Of a stretch of 64,000 nt of DNA, positions 1 through 64,000 are shown piece after piece. Source of the stretch: Vulcanimicrobiota bacterium (lineage in GTDB: Bacteria > Vulcanimicrobiota > Vulcanimicrobiia > Vulcanimicrobiales > Vulcanimicrobiaceae); contig OY970223.1 in assembly GCA_963714015.1 (NCBI GenBank), forward strand, positions 1,280,001-1,344,000, given 5' to 3'. The position numbers and the translations under genes are program-made. The notes under the pieces were generated by a model. That model ran no database searches. It was not told the DNA's origin and saw nothing but the letters and a program-made list of their open reading frames with translations. Every line of letters begins with the position of its first letter. Within the stretch, counting starts at the first letter, position 1.

Positions 1-2
1 GC

Positions 3-272
3 GTCTTCGGCGTGAACGACGACTCCGCACTCGGTGCGCTGACGGCCGTCCGTGCAGCGAATGCAAGCGGCATCGCGATTGTCGGGTACGATGCGACGCC
101 GGAGGCCCGTGCCGCAATCAAGAACGGCCAGATGTACGGTGATGCGCTGCAGCATCCCGATCAAATCGGCAAGCTTGCGATCGACGCGATCCGCGACTAC
201 TTCGCCGGAAAGAAAGTGCCGGCGCATGTCGACGTACCGGTCGGAACGTTTACGAAGGCCAACGCGCACTGA
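3..272 (+). CDS. Sugar ABC transporter substrate-binding protein, RbsB-like (5' partial)
   Basis: NDDSALGA...IVGYDAT...QHPDQIG motifs of periplasmic sugar-binding proteins; upstream of ABC ATPase and permease. Confidence 0.85.
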   Translation, partial: VFGVNDDSALGALTAVRAANASGIAIVGYDATPEARAAIKNGQMYGDALQHPDQIGKLAIDAIRDYFAGKKVPAHVDVPVGTFTKANAH

Positions 273-1771
273 GCACTCCGCTGCTGGAGATGCGCGGCAT
301 CGGGAAGTCGTTTCCCGGCGTTCGCGCGCTGGACGGCGTCTCGCTGGACCTTTATGCCGGCGAAGTCCATGCACTAGTCGGCGAAAACGGCGCCGGTAAA
401 TCGACGCTGATGAAGATCCTCGCCGGCGCGCAGCCCGCCGACGCCGGTGAGATCCTCATCGACGGCAAAGCCGTGTGCGATCGACTCGCCGGGGGCCGCA
501 GAAAAACTCGGCGTAGGCATGATCTATCAGGAGTTCAACCTGGTACCGGCGTTGACTGCCGTCGACAACATCGTGCTCGGAAACGAACCGGTGCGAGGAA
601 TTCTGCTGGACGAACGCGCCGCGCGACATCGCGCGGCCGCAGTCTTTACGGAACTCGGCATCAGCGTGCCGCTCAATGCCGAGGTCGGCCGGCTCTCCGT
701 TGCTCAGCAGCAGATGATCGAAATTGCCAAAGTGCTTTCGCGGCACGCCCGCATCATCGTCATGGACGAACCGAGCGCCGCGCTTACCGATCGCGAGATC
801 GACGGGCTCTTCGCCGTCATCGCGCACGCTCAAGGCCCGCGGCAGCGGGCATCTTTTACATCTCGCACCGCATGGAAGAGCTTCCTCGCATTGCGGATCG
901 CATAACGGTGCTGCGCGACGGCAAGGCGATCGAAACGCGAAAAGCTGCGGATTTTCCGCCGGACGACATCGTACGGGCGATGGTGGGCCGCCAACTGGAC
1001 TCGCATTTTCCGGACTTGCCCACCATTGCGGCGAACGCGCCCGTCGTGCTCGAGGTTCGCGACTTGGTGCGCGCGCCCGCAGTAAACGGCGTCTCGTTTC
1101 AAGTTCATGCCGGCGAGATCTTGGGGCTTGCCGGATTGGTGGGCGCCGGGCGTACGGAAACGGTGCGGGCGATCGCCGGCGCGGACGTCCCGCAAAGCGG
1201 ACAGGTTCTGGTAAGCGGTCAGCCGATGCAAATTCGTACGCCGTCCGACGGCATCGATGCGGGCATCGCGTTTATCACCGAGGACCGCAAAGGTCAAGGT
1301 CTCGTACTCGGCATGAGCGTCCGTGAAAATATCACGCTCGCGCAGCTTGGACGATTCGTCAATCGGGAGATGCTGATCGACCGCCGCAAAGAAGAAGATG
1401 CGGCGCAGAAGTACATTGCGGAGTTGCGAATTCGCACGCCCGGCCCCGAGCAACTCGTGCGTAATCTCTCCGGCGGCAATCAGCAGAAAGTGGTCCTGGC
1501 GAAATGGCTGCTCGGTCAGGCCAAAATTTTCCTATTCGACGAGCCGACGCGCGGCATCGACATCGGCGCGAAGGCAGAAATCTACAACTTGATGGTAAAC
1601 CTCGCGCAAGGAGGCGCGGCAATCGTCATGGTCAGCAGCGAGCTTCCGGAGGTCCTGGGGATGTCGCATCGCATTTTAGCAATCCGTCAGGGGCGCGTCG
1701 TGCGCGAATTTACGCGGGCGCAGGCAACTCCCGACGCCGTCATCGCCGCAGCAACGGGAGCGGCCGCATAG
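269..1771 (+). CDS. Sugar ABC transporter ATP-binding protein, RbsA-like (frameshifts near 475 and 830)
   Basis: Walker A GENGAGKST; middle part in frame 447..905 (IYQEFNL, MDEPSAAL); second domain LSGGNQQK, FDEPTRG; start is CTG 269 or ATG 290. Confidence 0.9.
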   Translation: MSTPLLEMRGIGKSFPGVRALDGVSLDLYAGEVHALVGENGAGKSTLMKILAGAQPADAGEILIDGKAVCDRLAGGRRKTRRRHDLSGVQPGTGVDCRRQHRARKRTGARNSAGRTRRATSRGRSLYGTRHQRAAQCRGRPALRCSAADDRNCQSAFAARPHHRHGRTERRAYRSRDRRALRRHRARSRPAAAGIFYISHRMEELPRIADRITVLRDGKAIETRKAADFPPDDIVRAMVGRQLDSHFPDLPTIAANAPVVLEVRDLVRAPAVNGVSFQVHAGEILGLAGLVGAGRTETVRAIAGADVPQSGQVLVSGQPMQIRTPSDGIDAGIAFITEDRKGQGLVLGMSVRENITLAQLGRFVNREMLIDRRKEEDAAQKYIAELRIRTPGPEQLVRNLSGGNQQKVVLAKWLLGQAKIFLFDEPTRGIDIGAKAEIYNLMVNLAQGGAAIVMVSSELPEVLGMSHRILAIRQGRVVREFTRAQATPDAVIAAATGAAA

Positions 1772-2797
1772 TGAACGCCGAAGTCCACGCCGAGATGTCC
1801 AGCGCTGCCGCCGAAAGCCGAAAAAAAGAAACGCGGACGTACTGGCTGCGGGTGCTTTTGGGAATCGTGCTGCTGATCGCCGTCGCCATAGCGATCAACG
1901 CCGCTGCGCACGGTTCTTTTCTCCAACCCGGCAACATCATCCAAGTCCTGCGGCAGATTACGTACAACTGCATCATGGGCGTCGGAGAAACGTTCGTCAT
2001 CATTACGGCCGGCATCGATCTGTCGATCGGTTCGCTGATCTCGCTTTGCGGCGTGATCATGGCGCTTTTTGCGAACGCAACGGGCTTGCACGGTTTCGCG
2101 CTTATCGTGGCGACACTGTTGGTGGGACTCGCGGTCGGCGGCGCAGCCGGATTCATCAACGCGGTTCCGGTCGTCAAGTTGAATCTGCCGCCGTTCATCA
2201 CCACTCTGGCAATGATGCAAGTCGCCCTCGGGCTTTCGTATATTGCCTCCGGCGGCCGTCCGGTGGCGCTGAACTCGACGGATCTCCAAAATACGGGCTT
2301 CGGATCCTTCCTGCATACCGGCATTCCGAATCCGGTGATCTGGATGATCGCCGTGCTTGGTTATCACCTCGATCTTGCTGATGCGCACGCGGTTCGGCCG
2401 CTACGTGTTCGCGCTGGGCGGAAACGAAGAGGCCGCGCGTTTGGCGGGCGTAAAAGTGGGGCAGGTCAAGACGCTCGTCTACGTGATCAGCGGCATGTGT
2501 GCCGCGGTCGTCGGTTTTCTGTACTTGGCGCTCTTTTCGTCCGGCTCGCCGCAGACCGGAACCGGAAGTGAAATGCTCAATGCGATCGCCGCGGTAGTCG
2601 TCGGCGGCACCAGTCTTATGGGCGGGCGCGGAAGCATCGTCGGCACGTTTTTCGGCGCGCTGCTGATCGGGCTGCTCGACAACGCGATGAACTTGTTGGG
2701 AATCAACTCCTACCTGCAGCTCGTCGTGCTCGGCGCGGTTATTCTCCTCGCAGTCGTCGTGGACGAACTGCGTAAGCGGTACTTGCGCAGGGCATAA
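1771..2797 (+). CDS. Sugar ABC transporter permease, RbsC-like (frameshift near 2360)
   Basis: GIDLSIGS, PPFITTL, GGNEEAARLAG, IAAVVVGGTSLMGGRG across two frames. Confidence 0.9.
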
Positions 2798-2807
2798 AGG
2801 ACTCCGT

Positions 2808-4697
2808 ATGTCCGATAGAGCGCGGCGCTCTCGAGCAACCGAGCCGCTCCCCGCGCTGGCATTGGCCGCACTGGGCGTGGTTTTCGGCGATATCGGCACC
2901 AGTCCGCTGTACGCTTTTCAACAGTGTTTTACCGGCGATTTTCCCGCCGCCGCCACGACGCAGAACATTCTCGGGATCTGTTCGCTGATTCTCTGGACGC
3001 TGATCGTCGTCGTTTGCATCAAGTACGTGACGTTCATGATGCGATCCGACTACGACGGCGAAGGCGGTATCCTGGCGCTCCTCGCGCAGATGCTTCCGCC
3101 CAAGCGGACCGCGATGCCGGTCGGTCTGGGGACGCTCGCGCTGATGGTGCTTTTCGGCGCATCTATGCTCTACGGCGACGGCGCGATTACGCCCGCGATC
3201 TCCGTGATCTCGGCGCTGGAGGGCCTGGACGTCTGGACGACTGCGGCGCACCGCTTCATCGTTCCGCTGGCAGCCATCATCCTCGTCGGATTGTTCGCCG
3301 CGCAAAGCCGCGGCACGGGGAAGATCGGCGCGCTCTTCGGGCCTATCATGGTTCTCTGGTTTGCGGCGATCGGCGCAGCGGGCGCGTACCAGATCGTGCT
3401 GCATCCTCACGTGCTCATTGCGCTCTCGCCGATGTACGCCTTCGGATTCATCGTGCACAACGGTTTGCGCAGTCTGCTCATCTTCGGCGCGGTCGTGCTT
3501 TGCGTTACGGGAGCTGAAGCGCTGTATGCGGACCTTGCTCACTTCGGACGGCGCCCCATTACGTACGCTTGGTATTTCGGCGTTTTCCCCGCGCTCGTTC
3601 TGAACTACTTCGGACAGGGCGCGTTCGCGATCGACTCACCCAAAATCATTCAAACGTCGCCGTTCTTCGCAGTCATTCCGCACTTGCTCGTCATTCCGAT
3701 GGTGCTGCTGGCCACGGCCGCTACCGTCATTGCCTCGCAAGCGCTCATCTCCGGCGTCTTTTCTCTCACGTATCAGGCCATGCAACTGGGCTATAGTCCG
3801 CGATTCCGGATCGTGCACACCTCACGCCACTACGCCGGCCAGATATTCATGCCCACCGTAAACACGCTGCTCGGTGTGGTCTGCATCGTCCTCGTCCTGA
3901 CGTTCAAGTCTTCGAATGCACTCGGCGGAGCATACGGTTTGGCGGTTACGATTACCATGCTCACGACGACCATTGCTTACAGCCAGCTGCTTCGCAAGCG
4001 CTGGCAACGGCCGGTGTGGCAGTGGGCGCCGCTGATTTTGCTCTTTCTCTGCTGGGACATTCCGTTTCTTATCGGCAACGCTTCGAAGTTCATCTCCGGC
4101 GGCTGGGTGCCGTTCGTACTGGCCGTTTGGCTGTTCACGCTCTTCACGACCTGGAACCGGGGCCGCCGCCGCATGATGCAAAGCCTGAACGCGCACACGC
4201 TGCCGGTCGAGGAATTCCTAAGGGAAGCAAAAGACGTTCCGCTCATCAGCGGCACGGCGTTCTTCTTGAGTCCCGACCCGCACGGCATTCCGTTCGTATT
4301 GCAGCATCAATATCTGCGCAGCCACATCATCTTCGACAAAGTGATACTGCTCACAGTCATGCACGCCTCGCGGCCCTTCGTCCACGCGGACAACCGTTTG
4401 GAGATCGAAGATTTGGCGCCGCGCCTGATGCGAGTGAAGGCCTGGTACGGCTTCATGCAAGAGCCGGGTATCCGCGACATCCTGCACCAACTGCGCAAAA
4501 AGCGGCCGGATGCCGACTTTTCTCACCCGACGTACTACCTCGCCAGCCCGAAAATTCGCGACGATCACAAGAACGGATTGCCGAGATGGCAACGCAACCT
4601 GTTCCGCTGGATGAATCGAAACGCGCGCCCCCTCACCGACACGCTGGGATTACCTCCGAACAACGTCATCGAGTTCGGCGTAGAAGTCCGCATTTAG
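2808..4697 (+). CDS. kup: KUP/HAK/KT potassium transporter
   Basis: GVVFGDIGTSPLY, GEGGILAL, GDGAITPAISV, GAEALYADLAHF. Confidence 0.95.
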   Translation: MSDRARRSRATEPLPALALAALGVVFGDIGTSPLYAFQQCFTGDFPAAATTQNILGICSLILWTLIVVVCIKYVTFMMRSDYDGEGGILALLAQMLPPKRTAMPVGLGTLALMVLFGASMLYGDGAITPAISVISALEGLDVWTTAAHRFIVPLAAIILVGLFAAQSRGTGKIGALFGPIMVLWFAAIGAAGAYQIVLHPHVLIALSPMYAFGFIVHNGLRSLLIFGAVVLCVTGAEALYADLAHFGRRPITYAWYFGVFPALVLNYFGQGAFAIDSPKIIQTSPFFAVIPHLLVIPMVLLATAATVIASQALISGVFSLTYQAMQLGYSPRFRIVHTSRHYAGQIFMPTVNTLLGVVCIVLVLTFKSSNALGGAYGLAVTITMLTTTIAYSQLLRKRWQRPVWQWAPLILLFLCWDIPFLIGNASKFISGGWVPFVLAVWLFTLFTTWNRGRRRMMQSLNAHTLPVEEFLREAKDVPLISGTAFFLSPDPHGIPFVLQHQYLRSHIIFDKVILLTVMHASRPFVHADNRLEIEDLAPRLMRVKAWYGFMQEPGIRDILHQLRKKRPDADFSHPTYYLASPKIRDDHKNGLPRWQRNLFRWMNRNARPLTDTLGLPPNNVIEFGVEVRI

Positions 4698-4699
4698 CG

Positions 4700-5368
4700 C
4701 TAAAACGGAAAGTCGTTGTCCGTCAGTCCGACGTTGGTTTTGATCTCCGAAAACGCTTCGTCCGCAACCACTTTGTCGCCCTGATAGCGCTGCTGGCGCA
4801 CGGGGAAGTGGGTCGTCTTGTCAAGGTCGATGACCATGCGCGTGACGCCTTGATTCTGCGACGGATCCGCGACGGTCAAGTCGAGCTCGTCCGTCGGCTT
4901 GCCGTCGACGTCGGGGCCGTTCTTCTGCGTGAGATCGCCCTTGATCGTTTTGTACTTGTCGACTTCGTTCTGCATCAAGCCGTCGGGAATCGTATAGCCG
5001 CGCAGCGACGTAGCCTGCGGATCGTGTACGGGTACCGTCCGTGAGAACGTTGCGAAAAGGACTTTCTTGTGCCCTTTGACCGTGTCGCCGCCTTTCCACA
5101 CGCCGCCGCTTCCCGCGCCGTCACCCGAGACGATGTCGACCTTCGCCAACGCCGGCCGTTTGAACGCGTAATGGTAGACGCGGTCTTGCGTCGAGTTGCC
5201 CAGGACTTCGTGCGCCTTGACAGTCATCGTGTAATCGTTGATCTTCGCGAACGCGTCGTCGAACGCGGTAATGGCGGGCGCGCCGGCTGCGGATGCGGGC
5301 ACGGCAATCAGCCAAGCGGTGAAAGCAAAAAGCGGAAGGCTGCAAAGCAGCGCGCGGGCATTCTTCAT
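4700..5368 (-). CDS. Secreted protein, LolA/outer-membrane lipoprotein carrier-like fold
   Basis: Signal peptide; beta-rich pattern (YAFKRP, IDLDKTTHFPV) and C-terminal NVGLTDNDF resembling LolA-like proteins. Confidence 0.55.
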   Translation of the reverse strand: MKNARALLCSLPLFAFTAWLIAVPASAAGAPAITAFDDAFAKINDYTMTVKAHEVLGNSTQDRVYHYAFKRPALAKVDIVSGDGAGSGGVWKGGDTVKGHKKVLFATFSRTVPVHDPQATSLRGYTIPDGLMQNEVDKYKTIKGDLTQKNGPDVDGKPTDELDLTVADPSQNQGVTRMVIDLDKTTHFPVRQQRYQGDKVVADEAFSEIKTNVGLTDNDFPF

Positions 5369-6003
5369 CCCGGGGTATTCTCTTGGATCTGGTCGTTTCC
5401 GCTCCCGGCCGGCTGGTCTACCAAAACTGTACCGTGTTTGCCCTCGACGCCGATGAGCACGTCGCATTTTGCGTTGGCGGCAATTTCCTCGATGTCCCGG
5501 CCCAACGGAGCGCCGGTATACTTCCCTTCCAGGTACGAGCCGAGCATGATCAGGTTAGCCTTCTCGCTCTTGGCTCGGTCGAGTACGGCTTGACCCGTTT
5601 CGCGCGCCTTCAATATCTCGGTGCGGATGCTCACGCCGCTGCGCATGGCCATCGTTTCTGCTGCACCTAATGCGTCCAGTGCGGCGCGTTCTTCCTCCGG
5701 CATTCCGGCATCGGGCGGCAGCGTGAACGGTACTTCGATCACGTAAATCGCAAGCAGATCGGATTTCTCGCCGCGGGCAATGCGGGCTGCGAGCGCCATC
5801 ATCGGACCGGAGTTGATCTCCGGCGCAAATACGACGATAACGCTGCCGAGTTGGCGCTCCAACTCCGTCTCGGCTTGAGTGGCGAGCTTTTGCACGAATG
5901 ACGTGGGCGGATGCAGCATCCACCACAGGACGGAGTACACCGCGGCGGCCAGCGCAACCGCGATAATTGCGCCCGAAGGCGAGACCGCGGCAATCAGCGT
6001 CAT
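5365..6003 (-). CDS. Universal stress protein with N-terminal TM helix
   Basis: AIYVIEVP, ANLIMLGS, ANAKCDVLI USP-type motifs. Confidence 0.8.
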   Translation of the reverse strand: MTLIAAVSPSGAIIAVALAAAVYSVLWWMLHPPTSFVQKLATQAETELERQLGSVIVVFAPEINSGPMMALAARIARGEKSDLLAIYVIEVPFTLPPDAGMPEEERAALDALGAAETMAMRSGVSIRTEILKARETGQAVLDRAKSEKANLIMLGSYLEGKYTGAPLGRDIEEIAANAKCDVLIGVEGKHGTVLVDQPAGSGNDQIQENTPG

Positions 6004-6185
6004 GGTTGAGGTGCGCGTCCCTTCAGGAAGGTGAAAATACGATAAACACCCAGCGCCATTAACAGCAGACCGAAGATTATTCCAGTCGCCAATTCCCAAT
6101 GCAGGCCTCCGGCGGCGAGACGCACCACGATGAGTGCCCCAAGCACGACGTACAGTGCGTAAAACGCCAAACGCACCGGAATCAT
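6000..6185 (-). CDS. Small two-TM membrane protein
   Basis: 61 aa hydrophobic ORF with 4-bp overlaps to both neighbours. Confidence 0.7.
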   Translation of the reverse strand: MIPVRLAFYALYVVLGALIVVRLAAGGLHWELATGIIFGLLLMALGVYRIFTFLKGRAPQP

Positions 6186-7801
6186 CGAGGCACGCCCTTT
6201 GCGCGCGCGTCTGCGGCCTTCACGTTTTGCAGATACTCGTCCATCAATTCCAGCTCGCCCGCGTTGCGCAGAATCTCGCTCTGGGCGGAGCGAAAGTCGC
6301 GCGGCTGGGAACCGAACACCGGAAAGCCCTTATTTCGGCGATACCAGATGTAACAGAGTACGCCTGCGAGCAGCCACAGCGGTCCCGCTATTCGCCCGAT
6401 GTCGTGCGTGATCAGCGTGAATGCAAGAATCGATGCGATGCCGATAAAGCCGAACACGGCGATGACGGGAAACTCCACGCGCTCGCCGCGGTACTGCATC
6501 GGCACGTTCAGCGGCATCTTGAATTTGCGCGGGCTGAACGGATCGCGCAAACGGAGCGCAATGAGCGCGATGAACACGAACGAATAACTGGTCGCCGCGC
6601 CGAAAGCATAGAGATCGCCCAAAAACGTGATGCCGTCCTCGCCGTGAAACAGCCGGCTATACGTAGCGCGCGCCGTGGGATCGAGGCCGGGAAGTGCCGC
6701 AAACACCAGCTCGACGAACGCCAAGGCGCAGAACGTCACGATGGAGATCGCCGGCGTGCGGAAGCGGCGGTGCACGCGCTGGAATATCGAAGGCAGCAAC
6801 TTGGCGGAGCTCATTGCATAGGCGATGCGCGAGCTGCCGAAGACGCCCGAGTTGCTGGAGATCAGCAGTAGGATGGCGCCGAGTATCGGGACGTAGTACT
6901 GTGCAATGAGTCCCCAATACGGAACCTGAGCGGCCAAAAGCGCGACGCCCTTGCCTTGATTATCGCTGCTGTTGGGGAATATTTGCCAGAACGCAATCGC
7001 GTGTCCGGCGCGGTCGTGCAGAGTATGCCAAGGGTGCATCCCCAGCGCCAGGTTCGAATATCCCAGCGCGAAGATCAGAATCGTGAGGATCAGTGCGAGC
7101 GAAGTGCGCGGAATCACCGACGCCGGCCGCTGCGTCTCTTGTGCCGCCTGCGATATCGATTCGAGTCCGACGAAGGAAATGATCGCGAGCGAGACACCTT
7201 GCATGAGCGCGAACGGTGAGGGCCAAGCGGTCTGCATGGTATGCACGAGAAGCCCCGGATCGAATGCGAACAAAAACGCGAAGCAGAGGATAAGCGTTTC
7301 GCTCAACACGTCGATGGCGCTGACCGACCCTTGAAACGCCGTGCTTTCGCGTACTCCTAGAACGTTGAGTCCGCACAGGCCGGCAATCAAAATGGTCACC
7401 GCGGCGAAATGGACCCACGGGTGCAGCGAGGACACGAACTGGGGCGCCAACTGTGAGAGATAGTCTACGCATGACCAAGCGAACAGCGTGACGTCGATGG
7501 TGAAGTCCAGCAGCACCGCCCACCCGGCTACGAATCCAAAGAAATCGCCTAGGCCGCGCATCACGAAGTATTGGCCGCCGCCTGCGACGGGATACGTTGC
7601 GGCGAGCTCCGTGTAGGCGAGGCCGATCAAGACGTAAACGATGCCTGCGAAAAGAAAGGCGACGTTCGACGCGCCCGCCGCATAGGCCAGGACCAATCCA
7701 AGCCCGACGAAGATGTCGGCCCCGACGTCGGAGTAGCCCCATGCGAACGAGCCCCATGGGGTTACCGCGCGGCGCAGTTCCGGTTTTCGCTCCTCGGGCA
7801 T
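6182..7801 (-). CDS. APC family amino acid/polyamine/cation permease
   Basis: About 12 TM; YTELAATYPVAGG, SFVGLESISQAAQE, SSRIAYAMS. Confidence 0.9.
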   Translation of the reverse strand: MPEERKPELRRAVTPWGSFAWGYSDVGADIFVGLGLVLAYAAGASNVAFLFAGIVYVLIGLAYTELAATYPVAGGGQYFVMRGLGDFFGFVAGWAVLLDFTIDVTLFAWSCVDYLSQLAPQFVSSLHPWVHFAAVTILIAGLCGLNVLGVRESTAFQGSVSAIDVLSETLILCFAFLFAFDPGLLVHTMQTAWPSPFALMQGVSLAIISFVGLESISQAAQETQRPASVIPRTSLALILTILIFALGYSNLALGMHPWHTLHDRAGHAIAFWQIFPNSSDNQGKGVALLAAQVPYWGLIAQYYVPILGAILLLISSNSGVFGSSRIAYAMSSAKLLPSIFQRVHRRFRTPAISIVTFCALAFVELVFAALPGLDPTARATYSRLFHGEDGITFLGDLYAFGAATSYSFVFIALIALRLRDPFSPRKFKMPLNVPMQYRGERVEFPVIAVFGFIGIASILAFTLITHDIGRIAGPLWLLAGVLCYIWYRRNKGFPVFGSQPRDFRSAQSEILRNAGELELMDEYLQNVKAADARAKGVPR

Positions 7802-7817
7802 GGCTATTCGCAGGCCA

Positions 7818-9068
7818 CTAGTAGCCTATCGCGGTGCGCTCCAAGGCGTTGATGAGATATTCGGTTTCGCTCATCTGCTCCGACAGATCGTAATCGCGGA
7901 AGACTTCGAGCGCTTCGTTCAGCTTGTTGACGCCGTCGCGCAGCTCCTCGCGCTCGCGCAATCCGTCGGACGCTTTTTGCAGAATCATCGTGCCGTATTT
8001 GAGCGCCGTCTTGGCGTACTCCAAGCGGTTGTCGACCGCGGCCAGTTCGTGCAGCGCGGCCAGAAAGTTGTTCTTGGCCTCGTCGTACCGTCGCCGGCGC
8101 GTCGCCAGCATGCCTTTGAGCACCGCTTCGTACGCGTCGTTCCGGTTGCGCGACGGTGCGAGTGCGCGATCGATCGCTTGGCGCAGCTCCGGATTGTTCT
8201 GCGGCGGCGGTTTGCGCTGTTCGCCCGATTTTTTGGAAGCGGCCGAAGGAGAGAGCAGCACGTTGAGATCGGCGATGTAGTCGCGCGCCGTTTGGTATCG
8301 TTTGCCCGGATCCTTGTCGATGGCGCGCATAATGACGCGTTCGAGCGGTTCGGGGATGTTGCGATTGATCTCGTGCGGGGGCGTAGGCGCGTCGTGCACG
8401 TGTGAAAAGATCGTTGCAACCAAGTCGTCCTTGTCGTTCCGGAACGGCACGGTGCCCGTGAATATTTCGTACATGACGATGCCGACGGAGTAGAGGTCGC
8501 TTCGAACGTCCGCGGGTTTGCTAAGGAAGCGCTCGGGCGCGAGATAGCCGATGGTTCCGACGATCTGACCTGTGCGCGTCGTCTGCGTCATGTCGCTCGT
8601 GCGGCGCGCGAGGCCGAAGTCCATGACTTTGACGTGCTTTCCGTCCTCTATCGTCATGATGTTGGACGGCTTGATGTCGCGATGGATCGTGCTTTCGTTG
8701 TGCGCGTACTCGAGCGCCTCGAGTATGTCGATCAGGTAGGTCAGCGCTTGACGATAGGAGATCGAACCGCCCTCGAGATCCCGCAGGGTCTTGCCCCGCA
8801 CCAACTCCATGATGATGAACGAGATGCCGGATTCTTGTCCGACGTCGAACACCTGAACGATGCGCGGATGGTTGAGCTTGGCCATCGCCTGCGCCTCGCG
8901 CAGGAACCGCTGATTGACGTCGTCGGAACGGTCGATCAGCACCTTGATCGCCACTTCACGCTGGAGGGTGCGGTCCAACGCGCGGTACGTGTCTGCCGTC
9001 CCGCCCCGGCCGATCAGCTCCAGAATCTCGTAACGGCCGCCCAGTGTCCGCCCGATAAACGTGTCCAT
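7818..9068 (-). CDS. Hanks-type Ser/Thr protein kinase with C-terminal helical (TPR-like) domain
   Basis: GRGGTA, VAIK, HRDIKPSN, DFGLAR, YLAPE; no TM or PASTA repeats. Confidence 0.93.
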   Translation of the reverse strand: MDTFIGRTLGGRYEILELIGRGGTADTYRALDRTLQREVAIKVLIDRSDDVNQRFLREAQAMAKLNHPRIVQVFDVGQESGISFIIMELVRGKTLRDLEGGSISYRQALTYLIDILEALEYAHNESTIHRDIKPSNIMTIEDGKHVKVMDFGLARRTSDMTQTTRTGQIVGTIGYLAPERFLSKPADVRSDLYSVGIVMYEIFTGTVPFRNDKDDLVATIFSHVHDAPTPPHEINRNIPEPLERVIMRAIDKDPGKRYQTARDYIADLNVLLSPSAASKKSGEQRKPPPQNNPELRQAIDRALAPSRNRNDAYEAVLKGMLATRRRRYDEAKNNFLAALHELAAVDNRLEYAKTALKYGTMILQKASDGLREREELRDGVNKLNEALEVFRDYDLSEQMSETEYLINALERTAIGY

Positions 9069-9147
9069 CTAAAAGGCGCTCCGCCCGGAAAGGCGCTGCG
9101 GCCTAACCTCCGCCCGGGAGGGCCGCGCGCCGGTCAACAAACCCATG

Positions 9148-9489
9148 TCAAAAAGCATTCCGGTGCAGGGTCATGCGTTCTCCGTCAACTGCCACCACGT
9201 CGAAGCGGACGAGGGCATTCGGAGCGACGATTTGCACGTAATCGGCCGCGAGCCTGCGAAGCGTCGCCCGTTTACGCGCGTCGACTGCGCAGAACGCCGA
9301 GCCGAAGCTGCGCGACGTCCGGCTTTTTACCTCGACGAAGACGATGGTCGAGCCGTCACGGCAGACAAGGTCGACTTCCCCGCCCGGCAGGCGCAGATTG
9401 CGCGTGACGACGTTGTACCCGGCCTCTTCGAGAAAGGCCGCTGCACGGGACTCACCTTGCCGCCCCTTTGCTCCGTTACTGCTGGGCAA
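9148..9489 (-). CDS. yraN: YraN family nuclease
   Basis: GRQGESRAAAFL, GEVDLV, FVEVKSR, RFDVVAV; follows rnhB; start approximate. Confidence 0.9.
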   Translation of the reverse strand: MPSSNGAKGRQGESRAAAFLEEAGYNVVTRNLRLPGGEVDLVCRDGSTIVFVEVKSRTSRSFGSAFCAVDARKRATLRRLAADYVQIVAPNALVRFDVVAVDGERMTLHRNAF

Positions 9490-10210
9490 GCACGCCTTCG
9501 GCGAAAGCCGCCTCGAACGGATTGGGCGCATGCGCCTCCCAGCCGAAGGCGAGCTGCGCTTCGCGCACTCTCCACCAGCCGGACCGGTGGTGGACCGAGG
9601 GGCCGTGTTCCTTGAGCGCGGCGATGTGCTCGGGAGTGGCATATCCCTTATGGTCGGCAAATCCGTAGCGCGGCTCGACTTCGTGCAGTTCGGCGAGCAT
9701 CCGATCGCGATGGACCTTGGCGACGATGGAGGCGGCAGCAATCACCGCGCAGCGCGCATCGCCCTTTATCAGCGGCTCTTGCGGGCCCACGAAGGAGCGA
9801 ATCCTCACCGCGTCCGTGAGGAGGTATTGGGGCCCGACGGAGAGCGCCGCGATAGCGCGCTCCATTGCAAGTACGCTCGCCCAATAGATGTTCAGACGGT
9901 CGATCTCCTCGACGCTCGCTTCGCCGACGGCCCATGCAGCGCACTCTTTTTTGATCTGCTCGGCGATAATCGCGCGCAGCTCCGGCCGGACTTGCTTGGA
10001 ATCGTTGAGCCCGCGGATCATCATCGGATGGGCGCACACGACGCATGCGGCAACCACCGGACCGGCAAGCGGACCGCGTCCGACCTCGTCGACGCCGCCG
10101 ACGAATTGGTATCCCTGCCGGCGAGCTGCTTTTTCGATGGCGTGAATGCGATGGAGACGCCTGCGCTCGCGCTCGTAGGCGTTCTTAGCCTTACGCTGCT
10201 TGGGCGTCAT
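9476..10210 (-). CDS. rnhB: Ribonuclease HII
   Basis: GVDEVGRGPLAGPV, LNDSK, IAAASIVAKV, HKGY. Confidence 0.95.
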   Translation of the reverse strand: MTPKQRKAKNAYERERRRLHRIHAIEKAARRQGYQFVGGVDEVGRGPLAGPVVAACVVCAHPMMIRGLNDSKQVRPELRAIIAEQIKKECAAWAVGEASVEEIDRLNIYWASVLAMERAIAALSVGPQYLLTDAVRIRSFVGPQEPLIKGDARCAVIAAASIVAKVHRDRMLAELHEVEPRYGFADHKGYATPEHIAALKEHGPSVHHRSGWWRVREAQLAFGWEAHAPNPFEAAFAEGVLAQQ

Positions 10211-11006
10211 TGGGTGCGCGCTCCAAAGTAATGCGTCCGAATTTGCCTTCGTTGAAATCGCGGATGTACGATTGTGCCGCGTTGTGCATGTCCACTTCTC
10301 CGCCGCGCCGCATGAAGCCGCGCGATTTGGCGAACGTCTCCAAGTCGGGTACTTTCGTTCGCCCCTTCGTAACATCTTTGAGCCAGCGATGAAAACGTGC
10401 CGCAACGTCCTCGGGGTCGTAGCGCTCACGCGGAACGGCGCCGACGATTGCCAACTTCCACTGCGCTTCGGGCGAAGATATTTTCGGCACCAAGATGCCG
10501 GGAGTGTCCATCAGTTCGAGCGCCGGACTGACCCGAAACCATTGCAGCTGACGTGTGACGCCGGCCCGGTCTTCGGTTCGCGCGGCGGAGCGGCGCAGCA
10601 AGCCGTTGATGATCGACGACTTGCCTGAGTTGGGCACACCGACTACCATTACGCGCTGCGTACCGCGAGAACCGAGCGCTAACTGTCCCAAGTAGAACCC
10701 TGCCTTTCCGACGCTGGCCTGCTCTCTTCCGTTTACCGCAATCACGCTGCGCCCGCCGCGCGAAAGGAACTTGAGCCAAGCGGCGGTCTGCAGCGGATCT
10801 GCAAGGTCCTCTCGATTCAGCGCCAGCAAGCGGGGGCGTTTTCCGGCAATGACGTCGAGCATCGGATTCGCACCGATTTGCGGGACGCGCGCGTCCACGA
10901 CTTCAATAACGATGTCGATCAGCTTCATATAGTCGTCGATGCGCCGCATCGCCGTGGCCATATGGCCCGGGTACCACTGCACGACTTGTTCGAATTCGCG
11001 ATCCAA
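10191..11006 (-). CDS. ylqF: Ribosome biogenesis GTPase RbgA/YlqF
   Basis: QWYPGHM, EVVDARVP, GVPNSGKSS, DTPGIL; start approximate. Confidence 0.93.
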   Translation of the reverse strand: MDREFEQVVQWYPGHMATAMRRIDDYMKLIDIVIEVVDARVPQIGANPMLDVIAGKRPRLLALNREDLADPLQTAAWLKFLSRGGRSVIAVNGREQASVGKAGFYLGQLALGSRGTQRVMVVGVPNSGKSSIINGLLRRSAARTEDRAGVTRQLQWFRVSPALELMDTPGILVPKISSPEAQWKLAIVGAVPRERYDPEDVAARFHRWLKDVTKGRTKVPDLETFAKSRGFMRRGGEVDMHNAAQSYIRDFNEGKFGRITLERAPNDAQAA

Positions 11007-11014
11007 TGCCGCGC

Positions 11015-11524
11015 TCACAAGGCACCGAGCCGGCCGACAGGCCATATTCCCGCCAGGGCTTTGCCCAGTACCTGGCTCTGCGGCACGAATCCCCACGAAC
11101 GGGAGTCCTCGCTGACTGCGCGATTGTCGCCCAGTACGTACAATTCGCCGGTCGGAACCGTTACTGCCGGAAAACTGCGCTGATCCGCATAAGCAACATA
11201 CGGCTCGTCGAGCGGCAAGCCGTTCACTAACACCCTGCCGCGATCGATTTGCACCCGATCTCCGGGGAGTCCGATAATGCGTTTGATGAATATCTCCGGC
11301 GTAGGATCGTCGTGGTGAAACGCGATGATGTCGCCGCGCACGGGACCATGCAGACGGTAGGCGATTGTATCGATCAGGACGACCTCACCGGAAGCGATGT
11401 GCGGTGCCATCGAGAGACCAGTAACCTGAGGCGTTCGCATAAAAAATGCGAGCGCCAAAGCGGCGAGTACCGCGACCTGCAGCGTAGCGCTGGCGACCGT
11501 TCGCCAATGCAATTGCCGGAGCAC
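11015..11524 (-). CDS. lepB: Signal peptidase I (short paralog)
   Basis: GLSMAP (Ser), IKRIIGLPGD (Lys), GDNRAVSEDSR. Confidence 0.9.
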   Translation of the reverse strand: MLRQLHWRTVASATLQVAVLAALALAFFMRTPQVTGLSMAPHIASGEVVLIDTIAYRLHGPVRGDIIAFHHDDPTPEIFIKRIIGLPGDRVQIDRGRVLVNGLPLDEPYVAYADQRSFPAVTVPTGELYVLGDNRAVSEDSRSWGFVPQSQVLGKALAGIWPVGRLGAL

Positions 11525-11542
11525 GGGTTTAGGGCTTCGCGC

Positions 11543-12286
11543 TTATCTCCATAAAATCTTCGCGTGGCTCAGCGGCCAGAATATCAAGAATGCGTGTCCG
11601 GTGAAGTGCCCGGGCTTACCTTGCTCGGGGCCGGCCGCGAAATTGCCCGCGTCCTGCGCGAATCCCCAGATGTGCGAATCCTCCGAATCGTTACGGTTGT
11701 CGCCCATCATGAAGTAGCAATGCTCTGGAATACGATCGGGCGCGCTCCAATCTTTGCGCGGCGGAATGTTCGCGGTAGTCGGATCCAGCGGCTGCAGCCC
11801 GGTGCCGCCCGCATCAACGTAAATATTGTAGTTTTTGATCACCATGTCGTATGCCGGCGCCTCGGCGATATAGGGTTCGGCGAGGGGTTTGCCGTTCAGA
11901 ATCACTCTGCCGTGCCGGATGCTCAGCGTGTCGCCCGGGCGCCCGATGACGCGCTTGATGAAATCATCCGTTGTCGGAATCGGCGGCGGAAAGACGACGA
12001 TGTCGCCCTCGGACGGTTGACGAAAACGATACTCGAATTTGTTCACCAGCAGCACGTCGCCGATCTTCAGCGTCGGAATCATCGAACCGGACGGAATGTA
12101 ATACGTGCGCGCCACGAATGTAATCAGCAGAAACGCGGCGACCCCTGCGTAGATGAACGGATCCAGGTACTCGCGCGCGAAGTTCGTCGACTTTCCCTCC
12201 GATCCGGCGCGAACCGGCTGAAGGGTCAGCACCACCCTCGCGACGAGAAAGACTCCGACGAGTCCCAGCAGTTCAAACGGGGTCAC
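11543..12286 (-). CDS. lepB: Signal peptidase I
   Basis: IPSGSMIPTL, IKRVIGRPGD, GDNRNDSEDS; likely GTG start at 12286. Confidence 0.92.
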   Translation of the reverse strand: MTPFELLGLVGVFLVARVVLTLQPVRAGSEGKSTNFAREYLDPFIYAGVAAFLLITFVARTYYIPSGSMIPTLKIGDVLLVNKFEYRFRQPSEGDIVVFPPPIPTTDDFIKRVIGRPGDTLSIRHGRVILNGKPLAEPYIAEAPAYDMVIKNYNIYVDAGGTGLQPLDPTTANIPPRKDWSAPDRIPEHCYFMMGDNRNDSEDSHIWGFAQDAGNFAAGPEQGKPGHFTGHAFLIFWPLSHAKILWR

Positions 12287-12320
12287 GGCGATTGCTCCCA
12301 TAAGGTGCGCGCCTTGCGTT

Positions 12321-13071
12321 TCAGTTCAGCACGCGCAGCCGGTAAAACGGCCACAGTAATAAAAAGGCGCGCCCGGTAAAATGCGCGGTCGTAGCGGTCG
12401 TTGCCAGCGGTCCAGAGGCAAAGCGTCCCTTCAGCTGCGCAAATCCCCATACGTGGGAATCCTCGGAGTCGTTGCGATTGTCGCCCATGACGAAGTAGAA
12501 TCCCCGCGGGATGCGGTTCGGACTCTGCCACTGTGCGCGAGGCGGGATGTCGGCCTGCGACGGATCGAGCGGCGTGAAGCAGCCATCGCCGCTGTCGACG
12601 TAGATACCATAATTTTTGATCGCCAGATTGTAGTCGGGACGCTGTTCGATATACGGTTCATGCTGCGGTTTGCCGTCGACGTACACGATGCCGCTTTGAA
12701 TGCGCAGCGGTATCCCCCGGCACGGCGATGACGCGTTTGACGAATTGGCTGCCCGATTGGATCGGAGGACGAAAAACCACGATGTCGCCGCGATGCGGCG
12801 GAAAGAACCGGTAAGCGAACTCGTTGACGAGCAAGACGTCACGCTGCTGCAGCGTGGGAATCATCGAACCGGACGGAATGTAGAAGGTACGCACGACGAA
12901 CGTGATCAGAAACAGCGCAGCCAAACCTGCTGCGATGAAGACGTCCACGTATTCGCGAAATACCCCGCTCCCATGCGCCGCGCGGCTTCCGGCGGGCGCC
13001 GGTTTGAGAGTGAGCGCGATTCGGACTGCGGTAAGGGCGCCGAGCAGTCCGATTAACTGCAGCGGAGACAG
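12321..13071 (-). CDS. lepB: Signal peptidase I (frameshift near 12715)
   Basis: IPSGSMIPTL and VKRVIAVPGD in frame 12658..12948; GDNRNDSEDS in frame 12321..12842; N-terminus aligns to paralog from CTG 13071. Confidence 0.88.
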
Positions 13072-13086
13072 GGTGAGAACTGCGAG

Positions 13087-13434
13087 CTAGCGGGATTTTT
13101 TCTCTTTGATGCGCGCGGCTTTGCCGACTCTCTCGGTGAGGTAGTAGAGCCGGCTGCGGCGCACGATGCCGCGCTTGGAAACCTCGATGCGATCCAGGCG
13201 CGGGCTGTGCAGCAAAAACGTCTTCTCGACGCCGACTCCGTGCGCGACGCGGCGGACCGTGATCGACTCGTGCGCGCCGCCGCCCTTGCGAACGGTGACC
13301 ACGCCTTCGAACATCTGGACGCGCTCTTTACCGCCTTCGACGACTTTGGAGTACACCTTGACCGTGTCGCCCGGACGGAACTCGGGGACGTTGTCCTTGC
13401 GCTGCTCGTGGTTCAAGACATCGATGACGTTCAT
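13087..13434 (-). CDS. rplS: 50S ribosomal protein bL19
   Basis: [32 protein letters not shown]. Confidence 0.97.
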
Positions 13435-13504
13435 GACTGCAATTCTCTTCTACACTGCGCTAAATCAAAGAAGGCCGGTGGGGGGTGCCCACGGCAACCT
13501 TGCG

Positions 13505-13513
13505 ATTCTAGCA
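13505..13513 (-). promoter_or_regulatory. Extended -10 promoter for rplS (TGcTAGAAT)
   Basis: TGnTAGAAT about 70 nt upstream of the rplS ATG. Confidence 0.55.
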
Positions 13514-13541
13514 CGTCGTCCGGTGAGCCGCAAGGACGCTT

Positions 13542-14237
13542 CTAGTCGTCCGGTTTGCCCTTGAGGTCGGGCCGGCGAGCGCGGGTGCGTTCGCGTGACT
13601 GCTCCCGCCGCCAAGCGGCAATCGCCGCATGGTTCCCCGAGAGCAGCACTTCCGGCACCGAAACACCGCGAAACATCGCAGGCCGGGTGTAGCTCGGGTA
13701 GTCGAGGGCTCCGTCGTTGAAAGATTCGGCCGCAAGCGATTCGGTTCGGACAACGCCGCCGAGCAGGCGCACGGTCGCATCGATCATCGCCAGCGCCGGC
13801 AGCTCGCCGCCCGTCAGCACGAAGTCGCCCAGCGAGTACTCTTCGATAGGATAGAGGGCCGCGAGCCGCTCGTCGATTCCTTCGTAGTGTCCGCAGATGA
13901 AGATCAGCCGGTCGAAGCCCTCGGCAAAGCGCCTTGCATCGGCTTGCGAGAACGGTTTCCCCCCCGGGGAGGGCACCACGATCGCTCGGCGTTCACCGGC
14001 CGCCGCCTCTGCCAAAACGGCGTCCATAATGCGAGCCAGGGGCTCGATCCGCAGCACCATGCCCGGGCCGCCGCCAAACGGCACGTCGTCCGCGCGCTCG
14101 CCGCCGGAGAGCGCGTCGAGCACGTGATGGTAGCGGACGTCGACCATTCCCGCTTCGACCGCGCGCCCCACGATTGAGAGCCCGACGAAAGGCGCAAACA
14201 CCTCCGGGAAGAGCGTTAGGACGTCAATCGTGAACAT
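13542..14237 (-). CDS. trmD: tRNA (guanine37-N1)-methyltransferase
   Basis: IDVLTLFPE, PFGGGPGMVL, CGHYEGIDER, SLGDFVLTGGE, YTRP, LLSGNH. Confidence 0.96.
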   Translation of the reverse strand: MFTIDVLTLFPEVFAPFVGLSIVGRAVEAGMVDVRYHHVLDALSGGERADDVPFGGGPGMVLRIEPLARIMDAVLAEAAAGERRAIVVPSPGGKPFSQADARRFAEGFDRLIFICGHYEGIDERLAALYPIEEYSLGDFVLTGGELPALAMIDATVRLLGGVVRTESLAAESFNDGALDYPSYTRPAMFRGVSVPEVLLSGNHAAIAAWRREQSRERTRARRPDLKGKPDD

Positions 14238-14247
14238 AGCCGCCGAA

Positions 14248-14724
14248 GTGTTCAACTTACGCAACGTTCTGGCTCTTTTGACCTCGCCGCGCACTCCCTA
14301 CGACGCTGCTCTGCGAGATCTCGCTCACGGCAAACCGGCGGAGGCGCTGGACGCTCTCGACCGTTTGCTCGCGCTCGAGACCGACACGCAGCAGCGCGCA
14401 GCGATTGCGAATAAACGCGGCGTCGCCCTGGTCGCATTGGAACAGCGCGATCGCGCTCGGATCGCGTTTGAAGATGCTGTGGGAATCTCGCCCGAGTTTG
14501 CGCCGGCGCTGGTGAACCTCGGCAATTTGGAGTTCGAATCCGAGCGGTTTGAAGCGGCCGCAGCGTTTTACGAACGCGCGCTTCAAAGCGATCGCGAACT
14601 GGCCTCGGCGCATCGCCACTTGGGGCTGGTCTACCGGCGAATGGGCCGGCAAAGCGAAGCCATGCGTTTGCTCAGCCGCGCCCGGCGGCTGGAGGGGCGC
14701 GCAAACACTAAGCCAAGAAAATAG
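14248..14724 (+). CDS. Tetratricopeptide repeat protein
   Basis: TPR-like repeats (ANKRGVAL, ALVNLGNL, AHRHLGLVY); start uncertain. Confidence 0.8.
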   Translation: MFNLRNVLALLTSPRTPYDAALRDLAHGKPAEALDALDRLLALETDTQQRAAIANKRGVALVALEQRDRARIAFEDAVGISPEFAPALVNLGNLEFESERFEAAAAFYERALQSDRELASAHRHLGLVYRRMGRQSEAMRLLSRARRLEGRANTKPRK

Positions 14725-14728
14725 AGAT

Positions 14729-15214
14729 ATGCCGGAATCCGATCACATTGCGCTTTCCGACGAGTTGCTTGCGCTCATGCGGGCCGCTGCCCAGAAGGCG
14801 CTGGATCTTCACGAGACGTTCGTAACGCCGCGCGCGCTGCTGCTCGCAATGCTCGACGAGCCTTCGATCGGGCCAAGAATTGCGGGAGTCGTTAACCGCC
14901 GGAAACTGCTCGATGCCGCAGCCGCCGGCACGGATGCGGTGCGTCTGGAAGACGACGTTTTGCCCTCGACGGGAGATCCGGCTCTGGCGCGCTACGATAC
15001 GCTGGCGTTCAAAACGCCGGATAGCGGTTCGAGCGTTTGGCTCGATCCCCAGACGTATCAGATTCTTCAAGAAGGCGCGCGGCGCGTCGACGACCGGTAT
15101 CTTCCGAAACACGCGGCGCTGGGGATGGCGGCCGAAGCAGTGCATGCTCCGGGCGAACTTGCAGCACTTGGAGTCGACGCGGGCGCGCTGGCCGAAGCGC
15201 TCTATAAGCTTTGA
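14729..15214 (+). CDS. Hypothetical protein, Clp N-terminal repeat-like
   Basis: AAAQKALDL...VTPRALLLAML and LAALGVDAGAL resemble Clp_N repeats. Confidence 0.55.
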   Translation: MPESDHIALSDELLALMRAAAQKALDLHETFVTPRALLLAMLDEPSIGPRIAGVVNRRKLLDAAAAGTDAVRLEDDVLPSTGDPALARYDTLAFKTPDSGSSVWLDPQTYQILQEGARRVDDRYLPKHAALGMAAEAVHAPGELAALGVDAGALAEALYKL

Positions 15215-15257
15215 CCAATCGCCGCGATTCCGTCCGGCGGCAGCGCAGCCGTAGACG

Positions 15258-15725
15258 TTATTTAACGAGATCCGCGGACGTGATCTCTTCCAAATATTCG
15301 AAGAGCTGCGGCAGCGTGATCTTTTCGAGCGCCGTGCGCTGCAGCATACCGTCACCGTCTTCGCCTTCATCGCGCAAATAGCAGCGCGACTCGACGCCGC
15401 TCTCGCTGTCGCTGATGAAAGAGACGGCAAAACCTTTTCCCGGCATCTCGTCGTAAATGCGCATCGTCGCGGGATTGAGAATCTCGATCGAGTGGCTTTG
15501 GTGATTCGCATCGAAGATCGTGATCGTCAAGTAGTCGCGGTTTACGACCTCGATCGAACCGACGACGAAGACGTTCTTGGCCGAAAAAAACTCGTGTCCA
15601 CGTTTGTTGCGGCTCGAGACCTCATAGAAGACGCGATGCGCGACGAACCGGTTCAGAATTTTCCGAAGGGTCGCGAGGGACGCGAGCGTCTCAGTGCGGT
15701 TGCCTCGCGTGTAGATGATCTTCAC
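15258..15725 (-). CDS. Hypothetical protein
   Basis: Globular, non-shadow amino-acid composition from GTG 15725; no family recognised. Confidence 0.65.
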   Translation of the reverse strand: MKIIYTRGNRTETLASLATLRKILNRFVAHRVFYEVSSRNKRGHEFFSAKNVFVVGSIEVVNRDYLTITIFDANHQSHSIEILNPATMRIYDEMPGKGFAVSFISDSESGVESRCYLRDEGEDGDGMLQRTALEKITLPQLFEYLEEITSADLVK

Positions 15726-15792
15726 GAGCCGCCAAACTTTGCACGGGGCCGGAGGAGGGCCCTGCCGCCGAGCGGCTGGAAAATCCTCGATC

Positions 15793-16017
15793 GTGCTTTC
15801 CATTCCGGATATGGCCATTCTGGGCGTTCTCGCGCTGCTCGTTTTCGGCGAGGAACGCCTCCCGGGCATCATGCGCCAAGCCGGCCGCATCATGCGCGAA
15901 GTGCAGAACACCTCGCATTCGTTCATTCGGGAGATGGAGCGCGCCGCCGACGTCAATGAACCGGTTGCGCCGCCGCCGGAGCCGCCAGACGACGCCAAAG
16001 GCGAAGAACCGCACTGA
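15793..16017 (+). CDS. tatB: Twin-arginine translocase TatA/TatB family subunit
   Basis: TM + ALLVFGEERLP + amphipathic helix + acidic tail. Confidence 0.8.
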   Translation: MLSIPDMAILGVLALLVFGEERLPGIMRQAGRIMREVQNTSHSFIREMERAADVNEPVAPPPEPPDDAKGEEPH

Positions 16018-16456
16018 CGTACGCTTGCGTTTCCGGATATGGTGGGATGCCTCCATATCGCTGCACGGCTCCCTCGCCGGCATTGTACGCAGCAAGCGTC
16101 AAAGCATACTGCTCCCGCATCCCGTAAGCCGAATACCGATCGAGCAAATAATGCAGATGCGCGGCGACGCCGTGAATGTTCGCCGATGGATCCGCCGCAT
16201 CGACCCCCAAATTCCGCGCGGTCCCAGGCATAAGTTGCCCTAGTCCGACGGCGCCTGCGGGAGAAACTGCGCCGGGGCGCCAGTCGGATTCGACCGCAAT
16301 GAGCGCGACCATCAGCCGAGCATCCAGACCTTGCGCGTCCGCTTCGTCGATCACTGTTTGCGCAAGACGGATGGACTGGGCAGTCGGAAGATGCGGGTTG
16401 AAAGCGCAGAGGGCGCGAGCGTAGAGCAGTACGATCGACGTGAGCAGCAGATGCAC
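15953..16456 (-). CDS. Lytic transglycosylase (SLT domain)
   Basis: IAVES, GAVGLGQLMPGTA, LAAYNAGEG, PYPETQAYV. Confidence 0.92.
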   Translation of the reverse strand: MHLLLTSIVLLYARALCAFNPHLPTAQSIRLAQTVIDEADAQGLDARLMVALIAVESDWRPGAVSPAGAVGLGQLMPGTARNLGVDAADPSANIHGVAAHLHYLLDRYSAYGMREQYALTLAAYNAGEGAVQRYGGIPPYPETQAYVSAVLRLWRRLAAPAAAQPVH

Positions 16457-16482
16457 GAATCCTGTAGTGCCCGCGCGCAACG

Positions 16483-16510
16483 AAAAAAGGCCCCGAACTG
16501 CGAGGCCTCT
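16483..16510 (-). terminator. Intrinsic terminator
   Basis: AGGCCTCG-CAGTT-CGGGGCCT followed by a T-run on the minus strand. Confidence 0.75.
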
Positions 16511-16529
16511 TCGATAACCGCTATAACCG

Positions 16530-16820
16530 TCAGATGTTGAAGTTCTGGCGCAGTTCGTTGATTCGCTGCTGCAGCATCTGTTTGGCTTGGCTCTGCAGCC
16601 GTTCTTTTTGATCTTCCGGAAGCCGCTGATACACGAGGTATCCCGCGGCGGAGAGCAATCCGCCGAGAACGCCGACGAGCAATGCCTTGCCCGCTTCGTT
16701 GCCGCCGCTGTTCTCCGTGTTCTCGTAACTCACGCTTGCATTCTCCGCGTATGTGCCCTTATAGCCGTTGCTTCCCGACCATTGTTGCTCCGGGGGCGTA
16801 GACCGGAACGTCTCTGACAT
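16530..16820 (-). CDS. Hypothetical single-TM protein (YtxH-like architecture)
   Basis: AGGAGG RBS before ATG 16820; TM LLVGVLGGLLSAAGY then coiled tail. Confidence 0.7.
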   Translation of the reverse strand: MSETFRSTPPEQQWSGSNGYKGTYAENASVSYENTENSGGNEAGKALLVGVLGGLLSAAGYLVYQRLPEDQKERLQSQAKQMLQQRINELRQNFNI

Positions 16821-16885
16821 ACTGTTGCCTCCTACCGCTTGCGACTTCGTGCCCAGCCGTATCATACCCGGCTGAAGCGGCGTGG

Positions 16886-17225
16886 TTACGGTTCACGCTC
16901 TTCGGTGACTCGAACGTGCTGCGGATACTGACGGGCGATCTGTTCGACGGCAAGCCGCGCGGTCTCGACGATGGCGGCAACTCGCTCGTCTTCGCGGGAG
17001 CGCTGCGGCCAGCGCATGGCGAGGTCTCCCGAATGCTGCGTGACGTCGAGCGGAAGCTTGACGTGCGCTTCCAGCCCCAGACGAGCAGCCTGCAAAATCG
17101 CCGAAACGGCCGCGCACACCAGCGAGTATTCATCCGAGCTGGTCTCGGCGATCTCGCACGTGACCGGACGCAAAAGCAGAGGACAGCCTATCAAGGCTGT
17201 CCCTGCGGAAAACGACCTCCAGCAT
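16886..17225 (-). CDS. prp: Ribosomal-processing cysteine protease Prp (frameshift near 17160)
   Basis: N-terminal ...ASGH and SLVCAAVSAILQ, IARQYPQHVRV; directly after rplU. Confidence 0.82.
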
Positions 17226-17233
17226 ATGCTGCC

Positions 17234-17551
17234 TTATGGGAGCTGGATCTTCGTTATCTTGACTTCGGCGAACCGCTGACGGTGACCGGTCAGCTTCCGG
17301 ACGCGCTTCTTCGGCTTGTATTTGAAGACGAGAATCTTCTTGTCTTTGTCCTGTCGCAGAACCGTGCCGGTGACCGATGCGCCGCTGACAATGGGAGATC
17401 CGAGCGTCACGCCGTCACCGCCCTTGCTTGCAAGGACGATGCGGTCGAACGTCACGTCGGAACCGACCTCGCTCTCCAGCAGGTCGCACTTGATAACGTC
17501 ACCCTCGGAGACCTTGTACTGCTTTCCGCCGGTCTCGATAATCGCGTACAT
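17234..17551 (-). CDS. rplU: 50S ribosomal protein bL21
   Basis: MYAIIETGGKQYKV...GHRQ. Confidence 0.97.
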   Translation of the reverse strand: MYAIIETGGKQYKVSEGDVIKCDLLESEVGSDVTFDRIVLASKGGDGVTLGSPIVSGASVTGTVLRQDKDKKILVFKYKPKKRVRKLTGHRQRFAEVKITKIQLP

Positions 17552-17561
17552 AACCTTTGGA

Positions 17562-17590
17562 ACATTAGCAGAGGCCCCGGTGCCTGTCAA
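17562..17590 (-). promoter_or_regulatory. Sigma70-type promoter of rplU
   Basis: TTGACA-17 nt-TAATGT with extended TG. Confidence 0.7.
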
Positions 17591-17620
17591 CGCTGCCCGC
17601 GCAGCACTAGCCGCAGGCGC

Positions 17621-17674
17621 TTGACCGTTGGGCGGCAATCGTGCTATTGTCGCAGAGAAGTCTATAAAATAGAC
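17621..17674 (+). promoter_or_regulatory. Promoter plus palindromic operator upstream of the membrane protein/wHTH/ABC operon
   Basis: TTGACC-18 nt-TATTGT; perfect inverted repeat GTCTAT-AAA-ATAGAC at 17660..17674. Confidence 0.55.
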
Positions 17675-17699
17675 CAGTCTGAAGGGATTGACGCTGCTG

Positions 17700-18298
17700 A
17701 TGGACGCACGAGAAGCGCGGGAGCACTTGGAAATGGTCGACGCGATCCTGAAAGGGGAGAACGCGACGGCGGAACTTGGGCTTGCCGCGAACTGGGGTTC
17801 ACCCTCATCGGCTTCGGCCTCGGTGCGGGCATCCTCAACATCGCCTACCAGATGGGAAGCGTAGAGAATTCCAATCCGGCCCTAGTAATTGCCGGAAGCG
17901 TGCTCCTGCTCGCCTCGCTGATCTATATGGCCACGTGGATGGCGCTTGGGTATCGGAACGCGGAGCGCATATCGCTCGCAGCGGTGCGCAGCGGTCGCGT
18001 GATGGGGGCGGTATGGGGAAGCGTCTTCGTTGCAGCGCTCTGCCAACCGCACGTTTTTACGGGTTGGTCCGCCAGCGCAATTTGGAGTCTGGGCGGCGCC
18101 ATCTCGCTGCTGGTCAGCGGTTTCTTCGGCGATCGGCGCGCGCTGTGCGGCGGATTGATTCTGCTTGCGTCGATGCTCGTCGCCAACTACGTGCCCTCGA
18201 TTACCGGTTATGCGCTCGCCGCGGGGTTCTTTGCCGGTTATGTCGGCAGCGGAATCCTGTACGTTCTCGGGTCGAACCCGGCGCGAAATCGTGGATGA
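17700..18298 (+). CDS. Multi-TM membrane protein (frameshift near 17765)
   Basis: MDAREAREHLEMVDAIL N-terminus then about six hydrophobic helices in a shifted frame. Confidence 0.65.
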
Positions 18299-18575
18299 TC
18301 TGCTGCTCTCCAAGATTCGCCTGGGCGTCATCGCGGAGCTGCTGACTGCAAAATGGGCTGCGTTCACCGACTTGCAGCGCGCGACGCAAACGACGAACGG
18401 AAATCTCGGCGCGCACCTTGCGAAACTCGTCGAAGCCGGCTACGTCTACGAAGAGAAGACGTTTGTAAACCGCCGCCCCCAATCGCGTTATAGCCTATCG
18501 CCAATCGGCAAGGCTGCATTCGTCGAGCACGTTCGAGAGATGCAGTCGCTGCTGAATAAAGGAGAAACCGCATGA
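18291..18575 (+). CDS. Winged-helix transcriptional regulator
   Basis: IRLGVIAELL, TTNGNLGAHLAKLVEAGYV, YSLSPIGKAAF. Confidence 0.88.
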   Translation: MDDLLLSKIRLGVIAELLTAKWAAFTDLQRATQTTNGNLGAHLAKLVEAGYVYEEKTFVNRRPQSRYSLSPIGKAAFVEHVREMQSLLNKGETA

Positions 18576-19422
18576 GCTCTGGTGCAACTCCGGAGCCTCC
18601 GCAAGAGGTACGGCAAACATATCGCGGTCGACGGCGTTTCGTTTGCCGTCGCGAAAGGCGAAGTTGTCGCGCTGCTCGGCGCCAACGGCGCAGGCAAGAC
18701 CACCACGCTGGAGATCTTACTCGGCCTTCGGCGCGCGGACTCGGGCAGTGTGGAACTGAACGCGCGAACCGTCGGCGTAACGCCGCAAGAAACCGGCATG
18801 CCGCAGAACGTCCGCGTGCGCGAGATCCTCGAGTTCGTGTCGTCCGCACTACCCAAATCCGGCGGGGGCGCATGCGATTCTCCAGGCGTTCGATCTGCAG
18901 CAACTGGCCGCGCGTCAGACCGGCGGATTATCCGGCGGTCAATTGCGCCGCCTCGCGCTTGCGCTCGCATTCGTAGGTCAGCCCGAGCTCGTCGTGCTGG
19001 ACGAGCCGACCACCGGTTTGGACATCGAGGCGCGCCGCAATGTTTGGGCGTTCGTCCGCGCGTACGCCGAAGGCGGCGGCACCGTACTCCTCACCACGCA
19101 TCATATGGAAGAAGCCGAAGCGCTCGCGAGCCGCATACTCGTGATGAGCGCGGGATCGATCGTGCGCGACGGGACGCCGGCTCAAATCCGGCGCACCGTT
19201 ACGACCCGCAGGCTCTCGTACGCCGGACGTCCCTTCGAGCCGTCCGCGTTTGGGATCGACGGCACGGTGCAGCAAGACGACGGTCGCGTCATCATCACCA
19301 CAGCCGATACGGACGCGTTGCTCCGCGCGATGGTGCGAAACGATATTGCGTTTACCGATCTCTCCGTAACCGGCGCAAGCCTGGAAGACGCGGTCCTCTC
19401 GCTGACAGGAGTTTCCAAATGA
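18572..19422 (+). CDS. ABC exporter ATP-binding protein (multiple frameshifts)
   Basis: GANGAGKTT, LSGGQLRR, LDEPTTGLD, LTTHHMEEAE spread over several frames. Confidence 0.88.
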
Positions 19423-20153
19423 TCGCACTGCTCGGGCAATACGTCCGCATCCAGTGGCTTCAACTGATCCGTATGCCGGGATTCGTCATCCCGACGATCG
19501 GTTTTCCGGCCCTATTTTACTCGCTCTTCGATTTGAACTTCGCTCGCGCGCACTTGAATATTGCCGGCGTGCTGATGCTCGGATACGTTGCGTTCGCCAT
19601 CATCGGCGTGACGCTCTTTCAATTCGGCGTCGGCATAGCCAATGAACGCACGACGCCGTGGGAGCGCTACGTGCGGACGCTTCCCGCGCCGGTCGGGGTT
19701 CGTTTCGGCGGCCGAATCGTCGTCGCTGCGATGTTCGGTCTCGTCGCCGCCGGCTTTGTGGTGCTCGTTGCCTCGCTGGCAACCGGCGTTCACTATACCA
19801 TATCGCAATGGGCCGCTATCGGCGCAGCAATGTTGGCGGGCGGGGCGGTCTTCACCATCTTCGGTATCGCCATCGGATATTGGTGCACGCCGAAGTCGGC
19901 GATTCCGATCGCGAACGTGTTCTATCTGCTGCTGTCGTTTGCGGGCGGTCTGTGGATTCCGCCGTCGGAACTTCCCCAGTTTGCGCGCGTCATCTCGCCC
20001 TTCACCCCTACGCGCCAGTTTGCCGATCTGCTTTGGAATGCGCCTTCGGGATTGTCCGTTCACGCGTTGACCGCACTTGCGGTATTCGGAGCGGGATTTG
20101 CGATCGTCGCCGCAATCGGTTACCGCCGCGACGAGAAACAACGATATGCCTGA
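19419..20153 (+). CDS. ABC-2 type exporter permease
   Basis: Six TM; FQFGVGIANER, LSFAGGLWIP, ISPFTPT. Confidence 0.85.
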   Translation: MIALLGQYVRIQWLQLIRMPGFVIPTIGFPALFYSLFDLNFARAHLNIAGVLMLGYVAFAIIGVTLFQFGVGIANERTTPWERYVRTLPAPVGVRFGGRIVVAAMFGLVAAGFVVLVASLATGVHYTISQWAAIGAAMLAGGAVFTIFGIAIGYWCTPKSAIPIANVFYLLLSFAGGLWIPPSELPQFARVISPFTPTRQFADLLWNAPSGLSVHALTALAVFGAGFAIVAAIGYRRDEKQRYA

Positions 20154-20888
20154 TGCCATGAACGTCGAACGGTCGCCGTGGTGGTACCGGCGCCGCGACG
20201 CCGTGTTCGGAATGATCTACGGTATCGGCTTCTTCGGCGCTTGGGCCTTCTCTGCGGCGACGCATCAACCGTATCGTCCGTGGTTCGTGGCTATTGCGCA
20301 GGAGTGGGGCAGCGACGGATGGACGCGAGTTGCCGCTGTCATGATAGGGTTGATGGCTGCAAGTTTCATACTGCGCCTTTGGGGTTCTCAGCTATCTTCA
20401 CACGAACGTCGTGTGGAGCGATGATGCCCGCACCGACTCACTCGTAATCGCGGGACCATTCCGCTACCTTCGCAATCCGTTATATGTGGGGAACATCCTG
20501 ATGGCCTTGAGCTTCAGCTTGTTCGCGCCGATCGGCGGCTGGATAGATATAAACGTGATGAACCTGGTCTTCGTCGGGGCGTTGATCCGCTGGGAAGAGC
20601 GGGGGCTCGAAAGCTCGGTACGGTGCCGCCTACGATGCTTACTGCACAACCGTTCCCTCTTTGCTGCCCAGGATTCCGCCTGCGGCCGGCAACGCGTTCG
20701 TTCGGCCTTCCGTTATTGAAGGGCTCCGGTCGGAAATTTTCGTCGGCTGCCTCTTTTTGGGTATGATCGTGATGTTCGTGGCGCCATTGAGTTACGGGTT
20801 TGCCGCTTTCGCGGTATTGTACGTCGCCGGTATCGTCGCACAGCGTATTGCGGCAGGCAGAGCGGAGAACTCCGGGCAAGTAGGTTAA
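20146..20888 (+). CDS. Isoprenylcysteine carboxylmethyltransferase/PEMT family membrane protein (frameshifts)
   Basis: LVIAGPFRYLRNPLYVG, WEER, YCTTVPSLLPR across three frames. Confidence 0.75.
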
Positions 20889-20891
20889 ACG

Positions 20892-22328
20892 ATGCGGAGC
20901 GCCCGGTTCGTCTTAATCGCGTGGGGCGCCGTTGCTGTGGTGACGGCGCTTCGCGCTGTCTTTGCGGCGACTCTTCCATTGACCGGAGACGAAGCGTACT
21001 ACTGGGAATGGAGTCGCAGACTTGCTGCCGGCTACGTCGATCATCCGCCTGCCGTCGCGTTTGCAATCGCGGCATTCTCTTGGCTTGGCCGCTCGCCGCT
21101 GGCAATTCGTCTGCCTTTCATTTTATGCGGATTGCTGACCGCGCTTGCGGCAGCCGGTGCCGCAGCTGCGTTGACGCGCAATGCGCTCGCCGGTGCGGCG
21201 GCTGCGCTCTGCGTTTCGCTCGCTCCGATAATGAACGTCGGATTCGGCATTGCAACTCCTGACGGGCCTTTCGCCTTAGGCTGGGCTGCATCGCTCTACT
21301 TTGCGGTAGTTGCGTTTCGCGATCGACGGCGGCATTGGTTCGTGGCGCTGGGCCTCGCGCTGGGCGTTACCATACTTTCGCGGTACTTCGGATTTGCTTT
21401 GATCCTCGGCGTCGTCATTGCGGCCATCGTTTCGCGCGAGCGCAAGCTCTGGCGCGACGGGCTTTGGATCTCCTTCGTGCTGGCATTGGGAATGTACGCT
21501 CCGTTCTTGGCTTGGAACGCCCACCACCACTGGAGTTCATTCGGTTTTGCGCTTTTCCAGCGGCATCCGGCAGATGAAGCGGGTGCGTTTCGACCTGCTC
21601 TGCTCTATGGGCTGGATGCACTTGCATTCTCGCCCGGCCTGTGGATCGCGGCGACTCTCCTGATCCTCAGAATGAATCAACCTCTTGTGACGTGGACGGC
21701 TCTCCCGCTCTGCGTTCTGCTGTTCGCACTGGCGTTTCACGAGCGCGTCGAGGTCTACTGGTTTATCGGTCCGTTCGTTTCTGTGTGCGTGGGATTAGGA
21801 ACCCTGCGTCCCGCCAGCCCGTGGATATGGGCGCCTGCAGCGGCGCTGAGTGCCGTAGTATTTGTCGCGGCAACGATTCCCGTGCCCGTATTCTCCGCAC
21901 TCGAACGCGCCGGACTGCATTTGAGCGGCGGCGGTCCGTTTGAAATTTTCACATACCGCCGCTTGGCCGCAGATGCCGGCGCGATAGCTCACGCGCACGA
22001 TGCAGTCGTGATGACCGACGGATACGGCTTCTCCTCGCTGCTCGATTTTTATGCGAACGTGCAGCCGGTAGTCATCGGCTACGACGCGCAAGGCACCGAA
22101 TCCGAACGCTGGTTCAGCGACCGCAGCCGGCCCACGCAAGCGCTTTTCATCGACAAGGTTCCGCTCTCGACTCGCCCGGATTTTTCACAACAGCTGAATC
22201 GCGCGTGCGGCCACGTCGTGCCCGGTCCCGTTCTGGCTTACCGGTACCGCCGCTACTTCACGACGTGGTGCGACAAAATGACGCCGAACGCCGTAGCGAC
22301 GCTGCGCTGGCGAACTGCGGCCAACTGA
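20892..22328 (+). CDS. ArnT/GT39-like membrane glycosyltransferase
   Basis: DEAYYWEWS, YVDHPP, TPD; many TM helices. Confidence 0.88.
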   Translation: MRSARFVLIAWGAVAVVTALRAVFAATLPLTGDEAYYWEWSRRLAAGYVDHPPAVAFAIAAFSWLGRSPLAIRLPFILCGLLTALAAAGAAAALTRNALAGAAAALCVSLAPIMNVGFGIATPDGPFALGWAASLYFAVVAFRDRRRHWFVALGLALGVTILSRYFGFALILGVVIAAIVSRERKLWRDGLWISFVLALGMYAPFLAWNAHHHWSSFGFALFQRHPADEAGAFRPALLYGLDALAFSPGLWIAATLLILRMNQPLVTWTALPLCVLLFALAFHERVEVYWFIGPFVSVCVGLGTLRPASPWIWAPAAALSAVVFVAATIPVPVFSALERAGLHLSGGGPFEIFTYRRLAADAGAIAHAHDAVVMTDGYGFSSLLDFYANVQPVVIGYDAQGTESERWFSDRSRPTQALFIDKVPLSTRPDFSQQLNRACGHVVPGPVLAYRYRRYFTTWCDKMTPNAVATLRWRTAAN

Positions 22329-22331
22329 TCA

Positions 22332-24569
22332 TCATTTCGGGCTAAGCGTCAAGGTTCGCACGGCTCCCGCGCTGACCGCGGCGTCACTGAACGGCAGCGG
22401 AATCATGCGCTGGTCGATCCAGGCCGCGCTCTGATCCTTGTAGTGGCCGGAACCCGGCTCGCCTGATTCACCGCTGGGAATGACGATGCCGCCGGCGTCC
22501 CAGTCGCCCACATCCCAGACTGCGCGAAAGCTTTGGGTATCGCGCGTGTTCTGCACGTGTATCGAATAACTGTCGCCGTCACCCGGCAGCAAGACGCCGT
22601 TCAAGAATCCGAATCCCAATGCCGCCAGCGGATGTTTGATCGGAACCGGATCGTAGGCACCCCATGTCTGCAACAGCCGCGAACCTTGCTGCTTTACCGC
22701 GGCGCGTAATGATTCCACCAGCAGCTCGTCGTAGTCGCCGTTGCGCCACCACCCCGCGGGTCGCTCGCGCAGGACCCGCATCAGCAGCACGATCTCCGTA
22801 TTCGCCGCGAGATTGGGGCGATCGCTGGCGCTGTACGCTTTGCTCGCGGGTCCGGCAGCGTAGTCGGCGAGCGACTGCGCCGCAATCTGGGCCACTGCGC
22901 GCACGATCGGTGCGCCGGTCGAGCCCGGATCGAAACGGCCGTTCCACTGCCGGACAGCTTGCATATAGGGCCGCAGCGTGGCGTCTTGTTGCACGTGCTT
23001 GCGTTGCGCGGCGGCAAGCAGGTTTGCGGCGAGGTCGCGTTCGGGAAGTGAAAGCGTATCCGTTTGGAACGACGCAAAATCGTTTACACCCAGCTTCGGC
23101 TTCGAATGAAGCATCTGCTTGATTCGCGCGGCGCGATAAGGCGGTTCGAAGAACGCCGTGAGGCGGTAGGGGTAACCGCGTCCGTACATGCGATTATTGG
23201 CGGTAAACACCAGGCTGCCGGGTGAGGCTGCAACCTTCGGCAGTCGATCGAACGGGACGAACGGATAGAGCGGATCGGTCGCGGCGTGAACGCGCAATCC
23301 CCACGACGGATCGTCGGGAATCAGTCCGGCGAGCTGATACGCGGCACTGCCGGTGCGATCCGCCAGCACGAAATTCTGCGGCGGGCCGGGGTATTTGCGC
23401 AAGGCGTCGAGCGCCTGCGCGATCGATCGCGCACGATCGAGCCCTTCGAACGTAACGAGTGCAGTGCGCGGCGTGCGGACGGCGTTCCAGTCGACGGCAT
23501 ATGCGGTCCGTCCCTCGGTGCGCGCGACGAAGCCATGGGCCGTGGAATAATACGTTGCCGTAACGTCCCGCCCGAAGCGCACGTGAAAGATTTCGCGCCG
23601 CTGCCGCGCGCCGTCGAGAGAATCGCGATAGACGACTTCGGTCGTGACCGTTCCGTTGGTGGCGCCCCATGCGAGGTCGTCGTTATGTCCCAGAATAACG
23701 CCGGGCGTTCCGGCAAGCGAAGCCCCGGCGACGTGCAGATCGGGATCGTGCAGGTCGAGCAAATACCAAACGCCGGGGATCTGGAGCCGAAGATGCGGAT
23801 CGTTTGCGAGCAGCGCGTGCCCGTCGGCAGAATGCCGGGCGCCCGTGGCCCATTCGTTGCTGCCGATCGGTTCACGTCCCGGAACGGCAAACGCCGCGCG
23901 CGCCTGCCGCGGAGTGAGCGGCGGGACGGGTGCTTTCCGCGGCGAGGTGAGCGGGACGTCGTATGCGGGATCCGTGATCGAGTAGAGCTCGCGCGCCCAC
24001 GAGACGCCGGTCGTTCGCGCTACCCGATCGCGCGTGATGACGTCATCCCAAGGATCGATCAAATCGAGCGCCGTCGCCATCCCGACGGCGAGCGAGTCCT
24101 GCGGCTCCCACGGCTGCGGCCGGTAAAGCAGAAGATGAAATTCCACGGGCAGCGGCTGCTGCCGCATGGCCGCGTTGATTCCGTCGCAGAACGACCGTAC
24201 GATCGCGCGATCGCCCGCAGTCATGTTCGACCACTGTTCCCGCGCTATCGCTGCAATGTCCACGATGCGCGCCTTCTCGTCGGCTGCCAGCGCCGCAGGG
24301 CCGATCACTTCGGCAAGTCTGCCGTAGACGTACCGTCGCAGCAGATCCATTTGAAAAAGCCGGTCGGACGCTTCGGCATATCCCTGCGCGAAGAACAGAT
24401 CGCGATCGTTGCGCGCCCGAATATGCGCAATGTCCCGATTGTCGCGAATTATTTGAACCGAAGCACTCAGGCCGGGCTCCCGAAGCGTTCCGGCGGTTTG
24501 CGCCGCCGCCCGCATTCCGGCGAGCGCGTTAACTACCCAGGCCAAGACAAGTGCCAAAATTAGGAGCAA
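22332..24569 (-). CDS. Penicillin acylase family Ntn-hydrolase
   Basis: DRLFQMDLLRR, GSNEW (catalytic Ser), LLANDPHL, AWGATN, GESGEPGSGHY; true start may be nearer 24633. Confidence 0.92.
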   Translation of the reverse strand: MLLILALVLAWVVNALAGMRAAAQTAGTLREPGLSASVQIIRDNRDIAHIRARNDRDLFFAQGYAEASDRLFQMDLLRRYVYGRLAEVIGPAALAADEKARIVDIAAIAREQWSNMTAGDRAIVRSFCDGINAAMRQQPLPVEFHLLLYRPQPWEPQDSLAVGMATALDLIDPWDDVITRDRVARTTGVSWARELYSITDPAYDVPLTSPRKAPVPPLTPRQARAAFAVPGREPIGSNEWATGARHSADGHALLANDPHLRLQIPGVWYLLDLHDPDLHVAGASLAGTPGVILGHNDDLAWGATNGTVTTEVVYRDSLDGARQRREIFHVRFGRDVTATYYSTAHGFVARTEGRTAYAVDWNAVRTPRTALVTFEGLDRARSIAQALDALRKYPGPPQNFVLADRTGSAAYQLAGLIPDDPSWGLRVHAATDPLYPFVPFDRLPKVAASPGSLVFTANNRMYGRGYPYRLTAFFEPPYRAARIKQMLHSKPKLGVNDFASFQTDTLSLPERDLAANLLAAAQRKHVQQDATLRPYMQAVRQWNGRFDPGSTGAPIVRAVAQIAAQSLADYAAGPASKAYSASDRPNLAANTEIVLLMRVLRERPAGWWRNGDYDELLVESLRAAVKQQGSRLLQTWGAYDPVPIKHPLAALGFGFLNGVLLPGDGDSYSIHVQNTRDTQSFRAVWDVGDWDAGGIVIPSGESGEPGSGHYKDQSAAWIDQRMIPLPFSDAAVSAGAVRTLTLSPK

Positions 24570-24610
24570 AACGGCGAGTGCAGTCTGCGGTAAGGCTGCT
24601 GCGCCGCCGC

Positions 24611-24916
24611 TTAGACGTCGACGTATACGTCATCGCCTTCGACCGTGACTGCATACGTTGCCACGCCGATAACCGCCGGCAGCGTCAGCGCCTCGCCGGT
24701 ACGCACGTCGAACTGCGCGCCGTGCCGAGGGCATTCGATCTTGCATCCGTCTAAATTTCCTTGATCGAGCGGACCTCCGTCGTGCGTGCAGACGTCTTCG
24801 ATCGCATAGAGCTCGCCCTCGCAGCGGCAGAGCAACACCCCGGCGCCGGCCGTCACGACGCGAAGCGTCGTGCCTTCAGCGATGCTGCCGGTCTTTGCGA
24901 CGGGTCCGCTTTTCAT
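24611..24916 (-). CDS. Rieske [2Fe-2S] ferredoxin
   Basis: CTH...CPRH motifs, FDVRTG. Confidence 0.92.
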   Translation of the reverse strand: MKSGPVAKTGSIAEGTTLRVVTAGAGVLLCRCEGELYAIEDVCTHDGGPLDQGNLDGCKIECPRHGAQFDVRTGEALTLPAVIGVATYAVTVEGDDVYVDV

Positions 24917-24994
24917 GCGCGTGCAGTTTCGCGCGCATCCGATTTCGCCTTGCGGATGAGCGGAAAACATCCGCAAAGCCCCAAAGAATGCGGC

Positions 24995-26395
24995 ATGAAG
25001 ATATCTCCCTTGACGGTGGCTTTTGCGGGTCTGGCCGTCCTGCTGTTAGGTGCGGCTCCGGCGCCGGATTATCAAGCCATGATGAAGGTCATGAAAATTC
25101 CCGGAATGGTGGTGCTCGTCATGGACCATGGAACCGTCGTAAGCGATAACGCCTACGGCGTGAAGAACCTGACGTCGAACGCACCGGTCGACGAGCACAC
25201 GCGCTTCGAGATCGGTTCGATCACCAAGCAGTTCACCGCGGCGGCGATTCTGCGGTTGAAAGAAAAAGGCAAGCTCGCTCTGGACGATCCATTGGCCAAG
25301 TACCTGCCGCAATACACTGCCGCCCGCGACGTCACGCTGCGGCAAATGCTGTTGCAGATTAGCGGCATTCCGAACTACACCGACACCAAAGCGTTCGGCA
25401 AACTGATCGCTCTGCGAAACGGGAGCTGCGTAGTCACCGAACCTGGAAACGTTGAACGCGTCATCACGATGATAAAGAATCAGAAGCTGGATTTTAAGCC
25501 CGGCACGAAGTGGGAGTACAGCAATTCGAACTATTACTTGCTGGGACGGGTTGTGGAGCTCGCGTCCGGAGAACCGTGGGCGCAATACATCAGCGAGCAC
25601 ATTTTTGCGCCGGCGGGCATGACGGAATCCTCCTTCATGGAAGACGAAGGGTCCGTTCCCGACATGGCGACGGGATACGTTTACGATAAGCGGCGTTTCG
25701 TACCGGCGGCCTCGTTCAACGGCTGGGCGGGAGGAGCCGGTACGATCGTTTCGACTGCGAGCGATCTTGCAAAGTGGGATGCCGCGCTCTTTGCCGGCAA
25801 AATCATACCGCCGGAGGACGTCAAGTTGATGACTTCCCCGGGTAAGCTGCCGGCGCTCAGCGGTCACTACGGCTTCGGTTGGGTGATTGATACGTACGAC
25901 GGCCAGCAGCGCGTCTGGCACAACGGCGGAACCCTGGGCTTCAATGCCAGCAATCAAATCTATCCCGCGCAGCGCCAGGCCGTAATCGTCCTGACGAATG
26001 TTGCCGGAGGCGCCGACGCAATCGCGGACCGCACATTCTCCGGGCTCCATCCTGAGCTTGCCGCCGCGCAGAACAAGCCGGCGTCAGGGGAAGATCCCGC
26101 CGTGACCGCGCGCGCTAAGACGGTGTGGTCGGAATTCGTCGCGGGTAAACTCGATCGTTCGCAATTCACGGACGCGATGAACAAAGCTATGACGCCCCAA
26201 GTTATCTCGGGGGCGGCTGCCCAATTCGCGCCCCTCGGCAGCGCGACGTCGTGGGTTTATACCGGGAAACATGCGGATGGCGGTGGTACGACTTACGCAT
26301 ACCACGTGACCTTCGCAAACGGCGCCTCGCTCAACGTGTACATGACCGTCGACGCCTCGAACAAAATCGCCGGATACCTGGCTACGCCGTCTTAA
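24995..26395 (+). CDS. Secreted serine hydrolase, beta-lactamase/peptidase S12 family
   Basis: Signal peptide; SITK (SxxK), YSN, HNG. Confidence 0.9.
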   Translation: MKISPLTVAFAGLAVLLLGAAPAPDYQAMMKVMKIPGMVVLVMDHGTVVSDNAYGVKNLTSNAPVDEHTRFEIGSITKQFTAAAILRLKEKGKLALDDPLAKYLPQYTAARDVTLRQMLLQISGIPNYTDTKAFGKLIALRNGSCVVTEPGNVERVITMIKNQKLDFKPGTKWEYSNSNYYLLGRVVELASGEPWAQYISEHIFAPAGMTESSFMEDEGSVPDMATGYVYDKRRFVPAASFNGWAGGAGTIVSTASDLAKWDAALFAGKIIPPEDVKLMTSPGKLPALSGHYGFGWVIDTYDGQQRVWHNGGTLGFNASNQIYPAQRQAVIVLTNVAGGADAIADRTFSGLHPELAAAQNKPASGEDPAVTARAKTVWSEFVAGKLDRSQFTDAMNKAMTPQVISGAAAQFAPLGSATSWVYTGKHADGGGTTYAYHVTFANGASLNVYMTVDASNKIAGYLATPS

Positions 26396-26412
26396 ATCGT
26401 GACGAATGCGGC

Positions 26413-27825
26413 TTAGCCGACTGAGCCTTCCATCTCCATTTTGACGAGGCGATTCAGTTCGACCGCGTATTCCATCGGGAGTTCCTTGACGAAGAAATCG
26501 AAGAACCCGTTGACGATCATTGCGGTAGCGTCGGCTTCGGATAGGCCGCGGCTCATGGCGTAGAAGAGCTGCTCCTCGCCGATTTTACTGACGCTGGCCT
26601 CGTGTTCGACCGTGGAGCGCTGCTCGTGGATCTTCATCGTGGGCTTGGTATCGCTCGCGGACTGCTCGTCCATGATGAGCGCGTCGCACTTCACGCGCGT
26701 TTTCGCGCCCGTCGCGCCGGGATGCACTTCGACCAAGCCGCGATACGTGGTCTTGCCGCCGTGCGCACTGACGGATTTATTGGTCACCACCGACGTCGTG
26801 TTGGGCGCCGCATGAATCACTTTGGCGCCGGCGTCCTGGTGCTGCCCTTCACCGGCGAATGCCATCGAAAGGATCTCGCCGCGCGCGCCTTCTCCCATCA
26901 AGTAGATCGCCGGGTACTTCATCGTCAGACGTGAGCCGATGTTGCCGTCGACCCATTCGACCGTCGCGTTCTTGTGGGCGTACGCGCGTTTGGTGACCAA
27001 GTTAAAGATGTTGCGGTACCAGTTTTGAATGGTCGTATAACGAATCGACGCATCTTCGAGCGCTATGAGCTCTACGACCGCGCTATGCAGCGAGCTGGTC
27101 GAGAACTTGGGGGCCGTGCAGCCCTCGATGTAGTGAACTTTTGCGCCCTTGTCGGCAATGATCAGCGTGCGCTCGAACTGGCCCATATTCTCAGCGTTGA
27201 TGCGAAAATAGGCCTGGAGCGGCATCTTGACTTCGACGCCGGGCGGAACGTAGACGAACGAGCCGCCCGACCAAACGGCGGAATTCAGCGCAGCGAACTT
27301 GTTGTCTGCGGGCGGAATGATCGTCGCGAAATACTTCTGAAGGATCTCGGGATACTGTTTGACGGCTGTGTCCATGTCGCAGAAAAGGACGCCAAGTTTC
27401 TCGAGCTCGGTGCTGACGTTGTGGTAAACGACTTCGGATTCGTACTGTGCCGACACGCCGGCCAAAAACTTACGTTCGGCTTCGGGAATCCCCAGACGAT
27501 CGAAAGTGCGTTTGATGTCGTCGGGGACGTCGTCCCAAGAGCGCTCCGCCCGGTCGGTCGACTTCACGAAATAGTGGATATTTGCAAAGTCGATCTCATT
27601 CAGCAAAGCCGTGTCGCCCCACCCCGGCATGGGCTTGCTCAAGAAGATCTCCAGCGCTTTCAAGCGGAAGTCGCGCATCCAAGCGGGCTCGCTTTTCATC
27701 TCGCTGATGCGCGTGACGATTTCGCGGGTCAGACCCTTCCCCGATTTGAAGACGTAGTTTTCGGGGTCATGAAAGCCGTGTCGATAGTCGTCGACGATTG
27801 CCGTGGTCTTCAGTTCGGTGGCCAT
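26413..27825 (-). CDS. sufB: Fe-S cluster assembly protein SufB
   Basis: [47 protein letters not shown]. Confidence 0.97.
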
Positions 27826-27882
27826 CTGCTGCTGTCGAAATTCCTCTTCTTAAGACGTAGGCCGGCGCACGGGCCGACTTTC

Positions 27883-27930
27883 AGGCTACCCCCGGCGAGG
27901 GCGATAGTCAAGATAGTGAAGTCCTATCTT
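27883..27930 (-). promoter_or_regulatory. sufB promoter with overlapping inverted repeat
   Basis: TTGACT-17 nt-TAGCCT (27883..27911); AAGATAG-N7-CTATCTT at 27910..27930. Confidence 0.6.
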
Positions 27931-27976
27931 CACTTTCAAACCTTCCGGGTCTTCAAAAGTTTCCTCTCCGAATTAC

Positions 27977-28011
27977 TTTACAGGGGGGGTCTGAGGGGAT
28001 ATCATATCCCC
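27977..28011 (+). promoter_or_regulatory. speD promoter with perfect palindrome over the -10 box
   Basis: TTTACA-17 nt-TATCAT; GGGGATAT-C-ATATCCCC at 27995..28011. Confidence 0.65.
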
Positions 28012-28089
28012 CGGTCTCTTTATTAAACGCTCTAGCCTTCCTCAGCGGCTGCGGCCGAACGGCCGAGCCGGTCCTGAAGGAGCCAAAGC

Positions 28090-28188
28090 GTGACGAAGCG
28101 GCCACGGGATATGGGAGGCGCGCCCTTACGCGCCATCGCGGCGAGACGCCCGCGCACCGAAAAAGCGCCGGCAAGAGTTCGCCGATAG
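28090..28188 (+). CDS. Putative 32-aa Arg-rich leader peptide upstream of speD
   Basis: AAGGAG 7 nt before GTG; MTKRPRDMGGAPLRAIAARRPRTEKAPARVRR then TAG. Confidence 0.45.
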   Translation: MTKRPRDMGGAPLRAIAARRPRTEKAPARVRR

Positions 28189-28268
28189 GTCGGGGACGTG
28201 ACTGCACTGCAGGCGCCAGCCGACGTGGTCCGGAGGTGGGATTTCCCCCAAGTTCGAGGAGATAGAAA

Positions 28269-28682
28269 TTGAAGGCACTCGGTACGCACATTGTGTGCGA
28301 ACTCTCGGGGTGTGACCCGAAGGCCCTCACGGACGTCGATGCCGTCCACGCCATGATGATTCAGGCGGCCACTGCGGCCCGCGCGACCATCATGGAGAGC
28401 GCCTTTCACCGGTTCGAGCCACAAGGTGTATCTGGGACCGTCATCTTGGCGGAATCGCATCTGTCCATCCATACTTGGCCCGAGAAGGGCTACGCCGCGA
28501 TGGACTTCTACACGTGCGGCGACCACACGGACCCATGGCTTGCCTGCGAACATGCCGCGAACGTGCTGTCGGCCAAAAACGTGCTGACCACCGAATTCAA
28601 GCGCGGTATCGAGGCGAAAAACGGCACTTACACGCACGTGGTGACCGCGACCGAAGCCGCCGATCGTCCAAAAACAGCCTGA
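28269..28682 (+). CDS. speD: S-adenosylmethionine decarboxylase proenzyme (short class 1b)
   Basis: FEPQGVS, LAESHLSIHTWPE (E|S self-cleavage), DFYTCG; GAGGAG RBS and TTG start. Confidence 0.95.
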   Translation: MKALGTHIVCELSGCDPKALTDVDAVHAMMIQAATAARATIMESAFHRFEPQGVSGTVILAESHLSIHTWPEKGYAAMDFYTCGDHTDPWLACEHAANVLSAKNVLTTEFKRGIEAKNGTYTHVVTATEAADRPKTA

Positions 28683-28705
28683 GCTTCTCTTCGAATAAAA
28701 CATCA

Positions 28706-28738
28706 AACAGCGCGTCAATCGACGCGCTGTTATTTTTT
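28706..28738 (+). terminator. Intrinsic terminator after speD
   Basis: AACAGCGCGTC-AATC-GACGCGCTGTT then ATTTTTT. Confidence 0.85.
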
Positions 28739-28785
28739 CGTTAACTCGGTCATAAACGTGAACAGTAAGAGACGATACAAGTCGT

Positions 28786-30568
28786 GTGAAGAATGCATTA
28801 TCCCGACTTGAAATCGTCTTCGTGCTTGGTTTCGCATTTTTGACGGCTTGCGGCGGCGGCGGTGCCGGCGGAAGCTCGGCTCAATCGGCCGGCGGAGGAC
28901 TTATGCCCGCCGCGCCGTCGACGCCCCAGCCCAATCAGAGTTGGCAAGGTCCGGTCGGCTACTTGCAGAGCGGCGGGCCGCTCATTAGTACCGGAGCGAT
29001 AACGCACGGTACTCGGCAAGCAATTGTGGCGGTGATGTCGGGCGATACCGCATCGGGAACGTCGTTCAGTCCCGACAATTTGACGGTCGACACGCAGGGC
29101 AGCAGCTCGCCCAGCAGCTTACGGCGATCCGCCGGGATGCGGGCCCGCCGGTCGTTGATCTCGCAAGTCGTGCCCGTTGAGGCGCACCCGGCGGACGATT
29201 CCGCGCTGCTGCAAAAGCTTCGCGGCATTGCGGCTCCCGGCGCTCGCGCACAATACTCGGAGCGGCGACGCGAGAGCGTCGTTCCCTCGAATCCCGCTGT
29301 TGGTTCGACTGCATCGATTTGGGTCGAAGACGGAGTCGGCACCAACTACAGCGTCCAAGTTCCGGCGACGCTCGTCGTGCAAACCGCTCATGGAAACATT
29401 TGGATGGACGACACGCTGCGCAATACGGCGGCGTGGAGCAATGCAGCTCAGATAGGAACCGACTTCGAAAACGGTTACGTCTCGGACACGGCGCACTTCG
29501 CTCATCCCGATTATCCGGATAGCGCGCCCGGGCTGCAGGCTCAATATCAATCATGCGATTCGAGCGGTCACGTCACCGGTACGGGCAGCGGGTACATCAC
29601 CGAGCCCATCGACCATCGAGTGGACGTCATGGTCGTGAACTCTGCAGACTTGGGGGGATACGGCGGATACTTTTCCGCCGCGAACCTGATGAATCAGAGC
29701 GCTCTAAACTGCCTTGGCGGATCGTATGAATCGAACGAAGCGCCGTTCATTTTCGTCGGATGGTTCCAGAGCCAGAGTTCGGACTACGAGCTTCGCGAAG
29801 ACATGGTTCGCGGGACCGCCCACGAGCTTCAGCATCTCATCAATTTCGTGAACCACGCGCTGCTCCCGGAAGGCTCCTCGAGCCCTTCGTTCAACGGTTC
29901 GGAGTCGCCGTTCATCAACGAGGGCCTTTCAATGCTCGCCCAGGACTTGGCGGTGCAAAAAATGTACGGCGCCCAAGGCGTCAACTTCGATGCCGACGAT
30001 GCGCTCGCGCGTGCCGATGCTTATTTGTCCAATCCGGGCAACTTTTCGATCAGCACGTTCGCGGGCGTCGATTCGACCGAGTGGGGCGGCGGCGGATCGC
30101 CGCGCTACAACTGCTTTGGCGGCTGTTACGGCGGCGCGTATCTCTTCGAGCGTTATCTGCACGATCGCTTCGGAGGCGATTCCTACACGCACGCGATCGA
30201 AACAAGCGGCTCCGTCGGTCCGCAGAACCTTCAGAACGTCACGGGAGAGAGCTCCAGCGACCTGCTCGACGACTTCGCGCTTGCGATGGCCGCGAACGCG
30301 CTGGGTGTGAACAGACTCCGGGCGCTTCGCGTTCGGAACGCTGGGCCTTTCGGGAACGTACGCCGATCAGTTCGGCGAGCAGAAGACGCTCGGCGGTCTC
30401 TACGCTGCGGCGATTTCTGCCGGCGGATCCGTGAACGTTCAGGCGCCGCTCGGAGGATTCACGTTCGTTTCAGTGGCGAGCGTTCCGGCCTCGGGCGTTC
30501 CGCTGACAGTAACCGATCACGCCTCCGTCGGCGGCTTTGCACTCACAGGGGGCCTCGCAGAACACTAG
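28786..30568 (+). CDS. Lipoprotein zinc metallopeptidase, M30-like (frameshift near 30315)
   Basis: Lipobox LTAC; GGYF, AHELQHLINF, NEGLS; plausible C-terminus in shifted frame ends at TAG 30568. Confidence 0.75.
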
Positions 30569-30734
30569 GGCCCGTTAATACATTATCGCATAGCCCGTAT
30601 ATCCGGCCCTTTTTCGCTCTCGCGGCGTTGCTGCGGCTGCCACAATGCTGCGGCATTGCGTCAGTCCTCGCGCCTTGCGAGAACAAAAAATGACCGCATA
30701 TCCGAACCATGGACAATGTGTTAACGGGCCCTAG
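30565..30734. mobile_element. Miniature inverted-repeat element (MITE-like), 170 bp
   Basis: Ends CTAGGGCCCGTTAATACATT and AATGTGTTAACGGGCCCTAG (19/20 inverted match), CTAG at both boundaries, no ORF. Confidence 0.8.
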
Positions 30735-30752
30735 CGCGAACCTGCCAGGCCC

Positions 30753-31640
30753 ATGCCCAAAACTCAGCACTGGCAGTGGTACGTCGAAGAGTTTTTTGCG
30801 ACGGAGCAGCATCATCACGCGATAGAGCGCGTGTATTTCGCGGGCAAGACGCCCTTTCAAAGCGTCGGAGTCATCGAGACACCCGTGCTTGGTAAGATGC
30901 TGATTCTCGACGGCGATACACAGAGTGCCCAGCACGACGAGAAAATCTATCACGAGTCGCTCGTCCATCCCGCGCTCGCGGCAGCGCGCGATCGATCTCA
31001 AGTGCTGATCTTGGGCGGCGGCGAAGGTGCGACGCTTCGCGAAGTCTTGCGGCATCCCGGCGTCAAGCGCGCCACCATGGTGGATATCGACGGCGAAGTC
31101 GTCGAACTTTCGAAGAAGTTTCTCCCGGAATGGTCCGCAGGAGCCTTTGACGATCCGCGTGCGCGCGTGATCGTGGGTGATGCGCTGCAATTCTTGGCGC
31201 GCGACCGCGAGATGTACGGAGCGATCATCTCCGATTTGACGGAGCCGCTCGCGGACTCGCCAAGCAATCCGCTCTTCTGCGACGCGGTGTTCAAGGACAT
31301 CAAAGGCCGCCTGGACGAGGGCGGCATCTACGTGCTGCAGGCGAGCACGGCCGGCTTTCACAACCTGACGCTCCACGCTAAAATGGCGCGCACGCTGCGC
31401 GCGTACTACAAGCACGTCGTTTCGTTTTACACGCACGTTCCGGCGTTCGACAACGACTGGGCGTTCATCGCGTGCAGCGATGCCGTAGACGTCGCCCAGC
31501 TCCAGGAAGACGCGATCGAGCGCTATTGCTCCGAGCTGCGCGGTGAGAATTTCTTCTACGACGGCATAACGCACCGCCGGCTTTTCGCGCTGCCGCTGTA
31601 CCTTCGGCGGGAACTTGCCAAAACGGGAGACACTTTTTGA
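30753..31640 (+). CDS. speE: Polyamine aminopropyltransferase (spermidine synthase family)
   Basis: LILDGDTQS, YHESLVHP, LGGGEGATLREV, VDIDGEV, DLTEP. Confidence 0.93.
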   Translation: MPKTQHWQWYVEEFFATEQHHHAIERVYFAGKTPFQSVGVIETPVLGKMLILDGDTQSAQHDEKIYHESLVHPALAAARDRSQVLILGGGEGATLREVLRHPGVKRATMVDIDGEVVELSKKFLPEWSAGAFDDPRARVIVGDALQFLARDREMYGAIISDLTEPLADSPSNPLFCDAVFKDIKGRLDEGGIYVLQASTAGFHNLTLHAKMARTLRAYYKHVVSFYTHVPAFDNDWAFIACSDAVDVAQLQEDAIERYCSELRGENFFYDGITHRRLFALPLYLRRELAKTGDTF

Positions 31641-32476
31641 AGCGCTACGCTGATAAGACGGTTCTCGTAACGGGCGGCGGTTCGGGTCTAGGCCGGGACA
31701 TGGCGATTGCGTTTGCCGCGGAAGGCGCCGAGGTTTGCGCGATCGGGCGCCGCGCCGAAGCGCTGGAAGAGACCGCTGCGATCGCTGCTTCGGCCGGGGG
31801 ACGCGTCTTCGGGTTGACGTGCGACGTGCGCGATCCGCAGCGCGTGCAAGAGATCCTCGCGGAGATTGTCCGGCGCACCGGACATCTGGACGTTCTGGTC
31901 AACAACGCCGCCGGCAACTTCGTCGCGCCGGCCGAACAGCTTTCGCCCAACGGTTTCAAAGCCGTCGTCGACATCGTCCTCAACGGGACGTTTCACTGCA
32001 CCCGTTTTGCATTCGAGGAACTGCGCAAAAGCCGCGGCTGCGTGCTCAACATCATTGCAACGTACGCCTGGAGCGGTGAGCCCGGCGCAGTCCATTCGGC
32101 GTGCGCGAAGGCGGGTGTGCTCGCAATGACTCGTACGCTCGCCGCGGAGTGGGGCCAGTTCGGGATTCGTCTGAACGCGATCGCACCCGGTCCGATTCAC
32201 ACCGAAGGGACGGACAAGAATCTCTGGAGCGTCGGAGACGTCGACAAGATCATTGCCCGGCAAATTCCGCTCGGGCGCCTCGGGGAGCCCGCGGACGTTT
32301 CGCGCGCCGCCCTTTGGCTTTGTTCCAGTGAGGCTTCCTGGATTAGCGGCGTCGCGCTGCCTGTCGACGGCGCGCACTGGCTGCATGGCGGGACCCTGAA
32401 TTTCCGGGCTGCATACGACCGGTTAAGCGCGAGCGCCGAGGCAAAAGCAATAGACGAAGGCGGCCTGCGGCGATAG
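31637..32476 (+). CDS. SDR oxidoreductase, 2,4-dienoyl-CoA reductase-like
   Basis: TGGGSGLG, NNAAGNF, HSACAKAG, IAPGPI. Confidence 0.88.
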   Translation: MKRYADKTVLVTGGGSGLGRDMAIAFAAEGAEVCAIGRRAEALEETAAIAASAGGRVFGLTCDVRDPQRVQEILAEIVRRTGHLDVLVNNAAGNFVAPAEQLSPNGFKAVVDIVLNGTFHCTRFAFEELRKSRGCVLNIIATYAWSGEPGAVHSACAKAGVLAMTRTLAAEWGQFGIRLNAIAPGPIHTEGTDKNLWSVGDVDKIIARQIPLGRLGEPADVSRAALWLCSSEASWISGVALPVDGAHWLHGGTLNFRAAYDRLSASAEAKAIDEGGLRR

Positions 32477-32485
32477 ACTGGGGCG

Positions 32486-32917
32486 ATGGACAGCAAGACC
32501 GCGAGTTGGCAGTGGGATAAGGAAAAATCGCACTTCGTCGAGCTCCTCGACCTCAAGCTCGACAGCGTCTCGCGCGGACGCGCGGTGATGCGCATGCCGT
32601 ACCGACCGGAGATCTCCAACGGAACGGGCGCCGTGCACGGAGGCGCGATCGTGAGCCTTTGCGACACTTGTTTCTACGTCGCGCTTGCTTCGATATACGG
32701 ACGCGAGCAAGACACCACAACGGTCGCGCTGCAATGCAATTTTTTGGCACCGGCAGTACCGCCTAATGATTTGGTAGCGGAAGCGACCGTGCTCAAGGCT
32801 GGGCGGCGCGTGGTCTACGGTGAAGTGCAGGTGCGAAGCGGCGAGAAGATGGTTGCTCACGCTACGCTGAATTTCCTGAACACGTATCCCGAGGAGAAGC
32901 CGAAAAAGACCTCATGA
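32486..32917 (+). CDS. PaaI family thioesterase
   Basis: NGTGAVHGGAIVSLCD hot-dog motif. Confidence 0.9.
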   Translation: MDSKTASWQWDKEKSHFVELLDLKLDSVSRGRAVMRMPYRPEISNGTGAVHGGAIVSLCDTCFYVALASIYGREQDTTTVALQCNFLAPAVPPNDLVAEATVLKAGRRVVYGEVQVRSGEKMVAHATLNFLNTYPEEKPKKTS

Positions 32918-34020
32918 CGCTCGAACGAACGGCGGCAAAACGGACTGCGCTCTATGACGAGCACGAGCGCCTGGGCGCCCGGATGATTCCGTTCGGCGGC
33001 TTCGACATGCCCGTGCAGTATGCGAGCATTCTCAAAGAACACGGAGCAGTGCGTCATCGCGCCGGTCTCTTCGATCTTTCGCACATGGCGCAGTTCGTGC
33101 TGGAAGGCGATCGCGTTGCGGAGTGGGCCGACGAACTCACCGTGAACGCCGTCGCGACGATGAAGCCGTACCAGGCGCGCTACAACATCTTCACCAACGA
33201 ATCGGGCGGCGCCCTCGACGACGTCATCTTTTACCGTTTGCCGGATCGCTGGCTTTTGGTCGTCAATGCGGGAAACGCAGCCAAGATGTGGGAGTACTTG
33301 AACGCGCAAGCGGCTCCGGGCGTGAAGCTCACGAGTTTGCACGGCAGCAACGCGCTCATCGCAATTCAAGGCCCAAAGTCGGTACAAATGCTTGCGGCGC
33401 ATACCGACGTCGATATCCAAGCGCTCAAATATTACTTTTGCGCGCAGGGAACCGTGTACGGCAAGAAAGCAGTCATTGCGCGTACCGGCTATACGGGTGA
33501 AGATGGATTTGAACTGTTCGTCGACGGTTCCGACGCCGCTTCGATTTGGAACGCGCTGCTGACCGACAACGCCGGCGGAGGTTTGATCGCCGCCGGTTTG
33601 GGAGCGCGCGACGTTCTGCGTCTCGAGGCGGGAATGCCCCTGTACGGTCACGAGCTCACGGAAGAGATTACGCCGCTGCAGGCGGGCCTGAGTTGGGCGG
33701 TCAAGCTCGGGAAGCCGAAATTCACCGGAAAAGACGTGCTCGAGAAGCAAAAAGAGTCGGACGAGTTCACGCGGATCGCGGGCATCGTAATGGACGGTCG
33801 CGCGCCCGCGCGCGAGGGCTACCACGTGTTCTTGGGCGATCGCCGCGTCGGCGAGATTCGCAGTGGTTCGGTCGCGCCTTCGGTCGAAAACAAAAGCATT
33901 GCCACTGCCCTCGTCGAGAAAGAGGCTGCAGCTCCGGGAACCTCGCTGGTGGTTCATATCCGAGGCACCGCGTATGGCGCTATGGTGCAGCCGCTACCAT
34001 TCTATAAAAGGAGTACCTAA
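32914..34020 (+). CDS. gcvT: Glycine cleavage system T protein
   Basis: [31 protein letters not shown]. Confidence 0.96.
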
Positions 34021-34397
34021 TTGGCGCAGCCGGCTGATCTCTTGTACAGCAAAGAGCACGAATGGGTCAGAATCGAGGGCGATACGGCGACGGTCGGAAT
34101 CACCGACTACGCGCAAAACTCGCTGGGCGACATCGTTTACGTCGAACTGCCGAAGGTAGGCGCAAGTGTCGCTCCCGCGGGAAGCGTCGGCGTCGTCGAG
34201 TCCGTGAAAGCGGTGTCGGACCTCTTCACACCGGTCGGCGGTGAAGTAACGGAGATCAACTCCGCGCTCGACAACGATCCCGCGCTGGTCAATCGCGAAC
34301 CGTTTGCGGGCGGATGGATGTTCAAGATCAAGCTCGCGGGCCCGGCGCCGCCCATCTTCTTTCACCCGATCAATACGACGCGTTAACGGCTGAGTAA
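34021..34397 (+). CDS. gcvH: Glycine cleavage system H protein (frameshift near 34353)
   Basis: [20 protein letters not shown] (lipoyl Lys); normal C-terminus LLSPDQY in shifted frame. Confidence 0.95.
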
Positions 34398-34430
34398 GCA
34401 AAGCATGCGGCACGGCCGGAGCGCCTTTTA

Positions 34431-35794
34431 ATGTATACACCCCATACGGAGCGTGACGTCGCGCAAATGCTCGAAGCGATCGGCGTTCCGTCGCTCGAGA
34501 AGCTTCTCGAGGTTCCCGACGCGGTAAAGCTTCGCGAGAAGCTCGAGATCGTGCCCGCCCTTTCCGAATCGGACATCGTGCGCAGGTTCGAACATTTCGC
34601 GCAAAAGAACTCCGCTGCGTCGTTCAGGTCCTTTTTGGGTGCCGGATCGTACCGGCATTACGCCCCGCCTGCAATTAGCGCGCTCGCTATGCGTGGTGAG
34701 TTTCTGACGGCGTATACCCCATATCAGGCCGAAGTATCGCAGGGGTATCTTCAAGCGATTTACGAGTGGCAGACGTACATCTGTCTTTTAACGGGACTCG
34801 ATATCGCGAACGCCTCGGTCTACGACGGCGCCACAGCGCTCGCCGAGGCAGCCATCATGGGGATCAACGCCAATGGCCGCAAGAAAGTGCTCGTTTCGCG
34901 CGCGATTCATCCGAACTACCGGGCCGTGCTCAAGACGTACTGCGACGGATTGGAAGTAGAGATCGACGAGCTTCCAATCGGCCGCGACGGAACGACCGAT
35001 CTCCGAAGCGTGAGCGAAAGACTGGCCGGCAAAGAGTACGCCTGCATCAGCTTTGCAGTCGCCCAATTTTTTCGGGAACGTCGACACAGCGGACGACGGC
35101 GTACAAGCGGCCGCGCGCGAGAGCGGAACAGTGCTGGTCGGGGTCGTCGCTGAAGCACTCTCCCTTGCGGCGCTGCAGGCTCCGGCGGCTTGGGGCGCCC
35201 AGATTGTGGCGGGCGAGGCGCAGAGCTTCGGCGTCCCGGTCGCTTACGGGGGCCCTTATGCCGGCTTCATCGCTTCGAGCAACGAACACATGCGCCGCAT
35301 TCCGGGACGTCTGGTCGGCAAGACGCTCGACGTGCACGGAAACGAAGCGTACGTTCTTACTCTCCAAGCTCGCGAGCAGCATATCCGCCGCGAGCGCGCC
35401 ACTTCGAACATTTGCACGAATCAGGCGCACTGTGCGCTGATCGCTACCATCTACCTTGCGCTCATGGGCAAGACCGGGTTGCGCGACGTTGCATCGGCCA
35501 ATCTCGCCCGCTCGCGTCGAGCTCGCCTCACGCGTCGGCTCGATTCCCGGGTGCTCGCTGCAGTTCGAGGCGCCGTTCTTCAACGAGATCGTCGTCAACG
35601 TGCGGCAACCGGCTGCGCCCGTGCTCGCAAAACTCCACGACCGAGGCATTTTGGGCGGCGTGGATCTCGGCCGCTTCTATCCCGAATACTCCGAGTGCAT
35701 TTTAATGTGTGCGACCGAGCTCACCTCGAGCGCCGACATCGAGGCGCTTGCTGCTGCTCTGTACGAGGTCTGTAATGTCCCGGCTCGCGTCTGA
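34431..35794 (+). CDS. gcvPA: Glycine dehydrogenase subunit 1 (frameshifts near 35050 and 35515)
   Basis: YTPYQAEVSQG, NASVYDG, REQHIRRERATSNICTNQ, FFNE. Confidence 0.93.
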
Positions 35795-37289
35795 TCATAC
35801 CGCCTCGCCGCTGATCTTCGAACAGGGCGAAGACGGGCGCGCGAACCGCTACGTCGATCGCGGCGCGCCGCTCACCGATTTTCTTCCGGATTCGGTGCTT
35901 CGAGACGAGTTGCCGCTGCCCGACAACAGCGAACTCGACGTGGTGCGGCACTTCACGCGTCTCTCCCAGCGAACGTTCGGGATCGACGTCGGATTTTATC
36001 CGCTGGGCTCGTGCACGATGAAGTACAACCCGCGAGTGAATGATGCCATGGCAAACCTGCCGGCCCTTCGCGACCTGCATCCCTACGCGCCCGATCGACT
36101 GGCTCAGGGCGCGCTCCAGATCATGTGGGAGCTCGAGCGCAGTCTCTGCTCGCTCTTCGGAATGGCTGCATTCTCGCTTAACCCATCGGCGGGAGCGCAT
36201 GCGGAACTCGCGGCGCTGCTCATTGCAAAGGCGTACTTCAAGGACGGCGGAGAAATTCGGCGCGACAAGGTTATCGTGCCCGACACCGCGCATGGCACGA
36301 ATCCCGCATCTGCCGCGATGTGCGGCTTCAAAGTGATCTCGCTCAAGAGCGACGAGCGCGGACGCGTCAGCGTAGACGAACTGAAGAAGGTCATCGGTCC
36401 CGATACCGCGGTGTGCATGATGACCAATCCCAATACGCTGGGATTGTTTGAGGACCACATCGCCGAGATCGCGCAAGCGGTTCATGCCGTCGGCGGCTTG
36501 ATGTATTACGACGGCGCCAATGCGAACGCGCTGATGGGCAACGCGCGCCCGGGCGACATGGGCTTCGACCTCATGCATCTGAACACGCACAAAACGTTCA
36601 CCATTCCGCATGGCGGCGGAGGCGCGGGCCATGGTCCGGTCGGCGTTGCCGCGCACTTGGTGGACTATCTGCCGACTCCGTACGTTCGCGCCGAACAAAA
36701 AGCGGATGGAGCGCCGGACGCGGCGCCCAGCGACCGATTGACGTTCAGCCTCGACTTCGATCGTCCTAAATCGATCGGGCCGATGCGCTCGTTCTGGTCC
36801 AACTTCGCGCATTGCGTTCGCGCCTTGGCATACATCTACGCAAACGGTGCGGAAGGTCTGACGAAAGTCTCGCAGCTGGCGGTTCTCAACGCAAATTACT
36901 TACGCGTGAAGATCGGCGAGTTTCTCGAAACTCCCTATGACGAAGTCTGCCGGCACGAATTCGTCGCTTCGGCGCAGGGCCTAAAGAAAGATACCGGCGT
37001 TCGGGCGCTGGACATTGCCAAAGCGCTGCTGGATCGCGGCTTCATGGCGCCCACGATGTATTTCCCGCTCATCGTTCCGGAATGCCTGATGATAGAACCG
37101 ACCGAGACGGAATCCAAGGAGACTCTCGACAAGTTCGTCGACGCACTGCGTGAGATCGTTCAGACCGCGCGCGTAAATGCCGACGAAATTCTTTCGGCTC
37201 CGCGCTACACGGTCGTCGGGCGCCTGGACGAGACGCGCGCCGCGCGTCAGCCCAATCTGCGCTGGAAGCCGAAGACGGATCTTCCCTAA
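35775..37289 (+). CDS. gcvPB: Glycine dehydrogenase subunit 2
   Basis: YPLGSCTMKYNP, HGTNPASA, HLNTHKTF, MIEPTETE. Confidence 0.96.
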   Translation: MSRLASDHTASPLIFEQGEDGRANRYVDRGAPLTDFLPDSVLRDELPLPDNSELDVVRHFTRLSQRTFGIDVGFYPLGSCTMKYNPRVNDAMANLPALRDLHPYAPDRLAQGALQIMWELERSLCSLFGMAAFSLNPSAGAHAELAALLIAKAYFKDGGEIRRDKVIVPDTAHGTNPASAAMCGFKVISLKSDERGRVSVDELKKVIGPDTAVCMMTNPNTLGLFEDHIAEIAQAVHAVGGLMYYDGANANALMGNARPGDMGFDLMHLNTHKTFTIPHGGGGAGHGPVGVAAHLVDYLPTPYVRAEQKADGAPDAAPSDRLTFSLDFDRPKSIGPMRSFWSNFAHCVRALAYIYANGAEGLTKVSQLAVLNANYLRVKIGEFLETPYDEVCRHEFVASAQGLKKDTGVRALDIAKALLDRGFMAPTMYFPLIVPECLMIEPTETESKETLDKFVDALREIVQTARVNADEILSAPRYTVVGRLDETRAARQPNLRWKPKTDLP

Positions 37290-37312
37290 CGCGTTCGGCC
37301 GGCGTTCTTTCG

Positions 37313-37743
37313 TCAGCGCGTCGTGAAAGTGCCGATGGTCTGGACGCTCGGGTAGCACGGACTCGGCGGAAAGGTTTGCGAGATGGCGTACGTCGTTCGT
37401 GCTTCCAGCGCGGGAACCCGATATGCCGCGAGGAGGTCAGGCGACGGCACGTACGGCGTCCCGGTAGGCGTCGGTATGGGACTGGGCACCGGGGTAGGGG
37501 ATAGACCCGAACTCACGACGGTGGCTCCTTGCGTGAGCCGGACGGACGGAATCGCCTTGAATGTCAGGACGAGCGGAAAATTCCCGTCGGGAACGTCGGC
37601 CGCGCCGTTGGCCGGATAAACCATTTGCGGCGCGGCCGGTATGGCTATCATGCAGACGTCCGGACGGGTGCTTTGCGGCGCGCAGCCCTGAAAGCTGCGG
37701 TGGCCGCCGCCATACCGAGAATACCCCAAGCAATAGTACGCAA
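37313..37743 (-). CDS. Hypothetical lipoprotein, Pro-rich (frameshift near 37690)
   Basis: GGAGG RBS, TTG start, hydrophobic leader joining QGC lipobox-like site in the next frame; ends GTFTTR. Confidence 0.6.
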
Positions 37744-37826
37744 TGCTGACCCTCCGGCTGATGGCCCTAGACTAAAAAGGGCTATACGCAGCCCATATGA
37801 GCCATTCCTGCCTTCGGCGTTGACGC

Positions 37827-39371
37827 TTAGTTTTGCGAGGCCCGCACGATGAGCTCGGGCCGCGACGTAACGCCGAAAACTTTGAAGATCGCTTTGATGT
37901 GGTTCCGAACGGTGAAGGTGCTGCGTCCGAGCTCCTTGGCGATTTGGGCCGTTCCGCGCCCGTCCATCAGCAGGTCGAACACCGCTCGCTGCGCCGGCGT
38001 AAGCCGGTCGAGCTGCGGCGACGCGCAGGCGCGGACCCGGACACGCGGTTCCGTGCCGGTCTCGCGGTCGCGCAGCATCCAGTGCGCGGATACGGCCTGA
38101 GCGCTTCGAGCGCTCTTGCGCGCCAGGAGTCCTCTTCGCCGAGCTTCGCCAGGGCCAATGCGGCGCGCGCTGCGCGCCAATAGATTCCCAGGCGCGCGTA
38201 GATCGCGTAAGCGCGCGAGAGAAGCCGCGTTGCTTCCTCGTTCTCACCGAGGGCCGCCTGAACTTTGCCCAGGGAGTATGCTTCAAGCGCCTCGACTCGG
38301 CGATCGTTCGCCGAAGAAAGGACCCGGGGATACTTGTTGCCCACACTTCGAAACGTTGCTGCATAGTTGATCGCGACGGACGGATCGCGCTCGGCAAACA
38401 TCTCCGCAAGGACGGGCAGCGCGAGCTTCTCTTCGCCCGCAACGGCGTTCCAATCGATCGTCGCGGCGAGCTCGTGAGCGTCGCGCAGCTCTTGCTCCGC
38501 CCAACGATATTCTCCGAGTGCTGCTGCCAGATATGCCCGATCGGTGAGTGCCGCCACGCGCCATGCGGCGGATCGAGTTACGGCTACGGCTTCCTTCAAA
38601 CGCCGAAAAGCGCTGAATTCATCGCCGTCCAACGCGTGGCGCCACGCGACTGCGCGCAAAGCATGAAAGTGAAAGTCGCTGATGTCGGCGGTCCAGCGCA
38701 CGCGGCCGATGTTTTGATTCGCGGCATCGCGCAGCTCGCTGCCCGGGAAGCTCGACGGCGAGCGCCGCGATGTGCGTCACCAGCATCGCGTGCAGGTATA
38801 CGTTGACGGGCGCGCCGCGAGTTCGCTGCAGAGCCTCGAGCAGAATAGCGCCTTGAGCGGGAAGATTCTCGGACGCCGATGCAATTGCGCCTTTGAGCAG
38901 GCTGGTCTGCAGCTGCATCTCCGGATCCGCATTCGCCGGAAACTCCGCGAGCACGGCAGATGCTTCATCCAGCCGGCGCTCGATCCACAGGTTTGCTGCG
39001 GTTTGGAAGATCAACTCGCCGTAAAGTGCGTCTTGGGGGCGTATGCCGGATCGCGCCTCTGCAAGTTGCGCCTGTGCGGATTCCGGGTCTCCAAGGCGCG
39101 CAAATGCGACGCCTTTGAGCAGTACGCTCTCTGCCTTATGCAGTCGCGAAAGCGCACCGCGAAGATGTCGCGTAAGAATCCCAAGCGCACCGGCCGGGTC
39201 CCCGCGACGCAACTCCACGCGAGCCGCAAGCAGAGCAGCCTCGGGCGTTTGCCGGCCGGATTCGAGCACTAGCGCTAGACGTTTGGCAGCAGACTCGAAT
39301 TGCGCGAGGTAAAACTCCTCACGCGCCAGCGCAACGTCATTTGCGGCCGGCAGGGCACGGTCGTTTTGCAT
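37827..39371 (-). CDS. LuxR-type regulator with long TPR-like N-terminal region (two frameshifts)
   Basis: C-terminal LTPAQRAV...IAKELGRSTFTVRNHIKAIFKVFGV; helical segments in ORFs 38619..39371 and 37967..38701. Confidence 0.85.
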
Positions 39372-39451
39372 CGCGCGTTCGGCTTCGACGCGCTAGCGGG
39401 ACAAGCCCTTATGGACCGAGTATAGCCTTATTGAGCCACAAGGGAGCGCCG

Positions 39452-39734
39452 ATGCGGAAGTTGTTCTTTCTCCTGCTCTTATCCGGCATTATCGCGTCTG
39501 GCTGCTGCCTGCAATACGAACGGCGGAATTCCGGCTATTACGGGCGTGCCGACTTCTTCAAACAGTCCCAGCCCCAGCCCGAGCCCTTCAACCTCTCCGG
39601 GAAGCGGGCAGGCCCGAGTCGAGGCATGCGCGCGGTCGTCGACCGGTCACGTATCGACAAAAGCGCGGGCACTGACCACTTCGTGCACGAGCGAGGCTTT
39701 ACGATTTCCGAGGTTGTCGTGGCAGCGGCAGTGA
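39452..39734 (+). CDS. Small Ser/Pro-rich lipoprotein (frameshifted, 3' end uncertain)
   Basis: GGAG RBS; MRKLFFLLLLSGIIASGC lipobox; SPSPSPS linker in shifted frame. Confidence 0.5.
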
Positions 39735-40193
39735 TGGCGTTGATGGCTGCGGCCGGCTTTGGCATGAGCCTCTCAGCGCATCCGGCAGCGATGCAGGACG
39801 GCCGCTACACAGTTCGATGCTGCGATGGCGGATGCGCGATCGCTGGCCGCAGCCGGCGATAACGGTGCGACGGTCGTCCTCTCCGGCAGTTTCATGATGG
39901 TCTATTCCGGGCGGCCTACCGCCGCCGGCGCCCTGAGATCTGCGGGGTTCGCGCCCATGCCGATCGCCGGTGTCACGGTGCGCGAGGCGACCGCCGGGCC
40001 GGCTCCGCTGGCAATCTTCGTGGATGCCGGTGGCCACGTGACGGCAGCGCGTTTTTCCGGGGCGACTCCGCCTCCGCTTACTCAAGAACCGGACTGTCCG
40101 CCCTCGGGCCGATGGGTCTTTACGCTGCAAGACGGTCGTGCGCAAGAGAGCCGATCGTTCGCTTGCAACGAGCCGGTTTCCGGAGGGCCATAA
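39683..40193 (+). CDS. Prepilin-type (type IV pilin/pseudopilin) protein (frameshift near 39800)
   Basis: ERG|FTISEVVVAAAVMALM class III signal; helix FDAAMADARSLA. Confidence 0.7.
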
Positions 40194-40304
40194 AGCGGTT
40201 CCTAAGGGAAAGGGTGGCGACGCTTCTTGGGGCCGTCCGGTATAATCGAAGTAATCAGAGGCGACCCGTCTTGGGGCGCCTTTCCGGTCCTCAGGGGCTT
40301 CGAA

Positions 40305-40781
40305 ATGCGAATCAAATACGAGGTTTCGGCTGGTGGCCTTGTGCTGCGCCGGCGCGAGTCGACGTACGATGCTTTGCTCATCGGACGCGGCACCCCGCGT
40401 GTTTGGACGCTGCCCAAGGGTCATGTCGAACCCAAAGAGTCGCACGAGCAGGCCGCCCTTCGCGAAGTCCGCGAGGAGACCGGCTGCTGGGCGGAACTGA
40501 TAACGAAACTGAATGATATTTCTTACTGGTTCTACCTGAACCGCGCCAAGCACAAGAAATCGGTGACGTTTTACCTGATGCGCTACCTCTCGGGCGACAC
40601 GGCTAACCACGATCATGAAGTGGACGAAGCCCGGTGGTTCGACGTCGCCGCAGCGAAGAAGGCGCTGAAGTACGTCAACGAAAAGCGCCTCATCGATTTG
40701 GGCTTGGATTATCTGATGGCGAACCCGAGCGCGTTCGGCGACGTCGGCGTCACAAGGGTGGCCGAACAGAGAACCTCTTGA
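40305..40781 (+). CDS. NUDIX hydrolase
   Basis: LPKGHVEPKESHEQAALREVREETG Nudix box. Confidence 0.93.
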   Translation: MRIKYEVSAGGLVLRRRESTYDALLIGRGTPRVWTLPKGHVEPKESHEQAALREVREETGCWAELITKLNDISYWFYLNRAKHKKSVTFYLMRYLSGDTANHDHEVDEARWFDVAAAKKALKYVNEKRLIDLGLDYLMANPSAFGDVGVTRVAEQRTS

Positions 40782-41500
40782 ACGCCTCGGAATCTCTGCG
40801 GGTCAGCGTCGAGGTTTTCGACGGACCGCTCGACCTGCTTCTCAGTTTGGTCAAAGAACGCCAACTGGACATTGCTACCGTTCCGCTCGCTATCGTCGCG
40901 GAGCAATATTTGGCATACGTTTCCATGATGGAATCGCTGGACGTCGAGGTTGCGGCAGAATATTTGGTCATCGCCGCCACGCTCGTATTCTTGAAGTCAA
41001 AGGCATTGCTGCCGCCGATTCCCAGTGAGTTCCAGGACGAAGAAGCCGAGACGCCCGAGCAGGTCGAGGAGCGTCTGCGCCAGCGCCTGATCGCCTACTC
41101 CAAGTACCGCGAGGTCGGCGAAGATCTGCGCGCGCGCCAGTTGGAAGCGTCGTCTTATTTTTACCGCGACGCCGGCGATCCGGTCAGTGAACTGCGCCAG
41201 CGTTATCGCGTCGATCCGGAGAAACTCACCAGAGCGTTCATCGCGATGCTGCGCAGCGCTCGTCCCGAAAAACGAACGATTGCACGCGAGCGCCTTTCGC
41301 TTATGGCGTCCATGGACTATATCGCGCGCCGGGTCCGGGAAGAGGGTGAAGCCCATTTTTCCAAGCTCTGCCGGGAGCTGGGCATGGGTCGTGAATCGAT
41401 CATCGTCACGTTCCTGGCCATTTTGGAACTGATCCGCAGACATCGCGTCGGTTACGATCAACCCGAGCTTTTCGACGACATCCGCATCTTTGCATTATGA
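40778..41500 (+). CDS. scpA: Segregation and condensation protein A
   Basis: FDGPLDLLL, AAEYLVIAATL, IVTFLAILEL. Confidence 0.95.
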   Translation: MNASESLRVSVEVFDGPLDLLLSLVKERQLDIATVPLAIVAEQYLAYVSMMESLDVEVAAEYLVIAATLVFLKSKALLPPIPSEFQDEEAETPEQVEERLRQRLIAYSKYREVGEDLRARQLEASSYFYRDAGDPVSELRQRYRVDPEKLTRAFIAMLRSARPEKRTIARERLSLMASMDYIARRVREEGEAHFSKLCRELGMGRESIIVTFLAILELIRRHRVGYDQPELFDDIRIFAL

Positions 41501-42114
41501 ACACCACAGACGAAATTCCGCTCGACTCGGAGGCGTTGGACTCAGCGGTAGAGCTCCTCAGGCGGCCTATCGAAGCGCTGCTCTTCGTCGCCGGCGAAGC
41601 ACTTACGATCAAACAGATCGCTAAGCTCACGCACGTACCGGAGACGCACGTTGCCGCCGCGCTTGCGCAGCTGGAGGCCGACTATGCCGATCGCGGCATC
41701 GTGCTGCGCGAGGTCGCCGGCGGTTACCGCTTTGCCAGTGCCCCGGCGGCACGTGAGATCGTCGAGGCGTACCTGATGCCGCCCAAATCCAACCTCTCCA
41801 CTCCCGCACTCGAAACATTGGCAATCGTTGCGTACATGCAGCCCGTAACGAAGAGCGAGATCGAGTCGATCCGCGGCGTCGCGTCGGACAGCGTCGTTTC
41901 TACGCTGCTGGACCGCACGCTCATAGCCGAGGCCGGGCGCAAAGACGTCGTCGGCCGTCCGATGCTCTACAAGACGACGCCGGAGTTCTTGGAATCGTTT
42001 GGACTGCGCTCGACCGACGATCTCCCGCCGATGGAACTCGAGCAGGGCCAACCGCTCGAACTCGATCTGCTCACCGCGAACATCACGGCCAACGCGCCGG
42101 AATCAGGAGAATGA
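41497..42114 (+). CDS. scpB: Segregation and condensation protein B
   Basis: IEALLF, ALETLAIVAYMQPVT, GRPMLYKTT, FLESFGL. Confidence 0.95.
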   Translation: MNTTDEIPLDSEALDSAVELLRRPIEALLFVAGEALTIKQIAKLTHVPETHVAAALAQLEADYADRGIVLREVAGGYRFASAPAAREIVEAYLMPPKSNLSTPALETLAIVAYMQPVTKSEIESIRGVASDSVVSTLLDRTLIAEAGRKDVVGRPMLYKTTPEFLESFGLRSTDDLPPMELEQGQPLELDLLTANITANAPESGE

Positions 42115-42232
42115 AGGACGCCTCGGTTCCACCGGCAGAGGATTACGCCCGGCACCGGATCGGTTATTCTCCGTCCGACGATCGAGCTTTCGTACAGCCA
42201 CTTTTTCTACCTCGCGAATAAGCCTTAGCATA

Positions 42233-43087
42233 ATGCGCTTGGGCGTCCACGTCCGCGTGGCAAAGGGATACACGGCGGCGATCGAATACGCAAAGCGCGT
42301 CAACTGCACGGCGGTCCAGATCTTTTCCAGCAATCCGCGCAGCTATCGAACCAGCGCGCCCAACCGGCCCGCGCTGGAAGCCTTTCGCGAAGCGCGCCGC
42401 GAGGCCGGCATCGATCCGTGCGTCATCCATACGCCGTACTTGATTAACTTGGCCAGCGACGATCCGAAGATTGCCGGTGGTTCTCTGGGCCTGCTGAAGT
42501 ATGATTTATCCGTTGCCGGAATCGCCGGAGTAACGTACGTGAACACCCACTTGGGATCGTACGGCCGGCGCGACCGAAACGAAGGATTCGCCGGAGCATG
42601 CCGTTTGCTCGAAGCGGCGCTCGATGCGATTCCCGCCGGCGTCCATTTGGTAATGGAGAATTCCGCCGGAGCGGGGTCGTTGTGCGGGGGCACGTTGGAG
42701 GAATTGGGACGCTTCGTCAAGGCACTCGGCCATCCGCGGCTCGGCGTCTGTCTCGATACCGCCCATGCATGGGCGGCCGGCTACGAAATCAACTCTCAGC
42801 GCGGAGTCGACGATTTCATCTATCAAGCCGCCGAACAAATCGGATGGGATCGCGTCCATATGTTTCACTTCAACGACACCGAAGTGCCGCTGGGAGGGAA
42901 TCGCGATCGCCATCACCACATCGGCGAAGGAAACATCGGCTTCGAAGGTTTCCGCGCGTTTGCGATGCGACCCGAAATGCGCGAGAAAACCGCAATCCTG
43001 GAAACACCGGGTGAAGAAGCGGACGATCTGCGCAACATGGAGACGATTCGCGCAATCTTCCGCGGTGCCGGCCACATCGTGGACTAA
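42233..43087 (+). CDS. nfo: Endonuclease IV
   Basis: HTPYLINL, MENSAG, CLDTAH, HFND, DRHHHIGEG, ILETP. Confidence 0.95.
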   Translation: MRLGVHVRVAKGYTAAIEYAKRVNCTAVQIFSSNPRSYRTSAPNRPALEAFREARREAGIDPCVIHTPYLINLASDDPKIAGGSLGLLKYDLSVAGIAGVTYVNTHLGSYGRRDRNEGFAGACRLLEAALDAIPAGVHLVMENSAGAGSLCGGTLEELGRFVKALGHPRLGVCLDTAHAWAAGYEINSQRGVDDFIYQAAEQIGWDRVHMFHFNDTEVPLGGNRDRHHHIGEGNIGFEGFRAFAMRPEMREKTAILETPGEEADDLRNMETIRAIFRGAGHIVD

Positions 43088-43129
43088 GGGCCGGGACCAC
43101 CGCCGGCTGAGCCGAATACTTCAGCGGCA

Positions 43130-44176
43130 ATGATAGCGCACTTCGACGTCGACGCTTTCTATGCGAGCGTCGAGATTCGCGACGATCCGTCTCTGCGCGG
43201 AAAGCCGGTTGCGGTTGCCGGTTCGAGCCGCCGCGCGGTGGTGCTGACCGCATCCTACGAAGCACGGCCGTTCGGCGTAAAGTCCGCCGTGCCGCTCTAC
43301 AAAGCCATGGCGGCTTGCCCGCAGCTCGTCGTCGTGCGCCCCAATATGCAGAAATACCATCAAGTCTCACAGCAGATTTTCGCCATTTTTGAACGGCGCG
43401 GTCATCCGGTGCAAGGTCTGTCGATGGACGAAGCCTTTGTCGATCTCGGCCCCGTGATGCTGGACGAAGCGCTCCAAACAGCTCGCGCGATTCGTGCGGA
43501 AGTGGCGCAAAGTGTCGGGCTTACCGTAAGCGGCGGCGTCGCGACCGGAAAAATGATCGCGAAAATTCTTTCCGACTCGTGTAAGCCGGACGGTCTGCAG
43601 GGGCTTGCCCCCGGAGAGGAAGCCGCATTCCTGGCCCCGATGCCGGTGGGCTTATTGTGGGGCGTGGGACCAAAAACGCAGGCCCGGCTCGTTGCACGCG
43701 GCATCGCCACGATCGGCGACGTCGCCGCTTTGAGTGAGGAGCATGCCCGCGCGATATTCGGAAGTTGGGGAATCGAGCTGAGGGAACTTGCGAGCGGCGT
43801 GGACCGGCGTCCGGTGGAGGGCGACCGCGAGACAAAGTCGATTTCGACCGAAGAGACGTTCGAATACGACGTGCGCGACGAAGATCGCCTGCGCGAGATA
43901 TTGAAAGAACAGGCGATCGAACTGGCTGAGAAGCTTCGTCACGAAGACCTTTGCGCGTGCACCGTCGGCATCAAAATCAAACGCTCGGATTTCACGAGCG
44001 TCGTCCGTCAAGCGAACCTATCGGAGCCGACGTCCGACCCCCGGCGCATCTTTCAGACGGCTGCGCACTGTCTTCGCCGGGCCCAGACTCGCGGGGGCTC
44101 CGGTGCGACTGCTCGGGACGAGGGTCGCGTCGCTCGTACCCGGATCTCCGAAACAACAGAGCCTTTTCGCAAATAG
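43130..44176 (+). CDS. dinB: DNA polymerase IV (probable frameshift near the 3' end)
   Basis: HFDVDAFYASVE, ASYEARPFGV, SMDEAF, KPDG; LLGTRV continues in another frame. Confidence 0.93.
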   Translation: MIAHFDVDAFYASVEIRDDPSLRGKPVAVAGSSRRAVVLTASYEARPFGVKSAVPLYKAMAACPQLVVVRPNMQKYHQVSQQIFAIFERRGHPVQGLSMDEAFVDLGPVMLDEALQTARAIRAEVAQSVGLTVSGGVATGKMIAKILSDSCKPDGLQGLAPGEEAAFLAPMPVGLLWGVGPKTQARLVARGIATIGDVAALSEEHARAIFGSWGIELRELASGVDRRPVEGDRETKSISTEETFEYDVRDEDRLREILKEQAIELAEKLRHEDLCACTVGIKIKRSDFTSVVRQANLSEPTSDPRRIFQTAAHCLRRAQTRGGSGATARDEGRVARTRISETTEPFRK

Positions 44177-44201
44177 TAAACAGTAAGAGGAGTAACAGCC
44201 G

Positions 44202-44522
44202 ATGATCGTGGTCACCACCGAGAACATCTCCGGACGCCGCGTTGCCAAGACCATGGGTCAGGTCTTCGGTGTAGTCGTGCGCAGCCGCGGACTGGGCGGG
44301 AACATCATGGCCGGTTTGCGATCGATCGTAGGCGGCGAAATTACGGAGTACACGCAATTACTGGAAGAGGCGCGCCGCCACGCCGTGGATCGCATGGTCC
44401 AGAACGCGCAGACCATGGGCGCCGATGCTGTCGTGATGATGCGTTTCGATTCGTCCGAAATCGGTCAGAGCATGAGCGAGATCGTCGCTTACGGCACGGC
44501 CGTCCTTTTGGAACCGGCCTAA
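44202..44522 (+). CDS. YbjQ/UPF0145 family protein
   Basis: IVGGEITEY, MGADAVV, AYGTAV. Confidence 0.92.
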   Translation: MIVVTTENISGRRVAKTMGQVFGVVVRSRGLGGNIMAGLRSIVGGEITEYTQLLEEARRHAVDRMVQNAQTMGADAVVMMRFDSSEIGQSMSEIVAYGTAVLLEPA

Positions 44523-44523
44523 G

Positions 44524-44805
44524 ATGCTGCGCCTTTTCGTAGCCGGCATTGGCGTACTCTGTTTGATCGGCGCCGTCTTGATCGGTCTTACAGTGCATAT
44601 AGCCTGGGCAGGCTCCGTGCAGCTTGCGGTATTCGGCCTGTTGATTCTGGGCAGTCTGCTCTTCGAACGGCATTACCGCGGGCGCTCGGCGCAAGGGTTG
44701 GGTTTGCAGCAAACCGGAGAACGCTTCGTCGATCCGGTCTCCGGCGCGCTGACCGAGGTGCTATACAATCCTAAAACCGGCGAGCGCGTCTACCGCGACG
44801 TTTGA
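44524..44805 (+). CDS. Small membrane protein
   Basis: Two TM then FERHYR and TGERFVDPVSG...TGERVY. Confidence 0.75.
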   Translation: MLRLFVAGIGVLCLIGAVLIGLTVHIAWAGSVQLAVFGLLILGSLLFERHYRGRSAQGLGLQQTGERFVDPVSGALTEVLYNPKTGERVYRDV

Positions 44806-46976
44806 CCGTAGACCGTCTTCGCCGGCTGCCAGCGATCGGAGCTGTCAACGGTTCCCGGCAGACGCGCGGCCTGCAGTTCGGAGAGAAACTCCGGGGCCGT
44901 CACACCGCGCGTAGGGCGTTCGTGCGCCGTAACCAAGACGCTTCTTCGCGCGCGGCGCATCGCGTACACGAATGCGCGGCGTTCTTCGCGGTTGTATGCC
45001 TCGCGCGCTTTGCTTGCAAACATATAATACGTGAATTTCGCCGTGCGCGCCGCGCGAGCTTCGCCGACGTTCTCTTTTGCTATCATTCCCAGACTCGGAC
45101 TATACAGGAATGCATCGGGTACATACCACCGGGGGAAGCATCCGGCTCGTACGTTCGGCAGCATCACGTGATCGAACTCGCGGCCTCGCGCGGCATCGAT
45201 GCTCAGAATGCGCACGGCGCCTGCGACCTCTCGCAGTTCGCAGGACTCAAAGGCGCTCTGCATGCGCCGCTCCGCATCTTCCAGGAAATCGCCGATCGTT
45301 GCGTGCGGATGCTGCTTGGAGTACCGTTCCATGCGGTCGTCCAATCGGCGCAGCACCAGCTGCTGATACGCTGAGCGCGCGCTTGCGGCCGGCCCGCTGC
45401 GAGCAAGACCTTCACTCCAAATCAGCCGAACCGCCGCGCGCAGCGAGTGAGTGCGCAAAGCTTCGACCCAGCGCGACCGGAGTTCGCGGAATCTGCGCAG
45501 GCGCGCAAGCGCATCCGCGTCCAAGTCGTAGTCGCGATCGCCGCGCAGGACGTTCCACCCAAGCCGAAGGTCGCGTTTGGGATCCCAGCGCCGGCCGGTC
45601 GATTCTGAAAGATCGGCGAGCGGTTCGCTAAAAAGCAAGGTCTGCGCATCCGCCGGATCGCCGCAAAGGCTAGCAATGGCGGCGTCGGAAAGCGCCAGCG
45701 CCCCGCCCGCCAGAACGCGAAGCAGATAATCGTGCCGGAACGGATCGTGAACCGCCCAGAGCAGTGCAAGAGCGTCGAGAGCTTCGGCTTCGCTGAAGAC
45801 GTTCAGGTCGCCGGCGACTTGAACGCGCACGTTGCGCTCCAAGAGCGCGTCACGGTACGGACCGATCGTTTGAACCGAGCGGAAGATGACCGCAATGTCG
45901 TCGTGAGCGACTCCGGCGTTGAGGAGTTCGATGACCCGATCGGCGATGAATTGCGCCTCTGCGCGTCGCGTGGTCGCTCGGAACAGTCGCAGGCCCACGG
46001 CCGGATCGGTGCTGACCGGCGGCGATCCGCTTGCGCCCGAAAGATGGCGGCACGCGACGTCCACCGCAAAAGGGCTGCGCCGCTGCTCCTCGAGTGCGAT
46101 TCGCGGACCCTGTACCGCGAATACCCGGTCCGGTCTAGCCCCCCGGAACGTCGACGTTGCCGACTCTGGATCCCCGGCGAGCGTCACTCCGTCTAAATCC
46201 GCACCGTAGATTGCCTGCAGAAACTGCAACTCCCCGAGCGTGAACTCTTGCACGTCGTCCGCGAAAACCAGCGGAAAGCGGGCGCGCATTTTTGCGGCAG
46301 TTTCAGTCGCTTTTTCCAGGAGTGACGCGGCTTGCGCGACGGCGTCGCGGCCGGTCAGACACCCGTGCCGAACGGGATGATCCAAGTACGAGCGGTAGAG
46401 CTTCGCCAGAATCTTTGCGAGGTCGATCTCGCGCCGGTATTGACGCCCGAGCTCTGTGGGGTCGACGTCAAGTGAGTCGCGGTAGCTGTCTTTCGTATAA
46501 AACAGCAGGTTCGGATTTGCAAAATTAGGCGGGTTGGCGTAAAACTGCGCGGCACCGCGCAGGGCGCTTTCGAGAAATTGGTCGGGAGAGATGCGCGCGT
46601 CCAGCAGTTTGCAAAACAGCCGGAAAGCCGCCTCCAAGAAACGCTGCGGCGCGCGCAGTCCGGGGATCTCCGGATCGACTTCCGCTTCGATGAACTCCGT
46701 CCACTCAAGCGTCAGCAGCGAATGCGCGGACTCTTCGAACAACCTGGCGGCACGCGCATCGTCGACCGTTTCGCTGCCTTCCAAAAGTTCCACCGCGAGG
46801 GTCTGTATGCTCTCGATGGTGACGTTCGGGTGAACGACCCCTTTGCGCAGCTCGAGCAACGCCGAAGAAGAGGACGACGTTATAAGTACCGGAGATTGCT
46901 GCGCTGCAGAACTTGCCCGCTGCAGCAAGAGCGTCGTTTTGCCGGAACCGGCGGGGCCGACGATGAAATTGCTCAC
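44790..46976 (-). CDS. UvrD/AddA-like SF1 helicase with degenerate motifs, no nuclease domain
   Basis: GPAGSGKT, FADDVQE, GDPESATSTFRGA, ARGREF, EERRAFVYAMRRAR. Confidence 0.85.
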   Translation of the reverse strand: MSNFIVGPAGSGKTTLLLQRASSAAQQSPVLITSSSSSALLELRKGVVHPNVTIESIQTLAVELLEGSETVDDARAARLFEESAHSLLTLEWTEFIEAEVDPEIPGLRAPQRFLEAAFRLFCKLLDARISPDQFLESALRGAAQFYANPPNFANPNLLFYTKDSYRDSLDVDPTELGRQYRREIDLAKILAKLYRSYLDHPVRHGCLTGRDAVAQAASLLEKATETAAKMRARFPLVFADDVQEFTLGELQFLQAIYGADLDGVTLAGDPESATSTFRGARPDRVFAVQGPRIALEEQRRSPFAVDVACRHLSGASGSPPVSTDPAVGLRLFRATTRRAEAQFIADRVIELLNAGVAHDDIAVIFRSVQTIGPYRDALLERNVRVQVAGDLNVFSEAEALDALALLWAVHDPFRHDYLLRVLAGGALALSDAAIASLCGDPADAQTLLFSEPLADLSESTGRRWDPKRDLRLGWNVLRGDRDYDLDADALARLRRFRELRSRWVEALRTHSLRAAVRLIWSEGLARSGPAASARSAYQQLVLRRLDDRMERYSKQHPHATIGDFLEDAERRMQSAFESCELREVAGAVRILSIDAARGREFDHVMLPNVRAGCFPRWYVPDAFLYSPSLGMIAKENVGEARAARTAKFTYYMFASKAREAYNREERRAFVYAMRRARRSVLVTAHERPTRGVTAPEFLSELQAARLPGTVDSSDRWQPAKTVYGQTSR

Positions 46977-48214
46977 CGGCCGAAACGGTCCTCTCCGGGA
47001 TAAGGACGGACGAGGCACGCGAGTTGATATGCGCAATACGCGCAGGCCGACGGATCTTCGGCACCGCGAAAGAATGCGATCGTTCCCGACGTCAGTTCGC
47101 GGCAGATTTCCACCATGCGCGAGCGCGCGCGTTCCAATTCCGCTACCGGAAGCACGCCCGTAGCGGAATGTGAAACCGCGCCGGATGCCGAGACCGGAAC
47201 CACTTCCAAGACGATGGGACGCACTTCGAGCAACGCGTCTTTAAGGGGAACGAGCGCGAGCTTCCACACCCGGTCACCCGCTTGAGTACGCGCCCAATAG
47301 TAAAACGGCAATTGAAAATCTTTGAACAGCCGAACCTTCTCCCGGTACTCCGAAGCGCTCGCGGCGATCGTTCCGGTCTTGTAGTCGACGACGCTCAGAG
47401 CGCCCGTCCGATCGTCCCGGTCGACGCGATCGATGTAGCCGACGAAGTCGAAGCCGTCGAGCTGCATCTCGACCGGAACCTCACAGCCGACGATCGTGAA
47501 AGGCGTTCGCCGCGACTCGGCGACCAGCCACTGGACGTATTTTCGCGCAGTCCGGCGAGCGCGCCGCACCTGAAGCTCGAACTCGACCGGCGTTTCGAAG
47601 CTGGCGCGAAACCGGTCGAACGCCGCATTGACGTATCCGAGGAGTTTGCGATCTAACTCTCGCGGATCCGCGGTACCCGGACGCGGATATTCGTGATGCA
47701 GGTTTTCGAGCGCCGAGTGGAACGCCGTTCCATAATAAGAAGCCGACGAGCCTTTGTCCTCGACTGCCGCGCAGACGTAGCGGTAGTACCACTTGCGCGG
47801 GCACTCGACGTACGTGTTGAGCTGGGATGCGCTGAACCGCGCAGTTGCTCCGCGCACGCCCGATGCCGGAATCGCCGATGCCGGCTCGCAAAGCGAAAAG
47901 TCCGCTTCTTCGTCAAAGCGGTCGACGTTTTCCGCTGTTTCGCTCACCCAGCCGTCCAGCTTTGCGTCGTCCCGCAATGCGCCGTAAAAAGCCAAAAGAC
48001 GTTCCCGGTCCTCGCCCGAAACGGCAATGCGCTCTTCGGCAATCAATTGGATGAGCGAGATTTCACGCTGCGAAAGCGCGACGTAAGCGGCGGCGACTTC
48101 ATGGGGAACGCCCGAGAAAGGCGAGCGCAGCAGGTTCGCGGCGTGCCGCTCGTCGCGCGATTCTTTCCAGGAGGCGGCCGCCGCGAGAAAAGCATGAAAC
48201 TCCGCAGATTGCAC
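46973..48214 (-). CDS. PD-(D/E)xK RecB/AddB-family nuclease with four-Cys Fe-S motif
   Basis: SASQLNTYVECP, GTAFH, GYIDRVD, VDYKTG, QLPFY, CAYCAYQLAC. Confidence 0.88.
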   Translation of the reverse strand: MQSAEFHAFLAAAASWKESRDERHAANLLRSPFSGVPHEVAAAYVALSQREISLIQLIAEERIAVSGEDRERLLAFYGALRDDAKLDGWVSETAENVDRFDEEADFSLCEPASAIPASGVRGATARFSASQLNTYVECPRKWYYRYVCAAVEDKGSSASYYGTAFHSALENLHHEYPRPGTADPRELDRKLLGYVNAAFDRFRASFETPVEFELQVRRARRTARKYVQWLVAESRRTPFTIVGCEVPVEMQLDGFDFVGYIDRVDRDDRTGALSVVDYKTGTIAASASEYREKVRLFKDFQLPFYYWARTQAGDRVWKLALVPLKDALLEVRPIVLEVVPVSASGAVSHSATGVLPVAELERARSRMVEICRELTSGTIAFFRGAEDPSACAYCAYQLACLVRPYPGEDRFGR

Positions 48215-48274
48215 GCGACCTCTTTGGGAGTTTTGGGGAGGCTACCCTGCTCGCTGTGTATAACGCGAAACCGC

Positions 48275-48841
48275 ATGCGGATCGTCGTCGGAGTCAGCGG
48301 CGCCAGCGGCAGCCTGTACGCCTACCGCGCCTTGGAGTCGTTACGCGCCGCAGGCGTCGAGACGCATCTAGTTGTGAGCGAGCAGGCGCGCCGAACGATC
48401 GAGCTGGAGACCGACAAGAGCGTGCGCGACTTCGAAGCGCTGGCCTGGGCGGTTCACCGCGAGGGCGATCTCGCCGCGTCGATCTCGAGCGGATCGTTTC
48501 TGACCGACGGCATGCTCGTCATCCCTTGCTCCATCCGCAGCGCTTCCGCCATCGCGCACTCGCTGAATTCGACGCTGCTGGTGCGAGCCGCAGACGTGTG
48601 CCTCAAAGAGCGCCGCAAACTGGTCTTAGTCGTGCGCGAGACGCCGCTGCACGTCGGTCACCTTCGCACATTGACGCAATTGGCAGAGATGGGCGCAGTG
48701 ATCTTGCCTCCGATGGTGGCGATGTACGCCAAGCCGAAGACGGTGGACGACGTCATCGCCCACACAGTCGGAAAGGCACTCGATCAATTCGGAATCGATC
48801 AGGCGCTGTTCAAGCGCTGGGAGACTCCGCAGTCACACTAA
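48275..48841 (+). CDS. ubiX: Flavin prenyltransferase UbiX
   Basis: GVSGASG, ISSGSF, RAADVCLKERR, RETPL. Confidence 0.95.
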   Translation: MRIVVGVSGASGSLYAYRALESLRAAGVETHLVVSEQARRTIELETDKSVRDFEALAWAVHREGDLAASISSGSFLTDGMLVIPCSIRSASAIAHSLNSTLLVRAADVCLKERRKLVLVVRETPLHVGHLRTLTQLAEMGAVILPPMVAMYAKPKTVDDVIAHTVGKALDQFGIDQALFKRWETPQSH

Positions 48842-49739
48842 ACAGCAGCAGCGTCGTGGACGAGTAGACCGTACCGGCGCGCAGCAGCGTCGACGGAAAT
48901 TCCGGGTGGTTCGGCGAGTCGGGGAAATGTTGCGTTTCCAAGGCGAAGCCGCTTGGGTCGCCGGTGTAAAACTGGACGGCCGGCTCGGTGGTCTGCACTT
49001 CGAGGACGCGTCCGCTCACCGGATCGCCGGCCAATGCGGCCCGCCGTAAACCCTCGCCTGCCAAGACCAAGTTGACGTCGTACGGATCGGATCCAATCGG
49101 CCGCGGCTCCCGGAAGTCGAATCGAGTACCTTCGACGCTCTCTACCGCTCCGGTCGGTATGAGGCGATCGTCTACGGGCGTGTAAGAGTTCGCAAATATC
49201 TGGACGATCTGCTGGCCGCAACGGCCGCTGCCGGCAAGATTGAAGTAGCTGTGGTTCGTCAGATTCACAACAGTATCGCGATCGCTTACCGCTGTGTAAG
49301 AAACGCGCAGACCGCGCGGCGTCAATTGATACGACACCGAAGCCTCGAGCGTCCCTGGAAATCCTTGATCGCCGTCCGGACTGGTGTAAGCAAAAGCAAC
49401 GCGATCGCTATCGGAGTAGACCGTGCGCCATATCACCGCATCGAACCCGCGCGGTCCCCCATGCAGCACGTTCGCGCCTTCGTTCGCGTCCAATTGATAT
49501 GTTTTTCCGTCAATCACCAACCGTGCGCCGGCGATGCGATTGGCGTACCGCCCGATCGCCGCGCCGCGATAGGTTCGCTCCGGACCTTCGCGCGCGTACT
49601 GCGCGAGATCGTCGAAATGCAAAACGACGTTGGCGCGCTCGCCTTTACGATCCGGAACGTGGATTGCCAGGATCGTCGCGCCGTAATTCATGAGATCGAC
49701 GGAGAGTTCCGCCGCGTTTAATTCGTAGCGCTCGAACAT
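48810..49739 (-). CDS. galM: Aldose 1-epimerase
   Basis: GRYANRI, LHGG, NLTNHSYFNL, QFYTG, LETQHFPD. Confidence 0.93.
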   Translation of the reverse strand: MFERYELNAAELSVDLMNYGATILAIHVPDRKGERANVVLHFDDLAQYAREGPERTYRGAAIGRYANRIAGARLVIDGKTYQLDANEGANVLHGGPRGFDAVIWRTVYSDSDRVAFAYTSPDGDQGFPGTLEASVSYQLTPRGLRVSYTAVSDRDTVVNLTNHSYFNLAGSGRCGQQIVQIFANSYTPVDDRLIPTGAVESVEGTRFDFREPRPIGSDPYDVNLVLAGEGLRRAALAGDPVSGRVLEVQTTEPAVQFYTGDPSGFALETQHFPDSPNHPEFPSTLLRAGTVYSSTTLLLFSVTAESPSA

Positions 49740-49741
49740 CT

Positions 49742-50485
49742 CTAGACCAACCCCTCGGCCAGCGCGACGTCGCTGAGCCGATCGACGTTGACGGCAATCT
49801 CGGGATACGGCGAGACAACGGCGCGCACTCGGGCGCCGATGACGCGCGAAGCACGTTCTTCGGCGTTCGCAATGGAAAGGCGCCGCGTTGCGAAGCGGAG
49901 CAGGACGCGAAAACCGAAGAGCCGCGCCAGCGCGAGCGGGTTCTTGCGCGCGCGACCGAGCCGTTCGATGAACCGCTCGAGCGAAGGAAAGATCCGCGGC
50001 CGGATCGTCACCAGGCCGGTCCCGCAGAACGTTCCGTCGCGCAGCCGCGCCCATGTATGCGGTACGCCGGGATATTTCCGAAAGTGCGCTCGCTGCTCCA
50101 CGCAGCCGTACGTCAGATCCGCATCGCATTCAACGGCGCGCAAAATAAAATCATCGACCGACTGCGGCGTAAGCACGGGCAGGTCCGAGGTGCTCACGAG
50201 CACGTCCTGATCGGGCGCGAGCCCGGCCAGTCCGCTGCGCAGGCTGTCCCGGATCCGTTTTCCGTCCGGCCGAAACTCGTCCGCCAGGGCCAGCGCCGGA
50301 TGTCCTTGCGCCGACAGGGGCGCGACGACGATGATGCGTCCGACCGCGGAAGACGATCTCAGGGCGCGAAGGGTTCGCTCGACCAGCGCCGTCCCCCCGA
50401 TTGCGAGGAATGCCTTGTTCGGCGCCCCCGGAGTGCGGAGCGCGAGTTCGTCGCGCGGGCCGCCTGCCAGAACGATGGCCGTCAT
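49742..50485 (-). CDS. Nucleotidyltransferase family protein (MobA-like)
   Basis: AIVLAGG, NKAFLAIGG, TSDLP, NVD. Confidence 0.8.
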   Translation of the reverse strand: MTAIVLAGGPRDELALRTPGAPNKAFLAIGGTALVERTLRALRSSSAVGRIIVVAPLSAQGHPALALADEFRPDGKRIRDSLRSGLAGLAPDQDVLVSTSDLPVLTPQSVDDFILRAVECDADLTYGCVEQRAHFRKYPGVPHTWARLRDGTFCGTGLVTIRPRIFPSLERFIERLGRARKNPLALARLFGFRVLLRFATRRLSIANAEERASRVIGARVRAVVSPYPEIAVNVDRLSDVALAEGLV

Positions 50486-50490
50486 ACCGA

Positions 50491-51381
50491 TTATGCCGCG
50501 CTGCGCCATGCCGCTCCATTCCAGAATGCAGCTGCGAACGTTTCAAACGGTGATTGCCTCGCGGCCCGTTCGGCGATGGTACGCGCTGCACCGGCGTCGC
50601 GGACCAGCGTGAAAACGCACGAACCGGAACCAGTGAGCATTGCATTCGCCGCGCCGGCGGCGCGCAAGACGTCAATTGCCCCGCAAATCTCTTCCGTCTG
50701 CGCCATGACCTGATGGAAATCGTTCTGCATCAATTCGACCGCAAGATCGAATTGATCGCGCTGGAGCGCCTCTGCCATTTGCAGGCTCGCGGAACCGCTG
50801 CGCGGCCGCGACGGCAGGCAGCGCGCGTCGATTTCTTCGTATGCCCATGCGGTAGAAACGTGAATCGGAGGCTTCACCACGACGACGTGCCATTGCGGAA
50901 CGGGGCCGAGCGCAGTAACGCGCTCACCCGTTCCTTCTACTAATGCGGCCGTCTCCACGAGGAAAAACGGGACGTCGGAGCCGAGCGATCGCGCGGTCCC
51001 GACGTAATCGATCTCCGGAGCGCAGCCGAAGGCGCCGCGCTGGGCTGCCAGGAGCACGGCCGCCGCGTCGCTCGAACCGCCGCCCAACCCGGCGCCGGTC
51101 GGAATGCGTTTGCGCAGGGCGATCTCATAGCCGCGTTCGGTCAGGTGCAGCGCGTCGAAAGCGCGCTGTGCCAGATTGTGCTCTTGCAGTTCTCCGATAT
51201 CGCAGCGGAATGAGAAGCCGCCGTCTTCACTCTTGCGAACGTGCAGTTCGTCGCACAGATCGATGGGGACCATGACGCTGCGCAGTCCGTGCAGGCCGTC
51301 GGCGCGGCGCCCGAGGACTTCCAGCGTCAAGTTAATCTTGGCCGGTGCACGCAGCGCCTCGCTTGCTCTCATCGCGCTCAC
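50491..51381 (-). CDS. ispE: 4-diphosphocytidyl-2-C-methyl-D-erythritol kinase
   Basis: APAKINLTL, IPTGAGLGGGSSDAA, LGSDVPFF, LTGSGS. Confidence 0.95.
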   Translation of the reverse strand: MSAMRASEALRAPAKINLTLEVLGRRADGLHGLRSVMVPIDLCDELHVRKSEDGGFSFRCDIGELQEHNLAQRAFDALHLTERGYEIALRKRIPTGAGLGGGSSDAAAVLLAAQRGAFGCAPEIDYVGTARSLGSDVPFFLVETAALVEGTGERVTALGPVPQWHVVVVKPPIHVSTAWAYEEIDARCLPSRPRSGSASLQMAEALQRDQFDLAVELMQNDFHQVMAQTEEICGAIDVLRAAGAANAMLTGSGSCVFTLVRDAGAARTIAERAARQSPFETFAAAFWNGAAWRSAA

Positions 51382-51431
51382 CTTGCGCGAGACGGCGGGA
51401 CATCCTTCCGAGAGGTCGTAGTCAAGATTTC

Positions 51432-53876
51432 ATGCGACCGAGTTACGACGCACAGCACAACGAATTTTGCGCTTACGTCTTGCCCGAAGCGCAGACTCCG
51501 TACGGGCTCTTGCTCGGAAACTTCAAATCGTTCGCACAATCCACCGCCAAGGGCGGCGTTCGCGGACTTTGGGACGCCGATACCGATCAGATTATCTTCG
51601 GCACGCACCAGATCGCTTACCGTCTGCGAGATCTGAACCAAACAGTCTTTCCGCATCAGATCACGCGCGAGTTCACATTCCTTCCGTATGCGCAGATCTC
51701 CGAGTTCACGCTTGCAGATCGCGTGCACGTAACGGAGGCGTTCTTCGTGCCGCACGGCCCGAAGCACGATCGCGTCGTAACGTTCGTCGTCGACGTGACG
51801 CTCTACAATCCCGGCGGATCGCCCATCGAGGTTGCAATGTTCCCGTGGGCGCTTCTCGTGGGTCAGCGCTTCTACGGAGAGCCGGAGCACGAAGTGCGCG
51901 CCTGGGTTGACGGTGATTTCATCTGCTCGAAGAACCAGCAGACCGGCGCGGAGCGCTGGTGGGGCGGCTCTCGCGCGCCGTACGGCGGAATCGTCGGCTT
52001 ACGCGAGCAGGTCATGCTGCATCACATGCGCACCGGATCGCTGCGGCCCGAAGAGCATCTCGACGAAGTTACGCCGCAACTGGCCGAATGCGTGAGCCGG
52101 CGCATCTTCGGCGCATTCGAGTACCGTATCGCCGTGGCGCCGGGTGCGCGCGAGTCGTTCCGTCTCGCGGTCGTATATCACAAGGACGGTCGAGACAAGT
52201 CGCGGCCGGTGCTCGAGCAGCTGCTGCACGATCCGAAAGCGCTGCACGAGACGCAGCGGTACTTCGCCGGCAAGCTCGCCGACGCCCGATTTCTTTGCCC
52301 CTCGGCTGCCGTGAGCCGCGGCGTCGTCTGGGCGAAAGCGAACATGCTGCGCATCGTTAAGGAGTACCCGAACGGCTGGGGATCGACCAACTCCCCGCCT
52401 TCGGACATTCTGGTTTCGCGCGATACGTCATGGTTCGTGCACGGTTTCGACTACTTTTTGCCGCAGTTCAGCCGCGACGCGATCGAGGTCTTCAACAACT
52501 TCGTCGAAGAGACCGGTGAGATGATCGAATACGTTCGCGGGGTGAGCGGTTTCAAGACCTCGTACGATCTAAACATCAACGACGATACCCCGCTGCATCT
52601 GATCGCTATGCTGCATCACTACAATGCTACGCTGGACGATCAGTGGGTGAGGCAGTGGTTTCCGCTGATTTGCCGGATCGCGGACTACATGCTCACGCAA
52701 AAGGACAACAACGGTCTGCTGTTCTGCCGCGCCAGCGGCGTCGACATGTTCGGCATAAGTTCGTGGCGCAACATCATTCCGTACTACACGCTCGACGGCG
52801 CGGTAACGGAGATCAACGCTGAAGGCGTTTTCGCGTTGGAAGCGGCCGCGATGCTCTCCGCAGTCGTCGGCGACAACGAGCGCTGGCACCGGTACTCGAG
52901 CGAAGCGCAAGCGCTTCGCCAAGCGATGATGCAGTACATGTTCAACGACGACACCGGCGCGTTCGTGTTGAACTACGATCAAGATCAAAATTATCAGGAC
53001 AACTTTACGGCCGACGAAGTATTCCCGGTGCTCTTCGAGGTTGCGGGCCCCGACGAGCGGATAAAGATTCTGGAACGGCTTTGCGAAGCCGACTTCATAA
53101 CGCCCGTTGGTTTGCGCACGATTTCCACGGCGGATTCGTGGTACTTCCCCTCGCACGGCTTCGGCCTTTTGGGCGGTGTTTGGCCGGATCTGACGCTGTG
53201 GTTCGTCGTTTCGCTCGCGCGTAACGGGCGCATCGATGCCGCCGTGCATTGGATGGAAGCCATCTACGACACGATGGAAGCCGGCGCGGTGCGCAATACT
53301 GTTCCCGGTGAATTCGGCGAATGGTTCGACGGCGGATCGCTGACCAACCGCGGGATGTACCTCTCGCCCTGGACGAGTGCAAAATATTTGTGGGCCGTTG
53401 CGGAGACGATCGGCGGACTGGACGGCTATCGTACGAGCGGAAGGCCGCATCTCGTGCCCTTGCGTCCGTCCGGCTGGAAATGGGTCGCGGGCGCCCGCGT
53501 CCATTGGGGCGGTAAGCTCTGCACGTACGTCATCGATTTTCAGCGCAACCTGATTTACGGAAACATGCCCGAGCTCTCCGCGGAGGAGCCGTTCGTGTGC
53601 ATGTTCGCGGGAACCGACGTCAGTGATGAGGTCATCGCCTCGCCCGTGGAAGTCGGTGCGGTCGCGTTCGAAGACGACGAGGGAGCGGTGCGGGTCTTCG
53701 CGTGCAACCTCAACGATCAGGCGCGAAGCGTCTCGCTCGAGTTCCGGGGCGCCGTCGAAAAAGTCTCGCTGGCTGCCGGCGAGATGCGCGAGGTTCATTT
53801 GGTCGGCAAGCCGGCGGAGCGCCAGGCTCGCGCCGCGGCCAGGGACGTGGCGCCGCAGGCGTTGGAGCGCGTCTAA
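51432..53876 (+). CDS. Cytoplasmic glycoside hydrolase, (alpha/alpha)6-barrel, amylo-alpha-1,6-glucosidase-like
   Basis: SRDTSW, DDTPL, VTEINA, GLRT, GGVWP, FGEWF motifs; substrate unknown. Confidence 0.72.
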   Translation: MRPSYDAQHNEFCAYVLPEAQTPYGLLLGNFKSFAQSTAKGGVRGLWDADTDQIIFGTHQIAYRLRDLNQTVFPHQITREFTFLPYAQISEFTLADRVHVTEAFFVPHGPKHDRVVTFVVDVTLYNPGGSPIEVAMFPWALLVGQRFYGEPEHEVRAWVDGDFICSKNQQTGAERWWGGSRAPYGGIVGLREQVMLHHMRTGSLRPEEHLDEVTPQLAECVSRRIFGAFEYRIAVAPGARESFRLAVVYHKDGRDKSRPVLEQLLHDPKALHETQRYFAGKLADARFLCPSAAVSRGVVWAKANMLRIVKEYPNGWGSTNSPPSDILVSRDTSWFVHGFDYFLPQFSRDAIEVFNNFVEETGEMIEYVRGVSGFKTSYDLNINDDTPLHLIAMLHHYNATLDDQWVRQWFPLICRIADYMLTQKDNNGLLFCRASGVDMFGISSWRNIIPYYTLDGAVTEINAEGVFALEAAAMLSAVVGDNERWHRYSSEAQALRQAMMQYMFNDDTGAFVLNYDQDQNYQDNFTADEVFPVLFEVAGPDERIKILERLCEADFITPVGLRTISTADSWYFPSHGFGLLGGVWPDLTLWFVVSLARNGRIDAAVHWMEAIYDTMEAGAVRNTVPGEFGEWFDGGSLTNRGMYLSPWTSAKYLWAVAETIGGLDGYRTSGRPHLVPLRPSGWKWVAGARVHWGGKLCTYVIDFQRNLIYGNMPELSAEEPFVCMFAGTDVSDEVIASPVEVGAVAFEDDEGAVRVFACNLNDQARSVSLEFRGAVEKVSLAAGEMREVHLVGKPAERQARAAARDVAPQALERV

Positions 53877-53894
53877 ACGTAAGAGCACTCTCCC

Positions 53895-54365
53895 GTGCTC
53901 GACCCGACGAAACGTTTTCTCACCGCGATCTTGGCGCTGGGCATCATCGCCCTAATCGTCGGCATTGCTTTGGGTGAGCGCGCCGGCGATCGCGTGATCG
54001 GGCAAGTCACCGAGAAACGTTTGAACAGCATCGCGCCCATAACCGTTACACCTGCGCCGCCCCAGCAGAGCACCGCGCCGTACGGTCCGGACTGGAAACG
54101 GACCAGCGTGATGTCGGCGGCCTCGGACCCGATGTTTCCCGATCCGCGAGTACCGCCCAAGGCGCTGCCTACTCCGGCTCCGACGCCGAAGTACAAGCCG
54201 ACGGCTCCTCCGGCGGCTTCGCCGGAAGCTACGGCGACGCCGAATCTGAATCTGCCGATCTGGCGCCGGAATGCCCCGCTTCCTACCCCGACGCCTACTC
54301 CGGTCCCGGGTCCGAGCCTATTGCCGAACGGAGAACCGGTGGGCGAGCCCTCGACCCAGCCTTAG
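53895..54365 (+). CDS. Pro-rich single-TM hypothetical protein
   Basis: N-terminal TM, PT-rich tail. Confidence 0.65.
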   Translation: MLDPTKRFLTAILALGIIALIVGIALGERAGDRVIGQVTEKRLNSIAPITVTPAPPQQSTAPYGPDWKRTSVMSAASDPMFPDPRVPPKALPTPAPTPKYKPTAPPAASPEATATPNLNLPIWRRNAPLPTPTPTPVPGPSLLPNGEPVGEPSTQP

Positions 54366-54417
54366 AGAGCGCAAGCTCCCTCGTTCGCAACCCGGACCGG
54401 CCGCAGGCGAGTTGTCC

Positions 54418-54449
54418 CCAATGTTCCCATTGGATTTGCCTGATATGAT
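54418..54449 (+). promoter_or_regulatory. pdxS promoter with upstream inverted repeat
   Basis: TGaTATGAT extended -10 (54441..54449); CCAATG-TTCC-CATTGG (54418..54433). Confidence 0.5.
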
Positions 54450-54484
54450 GGGATCACAACCGAAACATTTGAGGAGAATCGATC

Positions 54485-55384
54485 GTGGCCGAGGCGGCAA
54501 CCGGAACGACTACAGTAAAACGCGGGCTTGCGCAGATGCTTAAAGGCGGTGTCATCATGGATGTCGTCACCCCCGAACAAGCCGTCATCGCGCAAGAGGC
54601 GGGCGCCGTTGCGGTCATGGCCCTCGAGCGAATCCCCGCGGACATCCGCGCGATGGGCGGCGTCGCGCGCATGAGTAATCTCGAGCTGGTTCAGTCGATT
54701 ATGGACGCAGTCACGATTCCGGTCATGGCAAAAGTTCGCATCGGTCATTTTGCCGAGGCTCAAGCATTGCAAGAACTCGGCGTCGATTTCATCGACGAAT
54801 CGGAAGTGCTCACGCCCGCCGACGACAAGTACCACGTCGAAAAGCGCAAATACACGACGCCGTTCGTCTGCGGCGCGCGCGACCTCGGCGAAGCGCTCCG
54901 CCGTATCGCCGAAGGCGCTGCGATGATTCGCAGCAAGGGTGAAGCAGGCAGCGGCAACATCGTCGAGGCGGTGCGTCACATTCGCGCCATCACGGATTCG
55001 ATCAAAGAACTCACCGTCGTCCCGCATGAAGAACTGGTTGCGCGCGCCCGCGACATCGGCGCGCCCCTGGAGCTGGTTCAAGACGTTGCCGCGAACGGCC
55101 GTTTGCCCGTCGTGCTTTTCTGTGCGGGCGGCGTCTCGACGCCGGCCGATGCCGCGCTCATGATGCAGCTCGGCGCCGAGGGCATCTTCGTCGGAAGCGG
55201 CATCTTCAAGTCGAACAACCCCGCAAAGTTTGCAAAAGCCATCGTGGATGCGACGACACACTTCGGCGATCCCAAAGTGATCGTCGACGCGAGTAAGTCG
55301 CTCGGGAAAGAGGCTCAGGCAATGGAAGGGATCGACCTGCGCAAACTGCACGAATCGGAGCTCCTTGCGCCCCGCGGCAATTGA
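54485..55384 (+). CDS. pdxS: Pyridoxal 5'-phosphate synthase lyase subunit
   Basis: [40 protein letters not shown]. Confidence 0.97.
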
Positions 55385-55417
55385 CCCGGCGTTGCGCGGC
55401 GGAAGGGGTTGCTCGCT

Positions 55418-56035
55418 GTGACGAAGCCTGACGTCGGTGTGCTCGCACTGCAAGGCGACGTCGAAGAGCATATCGCTGCGATGCGCCGCGCCGGCGCCGA
55501 AGCGTTCGCAGTCAAGACGCATGCGGATCTCGAGCGCGCGGCGGGTCTCATCATTCCGGGCGGTGAGTCGACGACCGTAATGAAGCTGCTCGATCGCTTC
55601 GGCCTGGCCGCGCCGATCGCCGAGCGTGCCGGCTCCGGCATGCCGCTTTGGGGAACGTGCATGGGGATGATCGTCCTCGCTCACGAGGTGGTTGGACTGG
55701 CGCAGCCGACGCTCGACCTTATCGACATTTCGGTGCGACGCAACGCGTTCGGACGGCAGAACGATTCGGCGGAGGTCGACCTGCAAATTCCGGCGCTTGG
55801 GCAGCCGCCCTTTCCAGCGATATTCATCCGGGCTCCATGGATCGAACGGACCGGAAAAGACGTGAGTTTGCTGGCGCAGCGCAAGGGTCACGGGGTAATG
55901 GTGCGCCATGGCAACGTGCTGGGTACGTCGTTTCACCCGGAACTTACCGCCGACGCGCGCGTGCACGCCTATTTTTTGAACATGGTTCGCGAAGCCGGGG
56001 GCCGCAACGTAGGGAAGCAGCGAGAGGTCGCATAA
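55418..56035 (+). CDS. pdxT: Pyridoxal 5'-phosphate synthase glutaminase subunit
   Basis: GVLALQG, PGGEST, GTCMG, RNAFGRQ, FIRAP, FHPE. Confidence 0.96.
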   Translation: MTKPDVGVLALQGDVEEHIAAMRRAGAEAFAVKTHADLERAAGLIIPGGESTTVMKLLDRFGLAAPIAERAGSGMPLWGTCMGMIVLAHEVVGLAQPTLDLIDISVRRNAFGRQNDSAEVDLQIPALGQPPFPAIFIRAPWIERTGKDVSLLAQRKGHGVMVRHGNVLGTSFHPELTADARVHAYFLNMVREAGGRNVGKQREVA

Positions 56036-56048
56036 GTCTCGGACTACT

Positions 56049-56336
56049 ATGAGTTCGCAGGCTCCCACATGGGATCCGGAAACGATGGGCGATCAGATAC
56101 CTCCGATCGAGGTGCTGGTCACCGACGTGATTGCGCGGCTCGCGCTTGCAGCGCACGTCTACCTCAGCGATGTTGAAGAGATGCAGCCTGATTTGGGCTC
56201 CGCCGAAATGGCCATCGACGTGGCGAGTTCGGCCTTCGAACGGGTGAAAGAAAGGCTGAGGCCGGAAGAACGGTTGGCAATAACCCAATTGCTGACCGAA
56301 ACCCGAATGGCGTTCGTGAGGAAGCGAGGTTTATGA
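56049..56336 (+). CDS. Small helical protein, DUF1844-like
   Basis: DLGSAEMAID...LLTETRMAFV pattern. Confidence 0.6.
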   Translation: MSSQAPTWDPETMGDQIPPIEVLVTDVIARLALAAHVYLSDVEEMQPDLGSAEMAIDVASSAFERVKERLRPEERLAITQLLTETRMAFVRKRGL

Positions 56337-56370
56337 TGCCTCGCTTTTCTTCATTTTTGGGAGGTTGTTT

Positions 56371-56901
56371 TTGAGCGACGTCTTGGTGCTGAACTTCACC
56401 TACGAGGCGCTGAACATCACCAACTTTCAGCGCGCCGTCAAATTGATTTTCGCCGGCAAGGCGGAGCTCGTCCACGGGCAAGAGCGCGTCATTTGCTCGA
56501 CGACGTTCGAGATGCGCATGCCGTCGATCATCCGCATGCTGTATTACATAAAGCGTCCGATGCAAAAGGTCGCGTTGACCAAGAAGAACATCCTGATCCG
56601 CGATGACCACACGTGCCAATACTGCGGACTGCGCGGCGATCGGTTCATGACCGTTGATCACGTGTTGCCCCGAAGCAAAGGCGGCCCCTCGACCTGGGAA
56701 AATTTGGCCTGCGCCTGCATGCGCTGCAACAACCGCAAGAACAATCGCACGCCCGACGACGCCAACATGAAGCTCAAGCGTAAACCGCGTCAGCCCAAGT
56801 ACATTCCGTGGATTCAGGTCAAGCGCAACACGCTTCCGGACGAGTGGCACAAGTTCTTATTCCTTTACAACGTTTCGATCGACGAACGGGTCGAGAGTTG
56901 A
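56371..56901 (+). CDS. HNH endonuclease (McrA-like)
   Basis: VLVLNFTYE, RDDHTCQYCG, TVDHVLPRSKGG, WENL, CNNRK. Confidence 0.93.
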   Translation: MSDVLVLNFTYEALNITNFQRAVKLIFAGKAELVHGQERVICSTTFEMRMPSIIRMLYYIKRPMQKVALTKKNILIRDDHTCQYCGLRGDRFMTVDHVLPRSKGGPSTWENLACACMRCNNRKNNRTPDDANMKLKRKPRQPKYIPWIQVKRNTLPDEWHKFLFLYNVSIDERVES

Positions 56902-56927
56902 CCGGCTCGCGTTTTTGAGACGCGTCA

Positions 56928-57996
56928 ATGCAAGAACTTGCCGTTCCGAACGTCTACGCTTGGTCGCGCCGTCAGCCCGATCGCAAGATCTATTTCAATA
57001 GCTACCTCCTCCTGTCGCCCCAAGGCAACGTAGCGATCGATCCGCTTCCGCTCGAGCCTGACGACGCCGATCAGATTGGGACACTCGGCGGAATCGCACA
57101 GATTGCGGTCACGAACCGCGACCATGTCCGCGACGCCGCAACGCTGCGCGAACGATTTGGGGCGCGGGTCGTTTCTTCGCAGGCCGAGGCTGCGCTGCTG
57201 GGTATTCCGGTGGATCGCGTCGTCGCCGACGGCGAAGAACTCATTGCGGGCGCGAAAGTCGTCGCTCTGAAACATCAAAAGACCGCGGGCGAATTTGCCG
57301 TTCACCTGCCATCATCACGAACCGTATTGGTCGGCGATGCCGTCATTGGGACGCCCGCAGGCTCCTTGTCGCTTCTTCCGGACCAGAAGTATGAAAGCGT
57401 TACAAATGCCGTGCTTGCGCTGCGGCGCCTGTGGTCGCTTCAACCCGAGGTGTTGCTGGTCGGGGACGGCACGTCGCTCTGGAGCGGGGCGACGCGCGCC
57501 ATCGGCAGATTACTCCTCGAACGCGCGGGCATCGCCGCCAACCGCATCAACCTGGATGAGTTGGAATATCAATATTTCGAAGCTGAAAGACGGCAAATAT
57601 CGATCGCACGACGCTGAGGTCGGGTTCTTTATCGGAGCGGAGCGGATCGGCTATCAGGTCGTGAAGCTGCCGCCGGGCGCGCGCTTCTGCCCGGTGCACG
57701 CCGAGTATAGCGAAGAAGAACTCTTTTTGGTGCTCGGCGGAACGCCGTCAATACGCACGCCGGTCGAGACGCTCGAGTGTCGAACGGGAGATTTCATCGC
57801 CTTCCCGGTAGGTCCCGATCACGCGCATCAAGTCCTCAATGAAAGCTCGGCCGAGGCGACGATTCTGCTGCTCGGGCAAAACAAGGCCGACGCCGTCACG
57901 CATTATCCCGAGTCCGACAAAGTGCTCGTGTCCACTCCGCAAGTGCGCTGGCTGGTCCGCAAAGCACCGCTGCTCGATTACTACGAAGGAGAGTAG
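56928..57996 (+). CDS. MBL-fold domain + cupin domain protein (frameshift near 57580)
   Basis: AIDP, TNRDHVR, VGDA, LVGDG then CPVHAE...EEELF, HQVLNES; FE-LKDGKY continuity suggests one gene. Confidence 0.75.
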
Positions 57997-58005
57997 CGCA
58001 GACCG

Positions 58006-59796
58006 TCAGACTCCACTGACGGCCTGCGCTTGCGTTTGAGAGCCCTCGAAATGGGCCTCGATTTCTTCGAGCGTCTTGCCTTTGCTCTCGGGCATGAAGA
58101 ACGCCGCGGTCACGAAGTAGATTACGGTAAACGCCGCAAACGCAAAGAACATAACGGCGTATCCGTGGCGCGCGACAGTCGGTAGGAATATGGCCGCGAT
58201 CGTCGTGGACGTAGCTTGGTTCAGCACCAGTGCGATGCTCATCCCGTTCGAGCGAATTCGCGTCGGCAGCAGCTCGGACATCGCCAGCCACACGACGACG
58301 CCGGGGCCCACGGCGTAGAAACCCATGAACAGGTACAGCATTACGGCCACGAGCCAGCCGTTTGCCGCGCTCGGAACGGGCGTGACGAATGCGGCGTCGA
58401 TCGTCAGCGGCGCCTTTCTCGCCGCCTCCAAGCTGCTCGTGTTGAAGTTCTCAAAAAACGCTTCGATCTGACTGCCCGGCAAGAACGAGCGATCGATCGT
58501 GACGGACGGAGTGGTCTTGTCGTCGGATCGAACCGTGTTCGTGGCCGTGCCGTAGCTGCCATAGCGATAGACTACGGTTAATGTCTGGGGCTGACCGTTC
58601 GAAGACTTGCCGGCGCTTGCTAAGAGTTTGCCGGCCGTCGCCTGGTCGAATCTGAACGTTGCGGTCTGATTGCCTTTCATCATGGCTTGCACGGCGCGCG
58701 AGACGTCGACGTGCTGCGCTTCAGTGCGATGAAAGATGATGCCGGTCGCAATCATCGACAAAATGATGCCGCCCGTTCCGAGCGTGAGTAAGAACTTGCG
58801 GCCCTTGCGGTCGACCAGGATCACGGCGATCAGGGTCACCAAGAAATTCACCCAGCTGAAGATAAAGCTGCCGAAGTGCGCCCAGTAATCGTTCAGGCCG
58901 GCTTGGAGAAGTATCGTCGTATTGTACGGGATGATCGAGTTGATTCCGGTGAGCTGATTGCAGGTAAGGATCACGCACGCGATGACGAACGGAATCACGT
59001 ACTTGCGGCGCATCAGTGACGCGCGGACTTGAGACCCCGCTGAAGCTCGCTGGGCGCTCTCCGCAGCCGACGTCGCCTCCATCTCGGCGAGCTCGCTCCG
59101 GGCCTGCCGTTCGTCGCGCGACCGAAGCAGGGCGGCAAGCGCGGCGTTCTTGTTTCCGCGCCGGAACAACCATCGAGGCGACTCCGCCAAGAAGAAACCG
59201 CCCACGACAAATAAGATGCCGAAGGGCAGCGATATCCAAAATGTTTCCCGCCACGCGTGATCTTTGAACGCAAAGACGTGCGCCGCGTTTCCGCTCGCCG
59301 AAACGGCTGCGAGCCGATTGCTCAAATACAGCGTGATGAGACTGGAGACCACGAAGCCGAACGTCAACAGCCACTGGAACATGCCGGTGCCCTTGCCGCG
59401 ATCTTTGGCGCTCAAACATTCGGCCAAATAGAGCGGCACGACCACGCCGATGAGTCCGGCACTCATGCCTTGCAAGAGCCGCCCGGCTACGAGTTCGTTG
59501 AATCCGTGTGAAAGCGCGATGATCGGAACGCTGGCGCAGAACATGATCGCGGTGACGATCATCAGCCACTTGCGGCCGAACCAGTCGGAAAGCAAGCCGG
59601 CAAAGAGCGTGGAGAGGACGCTGCCGAGCAGCACCGCCGCTACGACAATCGAAAGCTGTCCCGGCGAGAAGCCCGACGTTGCCGTCAGATAAGGCAGCGC
59701 GCCTTGAATGATTCCGACGTCGATGCCGTACAGCAAGCCGCCGAGTCCGGCGACGAGCAGCAAGAGGCGGTTGTACGTGATTCTATTCGTGGCCGT
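58006..59796 (-). CDS. Sugar porter family MFS transporter
   Basis: GGLLYGID, DWFGRK, PLYLAE, AESPRWL, NQLTGINSI, DRKGRK, PESKGKTLEEI; start between 59763 and 59796. Confidence 0.92.
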   Translation of the reverse strand, partial: TATNRITYNRLLLLVAGLGGLLYGIDVGIIQGALPYLTATSGFSPGQLSIVVAAVLLGSVLSTLFAGLLSDWFGRKWLMIVTAIMFCASVPIIALSHGFNELVAGRLLQGMSAGLIGVVVPLYLAECLSAKDRGKGTGMFQWLLTFGFVVSSLITLYLSNRLAAVSASGNAAHVFAFKDHAWRETFWISLPFGILFVVGGFFLAESPRWLFRRGNKNAALAALLRSRDERQARSELAEMEATSAAESAQRASAGSQVRASLMRRKYVIPFVIACVILTCNQLTGINSIIPYNTTILLQAGLNDYWAHFGSFIFSWVNFLVTLIAVILVDRKGRKFLLTLGTGGIILSMIATGIIFHRTEAQHVDVSRAVQAMMKGNQTATFRFDQATAGKLLASAGKSSNGQPQTLTVVYRYGSYGTATNTVRSDDKTTPSVTIDRSFLPGSQIEAFFENFNTSSLEAARKAPLTIDAAFVTPVPSAANGWLVAVMLYLFMGFYAVGPGVVVWLAMSELLPTRIRSNGMSIALVLNQATSTTIAAIFLPTVARHGYAVMFFAFAAFTVIYFVTAAFFMPESKGKTLEEIEAHFEGSQTQAQAVSGV

Positions 59797-59809
59797 GACC
59801 CCTCAATAG

Positions 59810-59848
59810 AAAAACAAAGCCAGTCCGGGTCGTCCGACCCTACTGGCT
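59810..59848 (-). repeat. Hairpin + U-tract element, copy 1 (terminator/attenuator-like)
   Basis: AGCCAGTAGGGTCGGACGACCCGGACTGGCT-TTGTTTTT on the minus strand; 29/31 identical to copy 2. Confidence 0.85.
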
Positions 59849-59910
59849 AGGAGACAAACGATTCGTTCGCCCGCAAGCAAACCCTTTGTCATTTGCGCGG
59901 CGCGTGTACT

Positions 59911-61059
59911 CTACGGCTGCAGCGTATTGAGCAGCGAGTTTTGCGCGTCGTCCTCGCCGAGCACCCAGAACATCGTCCCTCGAAGATGCTGCGCGCGAGC
60001 AAAGGCGGCTTTGATCGCCATCGATCGCGGATCGTCGTAACTGAAGAAGACGTGTTCGCGCGCGTTGTAAATCCACGGCGCCTGCGCAGTGTCGCTCCAG
60101 TGCTTCTGCCAAGCCGGGTTCGTGAGCATCTTGCTCTTTACCGCCGCATAGGGCGTTTCGTCGAAGATGCCGTTGAATCTCGAGTACAGTCCAGCGTTTT
60201 TGGACGCAACGTTGCGGAATCCGCGGCCGTAGAACGCCATTCCGAGCACGATCTTGTCCGCGGGTACGCCGTGCGCCTCGAAGTATTTCACCGCGCCGGA
60301 GAGGTTGTTCCAGCGCCGCTCCAGCCCGGGCGTCGGGTCGTTGGGGTCCGGATATAGCGGGTCGTTGAAATTGCTGTACGGTGAAAAGATGTTGTTCATG
60401 TCGTACGTCATCACGTCGATCCAGTCGACGGTGCGCGCGACTGCGGCAAGATCATAGCTGTTCCTGGGGTCGTACGGGCCGCCGGTCTGCCACCGGCCGG
60501 CCGGGATCGCAATGGTCAAGTAATACCGGCGATGCGTGCGCGAACTCAAGGCGTGGAGCTGCGAGCGAATCTCGCGAAGCAGCGCCGTCGCGTCCGAGCG
60601 ATCCTGCGGCCGGTTGTGCATGATCGTGTCGCCGCCGTGCACGGGAAACTCCCAGTCGATGTCTATCCCTTCGAGATCCTGACCGGCGACGTATTGCTGA
60701 ATGCACGTGCGCGCAAAAGCGGCACGCGAGGCTGGCGTCAGCGCAACGTCCGAGTAGTTCGGGGCCGCACCCCAACCGCCGATCGAAAGCGTCACGTGCA
60801 GGTTCGGATGCGCCGCGCGCAAGGCACGCAACTGCGCAAAATCAGCGCGCTGCTTGGCCGAAGGAGCGTGACAGGTGTTATCTGCCGCCGGTTCGGCAAA
60901 GGCATAGATGACGTTCGTGAGCTCCGCCGCCGGTATCTTCGCAACCGGGATCTCACCGGAGTAGTAGCCCGCCACAACGGGTTCTGCGCGGACCGGCGGC
61001 GTCGCCGCGCACGTCAGGAATGCGAGGAGAGCGGCGATTGCCGCGACTGATCTTTGCAT
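59911..61059 (-). CDS. Secreted GH18 chitinase
   Basis: Signal peptide; SIGGW, GIDIDWEFP (DxDxE intact), VMTYD, SYDD, MFW. Confidence 0.93.
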   Translation of the reverse strand: MQRSVAAIAALLAFLTCAATPPVRAEPVVAGYYSGEIPVAKIPAAELTNVIYAFAEPAADNTCHAPSAKQRADFAQLRALRAAHPNLHVTLSIGGWGAAPNYSDVALTPASRAAFARTCIQQYVAGQDLEGIDIDWEFPVHGGDTIMHNRPQDRSDATALLREIRSQLHALSSRTHRRYYLTIAIPAGRWQTGGPYDPRNSYDLAAVARTVDWIDVMTYDMNNIFSPYSNFNDPLYPDPNDPTPGLERRWNNLSGAVKYFEAHGVPADKIVLGMAFYGRGFRNVASKNAGLYSRFNGIFDETPYAAVKSKMLTNPAWQKHWSDTAQAPWIYNAREHVFFSYDDPRSMAIKAAFARAQHLRGTMFWVLGEDDAQNSLLNTLQP

Positions 61060-61124
61060 CGTTATGCCGCTCCTGAGGCGTGCCGAGTTTTGCGAACCGG
61101 CTTCGCCGCCGATCGCGAACATCA

Positions 61125-61153
61125 TTGACGACGCGAGCGAGACCGTGTACGAT
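61125..61153 (+). promoter_or_regulatory. Sigma70-type promoter toward cutC
   Basis: TTGACG-17 nt-TACGAT. Confidence 0.7.
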
Positions 61154-61161
61154 GTAACGCA

Positions 61162-61201
61162 AGCCAGTAGGGACGGACGCCCCGGACTGGCTTTTATTTT
61201 T
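61162..61201 (+). repeat. Hairpin + U-tract element, copy 2 (terminator/attenuator-like)
   Basis: AGCCAGTAGGGACGGACGCCCCGGACTGGCT-TTTATTTTT starting 8 nt after the -10 box. Confidence 0.85.
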
Positions 61202-61377
61202 GCCGAGTTCTTCGTAGAATTTGCGGAGGGACGTATGCTTTGGAGCCTCGGTTTGGGCTCGAGCGGTCAAGCCGACATTTCGGTATCGCCCGCAACGACC
61301 GGGACGTACTAGCTTCCAGCCGTGTGCAGCAACCGCGCGCCCATCCATCTCCGGATGGGTGAGCGCTGCCGGAGAAC

Positions 61378-62064
61378 GTGAAAGAAATGCAGCTCGAAGT
61401 GCTCGTGACCGATGCCGCCGAGGCGGTAACGGCGCAGCAAGCCGGTGCGACGCGGATCGAACTCGTGAGCGATCGCGAAAAGGGCGGCCTTACCCCGGCC
61501 GCGCACACGATTCAAGCTGCGGTCAATGCGGTTTCGATCCCCATTCACGCGATCGTTCGCCCCCACGATAACGGCTTCGTCTACGATCGCGCGCAGCGCA
61601 AGGAAATCTTGGCGGGCGCAGCTCGCCTGCGCGACTTGGGCGCTTGCGGCATCGTGTTTGGAGTGCTCGATCGCATGGCCCACGTCGACGTGGAGTTCGT
61701 GCAGGAGGTGGTGGGCGTGAGCCGGCTGCCCATGACGTTTCACCGTGCCTTCGACGCGACGCCGAGTTTGAGCGCGAGCTACGCCACGCTGGCCGCAATC
61801 GAGGGCGTCGCGCGCGTTCTAACGTCGGGGGGCGCCCATTCCGCCTGGGAGGGACGCGTTCTTCTGCGGGAGCTCTGCTGCGGGAACACGGCGCCGTCGA
61901 TCATCGCGGGCGGCGGAATCGACGGCTCGAATCTGCAGGAGCTGCTGCAATTCACGGGGCTGCGCGAGGTGCACGTCGGGAACGGCGCGCGCAGCGGCGG
62001 CAGGTTGGACGCTCGGAAGATCGAGCAGATGGCGCGCCTGCTCCACGCGCGAAATCAGCGCTGA
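61378..62064 (+). CDS. cutC: CutC family protein
   Basis: GATRIELV, GGLTP, IVRP, TFHRAFD, RVLTSGG, AGGGI. Confidence 0.93.
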   Translation: MKEMQLEVLVTDAAEAVTAQQAGATRIELVSDREKGGLTPAAHTIQAAVNAVSIPIHAIVRPHDNGFVYDRAQRKEILAGAARLRDLGACGIVFGVLDRMAHVDVEFVQEVVGVSRLPMTFHRAFDATPSLSASYATLAAIEGVARVLTSGGAHSAWEGRVLLRELCCGNTAPSIIAGGGIDGSNLQELLQFTGLREVHVGNGARSGGRLDARKIEQMARLLHARNQR

Positions 62065-62077
62065 CGGAGGTACGAGC

Positions 62078-63100
62078 ATGCGCGGAAAAGTACCCGCATC
62101 TGATATGCTTGGCGTGAACTTCGAGCGCGAGATCGGAGAGCAGCCCGACGTTTGGAAACGCATTGCCGAATCGGACAAGGCGCAAACGCTCGCAGGGGCA
62201 ATTCGCGATCGCGATGTCGTCTTAATCGGAACGGGCAGCTCGCTCTGCATGGCGCAGCTGGGCGCTCTCGCGCTGCGGCGGCGCGGAATCAACGCGCACG
62301 CGCTTTCTGCAACGGAGAGCGTTCTCGACAACGTCGCCTACCGGCACGCAGCCGTAATTGCGTGTTCGCAAAGCGGCCAGTCGAAAGATCTGCTCGACGC
62401 GCTGGACATCATCGAGCCCAAGCAACTCATAGCACTCACCAATACGCCGGAGTCTCCGCTAGGCGAGCGCGCCACGCTCTGCATCGACGTGGGATCCGGT
62501 CCGGAAATTGCGGTACCGGCGAGCAAGAGCGTAACCGCGACCGCCGCGATTCTGCTATGGGCAGCCGGTCTGATGTCCGGCAGTCACGGGCGCAACGCGA
62601 AGTCGCTGATCGAAACGGCCGAAGACGTGCGCGCGTGGCTCGACAGCAGCGGCGTAGAAGACGTGCGCGACGCGGCTCGACGCATCTCGCGCCGGCGAAG
62701 CGTGATCATCGCATCCACGGGGTACGGCTTACCGGTTGCCTTTGAGTTTGCGCTCAAACTGAAGGAAGCCAGTTACATTCACGCGGAGGGATTCAGCGCC
62801 GGCGAGTTCCGGCACGGAAGCGCCGCGATGCTCGACGCGAGCTGTGCGATCGTCGGCATCTGCGATCAGACGTCGCGGCAGATCGTCAACCGGCCGCTCG
62901 TCGAAGCCGCCGAAGCAGAAGCGCTGCGCTACGTGGTCGGCGCGCATCTGGGCGACATTCCGCTGCTGGGGCCGGTGCTGAGCGAACCCTTCAACACGCT
63001 GGGCTGGCTCGTTGCCGGGCAAGTCTTGGCGCTGCAGCTCGGGAGGGCGCGCTACGTCGAAAGCGACGCGCCTCGCGGTCTCATGAAGGCGATGGTCTAG
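62078..63100 (+). CDS. Double-SIS protein, GlmS isomerase-like without glutaminase (putative glucosamine-6-phosphate deaminase)
   Basis: EIGEQP, GTGSS, SQSGQS, AVPASKS, ALKLKEASYIHAEG, EFRHG, PRGLMK. Confidence 0.85.
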   Translation: MRGKVPASDMLGVNFEREIGEQPDVWKRIAESDKAQTLAGAIRDRDVVLIGTGSSLCMAQLGALALRRRGINAHALSATESVLDNVAYRHAAVIACSQSGQSKDLLDALDIIEPKQLIALTNTPESPLGERATLCIDVGSGPEIAVPASKSVTATAAILLWAAGLMSGSHGRNAKSLIETAEDVRAWLDSSGVEDVRDAARRISRRRSVIIASTGYGLPVAFEFALKLKEASYIHAEGFSAGEFRHGSAAMLDASCAIVGICDQTSRQIVNRPLVEAAEAEALRYVVGAHLGDIPLLGPVLSEPFNTLGWLVAGQVLALQLGRARYVESDAPRGLMKAMV

Positions 63101-63156
63101 GCTAGGGACGCTTCGTCAGAGGTTCCGCGCTTCGTCTAATAACATAGATTGACGGC

Positions 63157-64000
63157 GTGCCCAAAACCCGGCTCGGCAGCCTGTGGCTGCCGTTCACACA
63201 AATGAACGGATTCGACCCTGCTTCGCGCACGTTCGTGCGCGCAGAGGGGAATTATCTCTTCGATTCGGCCGGGAAGCGCTTCTTCGATGCCGTCAGCTCG
63301 ATTTGGACGACCGTTCACGGTCATTGTCACCCCGTAATCGTCGATGCCATCGCGCGGCAAGCAGCTACGCTCGATCATGCTACGCTGCTTGGAGCCGTTC
63401 ATCCGCGCGCCGAAGAGCTGGCCGATCGTCTGACGCGGCTGCTGCGGCTCGACTACGCATTCTTCTCCGGAGACGGCGCCAGCGCGTTGGAGGCGGCGCT
63501 CAAGATGGCGCTGCAATATTGGCGATCCGCCGGAGAGCCGCAGCGCACGCGTTTCGTACGGCTCGTTCATTCGTACCACGGCGATACTGCCGGCGCGATG
63601 AGCATCTCCGATATCGACGCGTTCAAAAACAACTTCGGCGCCGTAACGTTTGAATCGCTGCCCTACGACCAGGACGAGTCCGTGCTGCAGCGCGGCGACG
63701 TTGCGGCAATTATCGTTGAACCGATCGTGCAGGCCGCAGCGGGATTGCGTATGGTGCCCTCGGAGCGGTACGCGCGCCTGCACGATATTCAGCCGCTGCT
63801 GATCGTCGACGAGATCGCAACGGGCTTTGGGCGCACCGGCGCCATGTTCGCGCACGAGCAATTGTCTTTAAAACCGGACATCGTGTGCGCCGGTAAAGGG
63901 TTAACCGGCGGCACGCTGGCGCTGTCGGCCACCGTGGTGAGCGATCGGATCTATGAAGCGTTTTTGGGCGAACCGTCGCTGGGGAAGCAATTTTTCCACG
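63157..64000 (+). CDS. bioA: Adenosylmethionine-8-amino-7-oxononanoate aminotransferase (3' partial)
   Basis: [47 protein letters not shown]. Confidence 0.92.

Follow-up and report, generated by a model that had tools for sequence, protein, structure and literature searches.

A conserved structured leader RNA of speD in Vulcanimicrobiota is a good riboswitch candidate

The S-adenosylmethionine decarboxylase gene, speD, of a Vulcanimicrobiota bacterium is preceded by a real, apparently undescribed cis-regulatory RNA, located at positions 28113-28249 of the 64,000-nucleotide stretch of DNA that was analyzed (the window). This conserved element, shared by soil bacteria of a widespread group, comprises a pseudoknot at its 5′ end, three helical arms that covary and, after them, the near-invariant sequence GGAGGUGGGAU. 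That is, the 5′ leader of speD contains a conserved, covarying structure with a narrow link to one gene, as is expected of a riboswitch, and we consider it a good candidate for one.

Results

The speD locus

The region comprises the following features (window coordinates and strand):

26413-27825, minus strand: sufB, divergent, upstream neighbor of the region
27977-28005, plus strand: sigma-70-type promoter of speD (-35 TTTACA at 27977-27982, 17 nt, -10 TATCAT at 28000-28005)
28012-28107, plus strand: P0, a hypervariable 5′ hairpin region (transcript start-to-P1 distance 16-159 nt in 62 leaders)
28090-28188, plus strand: 32-codon open reading frame (ORF), judged to be a chance ORF overlying RNA structure
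28113-28134, plus strand: H-type pseudoknot, GGG 28113-28115 with loop CCC 28123-28125, and helix P1, 28117-28122 with 28129-28134
28139-28184, plus strand: P2/P3 arm, with P2 28139-28145 pairing with 28178-28184, P3 28148-28155 with 28165-28172, and a variable tip
28189-28224, plus strand: P4 arm, with an invariant GUC/GAC base, a bulged stem, P4b (28202-28205 with 28209-28212) and an ACN triloop
28232-28249, plus strand: core GGAGGUGGGAU plus pyrimidine arm; a Shine-Dalgarno (SD)-like heptamer that no conserved start codon follows
28256-28261, plus strand: true SD of speD, GAGGAG, from the sequence
28269-28682, plus strand: speD, S-adenosylmethionine decarboxylase proenzyme, 137 aa, TTG start (TIGR03330)
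28706-28738, plus strand: likely intrinsic terminator 3′ of speD, an 11-bp stem and U run folding at -19.9 kcal/mol

The promoter predicts a transcript start near 28012 and a leader of ~257 nt before the speD TTG, in agreement with the ~255 nt estimated in an earlier note on this DNA. A comparable promoter lies ahead of 64 of 65 leaders of the window's family, and is visible in other families too. speD is present in a single copy in the genome; its product scores 144 bits against TIGR03330 (cut-off 75.65), and its start codon is TTG (UUG) in 58 of the 65 family leaders. A search of the window for terminator-like sites gave none on the plus strand from 28012 to 28268.

Other observations were made at this locus. 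An inverted repeat, AAGATAG-N7-CTATCTT (27910-27930), lies beside a minus-strand TTGACT upstream of sufB and is kept in many relatives; it resembles what we take to be an operator of the Rrf2 family (SufR/IscR). Among 38 family genes, codons 3-4 of speD (28275-28280) are GCA CTC in 97% and 88% of synonymous cases; later in the gene the mean is 56%. No pairing partner was found for these codons. In the Syntrophomonadaceae-containing phylum, TTGATTG often directly follows the -10 box of speD promoters (L272-L301, L325-L343). In other classes of Vulcanimicrobiota, the speD start stands in a recurring GGGGUGGC-UU-GCC-AUG context (L082, L084, L085, L092, L099, L101, L108), which could fold over the start codon.

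In the window, speE is found at 30753, beyond an unrelated 635-codon ORF (28786-30693), a spacing unlike that of the many relatives in which speE is close to speD; speE lies within ~1.5 kb of speD at 38 of 68 loci, some of them the same genome counted twice. The 635-codon ORF has a lipoprotein-like start and a HELQH (HExxH) motif, and no NCBIfam match; its tail overlaps a second ORF (29760-30434), and it may be frameshifted. At 34021-35440, gcvH-like and gcvPA-like ORFs stop abruptly in unrelated-looking residues, which suggests single-base errors in the one-contig assembly of this genome. Such errors would touch reading frames in the window's genome, not the cross-species result.

The Arg-rich ORF and the 5′ stem are not conserved

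The earlier note had proposed that speD is controlled by an Arg-rich leader peptide or a riboswitch, and had pointed to a 5′ stem that can pair over the ribosome-binding site of the ORF. Both features are present as described: the ORF at 28090-28188 has 32 codons, 9 Arg and an AAGGAG 7 nt upstream, and the sequence 28012-28110 folds at -42.2 kcal/mol. The Arg content, which the note itself had partly ascribed to GC-rich DNA, is within chance expectation at 70% GC (mean of 7.0 Arg in 2000 dinucleotide shuffles, P(≥9) = 0.23), and the other five frames over the ORF give 5-7 Arg. The folding energy of the whole leader is no more than chance (z = 0.12) and is uninformative.

We examined 65 distinct family leaders, of which 62 were scored, two fell outside the pattern and one lacked a promoter match. 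Across these 62 leaders neither the start, the SD, the frame, the stop nor the peptide is conserved. An in-frame start and TAG occur in 16 of them, which differ in start and peptide and have no SD in common. From P1 to the TAG stop, every one of the three phases is represented (32/19/11), and 16 of the 62 leaders lack the TAG. The inner hairpin of the 5′ stem is found in a single leader, the window's own. Both the stem (28036-28082) and the AAGGAG/GTG of the ORF (GTG at 28090) belong to the non-conserved P0 region. The leader-peptide reading is thus largely refuted.

An alignment of relatives' speD leaders had been set beforehand as the test of these proposals, and it reveals a conserved structure, not a conserved upstream ORF. 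What stands of the proposed new structured regulatory RNA of speD is the segment 28113-28249, by virtue of its covariation and exclusive linkage to speD, and not the 5′ stem; three downstream hairpins that had also been pointed out are present, and are part of the structure conserved in the alignment. We also considered whether the 5′ stem is a genomic repeat (its best other match in the genome is only 20 nt), whether a second, 24-codon ORF at 28198 is translated (rejected, as its frames are not conserved) and whether there is programmed frameshifting (rejected, the core-to-speD phase being 30/22/10).

A pseudoknot and three arms are supported by covariation

Of 41 genomes searched at the DNA level, 23 gave a match, and most of the alignments start near window position 28100. 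We then aligned 62 of 88 non-redundant leaders; the alignment omits the four of the sister family, several that have long inserts, and near-duplicates. Without guidance, RNAalifold finds P1, P2, P3, P4 and P4b; of its 36 pairs, 21 show changes on both sides. For a 41-pair structure, 94.5% of 2542 cells pair in the 62 homologs and 22 of the 41 pairs change on both sides; shuffled controls pair at 88.1% (none of 500 reaches the real values) and slid controls at 36-43%. Kinship inflates the shuffle test, as related sequences in the alignments are not independent; the slid control and the pair types, namely G-C/A-U and C-G/G-C swaps, agree with it. In a model-fitted alignment of 100 matches, the model pairs have the top mutual information and no tertiary covariation is seen. 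G-U pairs are consistent with the speD-sense strand. Within the full leader of the window, pair probabilities are 0.7-0.98 for P1-P3, the outer P4 stem and P4b, and 0.42-0.47 for inner P4. The helices are serial, with no closing stem and no upstream-to-linker covariation.

P1 is 99.7% paired, and one of its pairs is G-C in 42 leaders and A-U in 20. The pseudoknot loop is not CCC in 8 of 100 homologs, and all eight keep pairing with the 5′ strand, seven by Watson-Crick compensation and one by G-U; for this count the best of 1-3 nt gaps was chosen. Both P2 and P3 have changes on both sides in 6 of 7 pairs, and the pair at the base of P4b is C-G in 30 cases and G-C in 28. Between P2 and P3 is an internal loop, AC / AAGAG, with the invariant C28147, and P3 holds a conserved C·C mismatch; one leader (L322) is without P3 yet retains the C and AAGA. 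The conserved unpaired bases include C28147 opposite AAGAG, the C·C mismatch, the AUCG and AUAG linkers and the ACN triloop. Conserved unpaired bases of this sort are typical of binding pockets. Two unpublished genomes, G021 (L007) and G023 (L015), are included in alignments A1 and A2, and L015 supplies one of the eight pseudoknot loop variants; no conclusion depends on them or on the unpublished genomes named below.

The element follows speD

A covariance model of the element (R1) matched 117 of 119 genomes of the window's family, 3 of 3 of its sister family and 0 of 18 of the next, third family (among these 18 is the unpublished G036); many of these matches are in the training set, and with 22 candidates scored per genome weak paralogs could be missed. 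All 121 strong matches are located just before speD: 95 were placed by coordinates, 17-27 nt from the speD start, 20 were fetched and 6 were earlier loci. There is one copy of the large domain per genome, always before speD. Of the two family genomes that R1 did not match, one (G141) has no speD match and the other (G217) only a distant one; two weak matches of the model, inside coding sequence, were rejected. In the sister family the gene upstream of the leader is not sufB, so the RNA follows speD. A scan of the genome collection placed at least 93 of 119 loci at speD, but because its pattern included speD codons it is circular and gives no census; the unpublished G223, G254 and G270 enter only in the speD-match tally. 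Viral contigs gave 0 matches to the element.

Contigs from four RNA libraries, of four studies, cover the leaders of relatives, and leader and speD are joined in three of these studies. Such contigs give neither strand, level nor start, may reflect DNA carry-over, and come from runs with small shares of the relatives' sequence. Uncovered bins upstream of 28098 are uninformative because that part is not conserved.

An SD-like core without a start codon

The core GGAGGUGGGAU is almost invariant and lies 35-50 nt before the speD UUG; GGAGGTGGGAT is found in 98 of 100 aligned homologs. In three leaders the core-to-start spacing is ~81 nt, the extra sequence folding as a separate hairpin in two. 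The GGAG-loop-YUCC form is present in 63 of 65 leaders of the window's family, 3 of 3 of the sister family and 18 of 18 of the third. On its own, without the large domain, the short core is kept ahead of speD across Vulcanimicrobiota. Inspected by eye, 28 of 39 leaders of other classes have a clear core, 3 a partial one and 8 none, most of these 8 preceding distant speD genes; one locus could not be aligned. In 80 genomes outside the order, an exact core pattern gave 31 matches, 27 at speD and 4 inside long ORFs, against 6 control matches; since the pattern was derived from these leaders, only the absence of other genes is informative. Outside Vulcanimicrobiota the core is rare: of 51 speD leaders in the Syntrophomonadaceae-containing phylum, 1 has an exact copy and ~4 have degenerate ones. 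A looser pattern, applied to 401 genomes of that phylum, proved too loose and, among the matches listed, was near control level; a second core-like match in the window's own genome is inside coding sequence. Both were set aside.

The core pairs with the 16S tail, which was confirmed in the genome, more strongly than the true SD does in 107 of 113 leaders, and core variants mostly retain this anti-SD pairing (GGGGGUG, GGAGGUGA). In the window's genome, only 5 of 1947 long ORFs have GGAGGT[GC] 28-60 nt upstream. GGGAU is more conserved than anti-SD pairing would require, which hints at a protein. A GGAG/UUCC core hairpin is favored in 0 of 65 family leaders, with no double changes; the alternatives favored are GGG/CCC (31) and pairing with upstream bases (18).

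Several ways in which the element might reach the true SD were evaluated. In the window's family, blocking the core shifts the SD opening energy by a median of 0.0 kcal/mol, against 0.2 kcal/mol in controls. The arm and SD of one leader pair no better with each other than with those of other species (-4.55 native vs. -5.01 cross-species), and a search of this family for mutually exclusive folds that would couple the domain to the true SD found none. Neither an anti-SD/SD switch, nor a closing stem, nor SD-to-coding pairing gave a native-over-cross signal, and we saw no covariation between the large domain and the core. Pairing of the arm with the true SD is possible in other classes, where 16 of 27 show a shift of more than 1 kcal/mol, a modest effect.

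Comparison with known regulatory RNAs

At permissive thresholds, Rfam gave only chance matches in the window and 32 related loci, besides a neighboring tRNA in L099. The SAM-I covariance model had no match in the window, these 32 loci or the genome (3 of 14 controls matched), which bears out the earlier note's remark that a SAM-I core is absent. The SRP RNA (RF00169) of the genome is at C1:2525463, not at the speD leader. A weak 6S-like match (RF00013; C1:780882-781068, 30 bits against a 46.4 cut-off) is possibly the lineage's divergent 6S RNA. We found no published description of the speD leader motif; most subscription papers lie outside the search, and an unnamed listing in the supplements of PMC11109978 or PMC5737381 is possible. 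The main texts of PMC11109978 and PMC6429828 do not mention speD or spermidine, and one supplement of PMC8632094 contains no speD term.

A close precedent is the spermidine riboswitch, reported in PMC10853860 as variants of SAM-I (RF00162) with 13 examples in Gram-positive genera, and with more classes expected. These spermidine-sensing OFF switches on speD/speE share with the leader studied here a location 5′ of polyamine genes including speD, and a model of product feedback. They are nonetheless built differently, as a four-stem SAM-I junction with a terminator, whereas the speD leader has serial helices and a 5′ pseudoknot, with no P1 closing a junction, no terminator and no RF00162 match.

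Other known systems resemble the speD leader in part. The odc1 motif of alphaproteobacteria (PMC8632094) is likewise the leader of a polyamine gene with a UUG start; it acts at the level of translation, as the speD leader probably does, and has an unknown ligand. Its 5′ nucleotides also pair with a hairpin loop, a likeness of topology only. However, it belongs to a different gene and phylum, and its ribosome-binding site is inside P1, with a conserved 11-aa upstream ORF; here the SD at 28256 is outside the helices and no upstream ORF is conserved. The fungal SDC motif (PMC5640933) is a structured RNA directly upstream of SAM decarboxylase that represses translation, but it is a single 11-bp hairpin in eukaryotes, and its authors saw no binding of spermidine or spermine, which calls for caution about the ligand. 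The SpeFL/orf34 arrest peptide (10.1101/604074) also exerts leader control over a polyamine gene, and an ORF of similar length exists in the window's genome alone; yet SpeFL is a conserved peptide with a HIRRXXH + Phe core that acts via Rho, and the peptide of the speD-leader ORF has no His and no Phe.

Discussion

Translation initiation is the likely level of control, because the leader lacks a terminator, the element lies directly against the SD and speD begins with UUG in most of the family. We conclude that the speD leader RNA probably acts in cis and on translation. In the mechanism we favor, the core would be the ancestral working part, i.e., a start-less decoy or standby ribosome site, to which a 110-nt upstream domain (pseudoknot, C/AAGAG loop, C·C mismatch and P4) would have been added in one order. 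This domain would bind a ligand and set the availability of the core, such that plentiful product would lower SpeD. We give slightly less than an even chance to the proposition that the large domain directly senses a metabolite of the polyamine pathway and acts through the core, in feedback on speD translation. Judging by gene function and precedent only, the most likely candidate ligand would be spermidine; decarboxylated SAM, MTA and SAM are alternative candidates. The full proposal, namely a new riboswitch class whose own fold of a pseudoknot and two arms recognizes spermidine or decarboxylated SAM/MTA, works via a start-less second SD and was grafted in one order onto an older, phylum-wide decoy-SD element, is more tentative, and we rate it as possible but doubtful. 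The sensor may, however, not be the domain, as in other families the core does without it.

The best surviving alternative is that the leader is a protein-binding site, in which SpeD or SpeE (autogenously) or another RNA-binding protein would recognize the core, presented by the helices. The invariant 11-mer that exceeds the anti-SD match would fit such a site, as would its occurrence once per genome at one gene, the frequent proximity of speE and the presence of CsrA in the genome. For CsrA, though, target leaders have conserved GGA in hairpin loops, and several families have core loop variants without GGA (GUGAAAU, GUGGGUU, GUCGGCU); nor do we know of any RNA-binding activity of SpeD or SpeE. 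We consider a protein site unlikely.

Marginally less probable still is direct tuning by polyamines. That is, the core would be a decoy or standby site modulated by polyamine effects on 30S binding, and the large domain would bind no ligand and only stabilize the mRNA or space the site. Consistent with this are the anti-SD pairing kept by most core variants, the greater strength of the core relative to the true SD next to a weak UUG start, the occurrence of the core alone in other families and the arm/true-SD pairing in other classes. This explanation, however, leaves the invariant unpaired bases, the C·C mismatch and the pseudoknot unaccounted for.

We find it improbable that the large domain acts as a non-coding RNA of its own, independent or processed, i.e., a small RNA or a self-cleaving or processing element sharing the speD promoter. 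It is indeed single-copy, highly conserved and pseudoknotted, with no predicted switch to the SD; but there is no terminator before speD, RNA-library contigs span the leader into speD, SRP RNA and the 6S-like match are elsewhere in the genome, and the element is always 17-27 nt from the speD start. Attenuation by a SpeFL-like Arg-rich peptide is very improbable: the ORF of the window's genome does have a start, an AAGGAG and a stop, frame 2 is the commonest (32/62) and in some relatives an ATG immediately precedes the pseudoknot, yet the Arg count is at chance level, start, SD, frame and stop are not conserved, and neither the HIRRXXH motif nor the Phe core reported for SpeFL (10.1101/604074) is present. 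Least credible of all is a DNA operator, despite the inverted repeat GGAG-N7-CTCC in the core, given that ~35 pairs on one strand show compensatory and G-U changes, and that the promoter distance varies widely while the start-codon distance is tight.

As the candidate riboswitch we prefer, the speD leader would stand apart, with a fold unrelated to SAM-I variants and covariation across more than 120 genomes. There is one obvious gene, speD, so the list of ligands is short and testable at once. If the proposal is true, the two-layer history of this RNA, with a short core phylum-wide and a large domain in one order, would show how a sensor is built onto an existing translation element, and a second, start-less SD conserved shortly before the real one would be an unusual control device in itself.
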